Origin: Polymyxa betae A26-41
Taxonomy: Eukaryota > Protista > Endomyxa: Phytomyxea
Reading direction: 5' to 3'
Assembly (NCBI GenBank): GCA_003693705.1
Contig: RBZT01000181.1
Span: 1-50,007 of the forward strand
Length of the DNA: 50,007 nt
A program made the translations under genes and the position numbers. Each line of letters starts with the position of its first letter. Position 1 is the stretch's first letter. The notes beneath the pieces are model-generated. The model was not told where the DNA came from. It was given only the letters and a program-made list of their open reading frames with translations, and made no database searches. Shown one piece after another: positions 1-50,007 of the stretch.

Positions 1-58
1 TTGGGACATACTGGAAAGAATTGATGTTGACGAGTGCGGACCTCTACCCGTAACGTCC

Positions 59-2592
59 TTGAACGTCGAAAGGTACTTCATCACGTTTTGTGATCGAAGT
101 AGTAAAGCCAAATTCATGTTTCTCCTACACCACAAGAATGAGGCATTCGGCAAGTTCCAGATTTTGAAAAGAAGGCTGGAAAATAGATTGGGAAAGAAAA
201 TCAAAGTCGTCTTTGGAGACAACGGTGCAGAAAATTCATCAACTCTGAATTCCAGCAGTTCTTGGAAATTGAGGGTATCGAATGGCAGTCTACCGTGCCA
301 TACTCATCCGAACAAAACGGGATAGCTGAACGTGGACATCTCACATTGATGGATTCGGCACGCTCGCTTCTTTGCCATGCTAGACTGCCGAAGCAATTCT
401 GGGGCCCTGCAATTCTAACAGCTTCTCACATACACAATCTGATGTCGCATCCGAATGACATAAACACGACTCCTCATGAAATGTTAAAAGGATCCAAGCC
501 CGACATGAGTTACCTTCGCGTTTTTGGCTGTGACGCCTACGCATTGGTGCCAGAACATCTGAGAACTAAGCTTGATCCTAGGGCTAAAAAATATATATTC
601 ATTGGATACGCACCAGATAAAAAGGGCTACCTTTTGTACGATCCAGCATTAGGAACCACTTCTGTCCACCGATCTGTCGTCTTTAATGAAGAATCCTTCA
701 ATGGGAGATCCGTGGCATTGGCTTTGTCGGATCCTGAAGAACCAGAAACGAATTGGGACCCTGATTATGTTGAGAATAACCATGGAGACTCTCATAACGA
801 AGACGACCTTATACAAAATATCGCAGAAAAACCATTCGGGAGTATCTTGACGAACAGAAGCAGGAGCAGGCGACAAATTCGAAAAGTACCAAGATATGGA
901 GAGTTTGTTCACCATAACTGGATCAATTCGCTTCATGCACAGGAAATCTATATTCCCACGAACTTCCAAGATGCAAAATTATGTACTGATTCTAACTTCT
1001 GGATGGAAGCAATTCAAGAAGAGCTGAATTCACTCCTTAGTCATAAAACATGGGAAGAAGTGCAAACCTTACCGCCTGGAAAGAAAGCGATTGGATGCCG
1101 ATGGGACTTCAAGATCAACACTCTTCGAACAGCTGATATTCCTGGAAACTATAGATGGGTTCTCAAACATTTACCGGACGGAAACTCTCTGAGATACAAA
1201 GCACGGTTGGTCGTACAGGGATTTCGCCAAAGAGCTGGCATCGACTACGATAAAACATATGCACCAGTGATGAGAACTGACATTTTCCGGCTAATGATGG
1301 CGCTGTCTATTATGGACAAAGATATCATCGCTGAGCAAATGGATGTGGTCACCGCTTTTTTCAATGCACATCTTACGGAAGAGCTCTACATGAATACACC
1401 ACAAGGAAGTGCTTCGCGAAGTAAGTTCGTCAAGTTACTGAAATCTCTTTACGGGTTGAAGCAAGCCCCCTATGAGTGGTTTAGAACAATTGACCGTTTT
1501 CTCGTAATCGAGCAAGGATTCACACAAATCAAGTCAACACCATGCCTGTATCTTAAGCGCGACTCTTCGAACAAATTTTGTCTGGTCGGAATCTATGTGG
1601 ATGACTTACCAATTATTGGACACCCAGTTTATGACCTGAAAAGCGCTCTCAACAAACGGTTTGACATGTCTGATCTTGGTACCTTAAAGCAATGTATTGG
1701 AATTGGCGTTCATCGTGATTCTATTGCTGGACAAGTTTTTCTTGAGCAGGAGAAGTACATTGAAGAAATCCTGTTATTGTTCCAAATGCACAAATGTAAA
1801 CCACAGCCTACACCTATCAACTCTGGTACAAAACTTACGAAGGATATCTGCCCAAAAACTGAAGCAGAGCACGAGGAAGTTAGGCAACTACAAAAGGCAA
1901 TGAATTATAAGGCGGCGGTCGGCCACCTGATATGGCTGCTTCATACAAGCCCGGATATAGCATATGCTGTCGGTGAAGTTGCCCGATTTGTTGACAATCC
2001 CGGCCCTGCTCACTTCGTCGCGCTCAAACGAATCTTTCGTGATCTAAGAGGAACGACGCGATATGGTCTCTTGTTCAAGAGAGAAGGAGAGTGCGCAACC
2101 TTCTCTCTCCACGACTCCGACTGGGCAGGTTGTGTCGATACTAGACGCTCGACTTCAGGTTTCAGCTTCTTCGTTAATAACTGTTTTATTTGTTATCGAT
2201 CAAAACGACAACTTTCCACAGCTCTGTCTTCTTGCGAAGCTGAAGTTCTTGCTTCGTCTCTGGCAGCTACCGAAGCCCTTTGGTTGCGTGATGTGCTAAC
2301 TGAACTAGGTTTCTATTCGGGAGGTCCTGTTTCCTTACATCAGGACAATCAAGGAGCTATTGCTTTTGCTCTAAGTGAAGTTCCTCACTCAAAAATGAAA
2401 CACATAGCGCTTCGCCAGAGCTTTCTTCGTGAACTTGTTTCTAATAATGTTCTTCTTCCGCTATATGTTTCCTCTGCAGACAACAATGCTGATTTCTTTA
2501 CTAAGGGCCTAAATCCTTCACGATTTATTGATCTTCGCGAACGGATCGGTTGTATTATTCGTCCCGCTGCATTTGAGGGGGGAGTTGAGTAG
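59..2592 (+). pseudogene. pol: copia pol polyprotein (integrase, RT, RNase H) with one frameshift near 230-234
   Basis: ORF 59..325 (integrase N-part, ...GDNGAE) and ORF 262..2592 join into DNGAE-FINSEFQQFLEIEGI if two extra A's in gaaaa (230-234) are removed. The 776-aa frame is otherwise open. Confidence 0.85.
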
Positions 2593-2789
2593 TCTCATGC
2601 ATCGTGACTTCTGATGTGTCACGTTTCTATTTGTTGCAAAGTCTCTGATCTATATAAACATCATCTTGTATTTCGCTAACTTTAACAACATCTTTGTCTT
2701 AGAATCTCTAGAAACTTAGCTCCGTGTAACTCTCTTGGTCAGCAATAAACCTTAAATGTTGTCGGTTTAAGGTTTCCGCGACTGTTACA
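2586..2789 (+). repeat. Probable 3' LTR of the copia element
   Basis: Starts TG just after the PPT. Contains TATATAAA at 2651, AATAAA at 2744 and a perfect 10-bp hairpin (2747-2756/2766-2775). Candidate CA end at 2789 (alternative end 2690). The 5' LTR is not in the window, so ends cannot be confirmed. Confidence 0.5.
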
Positions 2790-3085
2790 ATAATAATGTT
2801 GAGAACTTCGATAAACAAGCCTGGAAAAAAATTGAGCAAAAGAAAACAATGCACAAAACTGTTCCAAAGATTTAAAACAATTCGCAAAAAAGCTTTGAAC
2901 AAAATTCCTGAAAAGTGAAAAAGCAGAAAAAAAATGCGAAAATTTGACACAGTTTTGGCAGAAAAAAAACTGCGCTGCGGACTGCGTCACGGCTTCTGAT
3001 CGATTCCAGATCGAATCGTGTCGATCGACCAAGAGGGCGTCGTCGTCGTCGTCTCTGTCTGTCTCTGCCCGCTACCTCTGCCATC

Positions 3086-6000
3086 ATGGTCGTCTACAAC
3101 TTCCGCTCGCTCAAGGTCGTACCGACCGCCCCGCAGCTCCTCGACATCGTCCTGTCGCGGACCCAGCGCAAGACCGCCACCGAGGTCCATAAGCGCTTCA
3201 GCATCCAGCGAATCCGTCAGTTCTACATGATGAAGGTACAGAACGAGGCCGCACCGAGGGAGAGGCCCCGCCCCAGCCTTCATATCGCTCTGTTTCATCG
3301 CTTTGCACGCTGTTTGAAATCGTTTTGCTTTGCCGCTTGATTTCCTAACCCTCTTTTGAAACGTTGATCGTAACGTTGGATGTAGCGTAACCATCTGTGA
3401 ACGTTACTGCTTTCTTATGCTTCTGCTGGGATTTTTATTACAGTCTTTAATCATTTCAGAAGCTTCCAATAATCGTTGAGACCTATTATATTCTGATGGC
3501 AAAGCTATCCTATCGTCTGTCGTAACGTAAAAATCTGCTCACGTTACGTCCGAGATTGCGAAAACTTTCTTCTTTTAAGTCGTTTTCTGTCCAGTTTCCA
3601 TTGTTCATTCAGATTTTCTTTCAAAAGTTTTGAACTCAATTTTTTCTAATTCATTTCAAGTAACATCAACATGCAGGTGAAATTCACGCAATCCACGTTT
3701 CACGAGCGTCTGTCCGAGATCGTCGACGAGTTCCCGCGTCTGGATACGATCCACCCGTTCTACGCCGATCTGATCAACGTCCTGTACGACCGCGACCACT
3801 ACAAACTGGCTCTGGGCCAGCTGAACCAGGCCCGTACGTTGATTGATAACGTCGCCAAGGACTATGTTCGTTTGCTGAAGGTAACGTGGCTGGCTGCGTG
3901 TGTGTGCTCGAGTCGGTTTGTGATACGGTTGCGTTACAGTTCGGGGATTCGCTGTATCGCTGCAAGCTGTTAAAACGCGCGGCGCTTGGACGCATGGCCA
4001 CTATTGTGAAGAAATTGAAGTCGTCGTTGGGCTATCTGGAACAGGTAACATAAGAATACCTCGTTACATTTCGCGCTTCTTATTCTATTCGTCAATTTTC
4101 AATTCCCTCCGTTTTGTTTCTCTCAAAGTCTTGTTCTTTTTCCAGTTTCTACCGGTTTTTGCATTCACTTTTTTTCTGTTTTGAATCTGCTCTCGTTTTT
4201 CAACTCTTCAAATTCTTTCTTAAATACAAATTTGTGAACTTTTTCTCGAGATTCTTTGATATCTGTCAAGTTGCCATTTTCGACCTTTTTCAGTTTTTTG
4301 CGTTTCTTTTCCATTGCTTTCGAAGAGCTCAACTTTTTGTCAGAGTTTATTTTTCACTTTGTGTTGGACAATTTCGGTTTCTCGCAAATTGCCGTTTTTT
4401 TTACAACTGCTTCGTATAGGTCCGCCAGCATCTGTCGCGTCTTCCATCGATTGATCCATCAGCCCGTACCCTGCTCCTGACCGGTTATCCGAACGCCGGC
4501 AAGTCGTCGTTCATCAACCAGATCACCCGGGCCGACGTCGACGTCCAGCCGTACGCGTTCACGACGAAATCGCTGTTCGTCGGCCATACGGACTACAAGT
4601 ATCTGCGCTGGCAGGTTATCGATACGCCCGGAATTCTCGGTACGGCCATGTTTACGTCACGACTGCGTTGACGTTACTTGGTTTCGTTACTTTGGCAGGT
4701 TTCGCCATTTTAACAGTTTCTGTCTCTACTGCTGCGTTTGGGGTTTACGTTTACGCTACCACTGCGTTTACGTTACCCGATTTCGGCACTCTGTCTGGTT
4801 TCGCTACTTTAAACATTTCAGTTGCCACTGCTGTGTTTTGGGTTTACGATACTAGTTCGTGGTGCTGATTACGTTACACAGATCATCCTCTTGAAGACCG
4901 TAACACCATCGAGATGCAGTCGATCACAGCCCTGGCCCATCTGAACTGCGCCATCTTGTTCATGATCGATATCTCCGGAGCCGGACAATACTCGATCAAG
5001 CAGCAGGTAACATTACACGACATTCTTCTCAACCTGCTTTTCCAATTCGATTTTTTTCTGTAAATTTTCACTATTGCTTTCTCTCGCACTTTTTTTCACG
5101 TTTCGCTCTAGCTTTGAAGGGTTTTCTTTCAATTTTTAAAATTGCTTTTTAATGCTGTCCAAATTTTCTGCCCTTTGCAAACACTGCTCTAAGTTTTCCA
5201 TCTCGAAACTTTTCACTTTTTTTACTGATTTTTTTCCAACTTTTTTATTTCCACATTTTTTATTCACTCTTCAGATTTCGCTGTTCAACTCGATCAAGCC
5301 CTTATTCGCCAACAAGCCGCTCGTTCTGGTTGCCAACAAGACCGACTTGCGTCCGTTGGACGCTCTCGATGACGAGGACCGCGAGCTTCTGCGCTCGGCA
5401 TCCAACGACGGCAAGATCCCGATCATCCCAATGAGCAATATCGCCCAGGAAGGCATTCAGCAAGTGAAACAGACCGCCTGCGATCTCATCCTTGATCATC
5501 GCCTCTCCGTTAAGCTTCGATCGAACAAACTCGATACTGTTCGTCATCGCATTCAGATCGTTCAACCCGCGCCTCGTGATAACAAGGTCTGTTCATTCAC
5601 ATTCGCCAAATATTTTCAACATTTTCTTCGGTTTTGCAAAAAATTGTGTTCAATTGATCAAACAGTGGACACCGGATGAACAATCTTCATTTATTCCATC
5701 TTTTTACATTGTTTTTTTTTCTCGCTTTTTCATTCATTTTCCGTTCTGATTTCTCTTTCTTTTTTGGGCAATTTCGCTTTTGCTTTCTTACAATCTTTCG
5801 TGTTTATTCATAATTCACGATCTTTACTCTTCAATTAATGTTCGTGTTAGGTTCGGGCAGTTTGTATTCCGGAGTCGGTGATGAAGGCGCGCGCCCTGAA
5901 GGCCGACGGCATGGCGCCGCCGCCCCGCAAGACCGCCCGCCAGATCGAGGCCGAGAACGGCGGCGCCGGCATCTTCAATTTCGATATGCGCGCCCATTGG

Positions 6001-7033
6001 GAACTGGACACCAACGAATGGCGCCACGACGTCGTCCCCGAAATCTTCAACGGCAAGAACGTCGCCGACTATTTCGATGCCGACATTGAGGAGCGGTACG
6101 ACCCAAACCACTTTCTCTCACATTGTTTCGCCAACTTCGCATTCACAAAATTTTTCTCGTTTTTGTTCGAAAAACTTTGATGGTTCATTTCTTTTGTGAT
6201 TTTATTCAAAAAACTTTTGAAAATTCGAAATTTTTTCTCTGATTTTTCGCTGGTCTGACATGATCGACAGGCTTAATGCTCTGGAGCGCGAAGAAGAGCA
6301 GATCCGCGAAGACATGGTCACATCCGACGAGGAGTCGGATCTGGACCCCGAGCAGGTCGAGCTGGCCCACCGCATCCAGAAGAAGAAGAAGCAGCTGAAG
6401 CTGGCGGCGGCATCGGCCCGTACCATCACGCAGCCGGTCCGGAAACGCGAGACGAAGAGCGTCGAGCAGTTCTCCGCGCATCTGGAATCGATGGGTATCG
6501 ATGCCAGCAAGGTCCGCGCCCGAGGCCGGAAACGCACGCGCGACGTCGTTGATACGACCGAGGCCATGGAACTGGACAATGCCGTGTCGAAGTCCGCATC
6601 GGTGGCCCGAAGCCAATCGAAGATGCGCCGAAACCGCTCCATGACTCCTGGAAAGGAAACCGCTTTCAAGGACGAAAAGTACGCTGTCTTTTGTTCGATC
6701 TCGCTGTTTTGCGTTTGACTTTTTTGATTTTCAAAAACAAAACTTTTTTACAAAAAAGTTTCACTGGTGGAATCGCCATTTTTCGAAAACTTTCTTGTAT
6801 TTTCGATATGTTTTCTGTCTTGTTGCTCGAAAGCTAGGGGTTTTAGGGTTCCGCCTCGTGCTGACTGCGTTTTGTTTAGTGTTCGTGCGAAGGCGACGAA
6901 ACAGTCGAAGGTCGTTCAGCGTAAGATGAACGTCCTGGGTAAAGCTGGGGAGGCGGATCGCACGATCCGTGACGCGAAACCGAAATGGCTGTTCTCCGGC
7001 AAGCGCGGTATCGGCAAGACCGACCGACGTTAA
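3086..7033 (+). CDS. NOG1: Nucleolar GTP-binding protein 1 (NOG1/GTPBP4), 9 exons, 640 aa
   Basis: Exons 3086-3235, 3677-3880, 3940-4044, 4420-4639, 4882-5006, 5275-5586, 5851-6095, 6271-6678, 6880-7033. All introns are GT-AG and phases are consistent (1923 nt). Motifs: [25 protein letters not shown] (G1), YAFTTKSL (G2), DTPG (G3), NKTD (G4), and C-terminal [17 protein letters not shown]. Confidence 0.97.
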
Positions 7034-7338
7034 ACACAGCCTCATCGCCCCTGTCGTACTATTATCCCGTCCTGTAATAAATTATCACTTCGATTTCCGC
7101 ATGATGTTTTCAACAGTTGTTTGCGTTACTCAGCCATAAATTCGTCGGTCGTACTGGCTCTGGATCACCTGACGTTGTATTTAACTATCATGGAACTGTT
7201 TGGTCTTTATCGCTGCTACAAGATGTTTCTCGATTCGATTTGGGCCAAGCATGGCCAAACCCTAAACCCTAGACCCAAAGCCATGTGGTGCCCAGCTAGA
7301 TTGATTTATTGGTTGAATATTGTTATTTAATGTTACAT

Positions 7339-9441
7339 CTAGGCGAATGCTGTCACGGAGCATTCCGGTGTGGCGAGAGCCTGCATCCGTCCCGGATCGA
7401 TGTAGAGTCCGTCGATCAGCCCGTCGTCCCCGTGAATCGGCAGAGGCCAGAGCCAGATCACGGACCCCAGCACCTGGGTCGTGTTGGCCCACGCCCCGCG
7501 GTTGAATTTGACATTGGCGATGGCGGAACGCCGGCGCACTTCCTGGTCCCGCGACTGATGTTTCTCTCGGAATTCGATGGTCGTCATATTTTGCATGATA
7601 ATCTGCCAGGCGCAGCCCACCCCGTCAGTAAACTCATTATCAACACAGACAGACCCAGTAACATGAACCAAGCTGAAACAGAAAGCAGTTACGTCAAGGG
7701 TGCTCTGCCTTAACCGTAACAAAAACCAGTAACGTAAAAGGGGTAACGAAAACTGGTAACGTAAACCCCAGATAGGCATCAGACCACTAAATATGCGCTA
7801 TCCAGAGAAAGCTAGGTAGCAAAAGTATGGTAGCGTAAACTGGTAACGTAAATGTGGTAAAGCCCAATTTGTAACGTAACAATGCGGGACATTACATAGA
7901 TGTGGAAGGAAAGAAAGAGAATGAGACCGGCCGCCAGAGAGATGGCTACGACGCAGACCAGTACGACGACAACGTCGGTGTGGGCCAGTTCGCCATCGAC
8001 GATATTGCGGACTGCAGCCCAGACGCGACCGGACATCACGGTCAGGTAGGCGAGTAACGTGGCCGTCGCATAGAACAGGAACAGGACGAAGAATTTGCGA
8101 TTGCGCAGTCCGATGGTCGTGTGCGCGAACGTGCAGTAGTGATCCATGACCAGGACGCACCTGTTGCTCGTCAACATCATGCGGTTCAAAAAAAAACCAG
8201 TAACGTAAGCATTGGTAACATCAACCCGTAACGTGAATGCGGTAACATGAACCGCCATGTGATGAACAGCACGACACAAACATCAATTGGAGTTGAAAAA
8301 TGAATTTTGAGTATAGAGCCCGGTAACGATAGCAACCAGCATGTGGTAACATAACCGATGGAAACATAGATGTTGGTAACAGCAGTATCGCTCCAAAAAT
8401 AGAAACGAAGCGAAAACAAATAGCTAGGGTTTAGGGTTTCCAAGTCACTGCAAACGCGATCTCTCGTACGTATCGGTCCGGGAGCAGTGATGTGTGCGAT
8501 CGGGTTTGTAATGGGCCGGTACGCACTTGGTGCACTTCCGTATCGAGCCAGTACGGCGGACTTTGAGCTCGGCGAACGGCAGCTGGCGGACCCGTTGCCG
8601 CAACGGCTCGGTGAGCGGGTAGAAGCCCGGCTCGGCGATTTTCTGCATGAGTTCGATCTCGGCGGGAGTCAAGGCGAACCGCGCCGCCTCGTCGTCGTTA
8701 TCGTCGTAACAGGTCCAGATCTGTCAATATGTTAGACAGCCAAATTTTTTCACAAGACAAACCCTAACCCTAACATCGGAAACATTTCGAGTTCTTTCGA
8801 AAGTGTAAAAGGGTTTTAATTCAGCAAAAAACTGTCACATTTGTTCTCAGAATGGATTAAAATTTGACACTTTCGAAAACATTCTTCAAAAGTTCGCAAA
8901 AGGAAACGAAATGGAGCGAGTTCATGATTTCAAGAGAGCGTTGAGCTGATTGTGTGACTTACATGATCTGGTGGTACTGATCCAGGGGCGGTTAGTATCA
9001 GACGAATATATGAGATCCACATTAATATGTAGGATATATGGAAGATCACCTATCAGAGAGAGATATATATTAGGGTTAGGGTTCTCATTATCACAATAAA
9101 CATTCGATGCACACAGAGAGAGGGATCAGACCCCATCGCCCCAAACCCTAACAGAAAAATCCTTTCAAAACAGAAGACTGAATTCAGATTTCACGCAGAT
9201 CAAATCCAACGGCGGAAACTTTCAACGAAATCTGTTCATGCAGCCGTACGAAGGCGCGGGGTGGTACCGGCCCACCCGTGCTCCAGGCGAGGACCTGATC
9301 GAGGCCCGCGACCGCCAGATAGACGCCGTAGGCCACGGCGTTGAACACGACGAAGGCGACGGCGGGCGCGTACGACCGCCTCGGCACGGGGTCGGACATG
9401 GGCTTGCGCGGCAGACGCCCAGCAGCAGCGTCCGTCAGCAT
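7339..9441 (-). CDS. DHHC-family palmitoyltransferase (DHYC variant), 5 exons, ~352 aa
   Basis: Exons 9441-9250, 9049-8963, 8720-8470, 8160-7896, 7602-7339, phase-consistent. Motifs: TAPGSVP, CTKC..KPDRTHHCS..CVLVMDHYC..IGLRNRKFF, NMTTIE (TTxE), and FNRGAWANTTQVLG (PaCCT-like). Four hydrophobic segments. Confidence 0.92.
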
Positions 9442-11466
9442 GCGAACGGCATGCCGACCTAAGAGGACGGTCGGCGATCGGTCGCTGATCGTTGATAAGG
9501 GGGGCGGGTACGCCGCGATCAATGCGATCTCGGGCTATCCGTTTCAGTAGGCGTCAGGCGTCACCACACCTGACAGACCGTGCTGGCCCCCTCCCCCGCT
9601 ATGACTGTCTGCCCACTGACTAGACTCTGTCCCAGTCGTGGACCCTGGTCAGGACTGTAACGTAGCATGGGACGCTGCGTCCGGCTGCGGTAACGCGACT
9701 TGCTGGAGGCAGGTTCATGCTTGCAGCGGTATCGCGTGCGATAGTTTGATCGGGCTCGAATCCCTGATTCGGAGGCAGGGGTTAGGGTTTTTTTGTGGGC
9801 GGCCTCTCTATTCCGCTCTACCGTACGCCTCTCGGTATAGGGTTTGAGGGACCTGGAGCGAGTCCAACAATGCACTAGGGTTTTGTGGTCGTGCTGATCC
9901 ACTCGAACACAACAACTCGACGAGTCTCTCTCTTGACACATTTGGCCGAGTTTAACGCAGCTGATGATTGTGTGCCACTTTCCTTCATCCCGACCAACTC
10001 TGTGAGATGTCCTATAGAGAATACTCGAGAATTTTGAATTTGGAGAAGATCAGATCGAAATGTGTGCAGGCTGTTAGGTCGAGATTCGGCCTTTGCTTTT
10101 ACCGAGAAGCTGTGTCCTGTGTTTCCAAACGTCTCATATCTGATCATCGTTATGGATATCGCTCTATGTACTTCAGGTTTCATCTTCTCTCCGACAGTCG
10201 CTGTACTCGAGATTGCCATAATATCGGTATTAATGAGAGTATCTGATTGTTCACGCTTCGAGAGTTACGCTGCTTGTTCGCCGGCTGTTCATACAGGCTG
10301 AGTTTAGAGCCGACAATCTCCATTATGGTCTCATCTCTATATTCTGGTTTGTCTGCGGCCAAACGACCGATCATTGAGCCAAGCCTATTCGATACTTTCG
10401 CTTTTGCACTCTCAGCATCTTTGGCGTTGTTTATGCAGAGGTTTCAGTCGGTTCAATATCCGTCAGGATCTTAGAGGCTCTCTACCTGCGCAACGATTCC
10501 AGTTCAAGTTGATTCGAACGTCGCAACTGACAATTCGAATCTTGTTTCTAGAGATGGCCCTTTTATTTTCAAACGCCGACTTCATAGGGTTTGAAAATAT
10601 TGAAAATGTTGAAAAAAATAACAGAAAATGTGGTACCTATTAATAAGAACCACCACATCATAAAATCAAATATGAAATACAAATATTGTACCACAGAGGA
10701 ACAATGTTTCAATTCTTTCTGTGAAATCTGAAACATCTACCTCAACACTGTCATAACTTTTTCTAACATAACAGAGACTTGTCTAAGCCGAAGGACGGTT
10801 TGCTTATATAAATTACATCGTAATGGATTGCGTCTTTCAACTTTCAATTATTTCTTTACACTAAGTTCAGATTGTTCAGCTTTAGAATTTATATCTAATT
10901 ATTAAGTCCAGAAATGTATGGACTCTTTAATTTCGGGACTTCAAATGGGCTGTACACCATCAACGGAGTCCCATCGATGATAGAACGTTGAGAAGCTGAA
11001 CTGTATGGGTTGGGCTGGAACCTGTAGGTGGCTGCGCCCGTCCAACTCCATCTAGATGATGTTAACGGCGTGTTTTGGCTTTTGCCAGACTCAAAGAAGA
11101 CAATTTGGAATCGATTGAGCATTGGATCGATCGATGGTCAGGCCGATGTTTTCAGCAAAACCGGATAAGGAGAGAAGTGATGAAGGGAGGTCATGCTTGC
11201 CGTTCCGGCAGCTCATGAGAGGACAAGCAATCCCAAAGCGGCGCCGAAATCTCTACAGCCCCGGCATAGAAATTCCCAGCTCGACCGAAGTTGACTAAAT
11301 CATAACATCGAGATGGAAAAGTCTTTATTGACTGCAGACCATTCGATGGCAACAGTCATATATTCTAGGAGGTTCTTGAACCCTTATATACAGACAGCGC
11401 CAAGCTGATCCGATTTCGAGTCGAGGACCAGCTTGAAGCGGAGTTACGATTCAGCATCTGATTACG

Positions 11467-13472
11467 TTACTGAATTAAACAGTTTCCTGACTTTAAACGC
11501 AGTGAAGATCGTTGGCGATCAGCAAGACGGTCAGATGTTTGTTCCATTACATCCTCCGTATCCGAATTCAAAATCGACTCTTCTGACACCGCTTCGGCTC
11601 CTACTAACAGCGATTTAGCGATGCCGAACATTCAGTCAACATTATTGATTAATCTTCTTTCGACAAAAACGAAACAAAAAATGAAAATTTTGGACAAAAC
11701 CGAAATTCAACAGGTTTAACAGGACACAAATTCTCATTGACAGAAACTTATAACTCGAAATACCTTCGTGAAATTTTGGTGCAGACGCAAGTAGAGAATA
11801 TCGAACGGTTTCACAATCAGCAGGAGGCTGCCTTCGGATCGGATACTGTCTCCTGGTAGATGAGCCGCCAGCTGCATCGGAGATTGTAGCAGCAAGGTCC
11901 ACAGCATCATCAGGAGATAAATGACTGTCGAACTCGTGGCCAGCGGTGCTTGATACATCTTCACCTATATAGTATGAATTGATTGAAGATATCAAAAAAC
12001 AAATGAAAAGTAACAATACAAATGTAGAGATTCGGAATATATGAAGCAGTTTGACTAAAACGACAAAAAGAATCATACCTCCTTGAATGATTGGCAGCAA
12101 TGGACTGCCTGGCTCTTTGACAGCGGTCGCCGATACATTTACCACTATACAGCAAGATCAAAAGGCGCAAGGAATAACAACATAATAACAGAGTACAAAA
12201 CGTTGATTTTAACCAAAGCGCATTCTCTCCGAATGAAAATGACTCGTACCTTCAACCAAGGTCGACGACGGACTGCAGGATTGTTGGCCAGCGGTACTCG
12301 ACTCATTACCAACTATATACAGCAGGATTTGTGAGGATTGCAGCGAGATATACCACGCAAGACAAAAAAGAAAAAAAATAGATCATTTGGAAATACGAAC
12401 GAAACTGTCAAAAAACAATCGGACCTTCGGGTATCAAAGCGGACGAAGGACGGTCGGATTCTTGAGTTGCGGCCCCCGATAGTTCCACTACAGAGCACAG
12501 TTAGCAAACAGGTGCCAAAAACACAGAAAAACAATTACAAAAAAGGAATGGACCAAGTAAAAAAACACGATACCTTCTTTTAACAAGGTTGATGAAGGAG
12601 TGTGATTCTCTTGACCAGGAATCTCCGATACATGTCCTATAGACAATAATCAGCACAGTAAAATTAGCACGAAAAATCAATGCGAAAGAAACACAGCTCT
12701 GGAAGAAAAAAAATGTGAAGCTGAGCAGAAATTTCCGACCTTGTATTAAAGAGACGACAGAATGGCTGTTAGATTCTTGACCAGCGGTCCCCGATAGTTG
12801 TACTAAGCATGATTAGAGACAAATGCAGAGTAGAAAGCCAACTTCTAAACAGAGAAAACACAAAAACAAAAAAACCACCAGAACAACAAATAAAATCATC
12901 AGACCTTCTTCTATTAAAGAGAGGACCGAAGGTGATTCTGTGCGCAGCCGCTTCATGCAAGGTTCGAAGGTGGGCGTCAATTCCGAGACCGTGACGGCTG
13001 GCGGTGATATGACGTCTTGGCAATCGAAAATGGCAGCGTAGGGCTCTCCGGAGGCCTCGCCTGACGTGCCAAACAGCTCCGTGCCGATATCCCTGGTCCG
13101 TCGATAGTAGATCATGACGGTTTGATTCGTATACGGACGGCGGTCGCCGAATCGCGCGGACATCGAGCTGGCGACCGTCCGCCAGTCGTTACGGTGAACG
13201 GCGACCAGGTCGCTCAGGTAACGATTTTCTTCCGCGGTCCAGAGATTGCGGCCACGTTTCCTTTTGACAGCGGCCCTGGGAGAGGCGGCGCGAACCGGCG
13301 GCTGGCGGTCGTGTTGGTCCATCAAGTCCGAGAGCGATTGCGGACCGGCGAATGGTATGGTTGGGGCGGCCCGCGACCCCTCGAACGTCTGATTATGGCC
13401 TTGGACGATACTCTCGGCGATCTGTACGGCATCGTCCCTGAGCTGGACGTGATCGTTCGTGTTGCTGTTCAT
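11467..13472 (-). CDS. Single Myb/SANT-domain protein with a C-terminal array of duplicated symmetric small exons (~406 aa)
   Basis: Exon 13472-12905 encodes RGRNLWTAEENRYLSDLVAVHRNDWRTVASSM (Myb W..EE...W). It is followed by phase-1 exons 12802-12740, 12636-12574, 12487-12425, 12312-12250, 12144-12079, 11964-11764 and 11600-11467, all flanked by AG/GT. The start codon and last exon are less certain. Confidence 0.75.
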
Positions 13473-13919
13473 GTTACAGGAGGGCGTGGTAACAGAGGCG
13501 TCCAGGCAGGGGATGCTTTGAAGAATATCGACCTGCGAGAACGAGAGGTGAGAGAATGGAGGAGTGCGATGGAAACGCCGGAAATACCGCCACGGCATTG
13601 ACGGCAACAATCAACAAAACCAAAACACCAACTCCGTGTTATCGAATGTGAACAAAACAATCGAAAACGAATTCTGGCGACGTTCAAACACACAATCCAA
13701 ACTTGCTGTCAAATATGCTGTAAAAAATAAGACAGGAGCTATAAACAGAACCCAAAACATAAGGCGCGATCGCCCAAAAACTATCATGATACGATGTTAA
13801 AATCAGAACAATTCCCGCTGAAAAATAGAAATAAGGAAAATTTAGATTGAAAAAATATCACAATTGTATGGAAACAAAAGGACGCAGGAATACTAAAAGA
13901 ACAAATCGAAACCCTAACC

Positions 13920-14363
13920 CTAAATGGAACTCAAAGCTAAATATACAATATCTGTCTGAGACGAGGCAGGGGGCTGCGTCGAGCTATGAACAGCCTCGCC
14001 TTTCTTGTCATCGTCGTCTTCACCCATTTCTCTCGATAGATTGACGGCGATATTCGCCAGCGACTCCAGCGGCTGTAGCGGGAGTCGCTCGTCGTCCATC
14101 CAGAGACCAGAGCGCCCCGGGGGTCTCTGTGAACCGGCGCCCAGCAGCGACTCCAGCGCTGTCGTGCCTAGCTCGGCCTCCGGCTTCACGCGACAAAGTT
14201 GCCGATAACGCAGATCGAGACGCAGCTGCCGGTACGGGCGCAGCTGGCCGAATCGGCGCTCCATGCCGCGGCCGATCTGTACCCAGCGCCGGCTGGCGCC
14301 ATAGCGGCCGACGAGCTCGTCCAGATAGGCGATCTCGGCCAACGACCAATTCGGGTAGCGCAT
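13920..14363 (-). CDS. Small single Myb-like protein, paralog of the neighbouring gene
   Basis: MRYPNWSLAEIAYLDELVGRYGASRRWVQIGRGMERRFGQLRPY aligns with the neighbouring Myb repeat (W..EE..YL..LV....W..V...M..RFG..RPY). The 3' end may be spliced. Confidence 0.7.
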   Translation of the reverse strand: MRYPNWSLAEIAYLDELVGRYGASRRWVQIGRGMERRFGQLRPYRQLRLDLRYRQLCRVKPEAELGTTALESLLGAGSQRPPGRSGLWMDDERLPLQPLESLANIAVNLSREMGEDDDDKKGEAVHSSTQPPASSQTDIVYLALSSI

Positions 14364-14377
14364 GAAGAGTGATGTAT

Positions 14378-14395
14378 GAGAGAGAGAGAGAGAGA
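14378..14395. repeat. (GA)n microsatellite just 5' of the Myb-like ATG
   Basis: Run gagagagagagagagaga. Confidence 0.85.
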
Positions 14396-15009
14396 ATGAG
14401 TGGGACCTGCGCCTCTGCTAAACCTAACACGTTACGGGAAGGTGCGGCCTCTCCGGGGGGAGTCCAGCTAAGCGTCGTCCGTCACAGCGCACTTTTTTTT
14501 GGGAGGATCGCTTCTTATGGTCGAGCTCCTGTATGAGAATGTTGGTAGTGAGGTTTTACTCGGTGCCAGGCGCTGGAAACTTTCAAACAACTCCGCGCTA
14601 TTTTTTGGGATTGTTTTAGGGATTGTAGGTCAGCAGTTGAAAAATGTCATTGACAAACAGAACAGAAAAGGCGAGTCAGAACACAAAAGTTGATATAATT
14701 GATTGTTTTTCCTACAATATTTAATGGTTCATATCAGTTACGAAGGTTTTTGGGGTTTATGGTCAACCATATCGGAGACTTGGTCTGTTTATCACTCAGA
14801 ACTGGTATATATTTCAATTGTAAAAACTTTATGTAGCTGTTGTGGCGGCCGCTGTCTTTAGGCTGATTCAACAGGTGCCATGGAAACCTTTGCCTTTGTA
14901 ACTTCTGTTAAAAAACCATCCTGTTTTCCTGCAGTGCAAAGTCAGAAGAAAAATTGCATTTGAGAATTCAGCTCAAGAATCTCATGATAGTGTTATCAGA
15001 TTCTCTTTG

Positions 15010-15700
15010 ACTCAGAGACCCATCTGTAGTCCAGTCAATTATCGGCGAAGACTGCTTGGACAGCAGATGGCATTTTAATAGCACCAATCAGTTCAACTGT
15101 TTTCTCGTAAGCAGAACCAACCCAGTATAAACAGACCCTCGGCAATATTTCTGAATCATCTTCGCGCTTGTAGTTATTCCATGGTCAAAACATTGGCTCA
15201 AAACTCTTACATACTATCTATTAGCTATTTGCGTTTAGGAAAACCAAAAAAACCAAATACTTGAATCATCCAAATATAGCCAAATCAACATATTTAGGTT
15301 GAATATTCTGCGAGTATTGCGCAGAAATTTGCATAAGTCCATGATGCGAAGATTGCAGAGCACACATTAACTTCCTATTGGATAGAGATTTTAACTTCGA
15401 AAGGTTGATCGCCTTCGTATTGAAATCGCGAAAACTATTGTATTATCCAGACTTCATGAAGCTTATTGGGCCGGCAACAAGGGATTGAGGCTGAGTACAA
15501 AGCGCTTCTGAGAGCGACGAAATCCCTGTTACGCAGCAGGAACTAAGAATGAATTGGCTGATGCAATTTTGCTAGAACGATACACTCTGCAAAAGAGCTC
15601 AACCGTCCTATGAAACCAAAAGAATAGGAGATCGTCCTGTCTAAATGTGAAGAAATCATGATCCAATCCGTGGAAGAGTGAGTTCAAACCCTAGTGTTAT
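15010..15700 (-). pseudogene. Degenerate partial copy of the 3' part of the F-box-like gene family
   Basis: Homologous to 15730-16110 plus 16827-17120 and to ~19870-20235. Example: catccagacttcatgaagc...gattgaggc.gagtacaaagcgc recurs. Multiple stops. Confidence 0.65.
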
Positions 15701-16110
15701 CAGATGCTCTTACATCAATGCCATTAAATTAGAGACGCATCTGTAGTCCCGTCGATTTTTTTTTCGGCGAAGACCGCTTGGACCACAGATGCTATTTTGA
15801 CAGCAGCGCCAAACAGTTCAACTGTTTTCTCTTAAATATAGCCGGCCCAATCTCCCTCGGCAATATTTCTGCTTCACCTTCGCGCCTGAGGTCATTCCAT
15901 GGTCTAATCAATGGCTCGAATCTCTTGAATGATATGAATAGCTTTGGTATTAACCGAAAGCACCAAAAAAGCAATACATGAAGCATCGATATAGAGCCAA
16001 TATCGACAAATTACCGTTAAAAATTCTGCGATTTTAACATAAGTCCATGATGCAAAGTTTTGCAGAGCAAACTTTCTCATCCTATTGCATCGAGATTTTT
16101 CACTTATTGG

Positions 16111-16826
16111 CAGGCCACTTTAAATAGTGGTTTTGTCCTATTTACCTAAATAGCTTATTTAGTGCTCACCGCCAAAGTTGTTTAGTGTTATTTAGTGAAA
16201 CCGCGTGTATTGTCAGTAATAGACTCTGTTCCTCCCTCAAAACGACTGCAATGCGAAGGACTGATCGGCATGAAGGATTTCTTCATATGAGAAGTCGGTC
16301 ATTGATCCTCATTTTCGAAGTATCGAAGAAGCGTGTTCTGAAGATCTGTTTGCCCTCGAAATATTGTCGCTTCTCCTCAACAGAACATAGCTCATACAGT
16401 TCCCAATCAGATTGATGCTGTAACATTAGATGCTGTTTATATAGTATTGGGTCCGAAACTTTTCAAAGAACTTGACGTTGGTGGTCCGCATGCGTTTCCC
16501 ACCAACATTCTCTTTCTTCCCAGAACACAGAAAACAGCGAACCGAAATAACCAGTTGGCTGTCAGGATCTCTGGCAGTGATTTTTTTCACACCAAATTCA
16601 GTGCAATGGTCCTTGTTGAAAGCAGGGCCCTGCTTGTTGGTCCATGGCTGAAACTGATATCCAAAAGATGATTTTTTCCCCACGTAAAACGTCGAAAAGA
16701 GAGAGAAACATACGCTACCCCTATATGGGCCACGGACTGGGCTGCGCTTATTTAATGCTCGCCGCAAAATTTTTTTAGTGATATTTAGTGAGCGTCCCAT
16801 ACAAGGACATTATTTAAAGTGGCCTG
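16111..16826 (-). mobile_element. Non-autonomous hAT-like DNA transposon (716 bp) with a transposase N-terminal remnant
   Basis: Perfect 16-bp TIRs caggccactttaaata (16111-16126) / tatttaaagtggcctg (16811-16826). 8-bp TSD cttattgg / cttatagg (1 mismatch). Subterminal tatttagtg repeats. Removing the element restores collinearity with the paralogous segments at ~15395 and ~19930. Confidence 0.9.
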
Positions 16827-18645
16827 CTTATAGGACTTGATCGCATTATCAATGAAATATCGAAAATTGTGATATCCTCATCCAGACTTCATGAAGCATA
16901 TTGGGCCTGCAAAAAGGGATTGAGGCAGAGTACAAAGCGCTTTTGAGAGCGACGAAATCCCTGTTACGCAGCAGGAGCTAAGAATGAATTGGCTGATGCG
17001 ATTTCGCATGAACAATACATTCTACAAAAGGGATCAACAATCCGATGAAACCAAAGGATATCGTCCTGTCTAAATGTGAAGAAATCATGATTCAATCCGT
17101 GCAATAGGGAATTCCAAACCCTAATGCGGTGCTACAGGGCCCACGGCACTTTGCCCCAGGGCGACCTCAACAAATTCGAAACCTGATTGTGTCGATGCTC
17201 AATGCTCTACCAAATGCGGATGTTGGATTGTAGGTGGGTCTAGTACGACCGCGGATTCGACCCGGTCTTGATCATCACGGTATCAAGACGCCTGCCCTCT
17301 TCCGATAGTAACTTCGGCTCGGCAATGGATATCACTTGTGTCAGGTTCCGCACTCCGAATCTGACTGACGATGTCATTCTCCGAATGAATCAGCGACATC
17401 TACGGCATTACATCAATGCGAAAGCGGTGAATTGAAGTTTCGGCAACCATCGGCGAATGGAGCAGAAATCACAATTCCTTCACTTGACACATTTGTCCTA
17501 GAAAAGGCCAAATAGCTATGCGCAGCATAACATAGAGCGTGTAGGAAAGGTACCAAGATAGAGCGGGTCTTCATGACGGGTACTCCAGCTGAAAAATTTA
17601 TGAAATTACGCATGCGGATCTATCCGGGGCCATGTTCTGTCTGTACTTAGTGATTATGGGCCTGAAGATGGGCGATTGGGAGAGCAAATCCAGAATCTTG
17701 TGATTTTCTTCGGAAATGAGACAGTCCACGAGCCTGCCGAAATGGCGCGGATATCGGCGGACCCGCTGCCAGAACATCGCCGTCCGAATCAGGGCCTGCA
17801 TATGGGCCGAGCCGAACCCCGCCACGGACTGATTGTCGAGCTCGCGGAAATCGAAAATCGCCCAGGGTTTGGAGTACAGGAGCGGAAACAGGCGCGGAAC
17901 GGACTCCGCGTCCACATGGATATAGTGTAGATAGCCGTACAGATGGAAACGGATTCCGTAACGAAGCAGAACCAGTACGACGGCGGGGTCGTGCAGTTGA
18001 AGATCCTGAGTCCACGACTGTTTCAGAAGCTCGTCGGCAACGGCGAAATTATTCGGGAAGACGCGGTCGAAGGGAGGCGGAAACCGCCTGCGGACCGTCT
18101 GGACGACGGAGTCCGGGAGTCGGCGAGTCCGGGAGAAGAGCGGCGTCTGGACCAGTTCTCGTATGATGGCGATAATCGGTTCCGGAATGCCGTCCGTCGG
18201 GACCCCGAAACGGATCGGAATCCGTAAGGCGTAACCCCAGCAGGACCGGGTGCTTGGCGGCACACGCCACGGCATTCGATAGACAGCCCGGCAAGCAGCC
18301 CAACAGCACGCTCTTCACATCCCAAGTTAACGTCTCATCATGGAGCAGGCGGTCGCACAGGCTCACGACGTAGGCCGGCGCGACTTCTTTGAGCAGCGTT
18401 CGAAACTCCAGTTGGCGGACGCGAACCTCGTCGATCATGGTTTGCATGAAACGCGGGAACTCCGAGTCCGGAATGGGCCAGTACACGAGCTGGTGCAGAA
18501 AGGGGACCAAGCCGAGGACGCCGTGCATGGCCCGGCTCGTCTGCATGAGACTCACTAGGGCGAGATAATCGTCGATGATGTACCTGATCGTCTTCATGAG
18601 CAGAGGCCGGGGCAGCGACTTCAAGAGATCGTCACATCTGGTCAT
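16827..18645 (-). pseudogene. F-box-like helical-repeat gene, copy 1 (frameshifted)
   Basis: N-terminus LLKSLPRPLLMKTIRYIIDDYLALVSLMQTSRAMH resembles an F-box. ORFs 18049..18663 and 17598..18275 are joined by a 4-nt insertion at ~18194-18200 relative to copy 2. The downstream part is decayed. Confidence 0.7.
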
Positions 18646-19869
18646 GAATGGATCTTGTAACAAGACACCACTAATTCAACTATGAAGCGAAGGTCAAATG
18701 AAAGGGTGGCGTGACCCGCGCAGTAAATTCTGCGCGACTGGGCCCAGCAATCTGCAAATAGAATGGCGAAGCGTTGCAGATCCGTTCTGCTTTGTGCCAT
18801 GTAGTTTGGTTAGAATCCCCTATTCCGGGCAAGAATCAGTGATTGAGTCATGTTAGGGTTGAGATATCATGATTGTTTGTCATCCGTTTAATTTCCGAGT
18901 CATTCCGATTGCGAAACAAGTTCCGTAAATGACAGCACTGATGAGCGCGATTTCCTTCCATTTCGATACTCCTATCATATAATCCCAAAAGGAATAAATT
19001 CCTTTGTGAAATGGAATTCACTATCTCCAAAATTTTTTGTTTTTCAGAACTCACTGTTCGCGATTGCTGAGAGCAGTTTTGAGGTCTACCGAACTCGGCT
19101 CTATTTCTCACTCTTCGTTACCGACAGTCAGACACCGTCAGTCCATCCGAGAGGGTTACGTTACTGAAATTCAGCGAGGCTCTCGGTTGAGCGATTTACA
19201 AATCTGGAATATTTACGGACTATTTTGTTTCAAAACCTGAATTAGACCGAAGCAGCCCTTCTGCAAGTCATCACGGCGGGGCCTCATGACATCATTAATG
19301 TCTCCTATATAAACACACTCTCGATTGTTGTCGTGGATCTAAACAATCTCGCTGTAGGTAGGATAAACCAGATCATGATTTAGCATCTCGTCAAGGTTAT
19401 CTTCGGGTACTGGCCCTTGCAGGCCTCTCTGGTCTCATGCTTACAGCGGCTTGTAGTTTGTTTCGAAGAATTCCTGCTTGGTAATCGTAATTAGATGGAA
19501 TACTTAGAAAGGGTGGCGTTATGTCATCGTGAAAAGGGGAAATTTTGTGTTGATGCTTGTTGATGATCCAGAATGGCACGAATGCCATCGAACAATCACC
19601 TTGTTAATGTCCAATCTTGTTTTACAGCACTCTGGAATAAGTGTTCAGCGTATCCAGAAGCTTCCACAGAAATTCTTTGAAATTTTTCAAGAAAAAGTTG
19701 CGGCCAACGGATCTAAATGGATCAATTGTGATTGGAGTCAGAAAATCAGATTCAAGATCACGCACTGTTTTTCATTCTGTTCAAACCTTCCTCGTAACGG
19801 ATCGCGATACCATTCATAGTGCTGTTGGTGTTCATTTGTCAATTGAATGCAATAATTGCGCAGGAATTT

Positions 19870-21777
19870 GAAGATGTCCATGATGCGAAGATTAGAGCAA
19901 ACCTTCCTGTCCAATTGCAGAGAGATTTCAACTTAGACAGCTTAATCTCCTTATTATTGAAAGGTTGAAAACTTTGATATCATCGTCCGGACTTCATAAA
20001 GCGTATAGGGCCAGCAACAAGGGTTTGAGGCACAATACAAAGCTGTAATGCAGCTGGAGCTAAGAAGAAATTGGCGGATTCTCTTTCTCTGGAGCAATTC
20101 ATTTTGCAAAAATCTCAACATTCAGGCTGTATTGAAACTAAAGATATGAAGATCGTGATGTCAAAATGCACAGAATCATAATACAATCCGTGCTTAGACT
20201 CGAGTAACATAGTGACCGCGAGTTCCAAACCCTAAGGCGGTGCTATTGGAACCCCGGAACTTGGCAGTTTGCAACAGGGCGAGGAATTCGAAACCTGTTT
20301 GCTCCGATGCTCAATGCTGGTGTTGGATAGTAGGTTGGTCCAGTAGGACAGCTGATTTCATCCGGTCTTTATCATTATGGTCTAAAGAGTCAAGACGATG
20401 CTCTCCTCCGATATTGACTTCCACTCGGTTATCACTTGTCTAAGGTTAAGCACTCCGAATCTGGCTGCCGATGTAAAACTCCGCATTGATCAGCAACGAT
20501 TTCATCAATGCGACAGTGGAAACCAGAATCGAATTTTTTCCGCAACTATCGGCAATGAAGCAGAAAAATTCCTTCTCTTGACCCATTTGTCAAGATAACG
20601 CCGAATGTTTTTTTGATTTGCAGAACAGAGAGCGTGTAGGAAAGATACCAAGATAGAGCGGGTTTTCATGATACCAAGTTTATTTATGAACCGCATCCGC
20701 ATTTAGTTGATCTATCCGGGTTTTAAGGTCTTGTATGAATTCCATCGGAGAAAACCACGTTTTGTCCTGAATGTACTTTGTGATTATACGCATGAAGAGG
20801 GGCGATTGGGACAGCAAATCCAGAATTTTGTAATTATCTTCGCTCCTGAGAGAGAAAACGAGATGGCCGAAATCCTCCGGATACCGGCGGGCCCGATGCC
20901 AGAACATCGGCGTCCGAATCAGGGCCTGCATATGGTCCGAACCGAACCCCGCCACGGACTGATCGTCGAGCTGGCTGAAATCCAGAAGCGCCGCGGGGTT
21001 GCGCACGTACAGGAGCGGAAACAGGCGCGGCACGGAGTCCGGGCCCACATGGATATACTGCAGATAGCCGTACAGATGGAAACGGATTCCGTACCGGAGC
21101 AGAGCCAGTACGACCGCGGGGTCGTTCAGTTGAAGATCCTGAGTCCGTGACTGTTTCAGAAGCTCGTCGGCGACGACGAAATTATGCGGGTAGACGCGGT
21201 CGAAGGGAGACGGATACCGCCGGCGGACTTTCTGGACGACGAAGTCCGGGAGTCGGCCAGTCCGGGCGAAGAGCGGCGTCTGGACCAGTTCGCGAACGAT
21301 GGCGATCACAGGTTCCGGAATGCCGTCCGGACCCCGAGTCGGGTCGGAATCCGGAAGGCGTAACGTGAGCAGGACCGGGTACTTGACGGCACACGCCACG
21401 GCATTCGATAGACAGCCGGGCAGGAAGTCCAACACCTGTCTCTTCAAATCCCAAGTTAACGTCCCATCAAGGAGCAGGCGGTCGTACAGGCTCACGACGG
21501 AGGCCGGTCCGAGTTCATAGAGCAGCGTTCAAAAATCCTGCTGGCGAACGCGAACTTGTTCGATCATGGTTCGAATGAACCGTGGGAACTCCGAGTCCGG
21601 AATGGGCCAGTACACGAGCTTGTGCAGAAAGGCGGCGATCAGGTCGAGGGCGCCGTGCATGGCCCGGCTCGTCTGCAAGAGACTTTGTAAGGAGAGGTCA
21701 TCGTCGATGATGTAGCTGATCGTCTTCAGGAGCAGAGGCCGTGGCAGCGCCGTCAACAGATCATCACATCTGGTCAT
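19870..21777 (-). pseudogene. F-box-like helical-repeat gene, copy 2 (premature TGA)
   Basis: Highly similar to copy 1 (MTRCDDLL.. LPRPLL.KTI.YIIDD). TGA at 21529-21531 corresponds to CGA (Arg) in copy 1. The ORF continues over 21495-20680, then decays. Confidence 0.7.
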
Positions 21778-23312
21778 GAATGGATCTTGTAACAAGACAC
21801 CACCTAATTGTACACACTATGAAAGAGAGGTCAAAAGATAGGTCGGCGCAACCCGCGCAGAAAATTGTGCGCGACTGGGCCCAGCTTTCTGCAAGGACGG
21901 ATGGCGACGTGTTGGAATGTGACTCGACATTGCCAGAAGTTCCACGGAGTCGGAGCGCGTGAAGTGCGCACTGGTCGTACTGGCCCCGGTGCGTTCTTGG
22001 GAATGTTTCGGATAGTATTTTGTCAAAGTCTATTTATGATAAACAGCTCAGTTGTGTTTCGGTCATCACATTGTAGCATTGGTAGGCTTTCCAGGTAACG
22101 ATGGCGAAGAGTGGGACGAAGACACCAGCTCTAGAACAGCGACTCCACGACGAGATGAGAGAGACACCGGGCCTCACCCCTTTCAAAAAGGCGAAGCGAT
22201 GCAGTACTTTGCTGTGATGGAATCACCTCTACTCCGGGCAACAATCCGTGGCTGGCTCATGTTAGGGTTGCAATATCATGATTGTTAGGCATCCGTTCAA
22301 TTTCTGCGTCGTTCGGATTGCACACAAATTTCCCTAAACTTCCCAAAATACTATTAATAAAGTCCCAAAGGAATATATTTTTGAGTGAGAAAACAATTCG
22401 ACCAACATTTTTCGAGTCTCAGAACTCTGTACGCGATTGTTATGAGCTTTGAGGTCTTCCGAACTCGGTTCTATTTTCTTACTCTTCGTTACCGACTATC
22501 AGACATTGTCAATCTATCTGAGAGAGTTACGTTACAGAAATTCACCGAGTCTCTCGCTGTAGGTAGTATACAACAGATCATGAGAGCGCTCTCGGCATGG
22601 CTATCTGCGGGTACTGGACCAGACAGGCCTCGCTGATCTCCTGCTTACGCCGAACTGTTTTTCGATTGCGTGAATTCCTGCTTGGTCATCATGATTAGAT
22701 GCAAAACTTCGGAAGGGCAGAGTTGCTTCGTTAAATCTGAAATTCAGTGTTGATATTTGTAGAGATTCCAGAATGGAACGAATATCATCGAGAAAACACC
22801 CTACGTAATGTTGAATATCAGAATTTTTACAGCACTCAAAAAACATCTTACGCGTATTTGAAAAGATTCCTCAGAAAGCATTTGAGAAATTGAAGAAAGT
22901 GAAAGCTGATTAAAGATTTCGTCCGAGAACGACAAGTGAGGATTTCAGCACGGGATACGTTATTGTGATATCAATGATAACAGCAACTGCACTATATACA
23001 GCAGAGTACTGCCCTTCACTGGGAACGCGGCGGGCCTGAAAAATTGTCGCCAGTGGTCCAAAATGAATCAATCCTGAATGCAGCCAAAAAACAGCTTCAA
23101 AGATTTCGGTGATCGCGCACTGTGTTTCACTTTAGTGACACCTTTCCGCTTTAACGACTCGCGATAACATTCATCCCAGTTTGGTGCTGTTCTGTCAATT
23201 GGGAAGCACCGTCGAGGACCAGCATGACCGACCGAAACTCTGCCAATACCCTTCGGGGAATCGCTCGGCCGTCTCTCGGCCGAGGCCAAAATCATGAACT
23301 CAGGTCGGAGGC

Positions 23313-23336
23313 GAGAGAGAGAGAGAGAGAGAGAGA
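23313..23336. repeat. (GA)n microsatellite
   Basis: About 12 GA units. Confidence 0.85.
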
Positions 23337-23374
23337 CAGCGGTCGTCCTGGCCCATATCCACAGACGCTCGACG

Positions 23375-23667
23375 ATGACGGCGACCGTACTGGCCCCGCC
23401 GGAGCATCCGCTCCAGACAACGAGCGCGACTCCGCCCGGACTAGAGCAGCGGCGGTGGCAGCCGAACAGACCGGTGGGTGGGCTGCTCCCGCGATCCAGT
23501 ACGACCCTGATCGGATGTGTTTCACACAGGCTGGGATCGGTTCGGTGTTGATTGGGACGGTGATTAATACGATCGGGGCGTTGGCGATCTGGTCCGGGGC
23601 GCATCGATTCGATCTGCAGCCGGATTATGGCCTGGTTTGGATCATGTTTGTGCCGAGATCGTATTAG
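23375..23667 (+). CDS. Putative small membrane protein (2 exons, ~78 aa)
   Basis: Exons 23375-23473 and 23530-23667 with a GT-AG intron in phase 0. Hydrophobic GIGSVLIGTVINTIGALAIW segment. Preceded by a (GA)n tract. No recognisable family. Confidence 0.35.
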
Positions 23668-24247
23668 CGCTGTCCGTCATATATTGATGATGGATAGAAT
23701 CGGGTCGTTACTGTGTGTATTCGGGTTGGGAACCTGGATCTACGTTCTCTATAGGGGCATCGATGCAGATTGCGTGATGCAGATTTGAGTGAATTCATCG
23801 ACGAAATTTCTCTATGCTGAATGTCAGCAAAAGTCGGAAGGCAAATACTCATCTGATAGAGCGTCTTAGTGACATCTAGAATCTGTTAATGGCATTTCTG
23901 TAGAAGGCTCCCAATTAGTTCAGAGTTGATGAATTATATTAACTCTCAGAATTGCTATAAAATTCAATCCAGAAATCTGACTAGATTAGTTCGAGCTGCT
24001 ACAGTATTTTTGGTAGAATGTGGCAAAATAAATCGTATGGTTTCGTAGCGCTATATATTTTACCTAAAGCTTTGTCCGATGCCCCCCGAATGCATTTTCG
24101 GATGCATGTTGTCGTCTAAGCCGAAGATTATCCACAGGCTGAAGCCAAACTTTCTTTGGTTCTGAGATTTCTGGGCTCGATAGCGGACTTTCAAAATCAA
24201 CAGATTTCTATGTTCTACAATTCAGCAGCCCGAAATGCAGCAAGTCT

Positions 24248-24430
24248 AGATAAGTAGCATAACACTACCAACAGATGAATGCAGTAAAGTACCAGATAAG
24301 TAACATTACGCTATCTGAAGAAGAGAGCAGTAAAGCATCAAGATATGTAACATTACACAACCTGCAGATGATTGCAGTAACAGATATGAAACATAGCAGT
24401 ACCAGCAGATGCATGCAGTAAAGTATCAAT
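24248..24430. repeat. Degenerate minisatellite, ~45-bp unit x ~4, downstream of the RING gene
   Basis: Recurrent agata.gtaacattac....cagatga.tgcagtaaagta. Confidence 0.7.
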
Positions 24431-24459
24431 TTATACAAATTTCAAATTCAGAGATGATT

Positions 24460-27400
24460 TCAGGGTTGGAGACGCTTCATCATGTCCGTCATTATATACG
24501 CTTGATACACGGACTGAATATTGTCCGGAAAGTACGACACGATCGGACTTCGGCATAACGGGCAATCGAGCTTATCCGTGGATTTCATGAGCTCGTCTAA
24601 GCAGCCATAGCAGATTCGATGTTCGCCGTGCAGGACGGCCACATCCGCCTATGAACACAGATCAGAGTCAGCCCAACCCCTAAACCCTAAGCAATGAAAA
24701 AAAGCGAAAAATTCGAATGAACGCTCAGCTGAAAAACTCCGTACCATGCGCGGATCCAATTTCTCAAATGTTTCTAAGCAGATCATACAGTCATCCTAAA
24801 ATTGAAAGTCAGTCTCATGTTACACGTTTTGATATGTTACGTTACCTCGAAGTCGACACCACGCTGGATGGTCGCAGGTTCAAACACGCTCGCTTCCGCA
24901 TCGTTATGGCGGCGAATGTAAGCGGCGAAGATCAAGTCCGCCACGGATCTGGGCAGACGGCGCCGTGTGTATTCGAGCGCGTCACGTTCCATGCTGGTCA
25001 GTGCGCAGTCCGTGGCGCTGCTGAACTGTGCCAAATCGATTCCGTTCTCCATGCAGTACTGCGCAACTTCTAACAGCACCGTACGGCCTCCGTCGAGGCC
25101 GCCCAGCTCCACGACACGTTCCACGTAGAACAGGAGATTATCCGCAGAGTGAATAAAAAACGGAGTAAGACCGCGGAGTTCAGCGGCCTCCGCGGATTTC
25201 AGCATGACTACACGACAATGGTCGCGGAGTTTGTTTAAGTGGCGGCGCATTAAATCACGCGGAGATTCTCGAGAGAAGGCTTTCGACCAGGTCAGCCAAC
25301 CCCGGGATTCGGAGTTGACGGGCTCCGGACTTGTCTGAGCCAGATCATTTTCAGCCCTACGAAAAATTAGACCGAAAGCCGTGCGGACTCCGTGACCGTA
25401 CCAGGGCAGGAAATTGCCGAATCGGAGTTTGAAGAATTCGAAATTGTCTTCGGACAAATAGACTCTCTGCAGCGGGTCCGATATACGTTTCATGAGGTAG
25501 GCGAGGACCTGGTTTGAAACGTTACAGTACAGGAAGTCGTGATTCGTAACGTATCCGCGTTCCGACGATAGCGAGTGGAACAAGTTCCAGAGCTTGGAGG
25601 AGTCCGCGATCTCGTCCAGGACGGTGTCGACGGAGATTTCGTCGTTCGCAATCTTCAGCCAGAATGCGCTCAGCAGCAAATATTTCCCCTCTCTGTTACA
25701 CTGGGTCAGCAGCTACCAGCAGTAACGAAAGATCACATTGTGATCAACAATTGGTAACATGAAACAGGACGAAAATTACAGAAGTGTGGAAGAACTGACT
25801 GAAACGTGATGTGTAACGTAAGAGCGCAAAGTATTGAAAGTATCAAAATGGCAAATGTGAAATATGGCATTCAAAAATCCGGCCGTTGGAGACATTTGGT
25901 AACGCAAATACGTAACGTGATAAAGGAAGAAATCGTCGAACTAACAGATGATGCGGACATCGTCCACTGGAGAGATAGAGAGCCTGATCGACAAAATCCA
26001 TGCCTAATACAAGGTCCTTGGCGTGCTTCATGTCCACTGCTGCTACAACGGTCAAGAGCGGAACGGAATCGGGGATAGGTTAACGTTACCGAAGTCCGCA
26101 ATCTCCGTCAAGTAACACCGCAGTGCCAGATTCGCAACCGGACGCGGCAGATGACTGTACGCAGTGCGGCGTTCCCGCGGGCTCAGGTTACGTATCACCA
26201 TGTCGACGATTTCGACGGAGTCCGTGACGGGCTTCGATTTGATGGCCCAATTCGCCAACAGAGCGGACATCTGCGGTAGCCGATGTAGATCTACGGAGTC
26301 CGCGAGACGTTTGTCCTCTTCAGAAAACGACGCCAAAAACAGGCCTTCGAATATAGGATGCGTCAACATGCGCTCCAAATCCGTGGGGGAATGGGAGGTA
26401 AACAGCTCCGCGGACCAACGACGGACTTTGTCCAAGTCCGTACAGACCACATCCATAAACAGCGGATGGCTGCCCAGCGTCGCAAAAAGCCCACGGCGTT
26501 GTTCCATCTCCATAGTGGGCGCTGATTCCAAGGCCAGATCGAGAGCCAGCGCGAACAGGTTGCGGGCCAGTATGTCGCCGATGAACGGGGCCGCGTTGAT
26601 GGCTTTGAGCAAGCTGCGGATTGCGGAGTTCGCATCGCCGAAATCGACCGAGATGGGTTCAGTGTGAGAATCGGGTTGGCGCGCGGCCTCCTCTTGTAGC
26701 AGCCGTTCAATGTGCCAGTAGTGGTAACGTAAACCGGCGAGGCCGAGCCGCGTCAGCGGGTGATTGTTGCAGAGACGGAGAAAGGTGCGCATGTCAGGAA
26801 TGTGCAGTCGAGAGAGTGCGTGGCAATGAACTGAGTAGAGGAGGTCGCGCTCCCAGTCACCATCCGCACTCCGAATCCTACAGTAATGTTACGGCGGTCC
26901 AATGGACGATTTCTAGGTTAGTGGTACCTCCAATTGGGAAGTCCAGAACTGTCAGGCAAAGGCTGCTCCCCAGATGGGTACGTGTCGCTTAACGTTTCAT
27001 GGAACTTGCGCAGCAAATCGATCAGTTCGGAGTCCGGGATCTGGGCCAGTATGTGTGCAACGTTAAGATACGCGAATATGTCCGGATAATTGTCGACAAC
27101 GACCTGACAGGACAGAGTCAGATCGTGACCCATGTAACGTAAAATTTGTTCCGCCACTGGAACTCGATCCGAATTGTGAACGAAGATTTTCTCGATTAGT
27201 AGCGCACGGACATATTCGTCGGTTTGTGATCTGCGGTGTTCGGCAAGTCGGCCGCGGACTTGCTCGGACAGGTTCACGAAGTTGAACGTTGTCAGGAACA
27301 GACGGACCCATTCGGACGGCGACACGCGCCCCGACAGACTCCGTTGTAACGTAACCAGCCGATCCGGACTCAGATACGACATCGTCCGATGATACAGGCT

Positions 27401-28201
27401 GTACATCCGCGGAGTCTGCGGATGCGTCATGATCACTGCGGAGATCATGTCCAGGTGGCTGCGGCTCAGCAACCGCGCGACCACGGATTCCGCCAACGCC
27501 GTCACGGACGGCGCTCTATTCATCCACTGCAGCAACTTATCGAAGGCCGCGGCCGATTTCTCCTGCGGTAACGCCAGCTCCGGGTACCGTTCCAGTAACG
27601 TAACCAACACCGACTGTGCGTCGGCGGATTCGGTCCAGTACGCCCCCGTGACGAGATCGTTCACGATCGGCGGATATTGCTGCCAGTTTTTGCTCTTCCA
27701 TCCGGACGCCATTCCCAGCAGGACGACGCCAATGACGGCGACTTCGTCGGGCGTACTGGCCCGCTGGGTCCATGTCCGGAGCCACTGAAGCCACGGCGTT
27801 TGACGTGGATAGCGTTGGCCGCAGTTGAATGGGGACCGGTCGTTCCGCGGCCGCATTCTCTTGAACAGCTGCGGCTTGAAATAGTCCGTGAGCGGTTTAT
27901 GATCGATCGCCATCCGCTCCAGTTCGTAATGCTCGAGCAGGCGGAAGATCGGCGACAGGTCCGCGTCGGTCATCGAGTCGCGTTTGAAGAATCTGACAGC
28001 AGAACGCGAATCAGTAACGTGAACCCCGGTAACGAAAGTGGGGGGACCCTACCCGGACTGTATCATGGAGCTGAGCTGATTCAGATCTCGCGAGACGTCG
28101 CGGTCTGGGGCCGGATGGGCAGAGGCCGCGCCCTCCCCGTGTCCGATCACGTTCAGGATCAGTACGACGACGATCGTTAAGCACCAGCATGCCGTGGACA
28201 T
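24460..28201 (-). CDS. Secreted ~1093-aa helical-repeat protein with a C-terminal RING finger (candidate E3-ligase effector), 8 exons
   Basis: Exons 28201-28053, 27992-26928, 26877-26090, 26042-25912, 25798-25737, 25692-24846, 24795-24745, 24648-24460. All introns are GT-AG and give a continuous 3282-nt frame. N-terminal MSTACWCLTIVVVLILNVIGHGEG is signal-like. C-terminal CMIC...HGEHRICYGC...CPLCR. Confidence 0.8.
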
Positions 28202-28824
28202 GATCAGGGATTGGATATTAATTTGATGATAGAATAATGAAGTGGCGGAACCACCGGAAGTTCCGGAATCACGGACTCTCCGGACCCTGTGATTCCACGC
28301 CGATTAATCCGTCATATCAGAAATTTGTGAAGATTCGTTATTCGTTCGGTGAAGTTTCTGGCCTTGTTCTCGCCATTATTACGACTGCAGAGTAACGTTT
28401 CCATCATGTGTGACACGTTTCATTTTGTTGCTGTAGAAAGGCTATCGTAGGCCCGCAGAATTTTGGAAACATGGGCTGGATCGAGGGCGGTGAACATTTC
28501 ATCATGAGTCACGCCGAATTCTGTCATGAAACGATTCCGGAACCAAAAAGATTCCGCGACAAATCGAATGCGACCTACCAGTTCCGAGCGCTCCGAAACA
28601 AGCTCTCATTCATACAGATTGACTCGAACAAATTGAGAAACACCTTCCATTAAAAAAAACAACACGTTTTCCATCTTTTGAAAAAATCTTAACAAGTTTT
28701 TGAATCTTTTGAAAGGAACAACAGGTTTTCCATCCTTTGAGAAAGAACAACAAGTTTTGTGGCATTTTTTGCATCAAATCGATGAAATGTCTATTGCTAC
28801 AAACGTGATAAACTCCCTCCCTTA

Positions 28825-31800
28825 TTATACATTGAACTGAATCGGGGCCTTATTCTGTCCGCCGACCTCTTGTTGAAATCTCAGCAGAGCCTGGCGATGT
28901 TCCGCTTGCAGACGACGTCGGTACCAGAATACAGCCGCCACCAAGATGGTCACCACAGCAACAGCGATGGCGGCCGTCACGGCCACGATTTCTTCAATCT
29001 GCCACGAGGTATCCAGCATCGATTGACGGAACCCGACTGTGTTGGAGACGGCTACGCTCAGGTCCCCGGTACGACACGCGTCGAACAGGCACATCTGCAG
29101 CGAAGAGCTGCGTTGCGCCAGCTCATCCATCGTCATACCAGATGGATTCAGTAATGACATTTCGCAGCTGCCTGAGTAACAGAAACGTCAACGTTTTTTT
29201 GTAATTTCAAACGGTTTACTAACAATCTGAAAAAATATTAAAGCGGTAAAAAACTAAAAACTTCAACGTTTTTTTGAAATTTTCAAACAGTTTAAAACCT
29301 GAAACAAAAATATCAAAAAGTTTTAGAATAACTTCAACGTTCTTTCGGTCGTTTTCAAACAGTTTACGAACCTGAAAAGTATATCTAAAAGTTGTAAAAA
29401 AATATGTTAGGGTTTGCGTTTATCTTTTTGTAATTTTCAATAAGTTTACAAAAATCCTTAAAAAATAGGTATCTGAAATATTGTGAAAAATTCACTGTAT
29501 AAAAATTGAAAACTTTACCGAGTGCGTCGAAAAACATGTCGATCGTATCGCAAGAGACAACGGGTTGGGGCGGGACGTCGTCCTCATCGGCGTCGGCCAA
29601 GGCCTGAAACCCGCTCCACGTCTCGGAGTCCGGATCGCCGACCCGAGCGCCACCCGGTGCGAAATACATACAGGTCTGGTTGGTGACCAGGTTCTGGGCC
29701 AGCATGGCCAGCAGGTCGTCATCGGCCTGCGCCAGTTGCTCTCCGCACATCGTCGTGCGGACCAGCGAGGGCCAGGACGGCAGCGTGTAGAATTCGCTCC
29801 AGTCCAGTTGGCGGCATCGGCGGTAATAGGTCGGCCGACGGCGTCCGCGGTCCGAATATTGGTTCCCGGCACGGTGCCCGTATTTGGTGCGGCCTTCCGG
29901 GTCGATATGCCCGCACAGACCCCAAGTCCGTCCATAGAGAGGCGACAACCCCGTCGAGTACTCGCCGACTGCTTGGCCACGGTCTTCGGCGCAGCTCGAA
30001 TCGATCGTGACCCGGAACGCGAACCACCCGTATTCCAGTACGGCCCCGGAGCACCCGAACTCTTTGTCCTGACACACGTTAAGTTACCGACTTGATGTAA
30101 CGAATATGTCACACAAAAATCAGCGGAAATGTAAAAACCAGAAATCTGGCCACAGAATGGGAAAAAAGTGAAAAAATGACGCAACAATTTACAAAATGAA
30201 CAAAAGAATCACAAAAACCTTTCAATTCTGGCAGAAAATGTCGCAACTTTTTGAAGAATATAACAAAAAGTTTGCTGCACGATACCATGGTAATTCGGAC
30301 ACCAGAGGTCGCTTTCCGCAGCCAGACGGGTCTCGTCGGGCTGCCGATGTTCACGTCCGCCGTCATGGACATCGATAGGGTCACGGATTTCTGCGTGGCC
30401 CAGTCCCATCGCCAGACTGTACAGCCGGCACCGCCGCACTTGATATCGTACACGAACACGTGGTCGGGCAGGACCGTAGCTCCGTAGTCCGCGCCACCGT
30501 TGCCCGTACACGCATAAGTAGCATCGCAGTGGTCCAGTCGATCGGCGTACTGGACCACGACGGGGTCAGTGGCCGGCCCGATGGTAACGAGGGAGTTTAC
30601 GTTACCGCATCGCTGAATACGATCAGTTTGGATTCGAAATCGCAGGAGACCGCAGACGGCTGCATGTACGAGACCGGGTCAGCACGACCATTGCAGGTGT
30701 AGGAGCGGCGGTCGCTGCGCCGGGTCGGGTCGCATTCTTTCTGGAGCGAGATGGCCGCGAACCGACGGTTGGCCACGGTGAGATGGTATCCGGCGCCCAT
30801 ATGATGATAATTGCAGCCTTCGAACGTGCTGATATGAGGATCACCGGCCTACAGCGCAGTCAGAGAAAACCTAACCCTAATACAGCTTGCCCGCAGCCAG
30901 ATGAAACATCATTGAAACAAATCAAGGGCAGAATGCACTAAAGCAAACCCACTAAAATTTTCTTCTTGCAAGCATAGCCAGCAAAATAAAAAATCCGAAA
31001 ACCAACGACAGATTTTTTAACCACGGAAACGGGTTCCAATCGAAAGGATCAAAAATGTAACATAAACGTGACGGTACCATGTTACAGGTATGAATGAGAT
31101 CCTTTTTCGTACAGTAATGATATCCGATGGGGCCAGATGCGTTCTGCTGAGTATCGTAGCATTGGGATCCGTATGGCAGCAATGGCGGGCATTTTGGTCC
31201 TGAAGGAGCTGGCGTCGGACTGGCTGTGGTGGGTGGTAACGCCCGCACAATCACCTAAACCAACCAGTAACGTTAACTCTGATGAAGCTCGATGAAGAAA
31301 ACGGCATTTGTTGCGTTTCGCCAAACGTCAGTAAGCAGGTCGACCGAAATTTGTAACAGAATATGATGAAATGTAACATAGTATGAAGGGAAGAAATAGC
31401 GAGAAGACCGTACCGGAGTTGGAGCTGGAGTCGGAGCGGGTGGAGGTGCAGGAGTGAATTTGGGGCCTTGGGGCGGTGTTGGGGCTGGGAGTGTCGAAGT
31501 CGGTGCTGGAGTTGGTGCATAGCGCTGAGGAACGGGTGCTGTTGTGATTGGGGCCGGGGTGGGGCCTTGGGGCGGTGTTGGGGCTGGGGGCGGAACCCTG
31601 GTTGGAGTCGGTGCTGGAGTTGGCGCATAGCGCTGAGGAACGGGAGCGGGAGTTGGTGTTGAGGTGGTTGGGGCCGGGGTGGGGTCTTGGGGTGGCTCTG
31701 GGGTGAACGGTGTTGCCGGAGGTTGTCCATAACGCTCAGGGGCTGGAGTCGGCGTATCAAGTATAGCTGTAGTTGTTGGGGCTGTCGATGGTGTCGGAGA

Positions 31801-31860
31801 TTGTCCGTAACGCGATAGTACCAGTGGTAACATTGTCACATAGAGTACCAGCGGCTTCAT
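28825..31860 (-). CDS. Mucin-like type I membrane protein: signal peptide, Pro/Thr repeats, VWD domain (GDPH), TM; 6 exons, ~675 aa
   Basis: Exons 31860-31414, 31254-31078, 30848-30606, 30549-30286, 30068-29519, 29171-28825 (2028 nt, in frame). VWD motifs CNMAGDPHISTFEG and TWGLCG. TM IVAVTAAIAVAVVTILVAAVFWY followed by RRR. Confidence 0.85.
29188..29385. repeat. Intronic tandem repeat, ~72-bp unit x3
   Basis: tcaacgtt....tttcaaac.gttta....ctgaaa at ~29188, ~29262 and ~29333. Confidence 0.7.
31414..31810 (-). repeat. Coding Pro/Thr repeats (PQRYAPTPAPT..PAPTPPQGP; RYGQ/RYAP motifs)
   Basis: Near-identical blocks ggggccttggggcggtgttggggctggg and catagcgctgaggaacggg each occur twice. Confidence 0.85.
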
Positions 31861-32100
31861 ATCAGATAAATTTGTGTTAAACTGCAGCAGACGAGATCGT
31901 GACGACGTTTAATAACAACGGACACGTGTGTAACACTATGCTCCCATATCTAGGCAGGGTGAAACAAAATATCTTCCTGGGTAGTAACGTTGTTTGACAC
32001 GTTACGAATATCTTACGATACACGTGCCTTATCTGATTCGCGAATCTCTCAGCAGTAGCATTATACGACGCCCGACGTAAAGCGCAACGGAGCTCATACG

Positions 32101-33518
32101 ATGCTAGTTACGTTACTGATCGTCTACGTTACCATTGGTAACGCTTTCAGCGGCAATGTCCCTGTCGATTCCTGTACCATCAGCGGCAACGGCCATATCC
32201 AAACGGTATCGTGAATGGATTCGTTTCCGGCTCGGTCTGTAACGTTATACAGTTAGACGGTGCCCGTTACGATCTTCATGGTGTTGGATTCCTGTCTGCA
32301 GTCCGAAACCAGTTCCTGGATTATCAGATTCAATTAGTAGCCACAGACTCCGAGAGTCATAGCTATCTCCGCCGCACTTCCGTCATTGTGAAGGGCGATG
32401 GACTTTGTCGTGCCGCAGACTGCCCGAACCGTCACAATATCATCATCTCATACGGCGTTGACGTTACCAGTAACGTGACCGATCCCGACTCGGTTTACGT
32501 TACCTTCCAACACGCTACCGATTCCAGCGCCAACTTTCAGACGCAACTGCTCGTAACTCAATTCCTGCGTGGAAAAGGCGTTACCGATGCCGTCAGCGCC
32601 GCTCTGACCATGACAGGGGTCGTACTGCGCGCCGTCGATAACGTTACCATGTCGGTGGAAATCCGCCTGGACGTGCAGGCCCCGGTCGTGATCTCCATCG
32701 GACCTGCGTTTACATCGATCAGCACCGAAGCGCTGGGTGGTGCTCTGGCCGGTGCGGACGGCCTCTGCGGACTCTATACGCGGACCGCCGTCGATGATTT
32801 TGGCGGAGCCGTGCTCGGAGCCCGCGCCGATTTCTACAGTAACGCGAAAATTGCGGCCTGGGCCGAACAGTTCGCACGCACTCAGGATCTGTTCCCTGCA
32901 AACAATCAAACCGGTAACGTTTTCCAACTCGCCAACAATTGTTTCATTGCACTTATGTTACAGTGGGCATTCAATTCAAGAAACGTTACACTCTTTCATG
33001 CTTACGTTTCATTATTTCTATCAATAGCGCATTCATGTTTCGAGAGCGTTTTCGTGAATTATATGCATCCACTCGATGTAACGTTAGCGACAGGCGATAT
33101 CGTTACAACCGCGCTGAGTTCAACAGCGAACAAACTGGAGTTCTGGTCCACTGATGCCCTGATGTCATCGTTACAGGACTGTCCCGGTGCGAACAATAAC
33201 GTTTCGTTCCGACTCTGTGTCCGTGATTACACGTTACCCAGCGGTCCCGCTCTCGGCCGTAGCAACTATGACGCAGTTCGGATTGCGGACCTCGATTCCG
33301 CCTACATTGCGTCACAATCGACGGCGGCCGCAACGCCAACCCTCGTGGAACGCCGCGAATCGGCGAAAGTGTCAACCACGGTGGCCGCCGCGGTGTCCGG
33401 CGGACTCGGCGTCGCATGCATCTTCGGCCTGATCGCCAACCGGCGTCTTCGTCAACGGCAGTCCGTGGAAATGACCAAGGCTCGCGCCTCCGCAATTCGT
33501 CTTGCCGACAGCTTATGA
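32101..33518 (+). CDS. VWD-domain type I membrane protein lacking GDPH (GNGH), 3 exons, ~396 aa
   Basis: Exons 32101-32205, 32253-32913, 33094-33518. Signal peptide MLVTLLIVYVTIGNAFS. VWD motifs CTISGNGHIQT-LDGARYDLHG and DGLCG. TM VAAAVSGGLGVACIFGLIA followed by NRRLRQR. Confidence 0.8.
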
Positions 33519-34197
33519 GAGCCCAGTCCAGTATGACCGAATTCCCACTACGATTCCGCACTGTGTATAATTATACAGGAGAATGTCCGAGTCGATGTTT
33601 GTGGTTGGTCCCGTGTAGGGTTTAGGGTTAGGGTTTGAGACAATCCAATTGTAGCGTAGTCCGTCTCCATCTCTTCCATCACTCAACACATACGTCTGTG
33701 GCCTGCAGGGGACATCAGACTTAGAGCAAACCCTAAAGGAGGGATGTGCGCGGCCTCTTGCTTCAGGGAATCCCTCTCTGTATCAGTCAACGACTGGTGT
33801 CGGTGCGGCTCTGAACGATTCCGTCAGCTCCTGATTCTGTCGCAGATCTAAAATACACAGAATCTGTGATAGAAAAAGAATAGAGCGAATGAGCATCACG
33901 GCAATGAGGCCGCCACAATTTTTGTCGGCTGAGTCGTTCTCTCGACATGATGGTTCTCCCTGCTCGGTTTTCGAACACTCACGGAGATACCTAGAGGCAA
34001 TAGACGTTAAGCAGTATTAAAGTGCGTTTTTCTTTTAAAATGTTCAAAGATCGACAATCAAACAGAAATCTACTTCGAAAGATGCAAAAAAATCATTCAT
34101 CGATAATGACAATGATGATTATGATGCATCACAATTACAGCTGTAATAATTACAGAGCAAAATATGACAGTGTAATGCATTAGCACGGACAAGGACG

Positions 34198-35589
34198 TTA
34201 CGGCTCCGGATTGGAAACCACGCGGCATCGATCGGCCTCATCAAGCAGATCGGCGATCTCAGATCCGTCTACGGCGTAATAACGTGCCCGACGCCGCTTG
34301 TTATCGACTTGATCGATCATGTTCACGCCCGCAACCAACAGCAGCTCGCGTACGGCGTCCGCATTCCCGACCTGAACGGCGTACTGCAAGAAGGGTCTCG
34401 GGCCCGTCAAAAGAGCGACGGCCAGAGCGTTGTCCGCGAACGGCGTCCGCAGCAGCATCCGCAGCAGGGCGTGCAGGCCCTCGGTGCGGATCAGCTCGCG
34501 AATAATGGCGCGGATATAGAAACTTGTGCCGAATCGAAAGTCGTCGGATTGCAGGATGGCGGCGATCATGGCGAACTTTTGCTTCTGAATCAGGACGCAG
34601 ATCTGGGTGGCCAACGCCCGTGCGGCATTAAAGACGAATGGGAGAACGGGCTGCAGCTCGGCGTCCGTGAACAGGTGGAGATTCAGGACATCGAGCCGAA
34701 TGGACGTCCCGAGGAAATAAAGCGTTCGAGCGAGTCCGGGGCGTTGAGGGAGACGCCGCGAAAGCAACATTGAGAGGGCGATTCCGATCGGCTCGAAGTA
34801 TTCGGGACGAATCTGTGAGAAGGGTTTCGGAAGACGAGATCCGATCCACGATGCGTCCGGATCCCAGCTCGGATAATCTCGCACCATCTCCAGAACGTCG
34901 TTCGGAATGTCGTCCACGGACAAGGTGTCGTCTGGAATCGATTGTAAGATCTTTTGGCAGGTCTGGTTGGCGGATGCCTTCAAAGAGGAAGGGCTGAATT
35001 CGACGACGAGAACGGCCCAGCCTGGGATCAGTCTGAAGACGGCAGGAATACGTCCGATCAGGTCGAATAAACTCAGAATCGTCCGCGAATAACAACGCAG
35101 AAGACGCCCTAAGAACAGGGCGGCGACCTCATCGGTGAAGATTTCGGTCAAAATCTTCTCCGAATCAGATCGCGGTCGAAATTCCGCGATCAGTTTGTCC
35201 ACGATTTCGACAATTTCCGAATCGGACGATCGCCCGCGGAGCCGTCGCTGCCACCGTTCGAGGCGAAGACGTTCCCGAAAGTACCCGAAGCAGCTCTTGC
35301 TGAGCAGAGCCATCTTCATCGCAAACCGTCCATCGTAGGTGGCATGCGCGGCCACGAAATCCAACAGCCGTTCATACGAGACAGGCGGCGGGTCGTACCC
35401 GACCAGTACGGAGTGGACGGCGACAAGTCGGTCGTCGCCAGCGACGGGTTCGGAGCCCGAACAGATGTTGATCTGGTCGATAGTGTTGGGTTTGGGGTCG
35501 TGGTGTGCCCCGGAGGCCGCACCCAATAGCAGCGCGGCCATCCAGATGGTCGCCGACCCGGAGGCTGCACTCAACAGCAGCGCGGCCAT
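34198..35589 (-). CDS. Secreted protein with C-terminal ankyrin repeat(s), 463 aa, intronless
   Basis: Long ORF with a signal-like N-terminus. C-terminal RPFLQYAVQVGNADAVRELLLVAGVNMIDQVDNKRRRARYYA...EIADLL fits the ankyrin consensus. Confidence 0.8.
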   Translation of the reverse strand: MAALLLSAASGSATIWMAALLLGAASGAHHDPKPNTIDQINICSGSEPVAGDDRLVAVHSVLVGYDPPPVSYERLLDFVAAHATYDGRFAMKMALLSKSCFGYFRERLRLERWQRRLRGRSSDSEIVEIVDKLIAEFRPRSDSEKILTEIFTDEVAALFLGRLLRCYSRTILSLFDLIGRIPAVFRLIPGWAVLVVEFSPSSLKASANQTCQKILQSIPDDTLSVDDIPNDVLEMVRDYPSWDPDASWIGSRLPKPFSQIRPEYFEPIGIALSMLLSRRLPQRPGLARTLYFLGTSIRLDVLNLHLFTDAELQPVLPFVFNAARALATQICVLIQKQKFAMIAAILQSDDFRFGTSFYIRAIIRELIRTEGLHALLRMLLRTPFADNALAVALLTGPRPFLQYAVQVGNADAVRELLLVAGVNMIDQVDNKRRRARYYAVDGSEIADLLDEADRCRVVSNPEP

Positions 35590-36891
35590 CCTGAAGGTCG
35601 ACCTGCTGTTCGGCTCTGTACAGACAGAGACGGGAATGGGATGAAGCTCGGGAGGGGGAGGTCAGGGGCTCACGGGGAATCCAGTCGCTGGAACGACCAC
35701 TCCACGCATTGTGTCTGCGCAAGTTCGTGACACGAAAGGGAGACCAGAAACCCCATCAGCCAAGCCCAGAATCAGCGAACAACTTTTCACTTAAAAAGTC
35801 TACTCATCTTCAGTGTATGTTCGTATGATCGTTATGACAATTTTGAGGCTCTTGTAAAGGATTTGAATGCGTCTAGAGAAATTTTTTTGAAAAAGAACGC
35901 AGCCAGATGGATGAAGCTGAACATCTTCAATTCTCCGACATCAAGTTGCTTGAGTTTCAACGCTGCTTTTTCAGCTCGTTGTGTTTGGTCATCGACGTGA
36001 GCGCACCCCGTTAAATCTGCAATTTCGATGGATAATGTCAATGCGTGTCGTCTAATAGTCCAGATTTGATCCTTACCAGCTGTCCTTAACAGGATTATGA
36101 TACTGGGAAGCGATTACAGCCGCGATTAAATGAGAGTCTCGTGATGGCGTTACTATCACGTAGTGCGATGCACGAGCTCTCTTAGCAAAAGTTCACGTCA
36201 AAATGTTTATCAATTATCAGCACTGATTTTATCGCAAGTGTTTATTATAGGCGATTATGACATCACTTGCCTTAGCATGCCGGAGGCTGAATGATTCTTG
36301 TGAATTTTTTTGGGCTATCCGTTTAATGCATTGATCGTTTGCTATCGGTGAAATCATTCAATTATTTGTACGAACTCTGCTGGTATTTGTCAAGTAATAT
36401 CTCGTCCCTTTACAGGGTGTCTCATGTAATCGTCACTGAAATCCAGCAAAGACAAGATCAAATTTCTCTCCCACAACGTCAAAGCAGCTACTTCGAACAG
36501 CAGATTTCTAAGGCGACGCTTTCACTGCTGATTCTGTCTTGGCCACCTATTGACGTTGACGGTGACGATCTTGCTGCCGGTTGAATCATCTTGCAGAAGG
36601 TACTGCGTGGCGGAGTGTCTCTTCATACTCCGTTTGACGTCTCGAGCATTTTAGACCATACTGGACGGTATTCGAAATGCCCAGCATATAGTACAGCATG
36701 AAATTGCGCCACGTACAACTTCTAAATCCAGAGGCAGCTGTCATAAATATTACAGAATCGGATCCTGTTTAATGAACAAAAACTGCGATTGTTCAAAAAC
36801 TGCGCGCAGATTTGCGGTTTGCCATAATTCATGAACATTAAACACGCAAAAGTGTCGCACATTCTAAGACTGACTTTCAGTACGGGAAATT

Positions 36892-37362
36892 TTTCTATCC
36901 GCAGGTGGATAGATGGGCTGCGCATCCGCCAGCCTGTTGGCGGATGGTCGAAAGGCGTTTTCATGATTGGTCACAAAAAGGGGGGAAAATGACTGTTTAA
37001 TGCCAGCACCTAAAAATTCTATTGCGGCGAAATCAATATACGGCTGTGATTCGTTTCAACTAAGATAGTGTTTCAAGTAGATTATTGCGATAAAGTAATA
37101 GAGATCCCACCAATAAAATTGCGAGTTTCTCGATAATTGTCTCTATTATACAAGAAGCACGCACATTACCACGGTTTCAATATCTAAAATCATATTTGTT
37201 CTTGAAACATCCTCCAAGAAGACATGTTACAAGCGAGATATGAGTAATCCTCTTATCGACAATGAAAGTTAAGAATGCAGGGGTGGTTGGCGGAAGGCGC
37301 AGTTTTCAATCCGCCAACAGGCTGGCGGATGCGCAGCCTATCAATCCACTTGCGGATAGAAA
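36892..37362. repeat. 54-bp inverted repeat pair ~360 bp apart (MITE-like or transposon-end remnant)
   Basis: 36892-36945 versus the reverse complement of 37309-37362: 51/54 identical. Each arm has an internal hairpin atccgcca..tggcggat. Confidence 0.75.
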
Positions 37363-38147
37363 GCTGTAAGTGGTTGTCCCAGCCATCGTCTTGCTGAGAT
37401 TGTCTGAGTGCCTGGCTGCATTCAGTTCTGGGCCAGGTTTTGTTACAGACAATCTGGACGAGACTCGTGTTACAGTCTCTTCTCTCGACCTTTCATGTTA
37501 CAGACACCAGAGTACGATTGATCTATCAGAAATCCGTCACATCTCTTTACCATGCATTATAGGAACCGATTCTCTTTGATTCATGTCTAATCCAAGATTA
37601 TTCAGATCTTCCTTCTTTCAACAACGTCTTTGAACCTTCATTTGACCTGGATGTAGAATTTGATGTATGATATGATTATATAACTGGGATAACATGAAAT
37701 GATGAATGATTCAGATATTCGTTAAAACTGAAACTCGTAAAATGGTGGACACAAAACCTGATATCAACACCAACATCTGTATTACGCCATACAGATACTG
37801 TTCCGTCTTTGCCTCCTATTCAGGAAACTTTCAATGTAATGCTTTCATATCAAGTTTCATGTCTTGGAAATGTCTGAAATTTTCATAATCAGAATGGTGA
37901 ACCAGTTGACATTATCTCCCGGAAACGTTCTCGTGCTGTCGAGACATCATCGCCAGACGATTTTGTGTATTCGTTCAATCATGATGTCACTGATATCAAT
38001 GATTATAACAGTCTCTGCAAGTTTCTGGTAGATTTCGTGGCCCTTTTGTCCTGCTTTCTATTAACTGTAGCTTAGATCAAAGAGCCGAATGATGCGGAAC
38101 TTGATTTTCTGTCTTCAAAGTCCGATGATGATGCAGTTCAATGCTCC

Positions 38148-39504
38148 ATGATCACCTCTCAATTAGTTATCAATGTGAAAGGACCTGATCTGGATGTGAG
38201 CGAAATCGAACGGATTCGTTATGCTCCGAGCACATTACAGAAACTGATTCTGATCGCCAATCTGTATCGGAAATTGGTCATTTTTTCCTGGAAGTACGAT
38301 TGGTCTTGGAGGAAGGTTGATGGGAGAATGCGCAGCTCGATGTATGGTGTGTGTCGCCCTCCTGTGCTACGATGTGTCGTGGAATGCTGTCAGAAAGATC
38401 TCCGGAGATTTCAGACGCTCTGGGGGGATCGCTTCAATCATTGGGAACCCCATAGAGAATGTGTCGGATCATGTCGTCCTGTATTGAGATGTGTCATGCA
38501 ATGCTGTCAGAAAGATCTTCGGAGATTTCAGACACTCTGGGGGAATCCCTTCAATCATTATCATTTCCATAAGGGATGTTCCAAACATGAATGTCCATAC
38601 AAGATGGTAACTGCCCATCAGTCTATAATTTTGGTCCAAGATAACTCTTTAATCTCGATTGACCCTCCTGATGACGAAAATCCGTCCAGTAAAAGGATGA
38701 AATTTCGTTCGCCACCAACGGATTTCGTTCTGCCTGTGTTTCGCGCTCTTCCTGAATTTCTGAAATTGTTTGATTTTGGTGTTGAGAAGATCACAGACTA
38801 CACTACTCTGTGTGCTTTTCTGGTGAGATTTATTCATATTGAATGGAGAATAATCTCACACTAAATCTGTCATTCAGAAAAAGCAGCCTGATGATGACGA
38901 GTACACGTTTCTTACCGATACGAACATATTGATCCCATCAAAAGGCAAAAAACGCGCAAGAGACCCCCTTATTATAAAAGTTCTCGATGATCAGCTCATA
39001 TTGACCGAAACCTCGGAATTGTCAAATTCGGAGTCCACGTTACAGAAGTTGATATTGGTGGCCAGTTTATGTCTAAAAATAGGTCGGGCCAAGATGACCG
39101 ACCCGAAATTGAACATGTCACGGCAAGGCTGTGATAACTTGCTAAATCGGACATGTTACCCGGTACTTTCATGCGTGAAGAAATGCTGTCAGAATGATCT
39201 TCGGGCTTTTCAATCTCGATGGAAAAATCCGTTTCTTCATCGTTTTAACACTCTTTGTTCTAGTCACAAACGCAAGAGGAAACAGTGCGGATTTCAGACT
39301 CTCATAGTCAGTAACAATACGAATTTCTCCATCAAATCACAACTAGTTTTTGATAGAGAAGATCATGCCCATTGTCTATTGAGATATTCTATGAAAGGAA
39401 TTGAGACGGTATTACTGTGTTCAAGTTTATTGTATTTTCTGAATATATCACAGAAACTCATGTTGGAGTGTATTCAGCTAATGAATAATTACATGAAGAT
39501 GTAG
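38148..39504 (+). CDS. Orphan Cys-rich repeat protein (one spliced gene or two tandem paralogous ORFs)
   Basis: ORFs 38148..38864 and 38929..39504 share STLQKLIL.A.L and three copies of C.PVL.CV..CCQ.DLR.FQ..W...F.H. Confidence 0.6.
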
Positions 39505-41043
39505 AATCGGACATATTCACCTGATCTGGAGGAATATCTCCAAGATTCTCTTCATCCAATATTATACTGTCTTGAACATCATTGTAATAATGATGTCAAT
39601 TATTTCTCTCATATATTTGGACATCATATAAATCATTATCAATTTCAACGCAATTACTGTCCTTACATACTGGACAATGTCCTGCTCAATCTGTTGTTAA
39701 TGCTGACAACAGTATCTAATCAGTAAAGAATTGTCATTTCGGCTCAGCTCTTCAAGTGCCTGAATCTCCACTTTCCCTTAGCTCTTCAAAAAACAGAAAT
39801 TCATCCAACAAACCATTAGGAATGGATTTGATTTTCTGGTTCGTATCAGAACTTGGACCGGACAGCGAAGCATGGCTCGGGCAGGGTAGATCCGCCATTA
39901 AGGGTTAGGTCCATGTAAAGTTTATTAATCAATCAATTACGGCCGTTACAGCAGGCCGGGGCCGGGCATTGATTGCGCCGGTTGTAGTAGTTATCAATAA
40001 AATACAGGACGGGATCGTCCATCAGGCGGGAAATGAATGTTTAGCTCACGAATCGATTCGAAATCATGATCCAGTACGGCCGTGAAAACTGAAGCGGATG
40101 CGTCTGAAAATCATTTATTGAAAGCGAGAAGAACGATGAAATCAGGTTTCGGAACCTGACACTGAAAGCAATAGGTCATCATTATGCAAAATTCAGGCTG
40201 CTGCCTTCATAGCTCGAACTAAATCAGATCATCAGAGGATGACAAAAAATCAAACCCCTGTTGAATGATCATATATGAGGTAGATCATCAAATTTTTTAA
40301 ATTGCCATTTACTTGTTAAAGATGGAAATTCGAGAGCGAAAATGGTGAGGAATGTTTGGAGTTTTTTGTGTTAGATACAATTATATGTTTATTCATAAAC
40401 TACCGAATTAAAAGCTCTCGCTACTTGGCTTTGCTGTCAAAGCCATCCACTCCGCGATGACGCCGAGGCCAGCTCCGGCCATCTCTTTCGTGTAAGAGAT
40501 TACTTCGCTTTCATTCTAGTTCTTCTGACATCAGTTTCATCAGCGATGTTATTCGACCTGAACCCTAGCCTTTATACAGTATGGTGTGACGATGGCAGGC
40601 TGAACTTGGATGGAATTCTGGCCTAGTCCGAAGCCCATCGCTGATGTCGAAAACCGATCTCGGGGCGCAATCAAGATTCAGAAATAGTGAATATTAGGGT
40701 TTAGTCAGCAAAATAATTGCATCGAATTCGATCGATTTCTCTTTTGGCTGAGCTCTAATATTGGTGAGGTCGAAAACTAAACAAAAAATAAAAATCTGCT
40801 GTGTAAGCCATCATCAGTCCGAATGATAGTAACATCGACTTAGACCGTGCTATTAGGGTTTGTACCCTTGTACGCCGTCATGACGGGAGCCTCTGTAACA
40901 AATGTCCAGACCAATATACCATAAACCCTAGCTCGCAGTGTATCTGCCGACTTGCGAGTCGAATTGACCGAGCGATCAATCCGCGGGATTAATCACTCGC
41001 AGTCTGCAAACTGCGCGCATTCCGTGAACAAGAAGAAGGCATC

Positions 41044-44033
41044 ATGTCGGTCGGGTCGGTCGTACTGGCCCTCGTCGTCGTCCTGGTGGTGGTTCGAGCG
41101 TCGCTCGCATCAGCAGCTCTGACAGAAGAGGCCGCCGTCGCTAAGATCGCCTCTCTTCATCAGAAACAGTCCCATATTGGCCGCTTCGATGAGGATCTGC
41201 GCGATCTCATCAAATATTACTCTCCGAAATCATCCTTCTTATCATTATCGTACAATCACTCATCGCTGGCATTGATTCGTCAATATGACCGTCACCTGAT
41301 CGAAAATCTGCTCACATCCGAGAATCTGCACGAAGTCCAGTTCGGAGCCCTTCTACTATCAGTCTATCCTCCAACATCATCCGATCTTGTTATAAATCTA
41401 TTGCAGGCTGCGAAACGGCTCAATAATTTCATTCCGAACTATCACCTAATTATATCCCGCATGAAATCTTCACACCGAATTCAGCTGGCCATCACGATCT
41501 GCGATCTTTTTCTCTCCGATGACGACGTCGTCATGGAATCGAATTTCCGAAGAGGAACGTCGATTCGGACTTGCTGGGACAACTCAATTCAGGATCTGTC
41601 TCGCTCATCAATTCGTGACCTCTCTCTGCGCCTTTCCCGGAAACTGTCTCCCTTCTGGTGGACCGAACTATTCGAACCTCTGATTCGCGGCCTCTTGATC
41701 AACTATGAGATCGCTTCCGATCATGTCTCGGAATCTGCGAATTCTCGCATTCGTGATCGTTCGCGCAAGGAGTTTCGCGGCGCTTTACACAAAACCTGTG
41801 ATAAGAACGAATATTCGGACGAAGCCGCGATTCGATGCTGCATGATATCCGAAAAGACGACGGATTCCGTGCTAACGGATCTGATGGAAAACCGCGCTAA
41901 CAATGCTCACTTCGTGTAATGTTTCCGCCGCTGTCTTGTGAAAACCCTAAACCCTGTAGTCAAATAGGAGCGCTCTTCCGAACCGATATTCATGAGCTGA
42001 TGAAGGACCATAGGCTGACGGGTCCAACGGGTCGGCTCAAAGCCAACACGAAGACAACGAGTTTATTGCCGCGGTTACTCCGACATATTCCGAACGATTT
42101 CTGGCTGTTTAAGAGATTATCGCTTCATACATTGTAAGCTGCGGCGAAATCGTCCTGATAGGGTTTCTAAGATGGCTGCTGCCAGGGCTGCTCAGGATCC
42201 ACAGCTTTTCAGCGATTGTTGGTCGAAATGGGACAAACTCTTGCATCAGCCATGGTCGAAATTTCAAGGGATTTTTTCTCCATTTTTGCACAAAATCGAG
42301 ATTTCTTTATTTTATTTTCGATCGTTTTTTACGTCTTTGACAATTGTTGTGTCAGGTCTGTTAATGGGACGAAAGTCTCTTATCGTCATTATGCCGTGTG
42401 GATGAACATTGGCGAATCCCATCAATTTCTAATGAACAAGCCCTCAGTCCGATATTCCGAGTTTTTTACGGCTTTTGCGAGTGCCAAGGAGCAAATCGCT
42501 GCGGATTTTCTCGACATTGTACACGTTCTCAGCAGACAGTGGGTTTTTCCTCAAAATTTCATTCTTTTTTGTGAACGGAACCTCCAAAATTCTGAAACGA
42601 CATTTTTCTTTTAATTTTCATTCTTCTGTGAACGGAACTTTGCAGAAATCTGAAACTTTTTTTTTTAATTTTATTCTTTTTTGTGAACGGAACCTGCAGA
42701 AATCTGAAACGACCTTCAGGCTGGATCCGTCTCGTTATGGTTGGTCTCATTATTGTGAGCAACGCTCTCATGCAGAAGCCGCTTCCCATCTGCTGAAAAT
42801 CTCTCATGTCCCGGATCATTTCCATCGTAATCTTCTGGATGTAGTTTTGGGCGCGCTTTCTGCCATGAACGAGTCCGATCTCGCGGAAGTCTGTTCCGGT
42901 ATCCTGAAGCATCCGCTATTAGAGAATTCGCAGTTTACAATCGACCAGTTATCTGCTGCTGCAGCCAGAATCCATCACGCAGACGATCTCATCATAATTT
43001 CCTCTTTAGCGTCAAATCTTCCAGAATTTGCCGCCCCGTTTCACGGCATAATTTCCGCACGATTCAGCTGGGGTTTCTGTAACCGGATGTCGCATAGCTC
43101 GCGGCTCGCACTCGTGCCGCAATTCCCGCAACATACCCTCTGTCAGTTACGTTACCCTCACCACTGTTTCCGTTACCATTGACCGCCTGTTAGTCCTCGA
43201 CCCGGTTCGCCATTTTCTCCGTCCCGGACAACAACCCTCGATTCCCGAGCCGATCCGCCATAATCCGGATTTTTTCCAATCGCTGCTTTCCTATCCGGAG
43301 ATAGATCAAGATCTCATCTTCCCATGGATGACCGGTCTCCTGACAAGTCCGTACTGGACCAGCACGGCCGATGATTGCCGGATTGTACTCGAAGTGGTTG
43401 GCGTGTCACGGATCGATTCCGAGACGTGTCGGGAGCTGCTATCTGTAATGTTACAGGATGCGAATCGGACTCCGGATCGTCGTCGTGATCGTTGGTGGAA
43501 TCTGTGCGTCCCCTTCATACAATCGTGGTTCCGGGATCCATCCGCTCACGATTTCATGATGATTTCGACCAAGTTCCCGCAGTACAATCTCGGTATCCGT
43601 GATACATAGACCATGAGAAGTCTATTAATGATGCGATTTAGTTATTGATCCGAAGCGGATCTTTCGCCTGCCTGGATTCGATTCGTTCATTGAAGAACAC
43701 CTTCAATATCGCTGCTTTTTCGATTTGTTAATAACAGCGCTGCCTTCTTTGAAGCCCGAACAGCTCCTTCCAACCGCTATCTGCATGATGCAATCTCCCT
43801 TCTGGGATCATTCTAACGACGATCTATTCCAATCGATTTTCACAGCGGCATCATCGTCGTACGACCTCACGGGTTTATTAACAGCCGTCTTACAAAACCC
43901 GGACGCCGTTTCTTGCAAACGAAACCCTAACCCTCTGCGCCCTGTTCTCCTTCGCTTATTTGATCAATTATCCGGAGATCAACAGAATGCCGTCTGTGAC
44001 TCCTGCCCCGATTCTGCAAACTGTAAACCCTAA
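41044..44033 (+). CDS. Large secreted helical-repeat protein, multi-exon (exon 1 ~41044-41915; later exons ~42172-42254, 42356-42538, 42720-43141, 43194-43591, 43642-~44030)
   Basis: Strong signal peptide MSVGSVVLALVVVLVVVRASLASA. Downstream exons are mostly phase-compatible with GT-AG introns. The junctions around 41915-42170 and the 3' end are unresolved. Confidence 0.6.
42555..42712. repeat. Intronic tandem repeat, ~56-bp unit x3
   Basis: attctt..tgtgaacggaac....gaaatctgaaac repeated three times. Confidence 0.8.
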
Positions 44034-45379
44034 CCCTAACACATTCATTTCTCTCTTAATATCAAATAGATCTGCTGGCCAGAGCGAGACCGTTCAAGAT
44101 CACGCAAGATAATCTGGAATCGGTAACTTTTTTGTTTTTATTTTTCGAAAAAATTTCTCCTGCTTTTTATCTTCGAATGCTTTTTTTTCATTGAGAATTG
44201 TGCAGGTGCGGGATTTCGTCACTGTTAGATGTGCAATATGCCTTGATGGAATGCGCGATCAGAATGGCAATCCGGTCGAAGGCCTCGATAATGTATTGGA
44301 TCTTTACAAAGAAAAAGTCCGCTGAGTTCGTGTTTAGGAGAAACATGAAATCTGCTCGCTGCATGTCTGTCCGCATTTCCTGCATCTCGATTGTGTCAAA
44401 GGGTACATGGCCGCATGCCGTGGCGCTTTCCGCTGCCCTCTCTGTCGACTCGATGTCCAACTACTTTCCGAATGATTGTAATAAAAACATGCTCGCTTCT
44501 CCCTCACATTTGTATGATGAATGCTGCTTTCTAAAACCATCTCCAACAACCTGGATACTTTCTGTTTCATATTGACAGCGTTGTTTAGCCCGTTCCGAAA
44601 ACAGGGATATTTTTGGACGGCAAAACCCATTTTGTTTTTTTCGAGAGCGTAGTGAACTTTAACTCATAGAATCGAAAATCCATGGCCGGCGCTTTCAAAC
44701 GCTCTCACTGCGCTCCGATCTGTCGTCATTACCGCTGAATACGTGACAAATCATGGAGATGGCAACGGCTATCGCACGAACGGTAACCGAGCGAGTATCA
44801 CGTTCATATGCAGAAGAGAATTCCTTCCTGCTTAAGAGCAAAGAGAGTCTGAAGGACCAGAAGAAGGCGCGCAGGCATTCGCGCTGTCAGCAAGAACGAT
44901 CAATACGACAGACTTGTCCGCGACTCCCCTCACAAGACCCAGTTTAACATACGCCTATCGGGCGTTTGCGAAGTCAAGCGTCGCATCTGGGATACGAAAA
45001 CACGCTGGAACCAGGTCTACCTGTGTAACGAAACAGTATTGGAAGATTACCATCACGTTACGTTGAACGCCGCATCACGCCCCCTGTTAATGTTCTAGAA
45101 TGAATACTCATCACCATAAGCATAATATCTAGTTTCAGATAAGCCACACAAATTGACGAATTCGAAAACCATTTCGAAAATTTTACGACCCTGGTAGTAG
45201 AACAGTGTAGAATAGAAACCACATAGTTGTCATATACTGATATCTGATAAGCACAAACTTGAACAGGAAACATGCAGTATAACTCGAACAGAACAGTACA
45301 AATTACAGAAAATCCTTCAAATAACAATTGTGCAACGAAAATGTGGAAAAACAATCGTTCGGATGAAAGGGAAGCGAGA

Positions 45380-46157
45380 TTTTACAGACCTGCACTAACG
45401 GAAAATGGACTTCCAACTCAGAGGAACATTACTGGCTTTTTTTAGACGAATAAATGCGAGCGGAATCCCGAGCACACAGCAGAACACTTCCAATAATGTT
45501 TATGGAATCACATGGACAGCAATTACAGAAAACAGATAATGAAAACAGACGAGATACAAAATTTTTTTCCTCATTATTCTCCAATGGAATGCTTTTCTCA
45601 CTCAACGAAGAGAAAACAATACAGCTTGAATTGTTAACCAAAGCCCAAACCGTAGATATATTATATGTATATCTGAAACCGGATGGCATATGAATTCTGA
45701 ATGGTTTCCCAAATTATACATCGACAGACACTGGCAGACAAAGCGCCATCTACTGACTTAAATGACCTAAAAGACAGCAAAAATTATGCGAGGATACTGA
45801 CTCAATGTATCGCTATAGCAAATTCGGTGCTGTTAATCAATCCAATAAACATTCCACCTGATCACGACACTCCAACTAAAAGGAAATATTGGAAACCTCG
45901 TCTTTAAAGAACAATTGAGCACCTTTCACATCACATACAAATATAATATTAGGGGCGATCTGAACACCAGGGATATTCGTTTCGGTGTAAACCTTACAGA
46001 TAGTTATTACTATTTAGATCGAATTCTACTCAACGTTGACATCATCAGGGATAGAAACACTCGAACTCGAGAACGCAAAAACGTCGATGTAACTTTAGTC
46101 AAAAAGATCAAAGAGATTAGATCAATATCGAACAGAGTACTACACAAATTATCGTAA
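45380..46157 (+). pseudogene. Degenerate non-LTR retrotransposon (LINE) APE-endonuclease remnant
   Basis: Broken frames contain ALTEN, ILYVYLKPD, IRGDLNTRDIRFG and TRERKNVDVTLV, which resemble APE motifs (LxET, VYxPP, GDxN, IDxxL). The strand is A-rich. Confidence 0.4.
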
Positions 46158-46390
46158 TCCTACCAAAACAAAAATCGAACTTGGACATGCCGCATATGAC
46201 TCCGAAAAACGTAACGCAGGAAAACCGAAAAATTTTCCTTTGAGAAACGTTTCATTTTTGACCGAGTTTGTTTAGCAGCAGCCCAGGGGCCGCGTCTAAG
46301 TCAAAACAACAGAGCGCAGGCATAAACTGCGCCACTGGTAAGGTGACAACGCCGGCCATGCCGCCATGGGCTGCCTCCATTGACAAACAG

Positions 46391-46889
46391 GGTGATACCG
46401 CTGCAACGACGCCACAACCACCTTGCCATGGAAACGTTCGGCAAGACCGATTTGGGTGCTGTGTTGAAGAGCGGCACAAGCGGCAGCCGTACCCCTAGCC
46501 GGACCCCCAGCCGGACCCCTAGCCGGACTCCTAGCCGCACCCCTAGCCGCACACCCGGCCGTACTCCCATCACCCGTCCTCCAACTACCCGTCCTCGGGT
46601 TCCGCCGCCGCCGTCGTTCACATCCTGTGATGATCCCACCTGCACGACTGGACGCGACGTTTTGCCAGTTGCCCACCCGGCAAATTCCCCATAAGCGGTA
46701 ACAATATCGGTCATGCTGTCCCACAGGTACTGACTGCTTGTTATAGGCTCGAATCAGCTGAAGGCTACGGGCGCTTTTCCGGTCGCCGTACTGGTCCTGA
46801 TGCTGTTACACCTGCCAAAAATGAATCCGGTCGTGAAGACGTTGATCTCGGCGTGTCTTTTGACTTCATTCATGTCTTTGTCATTCTGA
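46391..46889 (+). pseudogene. Low-complexity (RTPS)n protein with a hydrophobic C-terminal exon; apparently frameshifted
   Basis: Exon 46391-46697 contains a 12-bp repeat x6 (RTPS). Last exon 46747-46889 encodes GSNQLKATGAFPVAVLVLMLLHLPKMNPVVKTLISACLLTSFMSLSF*. A 1-nt shift near 46660 is needed to join them. Confidence 0.5.
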
Positions 46890-47119
46890 ATACAATTCAT
46901 TCTCAGTTTTCATCTTATATCACTATGCTGTGAGCTAGTATACTATCAGGAGCGTTTAATATCTGATCGGCAACATGAATATCGTGATAGCTGCTGAATC
47001 AACATCCCATTGAATCCGAATCTCGCGAATACATTCGTTAATGATACAGTCGGATGGGCAATGGGACATGATAGAATCGACGTAGAATCAAGACTACGTA
47101 TTAGCTTAAAAGATGATTA

Positions 47120-48212
47120 CAGTCCTCCCTCTCTGTAACGACACTCTGTATAACGACATCTTCATATAAGCACGATAATGTTACATTGTACGGATATTGT
47201 TGTATGGATTCTCTACAAGTACATCAATGACATGGCGGCGCGGCCCATGCCTGTCAGATGACATTCTAATGGGGCTCTTCGTTTCTCATCTCGATCATTA
47301 ACAATACAAACTTGAGTTTCTACCATTGTCTCGTCACCCTTAGACGAGCCGGTGGTAGGGCATTGCGTCTGGCGCTCAGACCCCTTTATCTCATGGCCCC
47401 AATTCCTTCGAGAAAGAGAGCTTCGTTCGGGATAGCCGAGAAACAGTTGATTTGCCGAATCTACAATGACAACCTTACAGAGAAAAAAACTAGAATCGCA
47501 GAGCTGGTTTCTGAAAGATTGGGTTATCAGGTATGCCGCTCGACTATTTATGGCATTGTAAGAGACGCTAAGAAGTACGAGAATCATGCACATTCACCTG
47601 ACTTGAAAAGAGCCAGGCCATGCAAATTTCCTTCTCTAGATTCTGCACTTATTCGCTGGATCGCGCAAGCAAATGCCAACAATGAAGTCATTTCTGAAGA
47701 CATAATCGTTCAAAAAGCTTCGGAAATGAGAATCGCCCTGAACATCGGCAAAGAACTACGTCTTTCCAATGGATGGTTGCAAAAATTTAAGAAACGACAT
47801 CAACTGAAAAGTTTTGTTTTGCATGGAGAGGCGTCAGAGCAATTCGACGACAATCTGCCAATAGAAGAAGAGCCCGGTTTAGATTATTTCATCGACGAAG
47901 AAATCAACGAAGCCAGCTCTGATTGTGAGCAAACTGAAGCTAACGACGACAAATCGAAGCGGATCGAAAATTTGCTACGCACTTTTCAGGATAACCCCAG
48001 AGATCTGCCAGAAGAAATTCATGAAGCTTGCAAGGCTTTAATATTGTATCTATTTGAGAAATAAACCTTTAAAACGATTCTCTGCAATTACTGCTTCAAG
48101 TAGCTAATACATTCAAATGGTCTATAACCCGTTAGAACCCCCATAGACTTTTATACCGACAATGTCGTTATATAGAAAACTCCGCCAGTGTCGTTATAAA
48201 GAGGGCTTTTCC
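47120..48212 (+). mobile_element. pogo/Tigger (Tc1/mariner) element, internally deleted
   Basis: Left end TA|cagtcctccctctctgtaacgacact with repeated tataacgaca. Right-end inverse agtgtcgttataaagaggg at 48187-48205 (outermost bases degenerate). Contains a CENP-B-type HTH ORF. Confidence 0.85.
47393..48064 (+). CDS. CENP-B/Tigger-type bipartite HTH DNA-binding protein without a DDE domain (223 aa)
   Basis: RSTIYGIVRD, KRARPCKFPSLDSALIRWI, ISEDIIVQKA and SNGWLQKFKKRH..LHGEAS, followed directly by an acidic tail. Confidence 0.8.
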   Translation: MAPIPSRKRASFGIAEKQLICRIYNDNLTEKKTRIAELVSERLGYQVCRSTIYGIVRDAKKYENHAHSPDLKRARPCKFPSLDSALIRWIAQANANNEVISEDIIVQKASEMRIALNIGKELRLSNGWLQKFKKRHQLKSFVLHGEASEQFDDNLPIEEEPGLDYFIDEEINEASSDCEQTEANDDKSKRIENLLRTFQDNPRDLPEEIHEACKALILYLFEK

Positions 48213-48648
48213 AAATGCCAGCGAGTTACCATCAAGTCAACCATCACAATAATCTGCGTATTGGATCGTATTTGGTGTGAGAAAAAGTACTATTTAAAAT
48301 CGAATTTGACAGAACTCATGCTCTGTTCAATGAACATGATCGAAATGATTGCATTGTAACAAGAAAAATGACGATAAAAACCACTGAATCGATACGCGAC
48401 TCCGCCAACAACGAAAATACAGCTCAGCATTTCTCATACAAAGCGACCAATGTAGCAAAAAAACCATGCTGTCAAGTTAACAAAAAAATATGAAGCTCCT
48501 AGAAAAATGTGTCAACAAGCATGCACAACTTCATCGGAGGAATCTTCAACTATTTACTTACCTTGAATGGGAGAAACTCGTATTGTATAGAACCTGCCTA
48601 GACCTCACAGCATAGTAATAAAAAATGAGAATTGAGAATAAGTTTTAT

Positions 48649-49081
48649 TCATAATGACAAAGACATGAATGAAGCCAAAAGACACGTCGAGATCAACATC
48701 TTCATGACCGGGTTCAATTTCGGCAGGTTTAACAGCATCAGGACCAGTACGGCAATCGGCAAAACGCCCGTTGGCTTCAGCTGATTAGAGGCTATAACAA
48801 GCAGTCAGTACCGGTGGGACAGCATAACCGAGTCAGTCCAGCAATGTTACCGTTACGGTTTCTGCCGGCTGCGCCTCCAGCTGGGTAGACAACTCCACGA
48901 CTACGGCCGCCGCTTGAGCTGCTACCGCCGCCGCCGCCACGACCGCCGCCGCCGCCGCCACGACCGCCGCCGCCGCCGCCCCGTAACGAGCGGCGGTCGA
49001 GGCCGTCGGCCGGTAACGAACCAACCAAGTCGTCGTTGTCGAGAGCTTTCAGATGGACCATGATGTGTTGATGATGCAGAC
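48649..49081 (-). CDS. Gly/Arg-rich low-complexity protein with a hydrophobic C-terminal exon (paralog of 46391-46889); 5' exon not located
   Basis: Exon 49081-48851 (LRGGGGGGRGGGGGGRGGGGGSSSSGGRSRG) plus phase-1 exon 48791-48649 (ASNQLKPTGVLPIAVLVLMLLNLPKLNPVMKMLISTCLLASFMSLSL*). Confidence 0.55.
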
Positions 49082-49635
49082 CTGTTTGTTCAATGGAGTC
49101 AGCCCTTTCCCCTCGACGGGTCAACACCAGTCAAGCAGTTTTTTCGGCGGACTTTTGGTTTGGACTATGGCGAGGCCCTTAACATAACTCTCTTAATCGA
49201 TTTTGAAAAGTTTCTCAAAGGAATGCGCCTGCGATGATAATTATCGATCTTTAATTTTATGTTACAAGAGCATTCTGTCTTGTTTTTGTTGTGTTGGATT
49301 AAATAATCATATTTTAGGTAAATGAGATTTTTTAATAATTGGAGATCAACTGATATTGAGATCAACTGATATTGGCGCGTGCCAAGTATTCGTGAATCTT
49401 AAAACCTGCTACAACTTGCATGATTGAATTTGTTTTCATACACTCTCTTTTGGATACTTTTGTTCAGTCTACTTTGTTTGTCTTAGTCTGTCTCTTCACT
49501 GCCGTAGTTATGAATGATGACTCTCAATTTTAATTTACGGGTGAAATAATGTCCGCTCAGAAAATGAATAGTAGGAGCTTCTATAGTGACCATTTGTGTC
49601 CCGGTAAACTCTTTTTTCCGTCACAAAACACTATA

Positions 49636-50007
49636 TGTCATCTATCCCTTTCGCTCCTCTATACTGAGGTCTCGATCGAGTAAAAAGTCCCCTTTTATTG
49701 GTTAGATAAGCGGTGCGATGACTCGGGAGCAGAGGGTAGGACGCGGGGGACCGGTGTCCTGCAACGGAGCGACGTCAGGGAGTCCTCGGAGGCGGAGCGG
49801 CGGGGCACGGAGTGGAGCGGAGAGAGGGTCGGAGTGGAGCGGTGAGGGGATCGTAGTGGAGCGTAGGAAGGACGTACGGAGCGGTGCCGGTGAGACGGAG
49901 GCGGAGCGGAGACGAAGGTCGGAGGGGAGTCGGAGGTGAGGCGAGGCGAGAGAACGAAGCAATAGAGAGTCGGAGACGAGATGAGAAACGTATGAATTTT
50001 GGAGTTG
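49636..50007. repeat. Purine-rich (ggagcggag-like) segment, possibly the end of an LTR running off the window
   Basis: Starts TGTCA at 49636. A minus-strand AATAAA lies at ~49693-49698. Abrupt compositional change to GA-rich sequence. The partner end is not visible. Confidence 0.3.

Follow-up and report, generated by a model that had tools for sequence, protein, structure and literature searches.

A common and documented way for genes to grow is to duplicate, in tandem, symmetric exons for disordered protein segments; it has been described genome-wide in human (PMC3632108), with AMBN and the SIBLING genes as examples. Members of this class carry adjacent homologous exons of one symmetric phase class, multiplied together with their introns, and encode a disordered, Ser-rich, motif-bearing repeat. 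Runs of short exons, each a multiple of three in length and omissible in frame, also characterize the micro-exon genes (MEGs) of schistosomes, which consist almost wholly of exons of 6-81 bp (mostly 15 bp), typically 10-20 of them, with introns of 0.1-5 kb; their products are secreted and bear a signal peptide, and isoforms are known to vary (10.1101/2023.06.21.545858). Animal clusters of mutually exclusive or cassette exons are likewise made of tandem, equal-sized, same-phase duplicates, and one exon or a subset of them enters each mRNA. Here we describe an array of duplicated mini exons in the rhizarian protist Polymyxa betae, a plasmodiophorid that parasitizes roots as an obligate biotroph and whose draft genome (1,001 contigs, 27,085,946 bp, GC 45.1%) was deposited unannotated (PMC6328671). 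The array lies within the window, the whole stretch of 50,007 nt that was analyzed, to which all coordinates refer unless another contig is named. We consider it probable that the locus is one expressed, two-repeat Myb-like gene whose disordered tail was built in part by old tandem exon duplication, and that this tail, with every unit present in the dominant mRNA, serves as a constitutive repeat of a linear motif.

Six public sequencing runs from two studies match the locus, each containing 0.49 of the words sampled from 11400-13700, which is approximately the exonic fraction of that interval. Contigs of four of the six runs, again from two studies, were aligned to window positions 10800-14700. 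Every run yielded one long contig (1573-1850 nt) with 0 mismatches to the genomic exons, and each contig skipped the same eight intervals: 11604-11763 (160 nt), 11965-12078 (114 nt), 12145-12249 (105 nt), 12313-12424 (112 nt), 12488-12573 (86 nt), 12637-12739 (103 nt), 12803-12904 (102 nt) and 13533-13946 (414 nt). All eight are canonical, reading CT..AC on the plus strand and hence GT..AG on the minus strand. The contigs end at 11303-11325, positions given as 5-25 nt past the AATAAA signal at 11324-11329. The records of the four runs carry no RNA label (their kind is entered as '?'), and we infer that the contigs represent cDNA because eight GT-AG introns are exactly removed, the open reading frame is preserved and the ends lie past AATAAA.

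Translation of the spliced contigs gives a minus-strand gene of nine coding exons with an ORF of 1701 nt (566 codons plus the stop), in which the exons other than the mini exons measure 417, 628, 201 and 137 nt. Coding exon 1 (13947-14363, minus strand; contigs of four runs) comprises 139 codons from the ATG at 14363, encodes the first, divergent Myb-like repeat and ends in phase 0. It is followed by intron 1 (13533-13946), and in four of four runs position 13947 is joined in frame to 13532 (the alignment places the joint at 13530/13945, with the cut shifted by +2). Coding exon 2 (12905-13532, minus strand; 628 nt) ends in phase 1 and encodes the second Myb-like repeat (about 13077-13241), a KRKRGR stretch and, at its C-terminal end, half of an array unit. 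The ORFs at 14363-13947 and 13532-12905 thus belong to a single transcript, as its exons 1 and 2, and are not separate tandem paralogs. Consequently, the gene extent proposed in the initial annotation stands for the array part and has to be revised at the upstream end, since the transcript continues via the 414-nt intron into the ORF at 14363-13947. Termination at the stop at 12813, which would have removed the array from the mRNA, is not what the contigs show; they run on through all the predicted junctions. Downstream of the array, the last intron (11604-11763, minus strand; GT..AG, phase 1; contigs) precedes the last coding exon (11467-11603, minus strand), which ends in KSGNCLIQ and a TAA stop at 11469-11467, with the CaaX-like codons at 11470-11481 (contigs and translation); the 3' UTR (11303-11466, minus strand) is bounded by the contig ends. 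A (CT)n simple repeat occupies 14367-14406 on the minus strand, directly upstream of the start codon and within the probable 5' UTR. An Rfam search of 10500-15000 returned no match.

The surrounding sequence also contains a telomere-like 15-mer, TTAGGGTTAGGGTTT, which occurs 8 times in 50 kb when up to 2 mismatches are allowed (0.06 copies expected), at 8759-8773, 9070-9084, 13909-13923, 29407-29421, 30866-30880, 33622-33636, 43922-43936 and 44025-44039. The copy at 13909-13923, found by motif search, lies about 20 nt into intron 1 of the Myb-like gene, and a similar sequence, GGGTCTAGGGTCTAGGGTTT, is found near one of the two paralogs described below, that on contig C687. It may be a dispersed, telo-box-like cis element.

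The array itself consists of five mini exons and the beginning of a longer exon, all on the minus strand and all of phase 1-1. In the order of transcription, these are m1 (12740-12802, 63 nt), encoding (V)QLSGTAGQESNSHSVVSLIQ; m2 (12574-12636, 63 nt), encoding (G)HVSEIPGQENHTPSSTLLKE; m3 (12425-12487, 63 nt), encoding (V)ELSGAATQESDRPSSALIPE, whose nearest relative is m1; m4 (12250-12312, 63 nt), encoding (V)GNESSTAGQQSCSPSSTLVE; and m5 (12079-12144, 66 nt), encoding (V)VNVSATAVKEPGSPLLPIIQG. They are followed by the 201-nt exon (11764-11964), which opens with 14 codons, GEDVSSTAGHEFDS, that match the front half of a unit and is otherwise unique. Contigs, translation and alignment support m1, m3, m4 and m5; m2 is supported by translation and by its presence in every contig as 62-63 letters between the aligned flanking pieces. 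A T-rich stretch with AG at its end lies before each of the five mini exons, and a GT donor comes after it. The six inter-unit introns (86-114 nt) span 11965-12904 and are T-rich (43-55% T, GC 0.26-0.37). The initial annotation had predicted these exons from the letters of the sequence, and its description of the array is confirmed: the coordinates of the five mini exons and the 201-nt exon proved exact to the base, with all junctions present in the contigs of four runs; translation bears out the lengths, the common phase and, with the split codon carried over, the unit peptides; the 201-nt exon does open with a unit, although this is a half-unit; the units are related to each other; and the array belongs to a Myb-like gene.

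The same annotation had argued that any subset of these exons could be skipped in frame to give up to 2^6 isoforms. The mini exons and the 201-nt exon each end in G, so the junction codons are all GTN or GGN (Val or Gly), and skipping is possible in principle without creating a stop. The contigs of four runs from two studies all carry every unit, however, and no skipped form was seen, so the predicted diversity does not find support. Likewise, no second contig or alternative joint through the array was found among the contigs of the four runs, from which rare forms drop out. The dominant mRNA carries all five mini exons and the 201-nt exon in series.

This arrangement sets the locus apart from two of the systems introduced above. 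Although it shares with MEGs a run of short, in-frame exons, only 318 of its 1701 coding nucleotides (19%) belong to exons no longer than 81 nt, its inter-unit introns (86-114 nt) fall at or below the bottom of the 0.1-5 kb range, and its N-terminus, MRYPNWSLAEIAYLDELVGRYG, opens Myb-like repeat 1 and, by inspection, has no hydrophobic leader. The resemblance to micro-exon genes proposed in the initial annotation therefore fails on micro-exon share, intron length and signal peptide, and kinship with them is without support. Unlike in the mutually exclusive and cassette clusters of animals, all the copies are used in series, so that they add length to the protein instead of replacing each other; the locus falls outside that class. 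It fits the class of tandem exon duplications, as its copies are homologous, of equal phase and transcribed. It differs from the human examples (PMC3632108) in belonging to a rhizarian protist and to an apparently lineage-restricted Myb-like gene, in its introns of about 100 nt, in being of class 1-1, and in the age of its copies, whose introns no longer align.

The homology of the units is supported by pairwise alignment, in which exon copies are 65-78% identical with z 3.4-15.6 against shuffled sequences; m1 and m3 are the closest pair (47 of 60 nt, z 15.6). Profiles built from half of the units (three) recovered the held-out units as the best other matches in a six-frame search of the window (iE 0.003-0.02), and a profile of all seven units found no match outside the array gene in the 27-Mb genome. 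Two of the seven are partial. The last 13 codons of exon 2, RTESPSVLSLIEE (12906-12944), match only the second half of the unit, and the head of the 201-nt exon matches only its first half. The first residues of the last exon (VGAEAVSEES...) resembled a unit by eye but, not being significant (z < 2.5), were dropped. In most units, a Ser at position 4, T-A-G-Q-E, S-P-S-S and L-[IV]-x-E recur, and the consensus is approximately V-x-[LV]-S-x-T-A-G-Q-E-S-x-S-P-S-S-x-L-[IV]-x-E.

The introns between the units gave a different picture. The six show z < 2.6 against shuffled sequences and no alignment beyond their splice-site ends; the only parts that recur are the first 10-13 bases (GTCNGA..TTTT) and about 7 at the other end (..TATAG), captured as repeat families D2 and D7 in a repeat search of the window. 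Families D1, D2, D4, D7 and D8 are spaced at 166-180. Tandem Repeats Finder reported no array with a period of 166-180 bp and just short A-rich runs in introns, which fits introns diverged beyond recognition. That the exons remain alike while the introns retain no similarity beyond splice signals suggests that the duplications are old and the exons constrained. Identity by codon position is 0.52/0.65/0.43, second positions being the most conserved, and comparisons among m1-m5 and the 201-nt exon head gave dN 0.34-0.70 and dS 0.5-2.4. The resulting dN/dS is only about 0.5 and noisy, as each pair offers 16-20 codons, and the unit peptides are 30-55% identical. Together, these values point to exon copies kept under weak purifying selection.

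What does the rest of the gene encode? The searches and structure predictions were run exon by exon. The two repeats resemble each other (BLASTP E 1e-6), and repeat 1, which has no Pfam or other database match of its own, is recognizable only via repeat 2. Repeat 2 matches Pfam Myb_DNA-bind_6 at E 1.6e-4 with 22.3 bits, below the cut-off of 22.9, and a second Pfam Myb model with 21.1 bits (cut-off 24.4), a cut-off that the C687 paralog exceeds with 25.7 bits. When a two-sequence profile of exon 2 and this paralog was searched against the PDB, c-Myb and B-Myb were found (E 1.9e-4), the matches lying on repeat 2. AlphaFold predicts for exon 2 a three-helix bundle at residues 100-152 (helices 100-113, 117-128 and 136-152; pLDDT about 90), whose top Foldseek neighbours, all at E > 0.1, are the CDC5L Myb domain, c-Myb R1 (TM 0.74 by target), the SMRT SANT domain and the TRF2 Myb domain. 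The gene thus shares with Myb/SANT-like helix-turn-helix proteins (PF00249, PF13921) the W-x(18-19)-W spacing of helices 1-2, the predicted three-helix bundle and the presence of two repeats, but differs from them in that an RFGxxRPY insertion replaces the canonical turn between helices 2 and 3 in both repeats. In the same model of exon 2, residues 150-209 receive pLDDT of about 40; the first half-unit lies in this segment and is the sole part of the array that was modelled. The mini-exon peptides contain 27% S+T, 11 D/E against 3 K/R and zero aromatic residues, a composition typical of disorder. These predictions are best explained by a gene product with two divergent Myb/SANT-like repeats and, behind them, a tail that is disordered, acidic and rich in Ser/Thr.

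The same genome contains two more members of the family, on contigs C687 (L017, about 3530-5700, minus strand) and C870 (L003, 518-2103, plus strand). Each has three coding exons and shares with the array gene both Myb-like repeats, the RFGxRRxYTN stretch in repeat 2 and the KRxR stretch. In the two paralogs, a single phase-1 intron follows GAA G|GT, and neither contains mini exons. In the last exons of the paralogs, BLAST detects no similarity outside the final eight residues, and all three proteins end in K-S-x-x-C-[LV]-[IV]-Q (window 11470-11493, minus strand; L017 3536-3559, minus strand; L003 2077-2100, plus strand). A CaaX box in which X is Gln is a farnesyltransferase signal, and prenylation is rare among DNA-binding proteins. 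Judged from these CaaX-like ends, the three Myb-like paralogs may be prenylated.

An exhaustive HMMER search of 1.84 billion representative proteins with exon 2 as query gave 0 matches below 1e-30, and thus no ortholog; to judge from 11 matched sequences, the best matches (1e-11) belong to generic multi-repeat Myb proteins. Because the genome deposit is unannotated, even the array gene has no entry in the protein libraries. A scan of metagenome contigs found no relative. Since no relative closer than generic Myb repeats appeared among the 1.84 billion representatives, the two-repeat Myb-like family with CaaX-like ends is apparently lineage-restricted.

How could the array have arisen? As both paralogs lack it, the simplest history is an expansion in the array gene around one ancestral phase-1 intron, and the array is most simply read as derived in this gene, by parsimony over three paralogs and with no outgroup. 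Our model suggests that the duplicated segment comprised the end of one exon, the intron and the start of the next exon, such that each new internal exon would be composed of a first half and a second half. Repeated tandem duplication of a segment of about 165-180 bp, corresponding to a 63-nt phase-1-1 exon and its intron, would then leave five complete units of 21 residues between two half-units, one closing exon 2 and the other opening the 201-nt exon. Half-units at both flanks are the footprint expected of duplication across a single ancestral phase-1 intron. The exact breakpoints are unrecoverable, as the introns have diverged beyond alignment.

Regarding function, we hypothesize that the array presents a short linear motif in constitutive, repeated form and raises its valency, which is the usual interpretation of tandemly duplicated symmetric exons encoding disorder (PMC3632108). 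The motif would combine a patch rich in Ser, in many cases containing S-P, with a small hydrophobic-acidic element behind it, L-[IV]-x-E. The units could be sites of phosphorylation or of partner binding within a regulatory or activation segment, and this multivalent segment would sit between the putative DNA-binding part and the conserved CaaX-like C-terminus. If the repeat is constitutive, the number of copies would matter and not the choice among them.

The main rival to a motif repeat is a neutral spacer, in which unequal crossing-over lengthened a low-complexity region and the extra length was tolerated without any motif-specific function. The dN/dS of only about 0.5, the low identity of the unit peptides, the predicted disorder of the segment and the existence of two paralogs that manage without the array would all suit such filler. 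Yet the exons are still 65-78% identical when the introns duplicated with them have no detectable similarity, their second codon positions are the most conserved, and the same four motif elements, from the Ser at position 4 to L-[IV]-x-E, recur in most units; we therefore regard neutral filler as doubtful. Far less plausible is that the array is an artefact, either a mis-assembled or collapsed repeat or a set of intron-less contigs derived from DNA, such as a retrocopy. The runs do lack an RNA label, and the draft was assembled from short reads and binned out of a root sample (PMC6328671), but units that differ at 22-35% of nucleotides could not be collapsed or confused by an assembler, a search of the genome itself shows no intron-less second copy, and contigs of two independent studies agree with it at 0 mismatches, with eight canonical introns gone and ends past AATAAA. 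We give this explanation almost no credence.

Combinatorial skipping of cassette exons, with up to 2^6 isoforms of the tail as in schistosome micro-exon genes, appears unlikely. The symmetry of the six exons would permit it, every subset of these phase 1-1, multiple-of-three exons being readable in frame without a stop, and symmetric disorder-encoding exons are enriched among human alternative exons (PMC3632108). Against this stand the single all-inclusive contig per run, with no other joints in four runs from two studies (minor forms may be hidden), the 86-114-nt introns, given that outside animals intron retention prevails and exon skipping is uncommon (PMC6142364), and the features of micro-exon genes that the locus lacks. 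Also improbable, and to much the same degree, is that the array is a module of tunable length, in which skipping in a minority of transcripts at particular life stages (zoospore, plasmodium, resting spore) would give a graded set of prenylated Myb-like regulators, or in which the number of units would vary among Polymyxa isolates. If true, regulated in-frame skipping in an array of duplicated exons would be out of the ordinary for a rhizarian protist with short introns.

For this locus, which lay in an unannotated P. betae draft, there is now a transcript-verified nine-exon model. The array that it contains represents ordinary exon duplication and calls for no new mechanism, and combinatorial isoforms are so far unsupported. 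Read as a derived expansion, the gene offers a clean protist example in which one phase-1 intron seeded an exon-duplication array, while its paralogs kept the unexpanded state. Together, the three genes define a small family of Myb-like proteins with two repeats, apparently restricted to this lineage, all of which end in a CaaX-like box.
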